Counted from the stretch's first letter, positions 1-48,215 are shown. The stretch: 48,215 nt of DNA from Armatimonadota bacterium (GCA_039630445.1 JBCNVA010000014.1:1-48215); one strand, 5' to 3'. Notes: generated from the sequence alone by a model not told the origin. Translations and numbers: made by a program.

Positions 1-142
1 GCGTTTCCACAATCTGGCGCAGCAGCTGCGGCATCGTGAGCAGCTCCTCGCCCAGTAGCACCAGGCGCAGAGCCTCTCGCCATTCAGGGTGCTGCTCCAA
101 GAGGCGCACCAGCTCCGGAAGGTCTGATAGTGTGAACGCCAT
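1..142 (-). CDS. 5' part of a coiled-coil hypothetical protein, truncated by the window edge
   Basis: Read by hand on the minus strand: MAFTLSDLPELVRLLEQHPEWREALRLVLLGEELLTMPQLLRQIVET. GGTATAAT lies 10 nt upstream of the ATG. Not in the ORF track. Confidence 0.75.
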   Translation of the reverse strand, partial: MAFTLSDLPELVRLLEQHPEWREALRLVLLGEELLTMPQLLRQIVET

Positions 143-200
143 GCTCAGAGAGATTATACCCTGCATCGGGTGGGGGGTGTTCGGGTATTATACAGGCGGT

Positions 201-1007
201 ATGCGATCGGCGTTTGAGCAGTTGCCCGATGTGGCGATGGAGAGCGATTCGCGGGGCGTTGCGCTACAAGCGGTTGGCGTTCGGGAGTTGCGCCTTCCCT
301 TGAGGCTTATTACCCCCACAGGTGCGGAGCAGGCGGTGATTGCCAGCGCAGAGTTGAGCGTGGATATCGAGGCGTCTCAGCGCGGCACCCACATGAGTCG
401 TCTGGTAGAGACACTCTATGAGTGGACGGCTCAGCCTCAGTCGCCTGCAGGGGTACGCGAGCTGCTGCAACTTACCCAAGAGCGATTGGGCAGTCGTCGC
501 GCCCATCTGTGCCTGCGCTTTCCCTACTTCGTGTCGCTTGCAGCCCCCGTTACAGGTGTGTCGGGGTTGCTGGATATAGAAGTGGAGTGGGACGCACAGC
601 TTGCAAACGGCGTCTCGTGCGGCACCACCTTCTTTGAAGTGCCCGCGCTGACGCTCTGCCCCTGTAGCAAAGCCATCTCCGAGTTTGGGGCACATAATCA
701 GCGTGCGCTTGTGCGCCTCTGGCTGCAGACGAATGACCGTGCGCTTCTGCTACCTGACGATTACCTGCCGTTGATCGAGCAATCAGTCAGCGCCCTGGTC
801 TATCCTGTGCTGAAGCGTCCCGACGAAAAGTTCGTGACGGAGAAAACCTACGAGACGCCGCGCTTTGTGGAGGATGTGGTGCGTGAGCTGGTGCTGCGCC
901 TGCAGGAGCGCAAGGAGCTGCGCTGGTTCCGTGCCGAGTGCGAATCGATCGAATCGATCCATAACCATAACGCTTTTGCGCGGTATGAGGAGCCGCGTCC
1001 GAAATAG
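201..1007 (+). CDS. folE2: GTP cyclohydrolase I type IB (FolE2)
   Basis: Motifs LPDV, RGTHMSR, TLCPCSK, GAHNQR, LKRPDEK, P.FVED, ESIHNH.A. Start re-set to ATG 201. Confidence 0.93.
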   Translation: MRSAFEQLPDVAMESDSRGVALQAVGVRELRLPLRLITPTGAEQAVIASAELSVDIEASQRGTHMSRLVETLYEWTAQPQSPAGVRELLQLTQERLGSRRAHLCLRFPYFVSLAAPVTGVSGLLDIEVEWDAQLANGVSCGTTFFEVPALTLCPCSKAISEFGAHNQRALVRLWLQTNDRALLLPDDYLPLIEQSVSALVYPVLKRPDEKFVTEKTYETPRFVEDVVRELVLRLQERKELRWFRAECESIESIHNHNAFARYEEPRPK

Positions 1008-1050
1008 CGAAGTGGCGAAATAGCGAAGTGGCAAGATAGCGAATGGCGAA
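1001..1050 (+). repeat. Degenerate 7/8-mer tandem repeat at the folE2/znuC junction
   Basis: GAAATAGC GAAGTGGC GAAATAGC GAAGTGGC AAGATAGC GAATGGC GAA. Confidence 0.9.
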
Positions 1051-1777
1051 TCTGCTGGAGGTTGTGGAGCTAGGTGTCTGGTTGGGCGGGCGTTGGGTGC
1101 TGGAGGGCGTCTCGCTCAGCGTGGGCGAAGGTGAGCTGGTCGCGCTGATCGGTCCGAATGGAGCGGGCAAGACAACCCTGCTGCGTGTGGCACTGGGACT
1201 GATCCCCTACCAGCGGGGTGAGGTGCGCGTGTTGGGCAAGCTACCTGCGAAACTCACGCCTGCTGACCGCGCCCAGATTGGCTATGTGCCCCAGGCGCTG
1301 CAGTTTGACCGCACGATGCCGTTGCTGGTTTCTGAGCTATTGCAGGCGATGCTGGGCGAGCATTTTTCGCGCCGCGCCGCACTTCAGCATGTGCTGGAAG
1401 CCGTTGATGCCCAACATCTGCTGGACAGGGAGGTGCGCGCCCTGTCGGGAGGTGAGCTGCAGCGAGTGGTGGTTGCTGCCGCGCTGGCGCTGGAGCCGCG
1501 CCTGCTGCTGCTGGATGAGCCTGCCACCGGCATCGATGTGGGCGTGCGCCGGCAGTTCTATGACCTAATCGAGGAGCAGCGCACGCATCGAGGTGTTGGT
1601 GCACTGGTGGTCTCACACGACCTGAGCATCGTGAGCCGCTACGCCACGCGCGTGGTTTGCATTCATCATCGCTTGCTCTGCACCGGCACACCGCAAGAGG
1701 TACTTCAGATGCCGATCATGGAGGAACTGTACGGGCATCCAGTGTCGGTGTATCAGCATGCAGCGAGTAATGAGTAG
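1043..1777 (+). CDS. znuC: Metal (Zn/Mn) ABC transporter ATP-binding protein
   Basis: Walker A GPNGAGKT, IGYVPQ, LSGGELQR, LLLLDEP, SHDL; next to a ZnuB-type permease. Confidence 0.85.
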   Translation: MANLLEVVELGVWLGGRWVLEGVSLSVGEGELVALIGPNGAGKTTLLRVALGLIPYQRGEVRVLGKLPAKLTPADRAQIGYVPQALQFDRTMPLLVSELLQAMLGEHFSRRAALQHVLEAVDAQHLLDREVRALSGGELQRVVVAAALALEPRLLLLDEPATGIDVGVRRQFYDLIEEQRTHRGVGALVVSHDLSIVSRYATRVVCIHHRLLCTGTPQEVLQMPIMEELYGHPVSVYQHAASNE

Positions 1778-1794
1778 CAAACGGGGCAGAGAGC

Positions 1795-2607
1795 ATGCTG
1801 GAGTGGCTGGAGTTTGACTTTGTGCGGAATGCGCTGCTGGCGATGGCGTTGCTGGCAGCGTTTTATCCGCTGATGGGGGTCTATGTGGTGGGTCAGCGCG
1901 CAGCGTATTTTGGCGACGCGGTGGCGCATTCGGCGTTCGTGGGCGCGGCACTGGCGGCTATTTTGGATTGGCAGATGGGTACGGTGCTGCTCCTCACTGC
2001 ACCGCTCTTCGCGTTGCTGATTGCCTGGTTCCAGTGGCGTACCCATTTGCCTACCGATGTGCTGCTGGTAGTCGCCATCACGAGTGTCTCGGCAGCGGGC
2101 ATCGCGTTGGTGAGCCTGTTAGAGGCGCCCTTGTCGCTCGGTGCGTTGCTGTTTGGTGACCTGCTGGCGATTGAGCGGAGCGACCTGTGGCGGTTGCTGG
2201 GTGTGGATTGTATCGGGGCTGCAATGCTGCTGCTTTTGACGCGCCCGCTGATACGGATCGGGTTCCATCGGGAGTTAGCTCAGGCGCAGGGTGTGCCCGT
2301 GCGAGCGGTGGAGACACTGTTTCTGATCGGCTTGGCGCTCGTGGTGGCAGTGGGCATTCGGACGGTGGGCATCTTGCCCATCAGTGCGCTGCTGGTACTG
2401 CCCGCAGCAACCGCGCGTGCGCTTAGTCGCAGCTTTCGGGGCATGCTGGTCACAAGTGCAATAGTTGGCTGGCTCTGCCTGCTTGTAGGGTTCGGGCTGG
2501 CAATCTGGCAACCGATTCCGCCAGGCGCGGCGGTCGCACTGGTCGCGGCGACCCTCTTTGTGCTGACAGCGGGTGTTGCCCCCTTGCGAAAGGAGCGCGT
2601 CGGATGA
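1795..2607 (+). CDS. znuB: Metal (Zn/Mn) ABC transporter permease (ABC-3 family)
   Basis: GDAVAHSAFVG, LLFGDLL and VGILPISALLVLPAATA motifs; multiple TM segments. Confidence 0.85.
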   Translation: MLEWLEFDFVRNALLAMALLAAFYPLMGVYVVGQRAAYFGDAVAHSAFVGAALAAILDWQMGTVLLLTAPLFALLIAWFQWRTHLPTDVLLVVAITSVSAAGIALVSLLEAPLSLGALLFGDLLAIERSDLWRLLGVDCIGAAMLLLLTRPLIRIGFHRELAQAQGVPVRAVETLFLIGLALVVAVGIRTVGILPISALLVLPAATARALSRSFRGMLVTSAIVGWLCLLVGFGLAIWQPIPPGAAVALVAATLFVLTAGVAPLRKERVG

Positions 2608-3059
2608 TAATCAAGCGTATTTTGCCCATCCTTTGCTGGCTATTCTGGATGGGGCTGATTTTTCGCTTTTCGTCAATAGACTGGAGCGGGCAGCGCACCG
2701 CCTCGCTGCTTGAGGTGGTGCTGGCAAGCTGGTTCCCTGCAATTGCCCAACGGCTTACAGAAAGCCAGCTGGAAGCGCTGAACTTCGCCGTGCGCAAGCT
2801 GGCGCACTTCGTTGAGTTCGGCATTCTCATGCTGCTGGGCTACTGGGCATTTTTGCGCGGGTTTGGCTGTGCGCCCCGACCTGCGCTTCGTTGGGCAATC
2901 GGAACCAGCATCGCTTATGCAGTGCTGGACGAGCTGCGCCAGCTCACCGTGCCTGGTCGAATGGGTAGCGCAGTCGATGTGTTAATCGACACGGCAGGCG
3001 TGCTGTTTGTTGCCTGGCTCATCAAACGGCGATGGTCTCGCCCGGGCGCATCGCGATAA
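2604..3059 (+). CDS. VanZ family membrane protein
   Basis: WMGLIF.FSS, RKLAHF.EFGIL, YAVLDE..Q..VPGR, DVLID. Confidence 0.88.
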   Translation: MIIKRILPILCWLFWMGLIFRFSSIDWSGQRTASLLEVVLASWFPAIAQRLTESQLEALNFAVRKLAHFVEFGILMLLGYWAFLRGFGCAPRPALRWAIGTSIAYAVLDELRQLTVPGRMGSAVDVLIDTAGVLFVAWLIKRRWSRPGASR

Positions 3060-3726
3060 TCTCCAGCCCTTCGATATCGCGCGTCAGCTCACGCAGCTGC
3101 TCTGGCGTGCCTGTCAGCAGCGGGAAAGTACCCCAGTGCATCGGGATCACGCGCTTCACACCGAGCAGCCGAATGGCATACGCCGCCTCGCGCGGTCCCA
3201 TCGTGAACAGATCACCAATCGGCAACATCGCCAGGTCGGGGCGGTAAAGCTCCCCAATCAGGCGCATATCGCCGAATACGCAGGTGTCGCCCGCGTGATA
3301 GAGGGTGAAGCCATCCTCTAAACGCACCACAAAACCTACTGGCTCGCCTGCATAGTGAAGCTGCCCGCCTTCGTCCAGCCCGCCACTATGGAACGCATTC
3401 ACCATCGTGACGGCGATGCCTTCGTAATACGCAGTACCGCCCTTGTTCATCGGCTGCACCTTCTGCACCCCGTGCCGATTCAGGTGCAGGTAGATTTCAT
3501 AGATTGCCATGATGGTGGGCGAGAACTGCTTCGCGATGCGCACCGCATCACCGAAGTGGTCGGAGTGCCCATGCGTGATGAGCATGAGATCTACCTTTGG
3601 CAAGGTCTTCTCGCTTTCGGGGCACGCGGGGTTGCCGTAGACCCATGGGTCGATCAGGATGTGCTTGCCCTGCGGCGACTCTATAAGAAAGGTTGCATGT
3701 CCGAACCATTTGATGCGCGTAGCCAT
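3022..3726 (-). CDS. Metallo-beta-lactamase-fold metal-dependent hydrolase (UPF0173-like)
   Basis: WFGHA, IDPW, THGHSDH, YHAGDT, LPIG..FTM, IPMHW.TF; SD GGAGG. Confidence 0.9.
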   Translation of the reverse strand: MATRIKWFGHATFLIESPQGKHILIDPWVYGNPACPESEKTLPKVDLMLITHGHSDHFGDAVRIAKQFSPTIMAIYEIYLHLNRHGVQKVQPMNKGGTAYYEGIAVTMVNAFHSGGLDEGGQLHYAGEPVGFVVRLEDGFTLYHAGDTCVFGDMRLIGELYRPDLAMLPIGDLFTMGPREAAYAIRLLGVKRVIPMHWGTFPLLTGTPEQLRELTRDIEGLEIIAMRPGETIAV

Positions 3727-3753
3727 GCCCTGTCACCTCCTGTGGAGTGGATT

Positions 3754-3990
3754 CTACCTGATTAACCCTTCAGCAGTTCGCGAAGTTGCTCTTTGCTCAG
3801 CTCTGTATCGCGGAGGATTTTGCTGACTCTCCTCAAGATGGAGCAAGATGACTTCGCGGATGCGGTTCATTAGCTCATCCAGCGAGCGCGCCTGTGTATA
3901 GCAGCCTTTTAGCTCCACCACCTCGCCGACATAATATCCCTCTTCGTCCTGTTCCACCAGCACAGTGAACTCGCGCATTACTCTCACCAC
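3754..3990 (-). CDS. HicB/UPF0150 family protein (antitoxin-like), no adjacent HicA
   Basis: FTVLVEQDEEGYYVGEVVELKGCYTQARSLDELMNRIREVI. Start is GTG 3990 or ATG 3978. Confidence 0.8.
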   Translation of the reverse strand: MVRVMREFTVLVEQDEEGYYVGEVVELKGCYTQARSLDELMNRIREVILLHLEESQQNPPRYRAEQRATSRTAEGLIR

Positions 3991-4063
3991 AGGCAAATTG
4001 TACCTGAAAAAGCAGGGTTATGCTCTGCATAATCGCAGTTGCCTTGCCGATAATGGAGCCGTG

Positions 4064-4837
4064 ATGCGAGCGGTGCTGAGTCTGATCGCGACCCTTGGAG
4101 GGGTCTATGCACTGCTCACGGACGAGGCAATTCTGCGGATTCGGATCGAGGCAGAGATCACGGCTCAAGCGGAGCGGTTCCGACTGGGCGATATCGCTTC
4201 GGTGGAGGGCGGCACACCGTCGCAGCGCGAACAGCTGAAACAGATCGAGTTAGGCGCTGCGCCCCTGCCCGGTCAGAAACGCCTCTTTACCCGCCAGCAG
4301 CTGCTTACCCGCCTGCGCCAGCACGGGATAGACCCGCAAATGCTCCAGATCGAAATGCCCGACACAGTGCGCATTACGCGCATGGCGCAATCGCTCTCAA
4401 TGGACGCGCTGGAACGGTTCGCTCAGGAGCAACTCACACGCTTTTTGGGCGAATCGGCAGCGCACTGGCAGCTGGAGCGCGGCAAAACTACAGAGACGCT
4501 GGCGCTGCCAGAGGGCGACCTCTCCTTTCGGCTGATGGGTGAGCCGCGAATCGGGACGGATACCGCCACGCTGGAGGTGGAAGTGCTGGTGAATGGTCAG
4601 CCGAAGGCGCAGCGTATGCTCCGTTTCCGCACACCCCAACGCGCCCGCACCTTACTGGTGCGCTCAGGGGAGACGGTGCAGGTACAGGTACGCGCGGAGG
4701 GGGTACTGCTGGAGGTATCGGGCTTGGCGCGCGCCTCGGGCGCTGAAGGAGAGGTGATCCCTGTGTATATCCCTACTACGCAGAAAACAGTTCGCGCTCG
4801 CGTGATGGACAAAGGGCGTGTGGAGGTGATTCTGTGA
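4064..4837 (+). CDS. flgA: Flagellar basal-body P-ring chaperone FlgA-like protein
   Basis: N-terminal LGDIA...LG.APLPG; C-terminal LVRSGETV...G.ARASGAEGEVI.V....TQK.V.ARV...G.VEV; overlaps flgH. Confidence 0.7.
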   Translation: MRAVLSLIATLGGVYALLTDEAILRIRIEAEITAQAERFRLGDIASVEGGTPSQREQLKQIELGAAPLPGQKRLFTRQQLLTRLRQHGIDPQMLQIEMPDTVRITRMAQSLSMDALERFAQEQLTRFLGESAAHWQLERGKTTETLALPEGDLSFRLMGEPRIGTDTATLEVEVLVNGQPKAQRMLRFRTPQRARTLLVRSGETVQVQVRAEGVLLEVSGLARASGAEGEVIPVYIPTTQKTVRARVMDKGRVEVIL

Positions 4838-5430
4838 AAGCACTCGGATTGATACTGGCACTGTGTTTATCAGACCTATCTGACCTGTCTGGCTCGCCGC
4901 TTGCTGCGCCCACAGGTTCGCTCTGGAGCGAGCAGAGTGGCTCGCTGTTTGAGGACTTCAAGGCACGGCGCGTCGGCGACCTGCTCACGATTGTCGTGAC
5001 CGAAAGCACAACGGCTGCGGCAAACGCCGACACCGCTGTCAAAAAGAGCGAATCGGCGTCCACGCAGGCGGGCGTGGGTCCCCTGCTAAAGTTGCTTTGG
5101 CCTGAACTCAGCGCAGGGGGCAAGAGCGACCTAAGCGCATCGGGCAGCACCACACGCAGCGGGCGCATCACGGCACGCATCACCGTCGTGGTCATGGAGA
5201 CGCTGCCAAATGGCGTGCTGCGTGTGGAGGGACGACGCACGCTCAAAATTAACGATGAAACGCAGACCCTCGTGTTCACAGGGCTGGTGCGCGTTCGCGA
5301 CATCCGTGCCGATAATACGGTGCCCTCCGCGCTCGTCGCTAATGCCCAGATCCAGTTCGAGGGGAAGGGCACGGTCGGCTCCCGCCAGCGCGAAGGACTG
5401 ATCACCAAACTGTTTAGGGTGCTGTTTTAG
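4834..5430 (+). CDS. flgH: Flagellar L-ring protein
   Basis: SLFED.KA.RVGDLLTI.V.E, LPNG.L.VEG, GLVR..DI..DNTV.S..VANAQI...GKG. Confidence 0.9.
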   Translation: MKALGLILALCLSDLSDLSGSPLAAPTGSLWSEQSGSLFEDFKARRVGDLLTIVVTESTTAAANADTAVKKSESASTQAGVGPLLKLLWPELSAGGKSDLSASGSTTRSGRITARITVVVMETLPNGVLRVEGRRTLKINDETQTLVFTGLVRVRDIRADNTVPSALVANAQIQFEGKGTVGSRQREGLITKLFRVLF

Positions 5431-5481
5431 GAGTCAGGAAACGGCTCCAGCGGTTCACCTCAAGCCCTCCTGTGTACCCCC

Positions 5482-5511
5482 TTGACAGGGATGGGGTGGA
5501 TGTGGTATATT
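5482..5511 (+). promoter_or_regulatory. Sigma70-type promoter of tRNA-Asn
   Basis: TTGACA-N18-TATATT, 11 nt upstream of the tRNA. Confidence 0.75.
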
Positions 5512-5522
5512 AAAAAGCAGGT

Positions 5523-5597
5523 TCCTGGGTAGCTCAACGGTAGAGCGGGTGGCTGTTAACCACCAGGTTGCAGGTTCGAATCCTGCCCCAGGAGCCA
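5523..5597 (+). tRNA. tRNA-Asn (GTT)
   Basis: Acceptor stem TCCTGGG/CCCAGGA, anticodon arm GGTGG-CTGTTAA-CCACC, T-loop TTCGAAT, encoded CCA. Confidence 0.97.
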
Positions 5598-5610
5598 GTT
5601 GTTTTTTCAG

Positions 5611-6429
5611 ATGGCGCAGGTGCGTTTGCAGAAATGGCTGGCGCGATGCGGGGTTGGCTCCCGTCGTGCGTGCGAACAGCTCATCCAGCAGGGGCGTGTC
5701 CAGGTGAACGGGCAGCCTGCCGTGCTGGGAATGCGTATTGACCCCGAACACGACACCATCACCCTCGATGGGAAACCGCTAACACCACCGCCTGCTCCCG
5801 TTTATGTGATATTGCACAAGCCGCCAGGGTATGTCACCACGCGCAAAGACCCACATGCGCTCCGCACTGTGATGGAACTGCTCAAGGGTTTGAAAACGCC
5901 TGTTTTCCCTGTGGGACGGCTGGATGCCGATGCCGAAGGCTTGCTCTTGCTCACCAACGATGGTGAACTCGCGCATCGGCTGTTGCATCCGCGCTATAAA
6001 GTGCCCAAGACTTACCGCGTCTGGGTACGGGGTTCGCCAAATGAGAACGCCCTGCGCCAGCTGCGTGAAGGGGTGATGCTGAAGGAGGGCAAAACCGCTC
6101 CTGCGAAGGTGCGCCTCATCCAACGCGGACGCCACCAGAGCGTGCTGGAACTCACCTTGCATGAGGGGCGCAAACGGCAGGTCAAGCGGATGTGTGCCGC
6201 CGTCGGACACCCTGTGCAGCGACTGGTGCGTGTGGCGTTCGGTCCGCTGCGCCTACCCCGCGACCTCCCACCAGGCGCATGGCGCGAACTAACACCCACC
6301 GAGCGCGAGGCACTGTTGCAAGCCGCAGGGCTTCTTTCCGCCGAATCGTCCGACAAAAAGCAGGAATCGATGGAGGCGGCGTCGAACAGTAAAAATCAGC
6401 CTGCTGCAGCAGGCGCACTCGATCGATGA
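5611..6429 (+). CDS. rluB: rRNA pseudouridine synthase, RsuA/RluB family, with S4 domain
   Basis: RLQKWLA..G..SRR, HKP.GY, FPVGRLD catalytic motif, LLLLTNDG, EGRKRQVKRM. Confidence 0.88.
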   Translation: MAQVRLQKWLARCGVGSRRACEQLIQQGRVQVNGQPAVLGMRIDPEHDTITLDGKPLTPPPAPVYVILHKPPGYVTTRKDPHALRTVMELLKGLKTPVFPVGRLDADAEGLLLLTNDGELAHRLLHPRYKVPKTYRVWVRGSPNENALRQLREGVMLKEGKTAPAKVRLIQRGRHQSVLELTLHEGRKRQVKRMCAAVGHPVQRLVRVAFGPLRLPRDLPPGAWRELTPTEREALLQAAGLLSAESSDKKQESMEAASNSKNQPAAAGALDR

Positions 6430-6442
6430 GGAGGTAGCGACG

Positions 6443-7249
6443 ATGAGAAACGGAGTAATGACAGGCACGCTTTTAGCGATATTGACGGGCATCCATCTGG
6501 CAACCGCGCAAATTGCCAATGAACTGGCACGCGGCGGCTATATCAGCTGGCGATTCCTCAGCGGCAACTACGAGATTACAGGGGCTATTTCCCAGTCAGG
6601 TACCTTTACGGCAAGTGACCCCGTGAGCTTCCCGCTACAAGACCTCAACAACGATGGGGTTGCCCTCGATGTGCTGCTCAATCTGGGTGAACTGCTGGAA
6701 GATGTCGGGTTGAACTATCAGGTCCCTCTGATTGCCAGCGTGATCTCGGACAGCCCTACAAGCGCGATTATACGCTGGACTGGTTCGTTGAACCTCAGCG
6801 ATTGTATCCCCGTTAATATTGGCGGCGCAACTATTAATGTGCTGATCACCTATGTGGAAGGCTCGCTGCAGGGACAGGTCACGCGCATCCCTTGCCAGCC
6901 CGATCCGCTGGGGCGATTGCCTCACAATGTGACTCTGCAGGTCGTGCCCAACGGGGGTGATACCTACAACTACCTGCGCGTGCGGGGCTATGTGTTCTGC
7001 GTTCAGCTGCCCAACTTTCTGACCAATGCCCGCATATTCAACATGAACTGGATCGGCTATGGGGGTGGCATACCTCGTTCGCTGGGCAATGTGAACGGGG
7101 ACTGCATCGTGGACGATGCCGACCTGCTCGCGGTTCTGTTCAGCTTTGGTCAGACGGGGACGAACCTGCCAGAGGACACCAACGGCGACGGGATCGTGGA
7201 TGATGCCGACTTGCTGACCGTGCTGTTCAACTTCGGTGCGGGTGGCTAA
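6443..7249 (+). CDS. Secreted protein with C-terminal dockerin/EF-hand-like duplicated repeat
   Basis: Signal peptide ending ATA-Q; C-terminal NVNGDCIVDDADLLAVLFSFG and DTNGDGIVDDADLLTVLFNFG; SD GAGGAGG. Confidence 0.8.
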   Translation: MRNGVMTGTLLAILTGIHLATAQIANELARGGYISWRFLSGNYEITGAISQSGTFTASDPVSFPLQDLNNDGVALDVLLNLGELLEDVGLNYQVPLIASVISDSPTSAIIRWTGSLNLSDCIPVNIGGATINVLITYVEGSLQGQVTRIPCQPDPLGRLPHNVTLQVVPNGGDTYNYLRVRGYVFCVQLPNFLTNARIFNMNWIGYGGGIPRSLGNVNGDCIVDDADLLAVLFSFGQTGTNLPEDTNGDGIVDDADLLTVLFNFGAGG

Positions 7250-7260
7250 AACAAAATCGC

Positions 7261-7288
7261 GTGGCACGGGCAGGAACGCCCGTGCCAC
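7261..7288. repeat. REP-like palindrome or terminator between convergent genes
   Basis: GTGGCACGGGC-AGGAAC-GCCCGTGCCAC, an 11-bp perfect stem. Confidence 0.75.
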
Positions 7289-7310
7289 AGTTGCAAGTGG
7301 TATTCGCTAC

Positions 7311-10064
7311 TTACTGCATCATCTTGCGCAGTACCATCGGCAGAATTCCGCCGTGGTGATAGTAGTCCACTTCGATCGGCGTGTCCACACGCGCCAGCAC
7401 TTGGAACACACGCTCTGAGCCGTCAGGCTTGACGGCGCGAACGGTGAGTGTCTTGCGCGGCGTGAGCGTGGCGATGCCCTCGATATGGAACACCTCCTCG
7501 CCTGTTAAGCCGAGCGTCTGCACATTCTCGCCGGGCAGGAACTGCAGGGGCAGTACGCCCATCCCGACCAAGTTGCCCCGGTGGATGCGCTCGAAGCTTT
7601 CGGCGATCACAGCGCGCACGCCCAGCAGCGCCGTGCCTTTGGCAGCCCAGTCGCGCGAGCTGCCAGAGCCGTACTCCTTGCCCGCCAGCACAATCAGCGG
7701 GATACCCCGTGCCCGATAGCGCTCGCTCGCCTCGAACATCGTGATGCGCTCGCCCGTTAGCCAGTCAATCGTGTAACCCCCTTCGACGCCGGGCAGCAGC
7801 AAGTTCTTGATGCGGATGTTCGCGAAGGTGCCACGGATCATCACCTCGTGATTGCCGCGGCGCGAGCCGTAAGTGTTGAAATCGCGCGGGTCAACGCCCT
7901 TGCTGATGAGGTACTGCCCCGCGGGGCTATCCACCGGGATGCTGCCTGCAGGCGAGATATGGTCGGTCGTGATGCTGTCGCCAAAGATTGCCAGCACGCG
8001 CGCGCCGTGAATATCCTGCAGCGGCGGAGGCGTATCGGGCATGCCGTCGAAATAGGGCGGACGCTGAATGTAGGTGCTATCTGGATCCCACTGATAGACC
8101 TGCGTCTGAGGGATGGGCAGGGTGCGCCAGTGTTCATCGCCCTCGAACACGCTGGCATAGCGATGTTTGAACATCTCGGAGCGTATGGAGCGGGCAATCG
8201 TCTCGCGCACCTCCTGCGGACTGGGCCAAATATCGCGCAGGTACACAGGCTGCCCGTTCGGGTCGTATCCCAGTGGCTCATGGTAGAGGTCGATGTCGAT
8301 GCGCCCCGCTAAGGCATAGGCAACCACCAGTGGTGGCGACGCCAGATAGTTTGCCTTCACCAGCGGGTTGATCCGCGCCTCAAAGTTGCGATTGCCCGAC
8401 AGCACCGCCGCAACGACCAGATTGCCCTCACGCACCGCCTTCGCAACAGGTTCTGGCAGCGGACCGCTGTTGCCGATACAGGTGGTGCAGCCGTAGCCGA
8501 CCACATGGAAGCGCAGCGCCTCCAGGTAGGGCAGTAGCCCCGATGCCTCCAGATAATCGGTCACCACGCGGCTGCCAGGCGCAAGGCTTGTCTTGACATA
8601 CGGCTTGACCGTCAGTCCGCGTTCGACTGCCTTCCTTGCCAGCAGCCCTGCCGCCACCATCACCGCTGGGTTGGAAGTGTTCGTGCAACTGGTGATGGCA
8701 GCAATCACCACATCGCCATGATGGAGGAACACCTCCTCGTCGCCAATCAGCACGGGCACGCCAGCTCGTCCGCGCTCGGCAGGGGTGTCCTCTGCAGGCG
8801 ATTCGGTTGCCCAGCGATCGTTTTCTGGCTCTGTTAGCCCAAAGCCCCCCTCTCGAACAGGCGTGTAGAGTGCCTTGCGGAAGCTTTGCTTGACCTCGCG
8901 CAGGGGCACGCGGTCATGCGGGCGTTTCGGTCCTGCCAGGCTCGGCTCTACCGTGCCCAGGTCCAGCTCCAAAATGTCCGAGTAGTCTGGATCGGGCGTC
9001 TCATCGGTGCGGAACAGCGCGTTCTCTTTGCAATAGGCTTCCACAAGGCGCACGAGGCTCTCATGTCGCCCCGTGAAGCGCAAGTAGTCCAGCGTGCGGG
9101 CATCCACGGGGAAAAAGCCCATCGTTGCCCCATACTCGGGCGCCATGTTGGCAATCGTCGCGCGATCCTCCACGCTCAGACTGCTCAAGCCAGGTCCGTA
9201 GAACTCCACAAATTTGTCCACCACGCCCTTCTTGCGCAGCAGCTGCGTGAGGGTCAGCACCAGATCGGTGGCGGTTGCCCCTTCGGGCAGCTGTCCCGTG
9301 AGTTTGACCCCCACCACCTGCGGGATAAGCATATAGTAAGGCTGACCTAACATCACCGCTTCCGCTTCGATGCCGCCCACGCCCCAGCCCAGCACGCCTA
9401 GCGCGTTAATCATCGTGGTGTGGCTGTCAGTGCCGACCAGCGAATCGGGGAACGCCCACAGCTCGCCATCGACGGGCTGCGTTTGCACCACCTTGCCCAG
9501 ATACTCCAGATTCACCTGATGTACGATGCCTGTGCCGGGGGGCACCACGCGGAAGTTGTCGAACGCCTGCTGTGCCCAGCGCAGCAGCATATACCGCTCG
9601 CGATTACGCTCGAACTCCTTCTCCACATTCAGGATGAAGGCGTACTCCGTGCCGAAGTAGTCGACCTGCACCGAGTGGTCAATAACCAGATCGACGGGCA
9701 CGACGGGATTGATTTTCTGCGGGTCGCCTCCACGCTGCTGGATGGCGTCGCGCATCGCGACCATGTCGACCACACAGGGCACGCCCGTAAAGTCTTGCAG
9801 GATGACCCGTGCAGGCATCAGAGGGATTTCGCGCAGCTCAGGCTGAGGCTGCCAGTTCGCCAGGGCGCGGATAACCGCCTCTGCCTCGTCACCCAGAATG
9901 GTTTTGCCCTCAGGCGTCTCGGCAAGCCGCAGCATATTCTCCAACAGCACCCGAATCGAGAAGGGCAGCCGTTCGATGTTTCCTGTGCCCTGCTTCTGCA
10001 GGGCAGGCAGGCTGAAAAATGTGTAGCGTTGTTCATCAACCGCCAGCGTTGTTTTGACGCTCAT
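7311..10064 (-). CDS. acnA: Aconitate hydratase A
   Basis: [65 protein letters not shown]. Confidence 0.98.
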
Positions 10065-10139
10065 CGTTTAGCTCCTCCCGCTCCTATTGTACCTGTGAAC
10101 TTGGTAGTCTATACCAATTGGCAAAGCAAACACTGTGAT

Positions 10140-10285
10140 GTCGTCGGCGAGACGCCGACGCTACGAACGCGCCCTGCGTAGCGTCGGCGTCCCCGCCGAC
10201 GATAAGAACGCGCCCTGCGTAGCATCGGCGTCCCCGCCGACGATAAGAACGCGCCCTGCGTAGCGTCGGCGTCCCCGCCGACGAT
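10140..10285. repeat. GTAG-type REP cluster (BIME-like): one inverted plus three tandem copies, 41-bp period
   Basis: Unit GAACGCGCCCTGC-GTAGCGTCGGCGTCCCCGCCGACG-ATAA starts at 10165, 10206 and 10247; inverted copy at 10140-10164. Confidence 0.9.
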
Positions 10286-10313
10286 GACAGCACTTGAAAT
10301 GGCGATTGGTATA

Positions 10314-11351
10314 CTACTCATCGATAGTCAGCACGATTTTGCCGAAGAAGTCGCGGCTTTCCAGTTTTTCGTGGGCGGCACGGGCTTGTTCCAGCGGGAA
10401 CACACTATCCACGACAGGCTTGAGCCGCCCCGCTTCCACATGGGTCAGCAGTTGCGCCAATTCCGCGCGTGTACCCAGATAGGCGCCATAAATCTCCAGC
10501 TCGCGGCTGAACAGGTAGCGGATATCGAACTGCCCCATTTGCCCTGTGGTTGCGCCGCAGGTGACGAGTCGTCCACCCTTGTTGAGCAGGCGCACGCACG
10601 ACTCGAACACCGCCTGCCCGATATGCTCGAACACCACATCGATGCCCTCGCCCTCCGTTTTGTCTTTCACCTCGCGCCACCATTCAGGGTGGCTGTGGTT
10701 CACCACGGCGTCGGCGCCCAGTTGGAGCACCTTCTCCATTTTCTGCTCGGTGCCTGCCGTCGCGATGACGAGGGCACCGCGTAGCTTCGCGATCTGGATC
10801 GCCGCACTGCCCACCCCACTGCTACCGCCCATCACAAGCACCCATTCACCGGGCTGCAGACGCGCCCGGTGGATGAGCATATGCCATGCGGTTAGAAACA
10901 CAAGGGGAACCGCAGCAGCTTCTACGAAGCTGAGAATAGTGGGCTTGGGCAGCAGGTTGCGGGCGGGCACGACGATATACTCCGCATAACCGCCCGCACG
11001 ATGCGCACCGATTACCTGCACCTCCAAGCAGAGGTTCTCACGCCCCCTGCGACAGTAACGGCACTGTCCACAACTAATCAGGGGATACAGCACTACGAGG
11101 TCGCCCTTGCGCCATTCCTTGACGCCTTCGCCCACCGCAACGACCTCGCCCGCTATATCGCTGCCCAAAATGTGGGGTAGGGGAGTGTTATAGGCAGGGA
11201 TACCATTACGCACCCAAATGTCTAAATGGTTTAGTGCACATGCCCGCACACGCACCAGCACCTCGCCCGCTTGTGGTACGGGATCAGGCACATCCGTTTC
11301 ATAAATCAGTTTCTCTGCCGTGCCAAACTCATGGATTCGTACCGCTTTCAT
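10314..11351 (-). CDS. Zinc-binding dehydrogenase / quinone oxidoreductase (MDR family)
   Basis: MKAVRI, ALNHLD.W, structural Zn motif CGQCRYC..G.EN.C, G..SGVG, FGKIVL. Confidence 0.92.
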   Translation of the reverse strand: MKAVRIHEFGTAEKLIYETDVPDPVPQAGEVLVRVRACALNHLDIWVRNGIPAYNTPLPHILGSDIAGEVVAVGEGVKEWRKGDLVVLYPLISCGQCRYCRRGRENLCLEVQVIGAHRAGGYAEYIVVPARNLLPKPTILSFVEAAAVPLVFLTAWHMLIHRARLQPGEWVLVMGGSSGVGSAAIQIAKLRGALVIATAGTEQKMEKVLQLGADAVVNHSHPEWWREVKDKTEGEGIDVVFEHIGQAVFESCVRLLNKGGRLVTCGATTGQMGQFDIRYLFSRELEIYGAYLGTRAELAQLLTHVEAGRLKPVVDSVFPLEQARAAHEKLESRDFFGKIVLTIDE

Positions 11352-11418
11352 ACTCGGTATGATACCCAAAAGGGGGTATACTCTATGCCAACGCTATGCA
11401 GGTCAAGGAGGAGAGAAA

Positions 11419-12495
11419 TTGGGCAAAATAGGCATTGGGATTATCGGTTCAGGCGGTATCGCACAGTCGCAGCACATGCCGGGCTACGCGCGGTTAGGCG
11501 ATCGGGTGCAGCTTGTTGCCGTCGCAGATATTAATGAGGAAAACGCGCGTACAGCCGCTGCCAAATTTAATGTGCCACATATCTACACCGATTACCGCGA
11601 GTTGCTCAAGCGTGACGATATTCATGCAGTAAGCGTCTGCACGCCTAACTTCTTGCATATGGATGCCACCATCGCGGCGCTGGAGGCGGGCAAACATGTA
11701 CTGTGTGAGAAACCGCTGGCACGGAACGCGCAGGAGGCGCGCGAGATGGTGAAGGCAGCGCGGCGCACCGGCAAAATCCTGCAGGTTGCGCTCCAGTGGC
11801 GGTTTACGGGCGTGGCGCAGTTCCTGTATAAATACATTCAGCAGGAGGGCAATCTGGGGGAGATCTATTATGCCCGTGCGCACGCGCTGCGCCGACGGGG
11901 CATCCCCAGCTGGGGTGTGTTCACCGACAAAGAGAAACAGGGCGGCGGGCCGCTCATCGATATCGGCGTGCATATTCTGGATGTGACCCTCTGGCTGATG
12001 GGCTATCCCCGCCCCATATCCGCATTCGGGGCGACCTACACGAAGTTCGGGCATCGCACCGATGTGGTGGGCTTGATGGGGCAGTGGGACCCCAGCAAGT
12101 TCACCGTGGAGGACTTTGCCGTGGGGCTGATCCGCCTCGAAAACGGCGCCACGATTACTTTGGAGTCGAGCTTTTGTGCAAACATCGAAAGCGACGAGTT
12201 CAATGTGCTGATTCTGGGCGATCGGGGCGGTGTGTTTGCCAACCCCATCGGACAGCCACCCGTGAAAATCTTTACCGAGTGGAATCGCACCCTTTACAAC
12301 ATTGAACCAGCCCATCTGCCCACTGTGAATGCCTACCACGCCGAGATCGAGGCATTTATCGACGCAATTGAACACGGCAAGCCGTCGCCTGTGCCAGGAG
12401 AACAAGGCTTTATTCTGAATGCCATTCTGGATGCAATTTACAAATCAGCCGAGACGGGTCACGAGGTCGCGGTGGACACCGCACTGGGCGAGTAG
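11419..12495 (+). CDS. Gfo/Idh/MocA family oxidoreductase
   Basis: GIIGSGGIA, CTPNFLH, HVLCEKP, GGGPLIDIGVH; TTG start with SD AAGGAGG. Confidence 0.93.
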   Translation: MGKIGIGIIGSGGIAQSQHMPGYARLGDRVQLVAVADINEENARTAAAKFNVPHIYTDYRELLKRDDIHAVSVCTPNFLHMDATIAALEAGKHVLCEKPLARNAQEAREMVKAARRTGKILQVALQWRFTGVAQFLYKYIQQEGNLGEIYYARAHALRRRGIPSWGVFTDKEKQGGGPLIDIGVHILDVTLWLMGYPRPISAFGATYTKFGHRTDVVGLMGQWDPSKFTVEDFAVGLIRLENGATITLESSFCANIESDEFNVLILGDRGGVFANPIGQPPVKIFTEWNRTLYNIEPAHLPTVNAYHAEIEAFIDAIEHGKPSPVPGEQGFILNAILDAIYKSAETGHEVAVDTALGE

Positions 12496-12498
12496 CGG

Positions 12499-13725
12499 AT
12501 GGCACAGACGGCGTTCTGGGCGCTGGTGCTGATGGCGGGCTTCGCGGAGCTGGGCTATGTCACGCTCAACATCTCCGCGATGCCCGTCTATTTGCGTGAT
12601 AGCATCGGGCTGGGTGAGTCGACCGTGACGGCGGTCGGCTCCGTTTTTTTGCTGACCGAAGCGATTTTTCGCGCGCCGATGGGCATGCTCAGCGATCGGC
12701 TGGGGCGCCGCCGCTTGATGCTTGCTGGTCCATTTATCTCCTGTTGGACTGCCCTCGCGACAGTCTTTGTGGAGCATCCGGTGTGGTTCCTGCTGCTGCG
12801 GGCGCTGGATGGGCTGGGCGCCGCGATGCTCTGGCCCGCTGCCTATGCCGCGATTGGCGATACCGTGCCTCCAGAACGCCGCTCGTGGGCGATGAGTTTT
12901 CTGAACATGACCTACATGTCGGGCGTTGCGCTCGGACCGCTGGCGGGCGGACTGGCGAACGACCTGACGGGTCGGAAAACCGCCTCGTTCTATCTGGTGG
13001 CTATCCTGTTTGCGATTGCAGTGCTGATTATCTGGCGGTTCTATCCTCGCGATGGAGGGGTCTCCTCGCCCCAGAAAGACCCTAAGCATAGTGAATTCTC
13101 GTGGCGAGCGTTTCTGAGCGCAGTGCGCTTGGTGCCTGGGCATCTGTTGCTGGCGTTTGTGGTCTTTTTCGGGATTGGACTGGTGATGCTGCTGGTCAAG
13201 CTATATGCGATGGACGAGTTCCAGATTAGCGAGACGGTGTTCGGGCTGGGGCTGGTGTTTCCTGCGCTGCTGATTGGTGCGCTGAGCGTGCCGATTGGGC
13301 ACTGGTCTGATCGGTTGGGGCATGTGCCCTCCGTGCGATTGGGGCTGGCGGGAGGCGCGCTGGTGATGTGGGCGATTGTGTTGCCCGCGAAGCCACATCC
13401 GCTGGTGGTGTTGCTGGCGGCGGGTGTCGGTGCGCTCAGCTTCGTGCTGGCGTTAGCGGCGTGGATGGCGGAACTGAGCGAGATCTATCCGGAGCGGCGG
13501 GGGGTTGTTTTGGGCGCGGCGGGCACCGCGCAGGGCATCGGCAGCATTCTGGGCGCGTTGCTGGGTGGCGTGCTGTATGAGCATGTGAGCTTGACAATTG
13601 GCAACTGGCGTGTGCCCTCTCATCGTGTGCCCTTTATCGGCTGCGCGCTAATGCTCACGCTGGGCGTGCTGCTGAGTTTGGTCGTGTTGAAACCGCGCCG
13701 AAAGGTACCGACGGGCAACGAGTAG
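12499..13725 (+). CDS. MFS transporter
   Basis: Motif A G.LSDRLGRR, repeated as GHWSDRLG; about 12 hydrophobic segments. Confidence 0.9.
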   Translation: MAQTAFWALVLMAGFAELGYVTLNISAMPVYLRDSIGLGESTVTAVGSVFLLTEAIFRAPMGMLSDRLGRRRLMLAGPFISCWTALATVFVEHPVWFLLLRALDGLGAAMLWPAAYAAIGDTVPPERRSWAMSFLNMTYMSGVALGPLAGGLANDLTGRKTASFYLVAILFAIAVLIIWRFYPRDGGVSSPQKDPKHSEFSWRAFLSAVRLVPGHLLLAFVVFFGIGLVMLLVKLYAMDEFQISETVFGLGLVFPALLIGALSVPIGHWSDRLGHVPSVRLGLAGGALVMWAIVLPAKPHPLVVLLAAGVGALSFVLALAAWMAELSEIYPERRGVVLGAAGTAQGIGSILGALLGGVLYEHVSLTIGNWRVPSHRVPFIGCALMLTLGVLLSLVVLKPRRKVPTGNE

Positions 13726-13733
13726 CCGCCCAG

Positions 13734-14156
13734 CTACGATGCAGCACTACCGACAGGTTCAGGCAGCCCCAGCATACGGCGCAAGTCGCTCACGAACTCC
13801 TCAATCAGCGTGCCGGGCGGATAGACCCCGCGCACGCCCATCTGTTTGAGGGCTTCCGCGTCGTCCTCAGGGATGGTGCCGCCCGCTATCACCAGAATAT
13901 CCTCCGCGTTGCGCTCCTTCAGCAGGTTCAGAACACGCGGGATAAGCGTCATATGCGCCCCCGACAGGATGCTGATGGCGATCACATCGGCATCCTCCTG
14001 CAGGGCAATCTCGACCACATCTTCGGGAGTGCGTCGGAGTCCCGTGTAGATGACCTCGAAGCCAGCATCGCGCAGGGCGCGAGCAACCACCTTCGCACCC
14101 CGATCGTGCCCATCCAGACCCACCTTCGCCACCACCACACGCGGAACACGACTCAT
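13734..14156 (-). CDS. Cobalamin-binding subunit of methylmalonyl-CoA (acyl-CoA) mutase
   Basis: [13 protein letters not shown] (DxHxxG), ALRDAG.EVIYTG, S.LSGAH, GG.IP. Confidence 0.92.
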
Positions 14157-14179
14157 CAAAAGAATTGTACCATGAGGGG

Positions 14180-14226
14180 CACAAATACAGGCAGGTCACC
14201 CCTTCAGGGAGGGGGGTAAACCTGCC
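14180..14226 (-). terminator. Probable hairpin terminator after the small membrane protein gene
   Basis: GGCAGGT-CACCCCTTC/GAGGGGGGT-ACCTGCC imperfect stem followed by TGTATTTGT on the minus strand. Confidence 0.45.
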
Positions 14227-14246
14227 CTAAACCAGCACGGAGGGTA

Positions 14247-14486
14247 TTATTGCCCCTTGCCGCCTGGCAGCGGGATGGAAACGGAGGGTGCGGGCTGATT
14301 GCTTGGTGGCTGCACCCCATAAGCCTCCACCCCAGGCTGGTTTTGCTGAGATTGGGGATAGGCGTGGGAGGGTACATTTCTACCACCGCCTCCACCGCTC
14401 CCTGCAAAGAAGTACCAGCCGATCCCGACTGCCAGTACCACAGCGATGGCAATGATAGCGAACGCTACTGGCTTTGGAATCTCCAT
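14247..14486 (-). CDS. Small single-pass membrane protein with Gly/Pro/Gln-rich tail
   Basis: One N-terminal TM helix, SD GAGG, 9 nt downstream of the prepilin-type gene. Confidence 0.75.
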   Translation of the reverse strand: MEIPKPVAFAIIAIAVVLAVGIGWYFFAGSGGGGGRNVPSHAYPQSQQNQPGVEAYGVQPPSNQPAPSVSIPLPGGKGQ

Positions 14487-14495
14487 AGTCTTGCC

Positions 14496-15461
14496 TCACT
14501 CACCATAGTCATCCAGATCCCAGAGATACTCTTTGGGGTCTAGGATGAAGCCGCCGCACTGGGGGCGTGCGTCGCATCCCACGGTCAGTTGCCGTGGCGT
14601 GTAGGCTTTGGTGTGTCCATCTACAAAGGCGACCATCATGCGCTCGCGTCGGTGCCAGGGCCAGCAGCCGCCGAACTCCATCCAGGTATACCACCCTGTG
14701 GCGGTCTGCAGTCGCCAGCAGGCAGGGCGTGCTCCCATGCCACAGCTTCCACCCGCATAGTCATACCACCAGTTCGCCCGCTGACTGTCACACTCCTGGC
14801 GGACGATTGTGAAGCTATCCACTACCTGTCCTGCCGCGTTGCGGTAGTAGCGACAGGGTGGCATCACAATCCAGTTGCCGCCGCAGAGCGGTTGTCGGGT
14901 GACTGGATCGCGCCACCAAACGCTATCCACAAAGAGCACCGTCGCTGCAGGTCTGCCGATCTGGGCATCTGTCGCAGGCTTGTTGCCGTAAGGGGGATGC
15001 CCACTGCTCCAGCGGAAGATGGGGGAGAGATACACATAGTTATAACCCAGATCAGTCTTGAGCGCCCAGCGGTATTCCCGGATGCACTGCTGCGTAGGAG
15101 GTGGCTCGTTATCGGCAGGACAGGCATCCAGAATCGCATCGGTCGCCTGGGGATCGGAAGGGCAACGGAAGACGATCCAGCTTTTTGCGTAAGGCATCAA
15201 CAACTGAGCAAGGATGCGGTCATCACAATTGTCCCCGCCAGCGAACGAGGCGAACCACTGGGTCAGGGGCTGGGTGGTATCGTAGTCGCCGGTATACATA
15301 GCGACCGCACGCGCCACCTGATGGAACCGACTGGCGCAGCTAATCTGGCGTGCCGATTCACGCGCCTGTGCAAACACAGGGAACAATATCGCCGCCAGAA
15401 TAGCGATAATTGCAATCACAACCAGCAGCTCTATGAGCGTAAAACCACGCCTTCTCATCAT
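14496..15461 (-). CDS. Prepilin-type N-terminal cleavage/methylation protein with DUF1559-like region and H-X9-DG motif
   Basis: RRRG|[53 protein letters not shown]; SD GGAGG. Confidence 0.92.
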
Positions 15462-15508
15462 CAGCACCTCCACCCTACTAAGTACCGCACGCCATGTACG
15501 ATTCCTGC

Positions 15509-15545
15509 AAAAACGGGGGCAGAAACTTTCCAAGTTTCTGCCCCC
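15509..15545 (-). terminator. Intrinsic terminator
   Basis: Minus strand GGGGGCAGAAACTT-GGA-AAGTTTCTGCCCCC-GTTTTT. Confidence 0.85.
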
Positions 15546-15563
15546 TTAGACGTAAGGCGACTT

Positions 15564-16973
15564 TTAGCAGGACTCGTCGCCATCTTCGCAGATGCCGAAG
15601 TTGAGCAGGGCATCGAGTAGATCGGCATCGTCCACTGTCCCGTCATCGTTTACATCCGCGACTGCATCCGTGCCTCCGAAACTAAGCAGAATGGCTAGCA
15701 GGTCCGCATCGTCTATGCAGCCGTCGTTGTTCGCGTCGCCGTTCGGCAGGGTGAAACTGCCCAGATCGACCGTGCCCCCGGGCGGCACCGTCACATTGGA
15801 GAAGCGCTTGCCCACCCAGTGCGTGTCGGGATCAAAAGTGACATTCGTCACGCAGATGTTGGTCGGGCAGTTAACGGTGATAATGGTGGGCGAGTAGATG
15901 GGGCGCACCACGATGTCGTAGGTGCCTGCCGCCACAGGAGGTGTGTTGATGGTATAAGGACCCGGAGCCGGTGCTGTGGGCATGCTAAAGCGGGCGATGC
16001 GCTGCTTTGTGCCCGGTTTATAGAAAATCACCTCCACATTGGTAATAGGCGATTGCGGGGAGCCTGCCGTCACGCTGCCCGTGACCGTACCCCCTGCCGC
16101 TTGCGAATAGCGGAACCCCAGCACGCCATGGTAGAGCTGCGGCGAATGGTAGCGGTTCCAATGAGGTTGAGCGTTCCACGGGGGACAATTTGCAAACGGG
16201 TCGCCACTGCGCCACGGCAGGTCGGTGTTCAGGATGCGCTCGCAAGTAAACGGCGCGACGGAGGTGTTGTAGCGGAACAATTGCCACTGAGCTGGTGCCG
16301 TGCAGGCGGAACCGATCCCGCGCGGTGTGTAATACAGCTTCGGTCCGCCTGGCGCACCCATCCCCAGCGCGAAGTAGCTGTCAAAGGGACCACATGCCGA
16401 GAAGTCCTCGTCAGCTACGATAATCGCGAAGTAGAGACCGGGCGGAAGCGTCAGCGTCGTGCCCAGCGGGGTGGTGCGCAGGTAGAGGAAGGTGGTCGTA
16501 CCACCATAGTAGGTCAGAAGCGGCTCGTCTTTTTGCCCCGGGATAGGCGGATCGCCCGGCGACGTACCAAGGCTAAGCCCGGAGTCATAAATCACATTGT
16601 TCAGATTAGGGATAGGTCGTGGTACATTTGGGGGACATGTAGGGGTGACCGTCGTCGCGCCTGTGATGATAACCCTCAGAATCGGCTGACCTGTGTGAAA
16701 TGCCGGGGAGTAAGCGATCGAGTCGAAAGTGGTGGTCTGGCACAGCTGGAACGGCAGCGCCGTCCACCGAGCGGGGAGACCTGCACTACCAACATCACCA
16801 GAGATGAAGAAGAGATAGGTCGCACTAAGGGTCGGTGCTTCGCAAGTTCCACCAACTTGGTACCAGGCGTTTGCGGGGTTGCCCGCGAAGTAAACAAACG
16901 GGTCGTTGGCAAGCGTTTTGCTCGCCAGCATCATCGACAGCACCAGTGAACCAAACACCACTCTGCCTCTCAT
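15564..16973 (-). CDS. Secreted Cys/Pro/Thr-rich protein with C-terminal dockerin-like repeats
   Basis: Signal peptide; GDANNDGCIDDADLLAILLSFG and ADVNDDGTVDDADLLDALLNFG; SD AAAGGAGG. Confidence 0.82.
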   Translation of the reverse strand: MRGRVVFGSLVLSMMLASKTLANDPFVYFAGNPANAWYQVGGTCEAPTLSATYLFFISGDVGSAGLPARWTALPFQLCQTTTFDSIAYSPAFHTGQPILRVIITGATTVTPTCPPNVPRPIPNLNNVIYDSGLSLGTSPGDPPIPGQKDEPLLTYYGGTTTFLYLRTTPLGTTLTLPPGLYFAIIVADEDFSACGPFDSYFALGMGAPGGPKLYYTPRGIGSACTAPAQWQLFRYNTSVAPFTCERILNTDLPWRSGDPFANCPPWNAQPHWNRYHSPQLYHGVLGFRYSQAAGGTVTGSVTAGSPQSPITNVEVIFYKPGTKQRIARFSMPTAPAPGPYTINTPPVAAGTYDIVVRPIYSPTIITVNCPTNICVTNVTFDPDTHWVGKRFSNVTVPPGGTVDLGSFTLPNGDANNDGCIDDADLLAILLSFGGTDAVADVNDDGTVDDADLLDALLNFGICEDGDESC

Positions 16974-17003
16974 TGCATCCGACCTCCTTTGCAAGGGTAC
17001 TTA

Positions 17004-17033
17004 ATTGTACCCCATTTTTACGGGTTCTGTCAA
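17004..17033 (-). promoter_or_regulatory. Sigma70-type promoter for the 15564-16973 gene
   Basis: Minus strand TTGACA-N18-TACAAT. Confidence 0.75.
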
Positions 17034-17041
17034 GAGGGCGC

Positions 17042-17219
17042 GAGGGTGTTCGAAAAATCGGGGGTGGGTGTGGGTGGTGGAGATGGTGGTGGGGCAGGCA
17101 TATGCCGACGAGGGCAAGTGGCTCTCGCCGCGGGTGGCGCGGTATGAGCGTGGGGGTGCCAGCGGCGACCTTAGTAGTGGAGGACGCGCTGTTCAGGGGG
17201 CAAATTCCAGAATACTCTC
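17042..17219. mobile_element. Possible degenerate MITE-like element
   Basis: Left end GAGGGTGTTCGAAAA; right end reverse-complements to GAGAGTATTCTGGAA; ends resemble those of 20316-20499. Confidence 0.35.
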
Positions 17220-17326
17220 TCAAACACGGCAGGGACTCTTCACTTCGCGCGGAATAACAAAGGCTGCCGCTCCACAAAGCCCGCTATCCCGACGAGATGG
17301 CTTAGGAACAGGGGGTCAAACGGAAG

Positions 17327-20317
17327 ATGATTACGCTGATGCTAACTCTTGGGATCGCACAGATGGAGCCACCGCCTCCCGCCGATTGGCAGCCGGGTGT
17401 GGGACAGACCTTCACGCGCCGCGAGGTGTTTATCGAGGCGCAGGCGGGCAAGTTGCCGGGCGAGTCGCCCACCTTGACGCGCACCGACCGCGTCGTGCTG
17501 GGCGTGAAGGGCACGGGCAACGATATGAGCTGGTGGCGCAATATGCGCCTGCAACTCCAGCCGAACCGCACCTACGCCGTCGAGTTCTGGCTCAAAGGCA
17601 CGGGCACAGGCGCATGCGCCATTACGGGCACGAACACCGTCAATCGCGACTTCCAGCCACCTCGCGACTGGACCCAAAAACAGTTCATCTTTCGCACGCC
17701 TGCCAACACGCGCGACACCTTCCTGCGCTTCGGGCAGTGGCACTGGAACGGTGAGATTCTCTTTGACCGTATTCGGCTCATCCCTGTGGAGGTGGTGCAT
17801 GCGGCGCTGGGCGAGGGCGAACAGATCCGCAACGGACGCTACCTGTTCACCTCACGCTATGAGCATCTCCTCTCCAACGCGCAAGCGCCCCTGCAACGGT
17901 TCACGGCGTACTTCAACACGAACCGCTGGGTGTTTGAGCGCGATTGGGAGGTGATTTATCGTCATCAGGCGGGCGACTATCCGATGCAGGGGGCAACGCT
18001 GCGGCTGAATGTGCCATTTGAGCAGAATGGTCGCCTGACCGTGCTGGCGCAGCGCGAGGGTGAAAGCGATTGGCGCGTTGTGGGGCAGGTGCAGGGACGC
18101 GGCGAGCATCAACTGCAGCTGCCACGCGAGCTGTTCCCTGCCCGTGCGCTGCTGGTTCGCCTGCTTGGAGAGGGCGAGGGCACAATTCAGGTCTCGTACT
18201 ACGCGCTGGAGGCGACGCTGCAGGGCGCTGAACGCGCCTCCATCACAGGCAGAAGCCTTGTGCTGTTTCCCAGCGGGCAGAGTCACGAACTGCGCCTTAC
18301 TGACCTGCGACTGGAGCAGGATTCACGCGGACGCTGGCAACTGGTCGGCTCTGTGACCAACACGGGTCAGCAGCCGCTGAAGGTGCAGCCCTTTGTAGGC
18401 GAGACGCGCACCGCCACGCTGACGCTTGATCCCGGCAAGCCCACTCCGATTCGCTTCCTGTTACCCCCGCCCGGTTTGGAGGAACTCGCTGTAGAACTGG
18501 GCGTGCGCCACGAGCGCGGCGGTGTGCTTTGGAGCGCCAAGCTCACCCTCCCTGTCAGTATCCTGAACGCTGCGAACTACGGTTATCGCATCGCGGGGAC
18601 GCCCCCTGCGCTCGGTGTCTGGTGGTGCGAATGGGGTTGGAAAGTGGGGCGTGAGCGTCCGTTGCCCAACGCCCTCTCGCGCACCGTCAAACTCAGCGCG
18701 GCACGGGGCGAGTATGAGCCAGTGCAGATTGTGCTGCGCCCCCAGCGTGACACCGTCCTGCAGCGCGTAGAGATCAGCGATCTGACCAGCGGCAAGCACC
18801 GCCTGCCCGCGAAGCACCTCACCCTGCGCGAGGTCGCCTATGTGTTCGTGGAGCATCCGACCGACTGGCTGGGCGAACCGGGCGAATATCCTGATCCGCT
18901 GCCACCGCTCCAGACTCCTTTGCACCTGCAGGCAGGGCGCAATCAACCCCTCTGGCTCACTGTCTATGTGCCTTACGGCACGCCCGCAGGCGATTACAAG
19001 GGCACGATTCGGCTCGTCACCGATAAAGGCATCGCCACTGTGCCGCTAACGCTTACCGTCTATGACTTTGACCTGCCACACATACCCACCCTACGCAGCG
19101 GTTTCGGCATCGACGCCTACCGCATCGAGCAGTATCACAAGGTGCAAACGGAGGAGCAGAAGCGTGAGCTATGGGATCGGTATATGCGCAACTTCAAGGA
19201 GCATCGCCTCGCGCCCTACAACTTCTACGCCTATGACCCCTACGAAGTGCGCTTTGAGGGCGAGGGGACGGAGAAGCGTGTCGTGTTGGATTTCACGCGC
19301 TTCGACCGCGCCGCCCGACGCTATCTGGATGAGATCGGTTTCAACGCCTTCGTGCTACCCATTCACGGCTTGCCCTGGGGACGCTATCCCAACTATTCAC
19401 CGGGCGAGTTTGGCGGCTTTCGGGAGGGTACGCCCGAATATGAACGGCTCTGGAGCGAGTATATGCGCCAGCTGACGGCGCATCTGCGCGAACGCGGCTG
19501 GCTGAAAAAGGCGTATGTCTACTGGTTCGATGAACCCGAGGAAGCCGATTACCCCTTCGTGCGGCGCGTGAATGAGCGGTTGAAGCAGGTCGCGCCCGAC
19601 CTGACCCGCATGCTGACTGAGCAGCCAGAGGAGCCACTGATTGGCGCGGTGGATCTCTGGTGTCCGCTGACGGCGTTCGTGCCGCCCGAATCGATCAAGG
19701 CACGCCGACAAGCAGGGGAGGAGGTCTGGTGGTATGTCTGCACGGGTCCCCGCGCTCCCTATGTGACGCTTTTTATCGACCATCCGGGCACGGAGATGCG
19801 CGTGTGGCTCTGGCAGACTTGGCAGTATGGTGTACAAGGCATCCTCATCTGGCAGACCACCTGGTGGCACAATGAGTTCGCCTATCCCGACCGCCTGCAG
19901 GATCCCTGGCAAGACCCGATGAGCTATGTGTGGGACGCGAATTTTAAGCCCGGGACGCGCCAGTTCTGGGGGAATGGTGATGGGCGATTGCTGTATCCAC
20001 CGCGCCGCGACCCGAATACCGCCACGGAGCCGATTGTTGATGATCCTATCCCCTCCATCCGCTGGGAGTGTCTGCGCGACGGCGCGGAGGACTACGAGTA
20101 TTTTGTGCTGCTGCAGCGGTTGTGTGAGCCATCTCGTCAAGCCCCCTCAAAAAGGGTGAGCCGATTGGCAGAGCAGGCGCGCGCATTGCTGCAGGTTCCG
20201 CCTGAGGTCTCTAAAAGCATGACGGAGTTCACGCGCGATCCGCGTCCGCTGCTACAACACCGCGATCGAATTGCCCGCATGATTGAGCGCATGCGCCGAG
20301 CCAACCGATCCCAGTGA
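17327..20317 (+). CDS. Large secreted putative glycoside hydrolase (DUF4091 / GH123-like) with N-terminal carbohydrate-binding-like domain
   Basis: AARGEYEP.QIVL, NQPLWLTV.VP..T.AG.Y.G, YWFDEP, WWYVC, G.L.W, GDGRLLYP, SIRWE.LRDG.EDYEY. Confidence 0.8.
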   Translation: MITLMLTLGIAQMEPPPPADWQPGVGQTFTRREVFIEAQAGKLPGESPTLTRTDRVVLGVKGTGNDMSWWRNMRLQLQPNRTYAVEFWLKGTGTGACAITGTNTVNRDFQPPRDWTQKQFIFRTPANTRDTFLRFGQWHWNGEILFDRIRLIPVEVVHAALGEGEQIRNGRYLFTSRYEHLLSNAQAPLQRFTAYFNTNRWVFERDWEVIYRHQAGDYPMQGATLRLNVPFEQNGRLTVLAQREGESDWRVVGQVQGRGEHQLQLPRELFPARALLVRLLGEGEGTIQVSYYALEATLQGAERASITGRSLVLFPSGQSHELRLTDLRLEQDSRGRWQLVGSVTNTGQQPLKVQPFVGETRTATLTLDPGKPTPIRFLLPPPGLEELAVELGVRHERGGVLWSAKLTLPVSILNAANYGYRIAGTPPALGVWWCEWGWKVGRERPLPNALSRTVKLSAARGEYEPVQIVLRPQRDTVLQRVEISDLTSGKHRLPAKHLTLREVAYVFVEHPTDWLGEPGEYPDPLPPLQTPLHLQAGRNQPLWLTVYVPYGTPAGDYKGTIRLVTDKGIATVPLTLTVYDFDLPHIPTLRSGFGIDAYRIEQYHKVQTEEQKRELWDRYMRNFKEHRLAPYNFYAYDPYEVRFEGEGTEKRVVLDFTRFDRAARRYLDEIGFNAFVLPIHGLPWGRYPNYSPGEFGGFREGTPEYERLWSEYMRQLTAHLRERGWLKKAYVYWFDEPEEADYPFVRRVNERLKQVAPDLTRMLTEQPEEPLIGAVDLWCPLTAFVPPESIKARRQAGEEVWWYVCTGPRAPYVTLFIDHPGTEMRVWLWQTWQYGVQGILIWQTTWWHNEFAYPDRLQDPWQDPMSYVWDANFKPGTRQFWGNGDGRLLYPPRRDPNTATEPIVDDPIPSIRWECLRDGAEDYEYFVLLQRLCEPSRQAPSKRVSRLAEQARALLQVPPEVSKSMTEFTRDPRPLLQHRDRIARMIERMRRANRSQ

Positions 20318-20499
20318 GGGTGTTTGGAAATGATAACCCAGGTTGCCACCCATCTGAGATTCCTCGCCTACGGCTCGGAATGACAGGTTCGTTTTTACAA
20401 GGTTGGTGTCGTCATTCCGCATGAAGCGTTGTCATTCCGAGCGGAGCGAGGAATCTCACTTGCTCAAAAGCGACTCTCAAAGGTTTTTTTGACAGCCTC
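20316..20499. mobile_element. MITE-like element containing an inverted pair of TGTCATTCCGAGC..GCGAGGAATCTC palindromes
   Basis: Ends GAGGGTGTTTGGAAA and (reverse complement) GAGGCTGTCAAAAAA; internal inverted copies at 20356-20385 and 20430-20457. Confidence 0.6.
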
Positions 20500-20508
20500 C
20501 CTACCCCC

Positions 20509-20548
20509 TTGACAGGGTAGACAAATGGTGATGTACAATATTCTACAT
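20509..20548 (+). promoter_or_regulatory. lexA promoter with overlapping palindrome (candidate operator)
   Basis: TTGACA-N19-TACAAT; ATGTACAATATTCTACAT at 20531-20548. Confidence 0.6.
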
Positions 20549-20598
20549 GATGGGAGCCACCGCTCCACCTGCTGTTCGTATCTGAGCGGAGCAAGCAC

Positions 20599-20645
20599 CT
20601 CCTCGCTCATACCCTCTCCCCCTGCGGGAGAGGGGTGAGCAGGAG
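20599..20645. repeat. Long hairpin (CCCTCTCCC/GGGAGAGGG type) in the lexA 5' UTR
   Basis: CTCCT-C-GCTCA-TA-CCCTCTCCC-CCTGC-GGGAGAGGG-G-TGAGC-AGGAG. Confidence 0.65.
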
Positions 20646-20683
20646 ACGAGAGCTAAAAAGAGGTTTACAGAGGTGAAAAAGCG

Positions 20684-21319
20684 ATGGCGAAGGGTTTAAC
20701 GAAGCAGCAGAAGGCGATTTTGCAGTTCATCGTGCGCTTCACGCGCGAACATGGCTATCCGCCGACCCTGCGCGAGATTCAGCAGGGCATCGGCACGGTC
20801 AGAAGTCTGTGTGGGGTTGCCCTCCATCTGGATGCGCTGCAGCGCAAGGGCTACATCGAGCGCGGGAACCAGGCACGCTCCATCCGCATCATTCACCCCG
20901 ACTATCAGCCCAACCGTGAGCGCGTGGCGTATCTGCCCTTGCTCGGTACGATTGCTGCCGGCACGCCCATCCTCGCGGAGCAGAATATTGAAGATTTAAT
21001 CCCCGTGCCTGCCGATATGGTGCGCAATGTGGAGAACGCCTTCCTGCTGAGGGTCAAGGGCGACAGTATGGTGGGCGAGCATATCCTGCCGCGCGACTTG
21101 GTCATCATCAAGCCGCAGCAGACCGCTTATAACGGCGAGCTGGTGGCGGTACTGATTGGGGAGGAGGCGACCATCAAGCGCGTCTACTATGAGCGCAAAT
21201 GGGTGCGCCTCGAATCGGCAAACCCTGCCTATGAGCCGATTCGTGTGCCCGCGGAAGAGGCGCGCATCATCGGGAAGGTGATTGGACTAATACGCGACTA
21301 TGGGCAGATGAGCATGTAA
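20684..21319 (+). CDS. lexA: SOS repressor LexA
   Basis: LT..Q..IL..I......GYPPT.REI, HL.AL..KGYI, Ala-Gly cleavage site IAAG.P, GDSM Ser, EATIK Lys. Confidence 0.95.
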   Translation: MAKGLTKQQKAILQFIVRFTREHGYPPTLREIQQGIGTVRSLCGVALHLDALQRKGYIERGNQARSIRIIHPDYQPNRERVAYLPLLGTIAAGTPILAEQNIEDLIPVPADMVRNVENAFLLRVKGDSMVGEHILPRDLVIIKPQQTAYNGELVAVLIGEEATIKRVYYERKWVRLESANPAYEPIRVPAEEARIIGKVIGLIRDYGQMSM

Positions 21320-21350
21320 TACCGATCGGGTTTTCAAATGTCCATAAGCT

Positions 21351-21450
21351 TGGTCGACTCAGGTCGTGCCCAGACGAGCGAAGCCAGCCTTCGCTGGCTA
21401 AAAACCCCGCCTGCGCGGGGTTTCGTTTGTCTACGGGCGAGTTTACTCGC
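21351..21450. repeat. Inverted pair of imperfect palindromic repeats (REPIN-like) downstream of lexA
   Basis: Left arm reverse complement GGCTTCGCTCGTCTGGGCACGACCTGAGTCG resembles right arm GGTTTCGTTTGTCTACGGGCGAGTTTACTCG; internal hairpins AGCCAGC/GCTGGCT and AAACCCCGC/GCGGGGTTT. Confidence 0.6.
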
Positions 21451-21515
21451 TTTGAGAGTCACGGCATTCGAAACGCCAATCGGTATAAGGCTTAGCCATG
21501 CTATTTGGGAAGTAC

Positions 21516-21541
21516 GAACATTTTGTTTCGTTCAGCGTCTA
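21516..21541 (+). promoter_or_regulatory. Candidate ECF sigma promoter
   Basis: GAAC-N16-CGTCTA upstream of the MacA/MacB-like genes. Confidence 0.4.
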
Positions 21542-21627
21542 TTCCTGTCAAGGTACCGGTGTTCGGGTAAACTTTGCAGCAGGAGGCGTGCCGACGCGCA
21601 GGCGGTTTCGGCACGGCAGGGACAGGT

Positions 21628-23373
21628 ATGAAAAGGCGCGTTTTGATCGGGATCGGGATTATCCTTCTGCTGGTGGCAGCCGTTTGGTGGTGGCGCGGGC
21701 GTGGGCAGCCTTCACAAGCCAATCAGCCGATTTATCGTTCTGCAGAAGTGATTCGCACGACGGTTGTGCGCTCCATCACCGCGACGGGCGTGTTGCGCAC
21801 CTACAACATCGTGGATGTCAAATCCAAAGCGGGCGGCATCGTCAGCAAGCTCTATGTGGATGTGGGTGATGTGGTCAAAAAGGGGCAGCTGCTGGCACGC
21901 ATCGATCCCGCCGACACCCTTGCGGCTTACAATCAGGCGAAAGCCGACTTAGAGGCGGCGAATGCCCGCATCGAGCAGGCGCAGGAGAGCCTGCGCCTAC
22001 AGAGGGAGCAAAGCTTGTTAGCGTTGCAGCAGGCGGAGGCGAACCTGCGCGCCGCCAAAGCACGCCTCCAACAGGCAGAGGAACGCGCCCGAGCGCAGCC
22101 TGCTCTTACTGAAGCCCAACTCCAAGCAGCACGCACGAATCTCGAAACGGCACGCAAAGCCTTAGAGCAGCTGGAGCAAGTGACCATTCCGCAAGAGCGA
22201 GCGCAGGCACAAGCGAACTACGAGGCAGCACGCAAAGCCCTCGAAGCGGCTCAACGCCAATACGATCGCCTGCGCGAGCTGCTGCAAAAAGGCTATGTGT
22301 CACAGCAACAGGTGGATAACGCCCTTAGCCAGCTGGAGAGTGCCCGCAGCCAGTTCGTCGCGGCGGAGAAACGCCTGCAGACGCTGGAACAGGACATCCA
22401 AACCCGCCTGGCAACGGCTCGCGCACGGGTGCAGGAAGCCGAAGCGAACCTCCGCTCGGCAGAAGCCAACCGCAATCAGGTGGAACTCGCACGGCAGGCG
22501 CTAGAGGAAGCCCGCGCTCAGTATAAGCAGGCGGAGACCGCCTTAGAACAGGCGCGGTCGAACCTGCGCCAGATCCGCCTGCGCGAGGCGGATATTGCCG
22601 CTGCGAAAGCCCAACGCGCTCGCGCCGAGGCACAACTCTACAACGCCCAAGTGCAACTGGACAGCACCACCATCACCGCGCCGCGCGACGGCGTGGTCAT
22701 TGCCCGCTATGTGGAGGAGGGCACGATTGTCCCACCCGGTGCCTCCCTCTTTTCACAAGGCACAACCCTGCTCCAGATTGCCGACACCTCCCGCATGTAC
22801 GTGGAGGTCTCGGTCGACGAAGCCGATATTGGGCTGGTGCGCGTTGGGCAACCGGTGCTGATCCGCGTCGATGCCTTTCCCGACGAGCCGTTTCGAGGGA
22901 GGGTCAGCCGAATCGATCCGCAGGCGGTGCTGGAGCAGAATGTAACAGTCGTGAAGGTGCGCGTGGAGGTGCTGAAACCCGACGCGCGGCTCAAACCCGG
23001 CTTGAACGCTACCTGCGAGTTCCTCGCGGCGCGTAAACCGAATGTGCTGGCGGTGCCAAGCGAGGCGGTGCAGGAATCGCCCGAAGGCAACTATGTGGAG
23101 GTGCTGGTGCAGGGGCGTCCGCAACGCCGCGCCGTCAAGGTCGGGCTTCAGGGCAACGAGCTAACCGAGATTGTCGAGGGGCTGCGTGAGGGCGAAACGG
23201 TGGTCGCAGGGCGAATCTTTCCCCAGTTGGATCAGCAGGGTCCTGGCTCGCCGTTCGGTAGCCCCTTCGGACCGCGCCGCTGGCAGCAACCACGCTCAGG
23301 TAGCGGGAGTGGCACCGCGGGTGGCATGCAGCGGTCTGGGCAACCCGGTGGCGGTTCCCCTACAGGCAGGTGA
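21628..23373 (+). CDS. Efflux periplasmic adaptor subunit (MacA-like) with long coiled coil
   Basis: N-terminal TM, V.SK.GG.V.KLYV.VGD.VKKGQLLA, TITAP.DGVV, VDEADIG.V..GQ, LKPG, VLAVP. Confidence 0.9.
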   Translation: MKRRVLIGIGIILLLVAAVWWWRGRGQPSQANQPIYRSAEVIRTTVVRSITATGVLRTYNIVDVKSKAGGIVSKLYVDVGDVVKKGQLLARIDPADTLAAYNQAKADLEAANARIEQAQESLRLQREQSLLALQQAEANLRAAKARLQQAEERARAQPALTEAQLQAARTNLETARKALEQLEQVTIPQERAQAQANYEAARKALEAAQRQYDRLRELLQKGYVSQQQVDNALSQLESARSQFVAAEKRLQTLEQDIQTRLATARARVQEAEANLRSAEANRNQVELARQALEEARAQYKQAETALEQARSNLRQIRLREADIAAAKAQRARAEAQLYNAQVQLDSTTITAPRDGVVIARYVEEGTIVPPGASLFSQGTTLLQIADTSRMYVEVSVDEADIGLVRVGQPVLIRVDAFPDEPFRGRVSRIDPQAVLEQNVTVVKVRVEVLKPDARLKPGLNATCEFLAARKPNVLAVPSEAVQESPEGNYVEVLVQGRPQRRAVKVGLQGNELTEIVEGLREGETVVAGRIFPQLDQQGPGSPFGSPFGPRRWQQPRSGSGSGTAGGMQRSGQPGGGSPTGR

Positions 23374-23380
23374 GCAAACG

Positions 23381-24601
23381 ATGAGCCTTCTTGAGAGCCT
23401 TATCTCGGCATTAGAGAGCCTGCGTGCGAACAAAATGCGCACGCTGCTCACGATGCTGGGCGTGATTATCGGTGTGGCTGCTGTTATCGCGATGATCGGC
23501 ATCGCGCAGGGCGCACGCGCCTACACGCTCGAACAGATTCAGAAGCTGGGCGCGAATGTGCTGACCGTGCGGGCGGGTCAAGCGCGGCGCGGCGGCGCAT
23601 TTCTTGGCTTCGGCAGCGTGCAGACCATGAAGCCTTCCGATGCCGACGCCATCCTCAAAAGCTGTGGTGGATTGGTCATACGCGCCTCGCCCGAAACCTC
23701 CTCCGCCTTTCAGGTCAAATATCTCAACCGCAACATGCGCACCAGCGTCACGGGCGCACTGCCCGAATATGCCATCATCCGCAACCTGACCCTTGCCGAA
23801 GGGCGATACTACAACGAGTCGGAGGAGCGTGCGAAAGCCCGCGTCGCCGTGATTGGGCACACTGTGTGGGAGGAACTGTTCCAGGGCGGTGCGTGCATCG
23901 GCAAGACGATTCGCATCAACGGGCAGGCGTTTCGGGTGATTGGACGGCTCGCTTACAAGGGCGACACGGGTTTTCGCAACTTCGATGACCGCATCTATGT
24001 GCCGCTTTCGACCGCCATGCGCTGCCTGATGGGGGTGGAGCATGTGGACGGTCTCAGTGTGCAGGCTGCGGCGGGCGGTGCGGTGATGCAGCAAGCGCAG
24101 CAGTGCGTAGAGGAGACGCTGATGCGCACCCATCGCATCCCGCCGTGGGGCGATCCCGACTTCCGCGTGTTCAATCAGGGCGAGTTCGTGGAGACAGTGG
24201 AGCAGACGGCACGCACCTTCACCTTCCTGCTGGCGGGCGTTGCGCTGGTGTCGCTGATCGTGGGCGGTATTGGGATTATGAACATCATGCTGGTCTCCGT
24301 GACAGAGCGCACGCGCGAGATCGGGCTGCGCAAGGCGGTCGGCGCGACCCGCATGAACATCCTGACCCAATTCTTGATCGAGTCGGTGGTCATCAGCGTG
24401 GTAGGTGGGCTGATTGGCATCGGACTGGGCTACGGCGCGGCAAGCTACATCAGCCAGCAGGCGAATTGGAAAGTGTTGGTGCCCGTTGAAGGGGTGATGT
24501 TAGCTTTCGGCTTCGCGGCGCTGGTGGGCATCTTTTTCGGGTTATATCCTGCGTGGCGAGCCGCCCAGCTCCAGCCGATCGAAGCCTTGCGTTATGAGTA
24601 G
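23381..24601 (+). CDS. MacB/FtsX-type ABC transporter permease
   Basis: NKMRTLLTMLGVIIGVAAVI, GGIGIMNIMLVSVTERTREIGLRKAVGA, FGLYPA.RAA.L.PIEALRYE. Confidence 0.93.
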   Translation: MSLLESLISALESLRANKMRTLLTMLGVIIGVAAVIAMIGIAQGARAYTLEQIQKLGANVLTVRAGQARRGGAFLGFGSVQTMKPSDADAILKSCGGLVIRASPETSSAFQVKYLNRNMRTSVTGALPEYAIIRNLTLAEGRYYNESEERAKARVAVIGHTVWEELFQGGACIGKTIRINGQAFRVIGRLAYKGDTGFRNFDDRIYVPLSTAMRCLMGVEHVDGLSVQAAAGGAVMQQAQQCVEETLMRTHRIPPWGDPDFRVFNQGEFVETVEQTARTFTFLLAGVALVSLIVGGIGIMNIMLVSVTERTREIGLRKAVGATRMNILTQFLIESVVISVVGGLIGIGLGYGAASYISQQANWKVLVPVEGVMLAFGFAALVGIFFGLYPAWRAAQLQPIEALRYE

Positions 24602-24604
24602 AGC

Positions 24605-25180
24605 ATGACGCGATCGGAGTTCCTGTTTCAGGGCGAGCGAATCGTGCTGCAGGCGACACGCGAGGGCAGCGGCTGGCGGGTCGTTCTGCCCGACGGCTCC
24701 GAACATTTCGTGCAGAGCGTTCAGGCACACGAGAACGGCTTGCTGGTGCTGCACATGCCTGCAGGCGTGCGACGACTCCATGTTCACCAAGAGGGCGACG
24801 AAATCGCGCTGAGCTATCAGGGGCATGTCTACCGCTTTCGTCGTGCGATAGGCAGGCGTGGGGCGACGCACCACTCGACCGCCGAGGGCATGCTCACCGC
24901 GCCGATGCCCGGCTTGATCCGCAAGGTGCTGGTGCAAGTGGGTGAGCGGGTGGAAGCAGGGCAACCGCTTGTGGTGCTGGAGGCGATGAAAACAGAGCAG
25001 ACGCTGCGTGCCCCCTATGCGGGTATGGTGCAAGCCCTCCGCTGCCGCGAGGGCGAGGTCGTGCAGGAGGGCGTTATCCTCGTCGAAATCGTTGAGGCAG
25101 CGGCTCTACAGCATACTGCGCACCCGATTGCGCCATGCGACGAGATCGCTCACGCTCCCGAAAGTGAGCCAGGGGGTTAG
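24605..25180 (+). CDS. Biotin carboxyl carrier protein of an acyl-CoA carboxylase
   Basis: APMPG, G..VEAGQPL.VLEAMK biotinylation motif, APYAG.V. Confidence 0.88.
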   Translation: MTRSEFLFQGERIVLQATREGSGWRVVLPDGSEHFVQSVQAHENGLLVLHMPAGVRRLHVHQEGDEIALSYQGHVYRFRRAIGRRGATHHSTAEGMLTAPMPGLIRKVLVQVGERVEAGQPLVVLEAMKTEQTLRAPYAGMVQALRCREGEVVQEGVILVEIVEAAALQHTAHPIAPCDEIAHAPESEPGG

Positions 25181-26743
25181 CACCCGCCGCCACGCATCCA
25201 GCTCCATGTAGACCCATGCCGCGGCCGGGGGCCATTCATAGCTCATCTCGTAGTTGTGATGATAGATAATCGCGCCACCGCGCAGCCATCTCAGCAAGCC
25301 ATCCCGCACAAGGCGCAACGCCAGCACCCGGGCAAACAAGATATCGGCGCTCTCACCCGGCACGCCGAATCCGTCCGCCAGGGCAATCGTGACACGATCA
25401 GCTGGCTGTGTCCCATAGCTGATATTATTGCTGAACAGGGGATCATGCGTATCAAACAGCTCGATGCCATAGCGCCGCTCAAGCGGGTGGCGCAGGAAGG
25501 GGGTGGGCGCCATAATCCGCACGCCCGGCGCGCCGATACAGGAGCCTGTGCTGCTCCGAACCGCGCGCACAGGGGTCTCCTCACGCAAAAAGCGCAAATA
25601 GCGGTCGGTAAACTGATTGTTCGCAAAGTTGAGATAACGATGACGGTTGCACCAGCTGGTGGCAAAGCCCATCTGACGCATCTCGTCCAGTGTCCCGCGC
25701 CAGTGCGCTCGAAAAGCCGCTGGCGAGTTGAACTCCCGAAAAGTCCCGTACGGATTCGTCCATGTGGTGGCATTTGCATATCCAACGGTACTTTCCACCT
25801 GCCAGAAGTGGTCATGCCAGCAGCAGGGGAAGCAGCCATCCTGCTCCTCCAGCAGAATCTGGTGAATCTGAGCGAGCTGGCTGTTCATGCTTCTGGCGTT
25901 CCGATGGAGATAGGTGCTGGTGCTGCCGAGATTGCTGAGCGCACTCGTGGTGCAACCGCACTGCACAACCAACCCCGTATTGTGGCAGAAGGTGCGGAGC
26001 CACCGCACCATCTGCAGGTAGATATCATAATTCCAGCCCGGTGCATTCGGCGCACCATGGTTGCAGATGTGGTCGATGTCCATGCTGAGCGGGCGGCTCC
26101 ACGCCGGATCCGCCTCCTCATTCACCATAATCCACGGCACCAGCCATGGGGAAGTGGTGATGGAGCCGAGGGTTGGTAAAAAGTAGCGGTTGTGCCAGCG
26201 CGCGATGTACACATGGGTCGCCTGCGGATGCAGCTCGGGATCGGGACGCAGCAGCACCTGCAAATGCGGATTGCTCTCATCCACACGCAATCCGTGGTAG
26301 ACCCCGCTTATCCACGCGACAAACGATTCGACATGCACCCGTGTCCCGCTTTGGGTCCAGATTGCGCGTCGCCCAGTGAACTTGGGATCCGTGGGTGAGC
26401 CGTCAAGTGGCACAGCGCCCAGCACGCCTGTTGCAGGCGTGCCCGCTGTATTCTGTGGGATACGATACCCCACCAGATAGAGCGGTTTATCGCCCGGTGA
26501 GTAGTTCACCCACGCAAAGATGTCCAGCCCGGAGGTGTAGTCGGACAGGTAGGGCACGATGCCGATGTCATACTGGGTGTTGAACTGGCTCTTGCTCACA
26601 TCGCCCGCGACGATAATATCTGCCTCCTGTCCCCACAGGCGCAGAATGCTTTTCCACATCCGTGCAATTCGATCATTTAACACGAACGCACCGTGCGCCC
26701 GATTGCGCGTCGGTATAATGAGAGCCACTCGCTTGCGTGCCAT
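25106..26743 (-). CDS. Hypothetical protein, possibly a divergent polysaccharide-deacetylase (NodB/CE4-like) fold
   Basis: 545-aa ORF, TATAAT and AGGAG just upstream; motifs MDIDH, WHDH, IIYHH. Confidence 0.7.
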   Translation of the reverse strand: MARKRVALIIPTRNRAHGAFVLNDRIARMWKSILRLWGQEADIIVAGDVSKSQFNTQYDIGIVPYLSDYTSGLDIFAWVNYSPGDKPLYLVGYRIPQNTAGTPATGVLGAVPLDGSPTDPKFTGRRAIWTQSGTRVHVESFVAWISGVYHGLRVDESNPHLQVLLRPDPELHPQATHVYIARWHNRYFLPTLGSITTSPWLVPWIMVNEEADPAWSRPLSMDIDHICNHGAPNAPGWNYDIYLQMVRWLRTFCHNTGLVVQCGCTTSALSNLGSTSTYLHRNARSMNSQLAQIHQILLEEQDGCFPCCWHDHFWQVESTVGYANATTWTNPYGTFREFNSPAAFRAHWRGTLDEMRQMGFATSWCNRHRYLNFANNQFTDRYLRFLREETPVRAVRSSTGSCIGAPGVRIMAPTPFLRHPLERRYGIELFDTHDPLFSNNISYGTQPADRVTIALADGFGVPGESADILFARVLALRLVRDGLLRWLRGGAIIYHHNYEMSYEWPPAAAWVYMELDAWRRVLTPWLTFGSVSDLVAWRNRVRSML

Positions 26744-26787
26744 TGCACTCCTATTATAGCACAGGTGGGCTGGCAGGAGAGACGCGA

Positions 26788-27975
26788 ATGAACACGAAAC
26801 GGGCAGGTATGCGAGGATTTCTGCTAACGGTGTTGGTACTAAGCGCAGGCTGGCTCTGTGCCGATACACCTAAGCTGCAAGCGCGTAGCGCCATCCTCAT
26901 CGAAGCCAGCACGGGGCAGGTGCTGTTCAGCAAGAACCCAGACCTGTCCCTGCCGCCTGCCAGCCTCACAAAGATAATGACCGCAATCCTCGTGCTGGAG
27001 CGGTGCGGGCTGGAGGAACAGGTCACGGCATCGAAACGCGCCGTCGATACAAAAGCCAGCACGATGCATCTGCAGGTGGGCGAGCGGGTATCCGTGCGTG
27101 ACCTGCTCTATGCACTGATGCTTCGCTCTGCCAATGATGCCGCGATTGCCCTCGCGGAGCATACCGCTGGCTCAGTAGAAAACTTTGTCCAACTGATGAA
27201 CGAGAAGGTGCGCGAGCTGGGCGCGACGCGCACACACTTTACCAATCCGCACGGCTTGCACGACCCGCGCCACCGCTCCACCGCACGCGATCTCGCTCTG
27301 ATAGCCCGCTACGCGATGGAGAATCCCCAATTTCGGGCAATAGTTAGCCAACGCGAGGTGGTCATTTCGCGCTCCATCAAGCTGGACGACACCCTAATGG
27401 TCAACAAGGCAAAGTTTCTGGCGCTGTATCCGTGGGCAGAGGGGATCAAAACGGGCTTCACGCGCCAAGCAGGTTTCTGCTTCGCCGGCGCCGCCAGCAA
27501 GGGGGGACGGCGGCTGATTACGGTTGTGCTGGACAGCTCCCAGCGCGAGCAGGACACAATCGCGCTGATGGAATACGGCTTCAACGAATGGCAACCCCTC
27601 GTGCTGGGGCAGGCAGGTCAACGGGTGGGCGCAGCGCCCGTCAAAAATGGGGTTCGGGATCGGGTGCCCGTGCAGTTGAAGCAATCCGCCATTTGGGTCG
27701 TGCCGCGCCGTGAGGCGCACCGCTATCGCTGGGTGCTGATGCCCACTGAGCTGCAAGCCCCTGTATCGAGGGAGATGCCCGCTGGCTGGGCAGTGCTGCA
27801 GCGCGAGGGACAACCCATTATCAAAGTGCCACTCCAAACAGCACAGGCGGTGGAGGCGCGTTCCCTCACCTATGCAGGCATCTTTTGGGGCGGCAGCCTT
27901 ACCTTGTTTGCCTATGCCCTCTATCGCTGGCGCAGGATAACTCGCCTGCCTGTCAAAAGAACACGGTGGAGGTGA
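26788..27975 (+). CDS. D-alanyl-D-alanine carboxypeptidase (peptidase S11)
   Basis: SxxK (ASLTK), SAN, NPHGL, KTG; signal peptide and C-terminal TM anchor. Confidence 0.93.
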   Translation: MNTKRAGMRGFLLTVLVLSAGWLCADTPKLQARSAILIEASTGQVLFSKNPDLSLPPASLTKIMTAILVLERCGLEEQVTASKRAVDTKASTMHLQVGERVSVRDLLYALMLRSANDAAIALAEHTAGSVENFVQLMNEKVRELGATRTHFTNPHGLHDPRHRSTARDLALIARYAMENPQFRAIVSQREVVISRSIKLDDTLMVNKAKFLALYPWAEGIKTGFTRQAGFCFAGAASKGGRRLITVVLDSSQREQDTIALMEYGFNEWQPLVLGQAGQRVGAAPVKNGVRDRVPVQLKQSAIWVVPRREAHRYRWVLMPTELQAPVSREMPAGWAVLQREGQPIIKVPLQTAQAVEARSLTYAGIFWGGSLTLFAYALYRWRRITRLPVKRTRWR

Positions 27976-27982
27976 CGACCGT

Positions 27983-28600
27983 ATGCAAAGGTCAGCAGGA
28001 CGCGCGTTAGGCATTATTCTTGTGCTTGTGCTGCTGATAGGCGCGGGCGTGCTGGGATGGTACTTCCTGATTTACACCAAATCGCCCAGCTACGCACTGA
28101 ACCAATTTTTCGCAGCAGCGAAGGCAAATGATACCGAGCGAGTCGCCAAACTCACCGATGCCTCGGGGTCGCTCATGATGCTGTTTATGCAGGCGATTGG
28201 CGACCCTGTGACGCTCATCTATCCGGGCTATGGGCGTCAGGATGTGGGCAAGGTGGCGAAGCTGGAGATTGGCACGATGACTGTGGAAGGCGACACGGCG
28301 CGGGCGCCCGTGACGATGGAGGTGGTCACACCCCAGGGCAATCGGTACACGATTCGTCCGACCTATGTGCTGCGCAAGACCGATGAGGGCTGGAAGGTAG
28401 CCGTGGAAGCCACTTTTGCTGGCTCCTTCAACGAGTTCGTGCCCCCCGCAGTGCAACAAATGGTGTTGCGACAGATCCGCGGCATGCTCAGCAACCCTGG
28501 GATAGCCCAGATGGCACGCATGCAGCTGCAAGGGCTAAGAGCAGAGATTGAGAAATATCCCCAGCTGCGCGATTTCCTCCGACGAGCAGGTCTTTACTAA
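27983..28600 (+). CDS. Membrane-anchored hypothetical protein (DUF4878/NTF2-like)
   Basis: N-terminal TM, SP...L..FF.A....D, GDTA...V, L.K.DEGWKV. Confidence 0.7.
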   Translation: MQRSAGRALGIILVLVLLIGAGVLGWYFLIYTKSPSYALNQFFAAAKANDTERVAKLTDASGSLMMLFMQAIGDPVTLIYPGYGRQDVGKVAKLEIGTMTVEGDTARAPVTMEVVTPQGNRYTIRPTYVLRKTDEGWKVAVEATFAGSFNEFVPPAVQQMVLRQIRGMLSNPGIAQMARMQLQGLRAEIEKYPQLRDFLRRAGLY

Positions 28601-29887
28601 ATGGCGACGCGCGAAAAGGAGCAGAGCGTCCGCTGGTACAGCGGGCTGACGCCCTATCACTGGCTGGTGCTGGCAGTGGCGGCTGCTGGCTGGATGTTCG
28701 ACACGATGGACCAGTGGCTCTATGTGCTGGCGCGTCAGCCGGCGGTGGCGGACTTGCTGAACAAGAGCGCGAACGACCCCGAGGTCGCCCACTATTCGGG
28801 CATCGTGCAGACATGGTTCATTATCGGCTGGGCGACAGGCGGTTTCCTTTTTGGCGTTATTGGTGACCGGCTGGGGCGGACGCGCACGATGGCAATCACC
28901 ATTTTGATGTACGCGGGCTTCACGGGGCTGAGCGCGTTCGCGCAGACCTGGCAGCAGCTGGCGCTGCTACGCTTCCTAACAGGTTTGGGGATTGGGGGTG
29001 AGTTTGCCGCAGGTGCCGCGCTGGTGGCGGAGACCTTTCCACCGCATGCCCGCCCTACCGCGCTGGGCATCATGCAGGCATGCTCGGCGATTGGCAACCT
29101 GATGGCAGCCATTATCTACCGCCTGGTGGCGCCTGAATGGGGTTGGCGCTGGGTGTTCGCGATTGGCTTTTTCCCGGCGATCCTGGTGTTTGTGATTCGG
29201 CTCTTTGTGCGCGAGCCGGAGCGTTGGGAGCATGCGCGCTCACTGGGTCAGCCACTGGGATCGCTTCGTGAGCTGTTTGGCGTTCCGCTGTGGCGCAAGC
29301 ACACCTTGATTGGGGTTGGACTGGCGGCGGTGGGTGTCGTGGGCTTCTGGGGGATCGGCACATGGTCGCCCGATCTGCTGGCGCGCGCGATTAATCCGAC
29401 GGGTGACCCTGCACTGCGCCCACTGGTAGATGAGCGCAAATCGTATGCCGTGATGGCGCAGCAGGTAGGGGCTTTCTTTGGGATGCTGGGCTGGGCGATT
29501 TTAGCACAGCGTATCGGCAGGCGTCCCACCTTCGCCCTGACCTTCCTTGTCTGTCTGATCATTGTGCCCGCTACCTTTTTCCTGACCACCTCGTTTGAGC
29601 GGGCGATGTGGCTTTATCCCTTGTTGGGCTTTTTCACCACCTCGCTCTTTGCGGGCTATGCCGTTTATTTCCCTGAACTGTTCCCGACGCGCCTACGGGC
29701 GACAGGCGTGGGCTTTTGCTATAATGTGGCGCGCTATCTGGCAGCCGCAGCGCCGTTCACCTTCGGTTGGCTCACCGCGCACTACAGCATCGAGTGGGCA
29801 GCCACGCTGCTTTCAGGCGTCTTTCTGCTGGGACTGCTCCTTTTGCTAATTGCCCCTGAAACGAAAGATAAGCCCCTACCAGCATAA
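28601..29887 (+). CDS. MFS transporter
   Basis: GWMFDTMD, G.IGDRLGR, RFLTGLGIGGEFAAGAALVAE, PELFPTRLRATG. Confidence 0.92.
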   Translation: MATREKEQSVRWYSGLTPYHWLVLAVAAAGWMFDTMDQWLYVLARQPAVADLLNKSANDPEVAHYSGIVQTWFIIGWATGGFLFGVIGDRLGRTRTMAITILMYAGFTGLSAFAQTWQQLALLRFLTGLGIGGEFAAGAALVAETFPPHARPTALGIMQACSAIGNLMAAIIYRLVAPEWGWRWVFAIGFFPAILVFVIRLFVREPERWEHARSLGQPLGSLRELFGVPLWRKHTLIGVGLAAVGVVGFWGIGTWSPDLLARAINPTGDPALRPLVDERKSYAVMAQQVGAFFGMLGWAILAQRIGRRPTFALTFLVCLIIVPATFFLTTSFERAMWLYPLLGFFTTSLFAGYAVYFPELFPTRLRATGVGFCYNVARYLAAAAPFTFGWLTAHYSIEWAATLLSGVFLLGLLLLLIAPETKDKPLPA

Positions 29888-29943
29888 GCCTTTTTGTCCC
29901 TCTTATTGGGTATACTCCTTGCAGGTTGCAGCCGGCGGGCACA

Positions 29944-29978
29944 AGGGTGGGATCATTATGACGCCCACTCTTTTGTTT
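29944..29978 (+). terminator. Leader terminator/attenuator upstream of nusA (rimP-leader-like)
   Basis: AGGGTGGG-N12-CCCACTCTTTTGTTT between a GG-TATACT -10 box (29911) and the nusA start. Confidence 0.6.
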
Positions 29979-30010
29979 AAACAACCGGTTGCGCCTAAGG
30001 GGGTACAAGC

Positions 30011-31126
30011 ATGCACTGTGAAGAGATTATTGACGCGCTGAAGCAGTTGGAACGGGAGCGTCATATCCCGTTCGATGAGCTGATGGCGACCCTGGAGGGG
30101 GCATTTGCGAATGCCTATCGGCGCCAGATGCATTTGCCCCATAGTGCGCGTGTGAAGGCGCGTTTTAACCCGAACTACCCCCACTGCTTCCGTGTCACGG
30201 CAGAAAAAGAGGTGGTGGGGCTGGTAACTGACGAGTACACCCAGATCAGCCTGGAAGATGCCAAGCAGATAAAGCCTGATGTTGAGGTGGGCGAGATTGT
30301 CGAAGTGGAGATGCCCGTTGAGGAGTTTGGGCGTGTCGCGGTGCAGAATGCGTTGCAAGTCCTGGTTCAACGCCTGCGTGAGCTGGAGCGCGAGCACACG
30401 GTGAAGGAGCTGCTGGAGCGCAAAAAGGAAGTTATCCCCGCGCGTGTGGAGCGGTTTATCGGCACGAAGGTGTTGCTCTCTTACGGGCGGCTGGAGGTGG
30501 TGCTGCCGGAGAGGCATCAAAGCCCGCGGGATGTGTACGAGATTGGCGATATCGTCAAGGTCTATGTGCTGGAGGTGAAAACACCGCCTGCGGAGCCAGG
30601 GCGTGAACCCCGCCTGCGTGATGTGCGGGTGATTGCCTCGCGCACGGAACCGATGCTGGTTGCTCGCTTGCTGGAGCAGGAGGTGCCCGAGATTGCCAGC
30701 GGTGATGTGGAGATTAAAGCCATCGCCCGCGAGCCGGGCGAACGCACCAAGATCGCTGTGGCAGCGCGCAACCCCTTGATCGATGCCGTCGGTGCCTGTC
30801 TGGGATCGCGTGGCATGCGCATCCAAGCCATCAGCAACGAGCTGTCCAACGAACCGATCGATGTGGTCAAGTGGAGCAACGATCCAGAGCAGTTCATTCG
30901 CGAGGCACTTAGCCCCGCCCGCGTGAACCGTGTCCTTCTCGATCCCGAAAAGCGCTCCGCGCTGGTCGTCGTGCCCAACCATCAGATGCGTCAGGCGGTG
31001 GGCAAAGGGGGCGTGAATGTGCGCCTGGCGGAGGAGCTGACGGGCTGGAAGCTCGATGTGCGCTCGGAGAGCGAGATTGCTCGCGGCGAGGTGGGCGGTG
31101 GCATCCCCTCGGCACGACGCCCATGA
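30011..31126 (+). CDS. nusA: Transcription termination/antitermination factor NusA
   Basis: NTD, S1 and two KH domains: FGR.A.Q, AREPG.R.KIAV, DAVGAC.G.RG.R, E.IDVV.W, A.GKGG.NVRLA..LTGWK.D. Confidence 0.92.
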   Translation: MHCEEIIDALKQLERERHIPFDELMATLEGAFANAYRRQMHLPHSARVKARFNPNYPHCFRVTAEKEVVGLVTDEYTQISLEDAKQIKPDVEVGEIVEVEMPVEEFGRVAVQNALQVLVQRLRELEREHTVKELLERKKEVIPARVERFIGTKVLLSYGRLEVVLPERHQSPRDVYEIGDIVKVYVLEVKTPPAEPGREPRLRDVRVIASRTEPMLVARLLEQEVPEIASGDVEIKAIAREPGERTKIAVAARNPLIDAVGACLGSRGMRIQAISNELSNEPIDVVKWSNDPEQFIREALSPARVNRVLLDPEKRSALVVVPNHQMRQAVGKGGVNVRLAEELTGWKLDVRSESEIARGEVGGGIPSARRP

Positions 31127-31464
31127 AACACACTCCCATTCGGCGGTGCGCCAGCTGCCGGCGCACCGCCCCTAAATCGGCGCTGATTCGGTTCGCGCGG
31201 CAAAAAGACCCCGAAACGGGTGCGTGGCAAGTACAGCTTGACCCCCATCAGAAGCTGCCCGGTCGGGGTGCCTACCTCTGCCCCCAAGTTGCCTGTGTAC
31301 AGCACGCCCTCAAAAAACAGGCACTCGCGAAGGTGCTGCACGCCCCTGTGCCCCGCGAACTGCTGGAGCAGGTGCTAACATCTATTAGCGTTTCAAACAT
31401 CGTCAATCCTCAATCAGATAACCGCACAGTCCATCGGGTTAATCCTGGTCATTCTCGGTTGTGA
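31123..31464 (+). CDS. ylxR: YlxR/DUF448 family RNA-binding protein
   Basis: P.R.C..CR....K..LIR, D...K.PGRGAYLC....C. Confidence 0.88.
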   Translation: MKHTPIRRCASCRRTAPKSALIRFARQKDPETGAWQVQLDPHQKLPGRGAYLCPQVACVQHALKKQALAKVLHAPVPRELLEQVLTSISVSNIVNPQSDNRTVHRVNPGHSRL

Positions 31465-33049
31465 TTGCTTCGGGTGCCACCTCGTGCCCGTCGAAGGTGC
31501 GCTTGATGGCTTCGACGAGCGCCTCTCCTTCCAGGGTGGGCTGGGCGACAGGGGGTGGAGGTGCAGGCGGCGGCTCGCTGTTGGGCAGCACCTCCAGAAT
31601 GACCTCCGCTTGGGGCAGGTTGAGCTGCTTGCGCACCATCTCCACCAGCTTCTCTTCGCGCTGCGCCGAGTCACGGAAGTAGGCGCGTGCCATCTCGCTG
31701 CGCAGGTAGAGATAGATCGTGTCGCCTTCGAGATGTACGCGCGAGCCATCCAGATTGCGTCCTCCAACCGGGCTTTTCTCTTTGAGCTTTGCCACGAAGG
31801 CACGCCAGCGTCGGTTGAGTTCCTCGTCCCTTTCATCGGTAGCGGCTTCCTCCGTGCGAGCAGGGGGCAATCGGCTCTCTTCTGCAAGGTGAGCAACGGG
31901 TTCAGGCGGTGGGCTAACAGCGACCTCCTCCGTGCGAGCAAGAGGCGGCGACACGGGGCTTGCAAGCTCGCCTGCGAAGGTCAAGAGGGTTAGTTCTAAG
32001 ATGGTGCGGGGAGAGCCGGCGATGCGCATCTCACCTATCGCCTCTACCATGCGCTCCCACCAATGCAACAGGCGCGGTAGAGTGGCGCGTACCGCCTGCT
32101 CGCGCATCGCGCTCCACAGGGTAGGGTCATACACCTGCTGACGATCCACTCCATGCAGCAGCGCCTGCACCAGCATGCGCCAGTGCTGGATGAGTGATTC
32201 CGCCAGCACACGCGGCTCGCGCCCCAGCAGCAACTGCTCCTCCAGCACGCTTAGTACCGTCGCCGCATCCCCTGCAATCAGCGCGTCGGTCAGGCGCATC
32301 AGCGTCTCATCCTCTATTGCGCCAAGCGCTTGATAGACCGTTTCGGGCGTGATGACTCCCTCGCTGAAAGCGATCACCTGCTCCAGAGCGGTCAGCGCGT
32401 CGCGCCATGAGCCGTCCGCTATTCGCGCAATGATATGCAACGCAGCAGGCTCTGCCCTTAGCCCCTCTGCCTGCACCACAAATCGCAGCCGCTCCGCAAT
32501 CTCGGCAATCGTGCCCCGATGGAAATCGAACCGCTGACAGCGCGAGCGGATAGTGGGCGGCACGCGCTGGAACTCGGTCGTGGCAAGGATGAAAATCACA
32601 TGCGCAGGCGGCTCTTCCAGCGTCTTCAGCAGCGCGTCGAAAGCCTTCGCGGAGAGGTCATGCACCTCATCGATAATGTAGACTTTGAACCGCGCCTCCA
32701 TCGGGGGATATTTGGCGTTTTCGATGATGGTGGTGCGCACATCCTCGATGCTCGTCTCGGAGGCGGCGTCCATCTCGATCACATCGACGCAGGTGCCCTC
32801 CTGGATCGCGCGGCAGAATCGGCACTGCTTGCACGGGTTCGGTGTAGGACCCTGCTCGCAGTTGAGCGCTTTGGCTAAGAGGCGTGCCGTGGAGGTTTTG
32901 CCCGTTCCCCGCGGACCGCAGAACAGATAGGCATGCGTCCACTTGCCCTGCTGAATGGCATTACGCAGGATCGTGGTGATGTGAGCCTGCCCCATCAGCT
33001 CGTCGAAGTCTTGCGCCCGATATTTGCGATAGAGGCTGATGTATGCCAT
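31439..33049 (-). CDS. dnaX: DNA polymerase III subunit gamma/tau
   Basis: LYRKYR...F, HAYLF.GPRGTGKTS, Zn-binding Cys cluster, EMDAAS, IIDEVH, LLKTLEEPP, SRCQ. Confidence 0.96.
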   Translation of the reverse strand: MAYISLYRKYRAQDFDELMGQAHITTILRNAIQQGKWTHAYLFCGPRGTGKTSTARLLAKALNCEQGPTPNPCKQCRFCRAIQEGTCVDVIEMDAASETSIEDVRTTIIENAKYPPMEARFKVYIIDEVHDLSAKAFDALLKTLEEPPAHVIFILATTEFQRVPPTIRSRCQRFDFHRGTIAEIAERLRFVVQAEGLRAEPAALHIIARIADGSWRDALTALEQVIAFSEGVITPETVYQALGAIEDETLMRLTDALIAGDAATVLSVLEEQLLLGREPRVLAESLIQHWRMLVQALLHGVDRQQVYDPTLWSAMREQAVRATLPRLLHWWERMVEAIGEMRIAGSPRTILELTLLTFAGELASPVSPPLARTEEVAVSPPPEPVAHLAEESRLPPARTEEAATDERDEELNRRWRAFVAKLKEKSPVGGRNLDGSRVHLEGDTIYLYLRSEMARAYFRDSAQREEKLVEMVRKQLNLPQAEVILEVLPNSEPPPAPPPPVAQPTLEGEALVEAIKRTFDGHEVAPEAITTENDQD

Positions 33050-33076
33050 CGGTTCGTCGCCACCACCTGGCAGATT

Positions 33077-33979
33077 TTACCCCGCAGGCGGTTGGCATGA
33101 GAAAATCTCACCGTCGCGACAGAAGAAGGCTTCAAAGCGGTGGGGTTGCGTGGCGGCGCAGCCGAAGTCGCCGTCGGCACGAATGGCGATTACCGCCGCT
33201 TGATGCTGTGCCACTTCAGGCAGGCGGCGAAGTATCGATTGCACTACCTGTTCACAGGCGTGCTGGGCGGAGATGCCCTCGCGCATCCGTTCTACCACGC
33301 GCGCGCAGAGCGCGAACCGCCAGATTTCCTCGCCCCGCCCCGTGGCGACGGCAGCACCTGCCTCGTTGTCGGCATACAGCCCTGCGCCCACGATAGGCGA
33401 ATCGCCTACGCGCCCTGGCATCTTCCATGCCAGCCCGCTGGTGGTGCACGCGGCAACTAAGTGCCCCTCATGCCAGCCCAGCACACCCACGGTGTCGTGC
33501 GACTCCTCGCTCGCTGCGCGCTCCTGGGAAACATCTTTCGGGGCATGCTGCTGTTGATACCACTCGTGCCAGCGTCGCACCGACTCTTCTGTAAGCAGCA
33601 AGCACGGCTGGAAGCCCTCCTGCAGGGCGAACCACTCGGCGCCCTCGCCTGCCAGCATTATGTGGGGCGTCTTCTGCATCACGCGCAGCGCGAGCTGCAC
33701 GGCGGGCACGAACCGTCGCACGCCAGCCACGGCACCTGCTTGCAACCGCGCCCCCTCCATCACCGCCGCATCCAGCTCCACCTCACCCAGCTGATTCGGC
33801 AAGCCACCCAGCCCCACTGAAAGCACCTGAGGGTCTAACTCCACTGCTGACGCGCCCGCAACAACAGCCTGCAACAGGCGCTCTTCAGGCGCAAGCGCCT
33901 GCTCCTGCTGATACACACGCCATGCCTCTTCCACTGCCAGTCGCCCAAACCACCATGTGGCTGCAAACAGGGTTTTCAT
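33077..33979 (-). CDS. Ntn-hydrolase, N(4)-(beta-N-acetylglucosaminyl)-L-asparaginase / isoaspartyl peptidase family
   Basis: SVG.GG.P, ELDAAVM.G, HDTVG autocleavage Thr, TSGL..K.PGRVGDSPI.GAG.YAD, TG.GE. Confidence 0.9.
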   Translation of the reverse strand: MKTLFAATWWFGRLAVEEAWRVYQQEQALAPEERLLQAVVAGASAVELDPQVLSVGLGGLPNQLGEVELDAAVMEGARLQAGAVAGVRRFVPAVQLALRVMQKTPHIMLAGEGAEWFALQEGFQPCLLLTEESVRRWHEWYQQQHAPKDVSQERAASEESHDTVGVLGWHEGHLVAACTTSGLAWKMPGRVGDSPIVGAGLYADNEAGAAVATGRGEEIWRFALCARVVERMREGISAQHACEQVVQSILRRLPEVAQHQAAVIAIRADGDFGCAATQPHRFEAFFCRDGEIFSCQPPAG

Positions 33980-34062
33980 AGTGCAGTGGCTATTCGGCTC
34001 AACGCACCCATTTCCTGTGTATTCGGAGGGCACTGTGCAGCAAGTGCTAACGCCGTTAGAAG

Positions 34063-34698
34063 CTACGGGGCGAGACGCTCAATTTTCCAGGAGCCGTCGT
34101 GCTGGCGCGTGTAGCGCAGGCGATCGTGCAGGCGATTGCGCCGCCCCTGCCAGAATTCGAAAGTGTGGGGCACGATGCGATAGCCTGTCCAGTAGGGTGG
34201 GCGTGGCACATCTTGCCCTTCGAATTCGCGCTCCAGCTCTGCCATGCGCGCTTCCAGCACCTGTCGACTGGGGATGACTTGGCTTTGGGGCGATGCCCAC
34301 GCGGCTAGCTGGTGCCCGCGCGGGCGCGTTGCGAAGTAGGCGTCCGCCTCGGTGTCGCTAACTTGCTCTACTGTGCCTTGCACACGCACCTGCCGCTCCA
34401 GCTCGCCCCACCAGAATACAACAGCTGCGTGCGGGTTCGCCCGAAGTTGCTGCGCTTTGGGGCTGTTGCCATTCGTGTAGAATACCAGCCCGCGCTCGTC
34501 TATTCGGCGCAGCAACACGAACCGTGCATCGGGACGCCCTTGCTCGTCTGCCGTCGCTACACACATGGCATACGGCTCTATCAATCCCGCTTCGATGGCC
34601 TCCTGCAGCCAGCGCTGCAGCTGGCGAATCGGGTCGGGATCCACTTCACCCTCCAGCAACGAACGCTGACCATAGTCTCGGCGTAGATTCAGTTCCAC
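34063..34698 (-). CDS. pdxH: Pyridoxine/pyridoxamine 5'-phosphate oxidase
   Basis: LRRDY, EP.AM..AT, R.VLL, FYTN..S.K, RQVRV.G, YF..RP, ASPQS, EFWQG..NRLHDR, RLAP. Confidence 0.95.
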   Translation of the reverse strand: MELNLRRDYGQRSLLEGEVDPDPIRQLQRWLQEAIEAGLIEPYAMCVATADEQGRPDARFVLLRRIDERGLVFYTNGNSPKAQQLRANPHAAVVFWWGELERQVRVQGTVEQVSDTEADAYFATRPRGHQLAAWASPQSQVIPSRQVLEARMAELEREFEGQDVPRPPYWTGYRIVPHTFEFWQGRRNRLHDRLRYTRQHDGSWKIERLAP

Positions 34699-34727
34699 TG
34701 CGAACCTCCGTCAGCGCTGCAGAGGCT

Positions 34728-35144
34728 TTATTCCCCGATAATCTGCACATGCACCGTGCGGGTGCGTGGACGCGTGTCGAAGTCAACCAGCACAATCTGC
34801 TGCCAGGTGCCAATCACCAGCTGCCCATTCACGAACGGTACTGTAAGGGAAGGACCCAAGATCGAAGCGCGGATGTGCGAGTGCCCATTATCGTCTTTCC
34901 AGCGTGCCTCGTGGGCATAGAACTCGTCGCGCGGCGCGATGCGCTCCATCACCCGCGCCATATCCTGCTGCAAGCCTGGCTCGTACTCAATCGTCGTCAC
35001 AGCTGCCGTGGAGCCGACCACGAACACCGTCGCGATGCCGTTGAGCAAGCCGCTCTGCAACAGCGCCTGCTCGACCTGCCCCGTGATGTCGAGCATGTCA
35101 TCGTTGCCCTGCGTCTGCACCGAGAACTTTGCCGAATAGACCAT
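34728..35144 (-). CDS. yjbQ: YjbQ / UPF0047 family protein
   Basis: DITGQV, GSTAAVTTIEYEPG, Y.H......NGHSHIRAS, GTWQQI...DFD. Confidence 0.9.
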   Translation of the reverse strand: MVYSAKFSVQTQGNDDMLDITGQVEQALLQSGLLNGIATVFVVGSTAAVTTIEYEPGLQQDMARVMERIAPRDEFYAHEARWKDDNGHSHIRASILGPSLTVPFVNGQLVIGTWQQIVLVDFDTRPRTRTVHVQIIGE

Positions 35145-35242
35145 CCCTAAACCGCCCCCTTCTGGAATTGGTAAATTATACCCATAAACGCCTTTCTGCC
35201 TCTGTCGATGATGCATGGCGGTGTAGGGTATACTCTCCAACG

Positions 35243-37812
<2,570 letters not shown>

Positions 37813-37840
37813 AAAACGGCACAAAGTACCCCCTATCCCC

Positions 37841-37870
37841 TTGACAACAGCGTCATCGATGGGGTATAGT
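37841..37870 (+). promoter_or_regulatory. Sigma70-type promoter of the act-cox operon
   Basis: TTGACA-N18-TATAGT. Confidence 0.75.
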
Positions 37871-37938
37871 TTATGCAAGCGTATAGCGGGCGGTCTGCAA
37901 GCGACTTGCTTACAGAGAAGATGCTTAGCATGGCTAAC

Positions 37939-37958
37939 TTTGTGATGGAAATCACAAA
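37939..37958. promoter_or_regulatory. Palindromic operator, Rex- or CRP/FNR-like
   Basis: TTTGTGAT-GGAA-ATCACAAA with perfect 8-bp arms. Confidence 0.7.
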
Positions 37959-38011
37959 CTCGCCGTCGGATGCATATGCCGACGATGAGTTGATAGTGTG
38001 GTGAGGTCAAA

Positions 38012-38737
38012 ATGACGGCACAGGTCTTTAAGCGCTACCATAATACGGTTGCGCGTGCGACAATAGGTGGCGGATTGCTGGCACTGATTGCGCTGATATT
38101 AGGTGGCTCCAGCTTTACCCGCTCCTCGTGGTGGACGCACGCGGGGCAACCCCCTGATCAGCCCATCCCCTTTAGCCACAAGCACCACTACGAGGAACTC
38201 GGCATCGACTGCCGCTACTGCCACTGGTCTGTGACCGAATCGGCGCATGCGGGCATCCCCAGCGCGGAAGTCTGCATGACTTGCCACTCGCAGATATGGA
38301 CAAATAGCCCCCTCCTTCAACCCGTTCGCGACAGTTACCAGCAAGACAAGCCCATCGTGTGGAACAAGGTGAATGACCTGCCTGAGTTCGTCTACTTTGA
38401 CCACAGCATCCATGTGAACAAGGGCATCGGCTGCAACGAGTGCCATGCAGGCATCGAGAAGATGCATCTCACTGCCAAGTCCCAGCACTTCTCCATGTGG
38501 TGGTGCCTGAATTGCCACCGCAACCCCGAAAAATACATTCGCCCCAAAGGGGAAGTGTTCAATATGTACTACAAAGTGCCGCGCACCGAAGAGGAGATGC
38601 GGGCGCTGCTGGAGAAGCACGGCATCAAATGGGAGGGGCGATTGCCACGCAATCAGGAGGAGCTGGGGGCACTGCTGGTCAAGCAGTACAACATCCACAA
38701 GGAGCAGCTGAGTGACTGCTCCGTCTGCCATCGATGA
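38012..38737 (+). CDS. actA: Alternative complex III pentaheme cytochrome c
   Basis: N-terminal TM, QPIPFSH.HH, five CxxCH motifs (CRYCH, CMTCH, CNECH, CLNCH, CSVCH). Confidence 0.93.
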   Translation: MTAQVFKRYHNTVARATIGGGLLALIALILGGSSFTRSSWWTHAGQPPDQPIPFSHKHHYEELGIDCRYCHWSVTESAHAGIPSAEVCMTCHSQIWTNSPLLQPVRDSYQQDKPIVWNKVNDLPEFVYFDHSIHVNKGIGCNECHAGIEKMHLTAKSQHFSMWWCLNCHRNPEKYIRPKGEVFNMYYKVPRTEEEMRALLEKHGIKWEGRLPRNQEELGALLVKQYNIHKEQLSDCSVCHR

Positions 38738-38774
38738 TAATCCGATCCTGTTCGCAACAGCAAGCGATACGGCG

Positions 38775-41700
38775 ATGGAGAAGCACAACGGTAAGGAGTT
38801 TTGGCGAAGCATAGGCGAGCTGGAGGGTGCGCCTCACCTGCAGGAGCAGCTCCAGCATGAGTTCCCGCGCGAGGCGGCGCCCCACAGCGATCTGGTCAGC
38901 CGCCGCCAGTTTCTGAAGCTGATGGGCGCGTCGATGGCGCTGGCTGGGCTGTCCGCATGTGGCTACAAGCCCCAGGGTCCCATCATCGCCCGCGCCAAAA
39001 TCCCTGAGGAATCGCCCGGCGAGTCGCTTTACTATGCCACCGCCGTGACGCTGGGCGGCTATGCCAAGGGCGTACTGGCGCGCGTGTACGAAGGGCGACC
39101 CATCAAGCTGGAAGGGAACGAACTTCACCCTGCCAGCCTCGGCAGCACCGACACCTTCACCCAAGCCGAAATCCTCAATCTGTATGACCCTGACCGCTCC
39201 CAGAGCCTGCTCAAGTTCGGGCAGATTCAGACCTGGCAGGCGTTCACGAGTGAGTTGATAGGACAGCTTGCCGTCCAGCAGGCAAAAAAGGGCAACGGTG
39301 TGCGCCTGCTGACGGGTATTGTGACTTCCCCTTCGCTCGCCGCGCAGATCCAGACCTTCCTGAAGGCGTATCCGCAGGCGAAGTGGTACCAGTGGGAGGC
39401 GGTCAACAACGACAATGTATACGAGGGCACGCGCCTCGCCTTCGGTGAATGGCTGAGCCCCATCTATCGGGTGAGGCAGGCGAAGGTGATCCTCGCGCTG
39501 GATAGCGATTTTCTGTACATGGGTCCTGCGGCGGTGCGTTATGCCCGCGAGTTTGCCGATGGACGGCGCGTGCGGGAGCACCACCGCGAGATGAACCGCC
39601 TCTATGTGGCGGAGCCGATGCCAACCGTCACGGGCTTCACCGCCGACCATCGGCTGCCCCTCCACTCCAGCCGTATCGGGCTGCTGGCTGCGGCTATTGC
39701 CCAGGTCGTCGGGGCACCTGTGCAAATCGCTACGCAGGGTGAGTTGACCCCTGAGGAACGCAAATGGGCAGAGGTCGTTGCCCGCGACCTGATGACCCAT
39801 CGGGGCGAGAGCCTCGTGATCGTGGGTGAGGCACAACCGCCCGCCGTGCACGCCATCGCATGGGCGATCAACGCAGCTTTGGGCAATCTTGGCAAGACAG
39901 TCGTGTTCACTGCACCTCCTGAAGCCAAGCCCACCCTCTGCACTGAGGACATCCGCACCTTAGCGAAGGAGATGGAGCAGGGGCAGGTAGAGGTGCTCAT
40001 CATGCTGGGCACGAACCCTGCCTATGACGCCCCTGCAGATCTCAACTTCGCGGAACTCATTCCCAAAGTGCCCTTCACGGTGCATCTGAGCGCCTACACC
40101 GACGAAACCTCCGCCTTGTGCGTCTGGCATGTGCCCGAAAGCCATCCGTTTGAGACTTGGGGTGATGCGCGGGCGTTCGATGGCACCGTTACCATCCAGC
40201 AGCCACTGATTTATCCGCTCTATCCGAACACGCGCTCTGCGCTGGAACTGATGGCAGTCATCAACGGGCAGGGAGGCAAGCAAGCATTTGAGCTGGTGCA
40301 GGAGTATTGGAAGGGCACGAATATTGTCCCTACAGCGCAATTTGATGCCTTCTGGCGCAAGAGCGTGCATGATGGGGTCATTCCCCGCACCGCGCTGCCC
40401 GTCAAGACGGTCAGCCTGCGGGCTGGGCTAACAGTACAACTACCCGCTATTGAGAATAAGCCGCTGGAGATCCGCTTCGCGCCCGATCCCACCATGTATG
40501 ACGGGCGGTTTGCGAACAACACCTGGTTGCAGGAGTTGCCCAAGCCCGTGAGCCGCCTCTGCTGGGACAATGTGGCGTACATGAGCCTCAAGACGGCGCA
40601 GGAACTGGGCGTGGTGGGCAAGGAAAATGTTGCCTTCGTGCACGACAGCGCGCCCTTGGTGCAGATTCGGGTCAACGGGCGTACGCTGGTCGCTGCTGCC
40701 TATCCCATCCCAGGGCATGTGGACAACGCCCTTACGCTCCATCTGGGGTATGGGCGCACCCGCGCGGGTTCCAACGGCTCCGGCACAGGCTTTAATGCTT
40801 ACACGCTACGCAGCAGCGACGCGATGTGGTTCGCTTCAGGGGCAGAGGTCGTCACCACAGGGCAGCGTTATCCCATCGCTCGCACGGAGGAGCACCACCT
40901 GATTGAGCACGGCAAGCTGGACAGCATGCATCACCGCCCCATCATGCTCGTGGGCACGCTGCAGGAGTTCCAGCAGGATCCGCACCTCAGCGCTCATCGG
41001 CACGGACACGGCGGTGAGCTGCCTTCGATGTACGGTGGCTTCAAGTACGACCGCTACAAGAACCCCGATAACTACCGCTATGCCTGGGCGATGGTGATCG
41101 ATCCGACGGTCTGCACGGGGTGCAGCGCGTGCGTGATTGCCTGCCAGGCGGAAAACAATATCTCCGTGGTTGGCAAGCGCGAGGTGATACGCCAGCGCGA
41201 GATGCACTGGCTGCGCATCGACCGCTACTTCAAGGGTCCTGTAGAAAACCCGCGCACTTATCAGTTGCCTGTGCCCTGTATGCAGTGTGAGAATGCGCCC
41301 TGCGAGCTGGTCTGCCCCGTCGCCGCGACGGTGCACGACCACGAGGGGCTGAATGTGATGGTGTACAACCGCTGTGTGGGCACGCGCTACTGCTCGAACA
41401 ACTGCCCCTACAAGGTGCGACGCTTCAACTTCTACCGCTACAGCTACATGAAGCAGCCGGTGCTGCACCTGCTGCAGAACCCCGATGTGACGGTGCGCGG
41501 ACGCGGTGTGATGGAGAAATGCACCTACTGCGTGCAGCGCATCAATCGGGCGCGCATTCAGGCAAAGAAGGAGAATCGGCGTATTCGCGACGGCGAAATC
41601 ATCCCTGCATGCCAGCAGGCATGCCCCACCAAAGCGATTGTGTTTGGCGATATGAATGATCCCGACAGCGAGGTGAGCAAGCTGCGCCGCGAACCCCATC

Positions 41701-41816
41701 TGTTCACCATGCTGGAGGAGCTGAACACGAAGCCGCGCACCACCTATCTGGCGCGGCTGGAGAACCCGAATCCCGAACTGGTGACGGAGGCATCGCATGC
41801 GGCAGACACCCATTAG
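38775..41816 (+). CDS. actB: Alternative complex III subunit B (molybdopterin-oxidoreductase-like plus Fe-S domain)
   Basis: FWRS..EL, Tat motif SRRQFLK, lipobox LSAC, GRPIKLEGN..HP, CTGCSACVIAC, CMQC.NAPC..VCP, RCVGTRYCSNNCPYK. Confidence 0.94.
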   Translation: MEKHNGKEFWRSIGELEGAPHLQEQLQHEFPREAAPHSDLVSRRQFLKLMGASMALAGLSACGYKPQGPIIARAKIPEESPGESLYYATAVTLGGYAKGVLARVYEGRPIKLEGNELHPASLGSTDTFTQAEILNLYDPDRSQSLLKFGQIQTWQAFTSELIGQLAVQQAKKGNGVRLLTGIVTSPSLAAQIQTFLKAYPQAKWYQWEAVNNDNVYEGTRLAFGEWLSPIYRVRQAKVILALDSDFLYMGPAAVRYAREFADGRRVREHHREMNRLYVAEPMPTVTGFTADHRLPLHSSRIGLLAAAIAQVVGAPVQIATQGELTPEERKWAEVVARDLMTHRGESLVIVGEAQPPAVHAIAWAINAALGNLGKTVVFTAPPEAKPTLCTEDIRTLAKEMEQGQVEVLIMLGTNPAYDAPADLNFAELIPKVPFTVHLSAYTDETSALCVWHVPESHPFETWGDARAFDGTVTIQQPLIYPLYPNTRSALELMAVINGQGGKQAFELVQEYWKGTNIVPTAQFDAFWRKSVHDGVIPRTALPVKTVSLRAGLTVQLPAIENKPLEIRFAPDPTMYDGRFANNTWLQELPKPVSRLCWDNVAYMSLKTAQELGVVGKENVAFVHDSAPLVQIRVNGRTLVAAAYPIPGHVDNALTLHLGYGRTRAGSNGSGTGFNAYTLRSSDAMWFASGAEVVTTGQRYPIARTEEHHLIEHGKLDSMHHRPIMLVGTLQEFQQDPHLSAHRHGHGGELPSMYGGFKYDRYKNPDNYRYAWAMVIDPTVCTGCSACVIACQAENNISVVGKREVIRQREMHWLRIDRYFKGPVENPRTYQLPVPCMQCENAPCELVCPVAATVHDHEGLNVMVYNRCVGTRYCSNNCPYKVRRFNFYRYSYMKQPVLHLLQNPDVTVRGRGVMEKCTYCVQRINRARIQAKKENRRIRDGEIIPACQQACPTKAIVFGDMNDPDSEVSKLRREPHLFTMLEELNTKPRTTYLARLENPNPELVTEASHAADTH

Positions 41817-43233
41817 AGAAGGTGCGATTCAGGAACCGCCCCTGTTCGAGGGGCCACAGACCTATGAGCGCATCACGGCGCAGATTGGGGACATCCCGTT
41901 CGAGAAGCACCCAGTCGGTTGGACGATTGCGTTCGGGCTGGGCTTCACGGGCACCACGCTGCTGATTTTCGCGCTGGTGGTGCTGCTTGCAATCGGCGTG
42001 GGCATCTGGGGTGTGGACCAACCCGTGGGCTGGGGCTTCGATATCATCAACTTCGTCTGGTGGATTGGAATTGGTCACGCGGGCACGCTGATTTCCGCCA
42101 TCCTGCTGCTGATGCGTCAGGCGTGGCGCATGTCGATCAACCGCTTCGCCGAGGCGATGACCATTTTCGCCGTGATGTGCGCGGGGATGTTCCCTCTGTT
42201 CCACACGGGGCGTCCGTGGGTGGCTTACTGGCTCTTTCCCCTGCCGAACTGGCTGGCGATGTGGCCCCAGTTCCGCAGCCCGCTGGAGTGGGATGTGTTT
42301 GCCGTCTCCACCTACTTCACGGTGTCGGTGCTGTTCTGGTACATGGGGCTGATCCCCGATTTAGCTTCGGTACGCGACCGCGCCAAGAGCCATCTGGCAA
42401 AGGTCATCAGCGGGATCCTGTCGTGGGGCTGGCGCAACTCCGCTATCCACTGGATGCGCTTCGAAAGCGCCTACCTGCTGCTGGCAGGCTTGTCCACGCC
42501 GCTGGTGCTCTCTGTCCACTCGGTAGTGAGCCTCGACTTCGCGATCTCGATCGTGCCCGGCTGGCATGTGACGATTTTCCCGCCCTACTTCGTAGCGGGC
42601 GCCATCTATTCGGGCTTCGCGATGGTGCTGACTCTTGCCATCCCCTTCCGCATCCTCTACCCGAAGCTGCGCGAATATATCACGATGCACCACATCGATA
42701 TGATGGCAAAGGTGATGCTTGCCACAGGGCTAATTGTGTTCTACGGCTACATGATGGAAGCCTTTTTCGGGTTCTATAGCGCGAACATCTTTGAAAAATA
42801 CATGATCACGAACCGTATGTTTGGTCCCTACTGGCCCATCTACTGGGCGCTCATCGTGTGCAACGGCGTAGTGCCTCAGCTGCTCTGGTTCCAGAAGGTG
42901 CGCTTCAATCTCTGGTTGCTGTTTATTATCTCGCTGATTGTCAATGTGGGCATGTGGCTGGAGCGGTTCGTGATTGTGGTAACGAGTGTTCATCGCGACT
43001 TCACGCCATCCGCGTGGGGCATGTACGGACCGACCTTCTGGGATTGGGCGATGTATATCGGCACATTAGGCTTCTTCACGATGATGATGTTCGTCTTTGC
43101 GCGATTTGTGCCGATGCTGGCGATGGCGGAGTTGAAAGACCTCTGGTATCGGCTGTATGGACATGGGGGCGGGCATAACGGGCACGCGAAAACGGAGTCG
43201 CCTGCCCCAACTCGGACAGGAGGTGGCGCGTAG
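41797..43233 (+). CDS. actC: Alternative complex III quinol-binding subunit (NrfD family)
   Basis: WGFDIINFVWWIGIGHAGTLISAIL, RFAEAMT, FRSPL.WDVFAVSTY, HSVVS.DF. Confidence 0.95.
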   Translation: MRQTPIREGAIQEPPLFEGPQTYERITAQIGDIPFEKHPVGWTIAFGLGFTGTTLLIFALVVLLAIGVGIWGVDQPVGWGFDIINFVWWIGIGHAGTLISAILLLMRQAWRMSINRFAEAMTIFAVMCAGMFPLFHTGRPWVAYWLFPLPNWLAMWPQFRSPLEWDVFAVSTYFTVSVLFWYMGLIPDLASVRDRAKSHLAKVISGILSWGWRNSAIHWMRFESAYLLLAGLSTPLVLSVHSVVSLDFAISIVPGWHVTIFPPYFVAGAIYSGFAMVLTLAIPFRILYPKLREYITMHHIDMMAKVMLATGLIVFYGYMMEAFFGFYSANIFEKYMITNRMFGPYWPIYWALIVCNGVVPQLLWFQKVRFNLWLLFIISLIVNVGMWLERFVIVVTSVHRDFTPSAWGMYGPTFWDWAMYIGTLGFFTMMMFVFARFVPMLAMAELKDLWYRLYGHGGGHNGHAKTESPAPTRTGGGA

Positions 43234-43235
43234 CG

Positions 43236-43784
43236 ATGGCGCATGTAGCAGTAGCTCCAAGGATTTACGGCATTATGGCGGAGTTTGAGTCGCCCGAGGC
43301 GTTGATCGAGGCGGCACGCCAGACGCGGCTGGAGGGCTACCGCCGCTTCGATTGCTACACGCCGTTTCCCATTCACGGCTTGACCGACGCGATGGGCGTG
43401 CGCGAGGCGAAGGTGCCATGGACGGTGTTCATCTGCGGCTTGATTGGGGCGCTTTTCGGCTTCGGATTGCAGGTCTACACCAGCGCCATCGACTACCCGC
43501 TCATGGTCGGCGGGCGCGACCTGATTAGCTGGCCCTACTTCATCCCCGTCACCTTCGAGTGTATGGTGCTGTTCGCGGCGTTTGGGGCATTCATCGGCAT
43601 GCTGGCATACAACGGCTTGCCTGCGCCGTATCATCCTGTGTTCAATGTGCCCCAGTTCGTCCGCGCCAGCGTGGATCGCTTCTTCCTGTGCATCGAGTCG
43701 CGCGACCCGAAGTTCGACCCGCAGCGCACGCGGGAATTCCTGCAGCGTCTGAACCCCATCAGCATTAGCGAGGTGGAGGAGTGA
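43236..43784 (+). CDS. actD: Alternative complex III subunit D (DUF3341)
   Basis: AEFE.PE.L, YTPFPIHGL, DYPL.VGGR, FIPVTFE, S.DRFFL.I. Confidence 0.93.
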   Translation: MAHVAVAPRIYGIMAEFESPEALIEAARQTRLEGYRRFDCYTPFPIHGLTDAMGVREAKVPWTVFICGLIGALFGFGLQVYTSAIDYPLMVGGRDLISWPYFIPVTFECMVLFAAFGAFIGMLAYNGLPAPYHPVFNVPQFVRASVDRFFLCIESRDPKFDPQRTREFLQRLNPISISEVEE

Positions 43785-44503
43785 ACATGGTAAGCGGCGA
43801 GCGGCGAGTGGCGAGTGGTAAGTGGCAAATGGCGCGTAGCGAGTGGCGGGCTATTGCTATCTGCTCTGCGCTCGTTGCGCTGTGTTTCGGGTTGAGTGGC
43901 TGCCGCACCGATATGTGGGTGCAGCAGCGGGTGGAGGCACAGAGCAACAGCGAATTTTATGCGATTACTGAGCAGTTAGTTGGTCCCGATGGGCGGATTT
44001 ATGGCTCTGGTTCACGCCCGACGCCGCCGAACACCATCGCGCGGGGACGCTTAGTTGACCCGAACGACCCGCTGCTGACGGGCAAGGACGCTAAAGGCAA
44101 CCAGTTGAACACGCTGCCTCCGCCACTCAAACTCACGCGCGAGTTGCTGGATCGGGGTCAGGAGCAGTACGATGTGTTCTGCGCTCCCTGTCACGGCAGG
44201 GCGGGCGACGGCAAAGGGATGATCGCGCTGCGCGGGCAGTGGCCTCGGATGCCTGCCTCGCTGATCGACGCGCGGATGCAGAGCATGCCACTGGGCTACT
44301 TCTATGCTGTCGCCACGAACGGCTTCGGCATCATGTACGGCTACGGCAAGCGCATGCCTCCAGAGGATCGCTGGGCGATAGCTGCCTACATTCGAGTCCT
44401 GCAGCTCAGCCAGAACGCGAAGTTCACCGAGCTGCCTCCTGAGGACCAGCAGAAGGCGCTGGAGGCGTTCGCCAAGCAGATGGAACAGGGCGCGGAGGAA
44501 TAG
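43781..44503 (+). CDS. actE: Alternative complex III monoheme cytochrome c lipoprotein
   Basis: Lipobox LSGC, RGQE.YD.FCAPCHG, DRWAI.AYIR.LQ.SQ; start may be ATG 43787 or later. Confidence 0.9.
   Translation: MNMVSGERRVASGKWQMARSEWRAIAICSALVALCFGLSGCRTDMWVQQRVEAQSNSEFYAITEQLVGPDGRIYGSGSRPTPPNTIARGRLVDPNDPLLTGKDAKGNQLNTLPPPLKLTRELLDRGQEQYDVFCAPCHGRAGDGKGMIALRGQWPRMPASLIDARMQSMPLGYFYAVATNGFGIMYGYGKRMPPEDRWAIAAYIRVLQLSQNAKFTELPPEDQQKALEAFAKQMEQGAEE
43787..43848 (+). repeat. Degenerate 7-mer tandem repeat at the actD/actE junction, translated into the ActE N-terminus
   Basis: ATGGT AAGCGGC GAGCGGC GAGTGGC GAGTGGT AAGTGGC AAATGGC GCGTAGC GAGTGGC. Confidence 0.85.
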
Positions 44504-44504
44504 G

Positions 44505-45704
44505 ATGAGCATGGTCAATCTTGCTGCGGAGCAGGTGCGAGGCACGATTGAGCGGGCGCGTGGAACCGCCCTGATGCTGGGCATTATTGGGCTGATCCTT
44601 TGGGCGACAGGGCTGTTCACGAACCGCACGCTCGCCTTTCAGGGCTATCATTTCGCCTTCATCTTCTGGGTAGGGCTGGGCATCGGCTGCCTTGGCATGA
44701 CGCTGCTGGTGCATGTGGTGCGTGGCAAGTGGGGTCAGCCGCTGGTGCGTCTCTTTGAGGCAGGGGCGCAGACCCTCGTACCGCTGGGCGTGATTATGTT
44801 CATTCCCGTGCTGCTGGGCATGCACGCCATTTTTGAGTGGACACATGCCGATGTGGTGCAAAAAGATCCGATCATCGCCTTCAAGGCGAAGTACTATCTC
44901 AATCTGCCCTTTTTCCTGGTTCGGGTGGCGGCGTACTTTGCGCTATGGTGGCTTCTGACCTCTGTGATGGTGCGCAGCAGCACGCAACAAGACGCGGCAA
45001 GAGACCCGATTGAAGCTGAGATGATTTCGCGTCAACGGATGACCCCAGCTGCTGTGGGCATCCCCTTCTATGTGTTGGCGGTGACCTTTTTCACGGTGGA
45101 CATGGCAATGTCGCTGCAGCCCCACTGGTTCTCCACGATGTATGGGGTCATCTTTCTGGTGGGGTTTGCTCTGACTGCGATGGCGTTGGCGACGCTGCTG
45201 GTGGTGTCCTGGCGCGAAATCCCACCTTACAAGGGGTTGATCCATTTCGAGTTCCGCCGTGACTGGGGCAACCTGCTGTTCACGATGACGGTGTTCTGGT
45301 CGTATGTCTCCTTCTCCCAGCTGCTGATTATCTATTCAGGCAACCTGCCCGAGGAGACAAGCTTCTACCTGCGACGCAACGCAGGGGGCTGGCATCCCGT
45401 GTCGTGGCTGATTGTGATTTTCCACTTCTTTGTGCCGTTCTTCATGCTGCTGGCACCGCGCACGAAGCGTATTCCACAACTGCTGATCCTGAGTGCGGCT
45501 ATTCTGCTGGCAATCCGCGTGATTGAGATGTTCTGGGAGATCAAGCCTGCTTTCTCGGCGACTTTTAGCGTGAGCTTGTACGATGTGGCGGCGTTTGTGG
45601 GACTGGGCGGCATCTGGTTCTGGGCGATGTTCGGCAATCTGCTGAAGCGCCCGCTGCTGCCGCAGAACGAGCCACGCCTGGCGGAGGTGCCGCATGCACA
45701 TTAA
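44505..45704 (+). CDS. actF: Alternative complex III subunit F
   Basis: Polytopic membrane protein; YLN.PFF..R, MSL.PHWFSTMYG, D.G.LLF, Y..FSQ.LII.SGNLPEE. Confidence 0.92.
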   Translation: MSMVNLAAEQVRGTIERARGTALMLGIIGLILWATGLFTNRTLAFQGYHFAFIFWVGLGIGCLGMTLLVHVVRGKWGQPLVRLFEAGAQTLVPLGVIMFIPVLLGMHAIFEWTHADVVQKDPIIAFKAKYYLNLPFFLVRVAAYFALWWLLTSVMVRSSTQQDAARDPIEAEMISRQRMTPAAVGIPFYVLAVTFFTVDMAMSLQPHWFSTMYGVIFLVGFALTAMALATLLVVSWREIPPYKGLIHFEFRRDWGNLLFTMTVFWSYVSFSQLLIIYSGNLPEETSFYLRRNAGGWHPVSWLIVIFHFFVPFFMLLAPRTKRIPQLLILSAAILLAIRVIEMFWEIKPAFSATFSVSLYDVAAFVGLGGIWFWAMFGNLLKRPLLPQNEPRLAEVPHAH

Positions 45705-45706
45705 AG

Positions 45707-45764
45707 GGCGAAGTGGCGCAATAGCGAATGGCGAAATGGTAAGAGAGCGAAGTGGCGAAATGGC
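45707..45764 (+). repeat. Degenerate 7/8-mer tandem repeat between actF and actG
   Basis: GGC GAAGTGGC GCAATAGC GAATGGC GAAATGGT AAGAGAGC GAAGTGGC GAAATGGC. Confidence 0.88.
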
Positions 45765-45800
45765 AGGAGATCGGTATTCGCTTCAAGATGGAGGTAGTGT

Positions 45801-46265
45801 ATGGAACTGCTTAAACCCGTAACGCCGGAGGAGCTGGAGCAGATCGAAAAGACGCCCTATGAGGCGCGAGACCTGTCGGTGCGCGCGATGGTGCAGTTCC
45901 TCGCGCTCATCTTCTTCACCATTATCGGCTCACTCATCATTTCCTACTTTGTCTTTCTGTGGATCCTGCCCAAGGAGGAACCGGGGCTACCCTCTGTTCG
46001 TAAGGAAGCATTGGAGAGACAGCTACCACCAGAGCCGCGCGTGCAAGGGTTCCCCATGCAGGACTGGGAAAAGTTCTATGCCCAAGAGATCGAGAAGACC
46101 ACCACCTACTCTGTTGACCCCAAAACGGGCATCGCGCGGATTCCGGTGGAGCGCGCGAAGGAAATCATTCTGCAGCGAGGGTTAGGAGGAACGCCCACGC
46201 CACAAGGGACAAACCGTTCGGGCGGAACACCTAACTCCCAAGGGGTGAAAACAGATGCGAAATAG
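45801..46265 (+). CDS. Single-TM protein at the ActG position
   Basis: One TM helix, PPEPR.Q, RIP.ERA; lies between actF and SCO; SD GGAGG. Confidence 0.7.
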   Translation: MELLKPVTPEELEQIEKTPYEARDLSVRAMVQFLALIFFTIIGSLIISYFVFLWILPKEEPGLPSVRKEALERQLPPEPRVQGFPMQDWEKFYAQEIEKTTTYSVDPKTGIARIPVERAKEIILQRGLGGTPTPQGTNRSGGTPNSQGVKTDAK

Positions 46266-47223
46266 CGAACGGCGAATCGCGAATGGCAAGTGGAACAGTC
46301 CGCGCCACCAGAAAAGGTGGGCGTGGCTGATTGGAGGCATGCTGCTACTTGGGGGGCTATTCAGTTCCACAACAGCGCAGCTGTACCGCCGCCCGCCAGA
46401 ACTGACCGCAGAGGTGAACCAGCGGGTGCTTGAAAATGTAGACATCAAGCAAAAACTGAACGCGCAGGTTCCGCTCGATCTGACTTTCCGTGACGAGACA
46501 GGCAACACGGTTCGGCTGGGCGACTACTTTGGCAAGCGTCCCGTTATCCTCACGATGAATTACTACGAGTGCCCTATGCTCTGCACTGTCGTGCTGAACG
46601 AATTGACTCGGGCACTCAACGCGATTGAGTACCGCATCGGCAAGGACTTCGAGGTAGTCACGGTGAGTATTGCGCCCAACGAGACGCCCCAGCTGGCAGC
46701 TAAAAAGAAGGCGAACTATGTCAAAGCCTATCGCTACGGAGGGGCGGAGAAGGGCTGGCACTTCCTGACAGGCGAGGAGGCAAACATTCGCCGGCTGGCA
46801 GATGCGGTGGGGTTCCAGTATGTGTATGACCCGCGCACCAAGCAGTACGCGCATACCGCTGCCATCATGATCCTCACGCCTGATGGACGGCTTTCGCGCT
46901 ACTTGCTGGGCGTCATGTACGCCCCAAGAGACCTGGAGTTTGCCCTGATGGAGGCTTCGGAGGGCAAGATTGGCAATCCCGTGAAGCGGGTGGTTCTCTA
47001 TTGCTACCAATATGATCCGTCCACAGGCAAGTACGGGCTGGTGATTCTTCGGCTTGTGCAGGTGGGTGGCGTGCTGACGGTGCTGGCGTTGGGGCTGCTG
47101 ATTGGCGGTCTGCTGTGGTTGGAGCGGCGTCGCCCGCGCACGGGTGATAGCGAAATGGCGAATGGTGAAGTGGCGAATAGTGAAGTGGCGAAATGGCGAA
47201 GTGGCGAAAAGCGAGTGAGGTGA
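46255..47223 (+). CDS. SCO1/SenC family copper chaperone
   Basis: YYECPMLC (CxxxC), WHFLTG, QYAH, C-terminal CYQYDP..GKY plus TM helix. Confidence 0.92.
   Translation: MRNSERRIANGKWNSPRHQKRWAWLIGGMLLLGGLFSSTTAQLYRRPPELTAEVNQRVLENVDIKQKLNAQVPLDLTFRDETGNTVRLGDYFGKRPVILTMNYYECPMLCTVVLNELTRALNAIEYRIGKDFEVVTVSIAPNETPQLAAKKKANYVKAYRYGGAEKGWHFLTGEEANIRRLADAVGFQYVYDPRTKQYAHTAAIMILTPDGRLSRYLLGVMYAPRDLEFALMEASEGKIGNPVKRVVLYCYQYDPSTGKYGLVILRLVQVGGVLTVLALGLLIGGLLWLERRRPRTGDSEMANGEVANSEVAKWRSGEKRVR
46257..46293 (+). repeat. Degenerate 7/8-mer repeat at the actG/SCO junction
   Basis: GC GAAATAGC GAACGGC GAATCGC GAATGGC AAGTGG. Confidence 0.8.
47146..47217 (+). repeat. Degenerate 7/8-mer repeat at the SCO/coxB junction, translated into the SCO tail
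   Basis: GATAGC GAAATGGC GAATGGT GAAGTGGC GAATAGT GAAGTGGC GAAATGGC GAAGTGGC GAAAAGC GAGTG. Confidence 0.9.
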
Positions 47224-47229
47224 GACGCT

Positions 47230-48204
47230 AGGTGGAACATTCCGTTCCTTCCGCCGACGGCATCGAAAGAGGGCGAGGCGATCTCCGCCCTCTACTGGAC
47301 GATTAGCATCTTAGCCATCATCTTTGGCGCGATTGTGCTGTTCGGTGCGGTCTATCTGGCAGTGAAGTATCGCGCCAGTAATGAGGCAGTGCGCCGCGAC
47401 GATGCCGTGGAGACCGATATGCGGTTGGAGTTGGGTTGGACGCTGGTGCCGCTCATCCTGGCAATCGCAATTTTCGGCTGGGCTGCTAAACTCTACGGTG
47501 ACATCTACGCGCCGCGCGAAGGGGCTTATGAAGTGTTCGTGATCGGTAAGCAGTGGATGTGGCACTGCCAGCACCCGAACGGCGTTCGCGAAAACAACGA
47601 GTTGCACCTGCCCGCTGGGCGACTGGTGAAGGTCAACCTCATCTCGCAAGATGTGATCCATGCCTTCTCGATTCCTGCCTTCCGCATCAAGCGCGATGCT
47701 GTGCCCGGACGCTATAATGCGATGTTCTTCACGCCCACCAAACCGGGCAAATACCATCTGTTCTGCACCGAGTATTGTGGTACAAAGCACTCGGAGATGA
47801 TTGGCTGGGTCTATGTGCTGCCTCCAGAGGAGTTCCAGCAGTGGCTGGCACAGGGCGGCGGCGCGGCGGCTGCGACCACCGCGATGTCCCTGGAGCAGCA
47901 GGGCAAGCAGGTGTTTGAGGGTGTAGGCGCGTGCAACTCGTGCCATATGAACCCGAACGCCGCCGTCAAAGCGCCCGACTTGCGTGGACTGTTCGGCAAA
48001 AAGGTAAAATTAGCGGATGGACGCACCGTCGTCGCCGATGAAGCCTATATTCGTGAATCGATTCTTAATCCGGGTGCAAAGATAGTAGCAGGCTATCAAA
48101 ACCTGATGCCACCCTATCAGGGTGTGCTGAGTGAGGAACAGATTATTCAGTTAATCGCTTATATCAAATCGCTGGCAAACGAGCAGCCAGCAGGAGGGAT
48201 GTAA
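47230..48204 (+). CDS. coxB: Cytochrome c oxidase subunit II with fused cytochrome c (caa3 type); apparent start codon reads AGG
   Basis: KQWMW, DVIH, CuA motif CTEYCGTKHSEM, heme motif CNSCH; the frame is open upstream of GTG 47335 through WNIPFLPPTAS...ISALYW. Confidence 0.9.
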   Translation, partial: RWNIPFLPPTASKEGEAISALYWTISILAIIFGAIVLFGAVYLAVKYRASNEAVRRDDAVETDMRLELGWTLVPLILAIAIFGWAAKLYGDIYAPREGAYEVFVIGKQWMWHCQHPNGVRENNELHLPAGRLVKVNLISQDVIHAFSIPAFRIKRDAVPGRYNAMFFTPTKPGKYHLFCTEYCGTKHSEMIGWVYVLPPEEFQQWLAQGGGAAAATTAMSLEQQGKQVFEGVGACNSCHMNPNAAVKAPDLRGLFGKKVKLADGRTVVADEAYIRESILNPGAKIVAGYQNLMPPYQGVLSEEQIIQLIAYIKSLANEQPAGGM

Positions 48205-48205
48205 G

Positions 48206-48215
48206 ATGGCAACGG
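48206..48215 (+). CDS. Start of the next gene, probably cytochrome c oxidase subunit I (truncated)
   Basis: ATG right after the coxB stop with SD GGAGG; identity rests on usual gene order only. Confidence 0.4.

Follow-up and report, generated by a model that had tools for sequence, protein, structure and literature searches.

Heptamer-type arrays are abundant in several bacterial phyla and have gone for about 35 years without an accepted function or spreading mechanism. The cyanobacterial STRR sequences are tandem heptamers found at about 100 dispersed loci per genome, often within operons, and their function is not known. A different arrangement is familiar from the intervening sequences of 23S rRNA, where IVS-like cassettes carry a PF05635 gene with inverted heptamer arms.

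The G-rich heptamers of Xanthomonas and Nostoc, GGGAATC and GGGGA(C/T)T, are described by Rehm et al. 2015 (PMC4692102), a paper whose introduction also cites the Calothrix PCC 7601 report on STRR heptamers. These arrays lie preferentially between aligned ORFs; few are found in coding DNA or between divergently oriented ORFs. Of the two neighbours, the 5' ORF is the nearer, its coding-strand stop (overlap included) or non-coding-strand start being no more than 50 bp away. The arrays vary between close species, some form inverted pairs, and no function was found for them. Direct repeats of TAACTGA occur in Beggiatoaceae, Cyanobacteria and Bacteroidetes (MacGregor 2015, PMC4679880). Forward copies carry stops and overlap ORF ends only; reverse copies are translatable and occur in ORFs. 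Binding of these repeats by S1, Csp or CsrA has been proposed (PMC4679880).

Window tracts and the genome-wide family

The window, meaning here the whole 48,215-nt stretch of DNA that was analysed, is contig C46 of a 2.71-Mb assembly (G000; 190 contigs, 60% G+C, 97% complete). An earlier note on this DNA had described five tracts of a GCGAA-type unit of 7 or 8 nt at gene junctions. All five exist, on the + strand and at gene ends, and TRF detects each of them, with periods of 7/8 and also 15/16 or 31.

Array 1, 1001..1050, + strand: about 6 units, with the folE2 TAG (1005-1007) and the ABC-ATPase ATG (1043-1045) on either side.
Array 2, 43787..43848, + strand: a GCGAG/GTAAG heptamer variant, preceded by the actD TGA (43782-43784).
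Array 3, 45705..45764, + strand: the actF TAA (45702-45704) lies directly before it and a 154-aa ORF (ATG 45801) downstream.
Array 4, 46257..46293, + strand: the 154-aa ORF ends on a TAG (46263-46265) supplied by the array, which is also translated as the SCO1/SenC N-terminus (ATG 46255).
Array 5, 47146..47217, + strand: 9 units, read as the SCO1/SenC C-terminal tail (TGA 47221-47223), with coxB downstream.

By Pfam, tract 1 has folE2 (PF02649) and an ABC ATPase as neighbours, and tracts 2-5 fall in the series ActD / ActE cytochrome c / ActF / 154-aa ORF / SCO1/SenC / COX2. The neighbouring genes are all on the + strand, and the purine-rich strand of the tracts is indeed the sense strand. We infer that the flanking genes are co-transcribed. 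The pattern GCGAA-N2-3-GCGAA has 11 matches in the window, against 0.47 expected by chance, a number that none of 100 shuffles reaches. All 11 are on the + strand and within four of the five tracts, the fifth being the variant at 43787-43848. This variant tract donates a new ActE start (ATG 43787 or 43829) together with N-terminal residues. No ORF is inserted at any of the five window sites, and none of the five arrays, all + strand, has an inverted partner. Rfam at gathering thresholds gives a single match in the window, a tRNA gene at 5523-5594.

From 43829 to 43849, repeat-derived DNA encodes MARSEWR as the beginning of ActE. The same peptide starts an unrelated, hydantoinase-like protein in the congener G002, again from repeat-derived DNA, at the junction orthologous to position 10465 of contig C132.

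Genome-wide, arrays were collected with a chain finder (core G[CT][GA]A[AG], spacing 7-8). Arrays of at least 4 units number 66 in the genome against 15 in a reversed-sequence control, and those of at least 5 units 50 against 6. A strict three-unit pattern has 117 matches, none in the control and 0-4 in each of 40 relatives. The GCGAA type also accounts for 51 of the 59 TRF arrays with a period of 6-9. Because 9 of 380 contig ends stop inside an array, 66 is a lower bound. What the earlier note had extrapolated from the window, a dispersed, strand-polarised family tied to gene ends, is thus borne out by at least 66 arrays.

The arrays consist of 4-12 head-to-tail units of 7 or 8 nt. The most frequent of the 344 units are GCGAAGTG (70), GCGAAATG (54), GCGAATG (32), GCGAAATA (30), GCGAAGTA (28) and GCGAATA (20), and 255 of them have the exact GCGAA core. 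Identical neighbouring units are depleted at lag 1 (13/276, z -3.0) and enriched at lag 2 (30/212, z +2.45). Two unlike units thus make up a dimeric module of about 15-16 nt. It can be written as GCGAAGTG followed by GCGAAAT(G/A), with GCGAAT(G/A) heptamers mixed in, and in polymer form the repeat is (GCGAAGTGGCGAAATG)n. Arrays are consistently heptameric or octameric (z 7.4). Units are no closer to each other within an array than across the genome (likeness 0.083 against 0.095, z -1.2). This lack of local uniformity is contrary to simple slippage, which predicts uniform arrays. The sense strand of the arrays is 34% A, 41% G, 12% C and 14% T (75% A+G). On folding, the minimum free energy per nt is -0.17 kcal for the sense RNA and -0.03 for the antisense RNA, against -0.26 for random genomic sequence.

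The position of the arrays was assessed with home-made gene calls based on codon log-odds, by which the class of an individual array may be wrong. The 210-nt flank upstream of the array has coding potential in the sense direction at 45 of 66 arrays and in the antisense direction at 11; it is non-coding at 10. A same-strand upstream ORF has its stop no more than 25 nt before the array or inside it at 39 of 66 arrays, while under a null model that scatters arrays at random over intergenic DNA, 7.9% fall in the 25 nt that follow a same-strand stop. Of the 46 arrays with an open sense ORF upstream, 12 follow its stop by 6-25 nt, 17 begin at it, 10 contain it and 7 end before it. The 39 stops near arrays are 19 TAG, 17 TGA and 3 TAA; genome-wide, 1748 stops comprise 522 TAG, 690 TGA and 536 TAA. 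The unit ATAGCGAA contains TAG. For nine arrays outside the sense class, an ORF on the opposite strand starts no more than 60 nt from the array's 5' end. An array's 5' end usually adjoins an ORF boundary, and the insertions and expansions sit in the few bases after a stop codon and, more rarely, before the start of a gene on the opposite strand.

The earlier note had seen no tract mid-gene or between divergent or convergent genes. This stands for the window and fails for the genome, where 6 in-frame sense arrays and about 5 antisense arrays lie inside ORFs, 6 arrays are convergent and 2 divergent. All 6 convergent arrays are immediately 3' of a gene on their own strand. The sense arrays inside ORFs are translated as peptides such as AKWRSGEMAN, and the antisense strand of the array has a stop codon in no frame. 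Arrays are tolerated in ORFs if they are in frame. The flanking genes are housekeeping genes (respiration, flagella, folate) and not surface antigens.

Replication orientation was considered as a cause of the polarity. Array strand was concordant with the sign of the 10-kb GC skew in 36 cases and discordant in 30, which lends this cause no support. The test is a weak one, since the skew itself tracks gene strand: for 83% of genes the coding strand has positive skew. On contig C148 (39500-40360), two paralogous pilin-like ORFs each follow a -10-like box (TATGAT or TAGAAT), and these boxes lie 22 nt from an antisense array.

Orthologous junctions and population variation

We aligned 25 arrays with the corresponding junctions of three congeners, G001-G003, at about 77-86% gene identity. 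In G002 and G003, 18 of the 25 sites are alignable and none of the 18 has a canonical array. The junctions are compact there, with an ATGA stop/start overlap at actD/actE, 9 nt at fliE/fliF and, at the tract 3 junction, 2 nt between the alignment anchors. A relic was found in this comparison at the C132 10465 site, where it is degenerate, heptamer-phased and translated as MARSEWR. In G001, 24 of the 25 sites are alignable and 7 carry short arrays of the family: C46 1007, C46 46257, C148 38866, C152 2616, C132 8920, C168 5829 and C172 34404. Two of these seven are inside genes, and two or three further G001 sites are doubtful. The G001 arrays are heptameric (GCGAGTG, GCGAATG), and at 6 of 8 comparable sites the G000 array is octameric instead.

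In the sampled junction DNA, arrays of at least 3 units number 19 in G001, from 447 kb that include overlaps and are enriched for array regions, and 1 each in G002 and G003. Unbiased samples gave 3 short arrays in 300 kb of G001 and none in 97 kb of G003. A further 400 kb of G012, also unbiased, held no array of period 6-8 and one 9-mer repeat only. By these alignments the arrays are lineage-specific insertions, missing at most orthologous sites of the sister species.

At tract 1, the distance from the folE2 TAG to the following ATG is 14 nt in G002 and G003, two heptamer units in G001 and 35 nt in G000. The earlier note had this tract supplying both the folE2 TAG and the ABC-ATPase (znuC) ATG, a claim that falls, as congeners without the array have both codons in the same places. 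The tract is instead an insertion between the two codons that overlaps both. The ortholog of tract 4 in G001 is an array with the same 8-7-7-7 pattern of units; G003 has none. Tract 5 stands in place of a non-repeat tail of similar length in G001-G003. In G000 the native stop position is kept, the array begins 0-5 nt later, and the stop is often rewritten to TAG.

The arrays also vary within the species' range of populations as sampled in hot-spring metagenome runs, where the stretch was found as DNA contigs. A 4.85-kb contig of run X1 spans tract 3 minus 39 nt (45708-45746), and contigs of runs X3 and X4 have a tract 5 longer by 45 nt. Array copy number therefore differs between populations. 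The pile-up in depth on tract 5 arises because contigs from all arrays map there. Close to tract 5, the window reads AGG at 47230-47232 where the congeners have the coxB start ATG. Contigs of X1, X3 and X4 have T at 47231, which gives ATG, so the AGG probably reflects either a variant or a misassembly of this MAG.

Several other elements were seen near arrays or at the compared junctions. At window positions 10153-10285 a 41-nt unit, which folds to a 13-bp hairpin (-25 kcal/mol), is repeated 3.2 times in tandem. BLAST gives 129 hits for this unit, spread over about 100 genomic places. On contig C118 it follows two GCGAA arrays immediately on their 3' side, and it looks like a second, REP-like repeat family. 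Beside an array on contig C42 (1745-1870) is an element of about 110 nt with internal hairpins. It is MITE-like, occurs at about 51 places in G000 and has copies in G002 and G003. At flgC/fliE, G001 has an unrelated 132-nt hairpin insert.

Variable copy number of a unit whose length is not a multiple of 3 could point to a phase-variation switch that shifts reading frames, and the guanines of the arrays to action through DNA or RNA structure such as a G-quadruplex (G4). GG recurs every 7-8 nt in about two-thirds of the units, and G4s form in vitro from published G-rich heptamers that are placed in the same way (PMC4692102). The arrays never contain GGG, however, so that at best a two-tetrad structure could form, which would be weak for an organism of hot springs, the habitat given by the run label. 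As for phase variation, the arrays are mosaics and not perfect repeats, and would therefore undergo less slippage. Their neighbours are housekeeping genes, and both length changes, 39 and 45 nt, are multiples of 3. We regard action by either route as very unlikely.

The arrays might instead be cis-elements of the mRNA that tune the next gene, either as iterated binding sites of an RNA-binding protein that is oligomeric or has several domains, or as a spacer for ribosome standby or re-initiation. Such a role would agree with the strong sense bias (45 against 11), the anchoring at stop codons and the conservation of the GCGAA core (255/344). By eye, the two-unit module GAAGTGGCGAAATGG resembles the stretch from ribosome-binding site to start in the congeners, GAGGTGGCG..ATGG. 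The genome-wide change of unit between G000 and G001 at orthologous sites is what co-evolution with a binding factor predicts, and the proposal of S1, Csp or CsrA for TAACTGA repeats is of the same sort (PMC4679880). The arrays are missing, however, at the same junctions of G002 and G003 (0/18) and are thus dispensable; their length differs between populations, and they occur inside ORFs too, in both orientations. No candidate binding protein was identified, and the Rfam search of the window returned one tRNA only. A cis-element role is possible on this evidence, though on the improbable side.

PF05635 genes and the spread of the arrays

The earlier note mentioned that similar tracts flank four-helix-bundle genes in other genomes and proposed that the window tracts are landing sites or scars of small mobile genes, left empty. 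The former point proved correct for this order, in which an array of 6-9-nt units accompanies 13 of 19 PF05635 loci, no farther than about 200 nt upstream or 260 nt downstream, and on both sides at 6 of them. Inverted arms at E<1e-3 are present at 7 of the 19. These cassettes have G-rich 5' arms, which set in at the upstream stop codon (L013-L016), as the G000 arrays do; insertion directly after the stop of an operon gene is common to both. G101 has one cassette, whose unit recurs at no fewer than 5 other loci. One of these is a solo array of 16 units, in sense orientation and directly after a TGA, and another is a hairpin with no gene. Cassette arms thus look like members of whatever array family the genome itself carries. 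We found no literature linking PF05635 with tandem repeats.

On the proposal itself, each G000 array would be an empty site or a one-armed remnant of an IVS-like cassette, in which a PF05635 gene lies between inverted heptamer arrays. Besides the likeness to the order's cassettes, it draws on two inverted array pairs in the genome (C137 3285-3353 and C66 10315-10397) and on a PF05635-like ORF that adjoins 2 of 111 GCGAA-type arrays of other phyla among the matches listed, a count that may be an underestimate given three wrongly long seed ORFs in the self-built profile. Yet 62 of 66 arrays are without an inverted partner, and PF05635 was not found in G000 or in its congeners G001-G003. The self-built profile gave no genuine match in G000, its two GroEL hits being artefacts of bad seeds. 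The family is present in 1 of 28 genomes of the bacterial family and in 49 of 121 of the order. None of the 25 orthologous junctions was found to hold an inserted gene in G001-G003. The commonest cassette site of the order is the junction between groES-like and groEL-like ORFs, host to 12 of the 20 best loci (L015, L016, L019-L027, L030), and this junction is array-free in G000. Another G000 junction compared with the cassette sites of relatives (C56 6828-6949) likewise has no listed array. The octamer expansion in G000, moreover, post-dates the split from G001 and took place without a PF05635 gene. Arrays therefore expand without a four-helix-bundle gene and do not depend on one. Empty landing sites are accordingly hard to maintain, and we consider them quite unlikely.

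We read the arrays, which are insertions in character, dispensable, polymorphic, tolerant of translation and independent of PF05635, as a lineage-specific dispersed family of the heptamer kind. Its members would be non-essential insertions after stop codons, amplified and reshuffled by recombination and module duplication and filtered by selection on position and orientation. We give this reading a probability of about 0.55. Microhomologies that resemble the unit, around stop and start codons, may seed arrays, which would grow by local duplication of the two-unit module. Spread and homogenisation could follow from recombination or template switching between arrays. Selection would then retain an array only where its position and orientation do no damage to ORFs or translation signals.

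The orientation of the retained arrays may reflect the transcripts of the two strands. The sense transcript would be a purine-rich, C-poor spacer of weak structure, offering TAG/TGA in two frames as well as ATG/GTG codons. A sense array would end the upstream ORF cleanly and could donate stops, starts and terminal residues. The antisense RNA is predicted to be C-rich and unstructured, resembling a Rho-loading site, and complementary to the GAGGTG-type ribosome-binding sites of the congeners; it would for these reasons be selected against inside operons. A stop-codon filter leaves the sense bias at operon junctions unexplained, because the native stop is retained in the aligned junctions, and the bias would therefore rest on the RNA-level argument.

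No transposase, reverse transcriptase or conserved non-repeat end was found accompanying the arrays. For a writer akin to reverse transcriptase or telomerase, PF00078 was sought and not found in the fragmented G000 assembly. MITE-like conserved non-repeat ends were likewise sought, and the 45-nt flanks of the arrays have none.

The unit itself extends far beyond this lineage. At least 111 stretches of reference genomes have GCGAARTR arrays, and the hosts among the matches listed include Bacteroidales, Phycisphaerales, Saprospiraceae, Acidobacteria MAGs, Bryocella and Agromyces. In the set L031-L141 the GCGAA(A/G)T(A/G) arrays are long, and some form inverted pairs with a loop of about 30 nt. 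Given many genomes and many units, the recurrence of one octamer may be due to chance. It would also be accounted for by a machinery that templates or converts repeats, writing or homogenising them genome-wide in a sequence-specific way, with ORF ends as anchors. The PF05635 cassettes would then be passengers that exploit the arrays and not their cause. Such a machinery would likewise account for the switch between octamer and heptamer at orthologous sites in sister species, and for units that are no more alike within an array than genome-wide. The sites that are octameric in G000 and heptameric in G001 (6/8), together with the kept GCGAA core, fit a sequence-specific factor or template as well as they fit the dispersed, selection-filtered family. 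The family reading itself does not account for the mosaic arrays or for the species-wide change of unit at orthologous sites. We hold a templating machinery to be unlikely.

This genome offers a clean natural case for the study of such arrays, with one dominant family and sister species that have few or no arrays. It further offers a change in unit length at orthologous arrays, copy-number differences between populations, and stops, starts and protein termini that have been rewritten. It also shows that arrays can expand in a lineage that has no PF05635 gene, which limits the idea that such genes explain the arrays.

Comparison with known repeat systems

The earlier note called the tracts its best candidate for an undescribed system. 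This is too strong, as the same placement rules have been published for heptamers (PMC4692102, PMC4679880).

Compared with the IVS-like PF05635 cassettes, the arrays share a unit of 7-8 nt, a position at the upstream stop in operons and the same order of hosts. They differ from the cassettes in that they have no cargo gene and no inverted 3' arm. The cyanobacterial STRR differ in unit, and the host here is not a cyanobacterium.

The TAACTGA repeats are likewise intergenic and gene-oriented heptamers, with one unit found in unrelated phyla without a known transfer mechanism (PMC4679880). They lie mostly a few nucleotides upstream of start codons, usually in 2-6 copies, whereas the arrays here lie at the upstream stop and reach 12 units.

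With the arrays of Xanthomonas and Nostoc, the arrays here share their number, many dispersed arrays per genome, as well as the anchoring to the 5' ORF and the variation at the same junctions in close species. In place of a single 7-nt unit, the present arrays have a 7/8-nt mosaic with a 15-16-nt dimer module, and the sense bias of 45:11 contrasts with a roughly equal strand split in Xanthomonas (PMC4692102). The host belongs to a different lineage and comes from hot springs. Runs of GG here against GGG there make G4 formation unlikely in our arrays. The absence of G3+ tracts, the feature of the G4 subclass of Rehm et al., excludes the arrays from that subclass and not from the wider heptamer kind. 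By these comparisons, the tracts are of the same kind as the heptameric long simple-sequence repeats of Xanthomonas, Nostoc and Beggiatoaceae.
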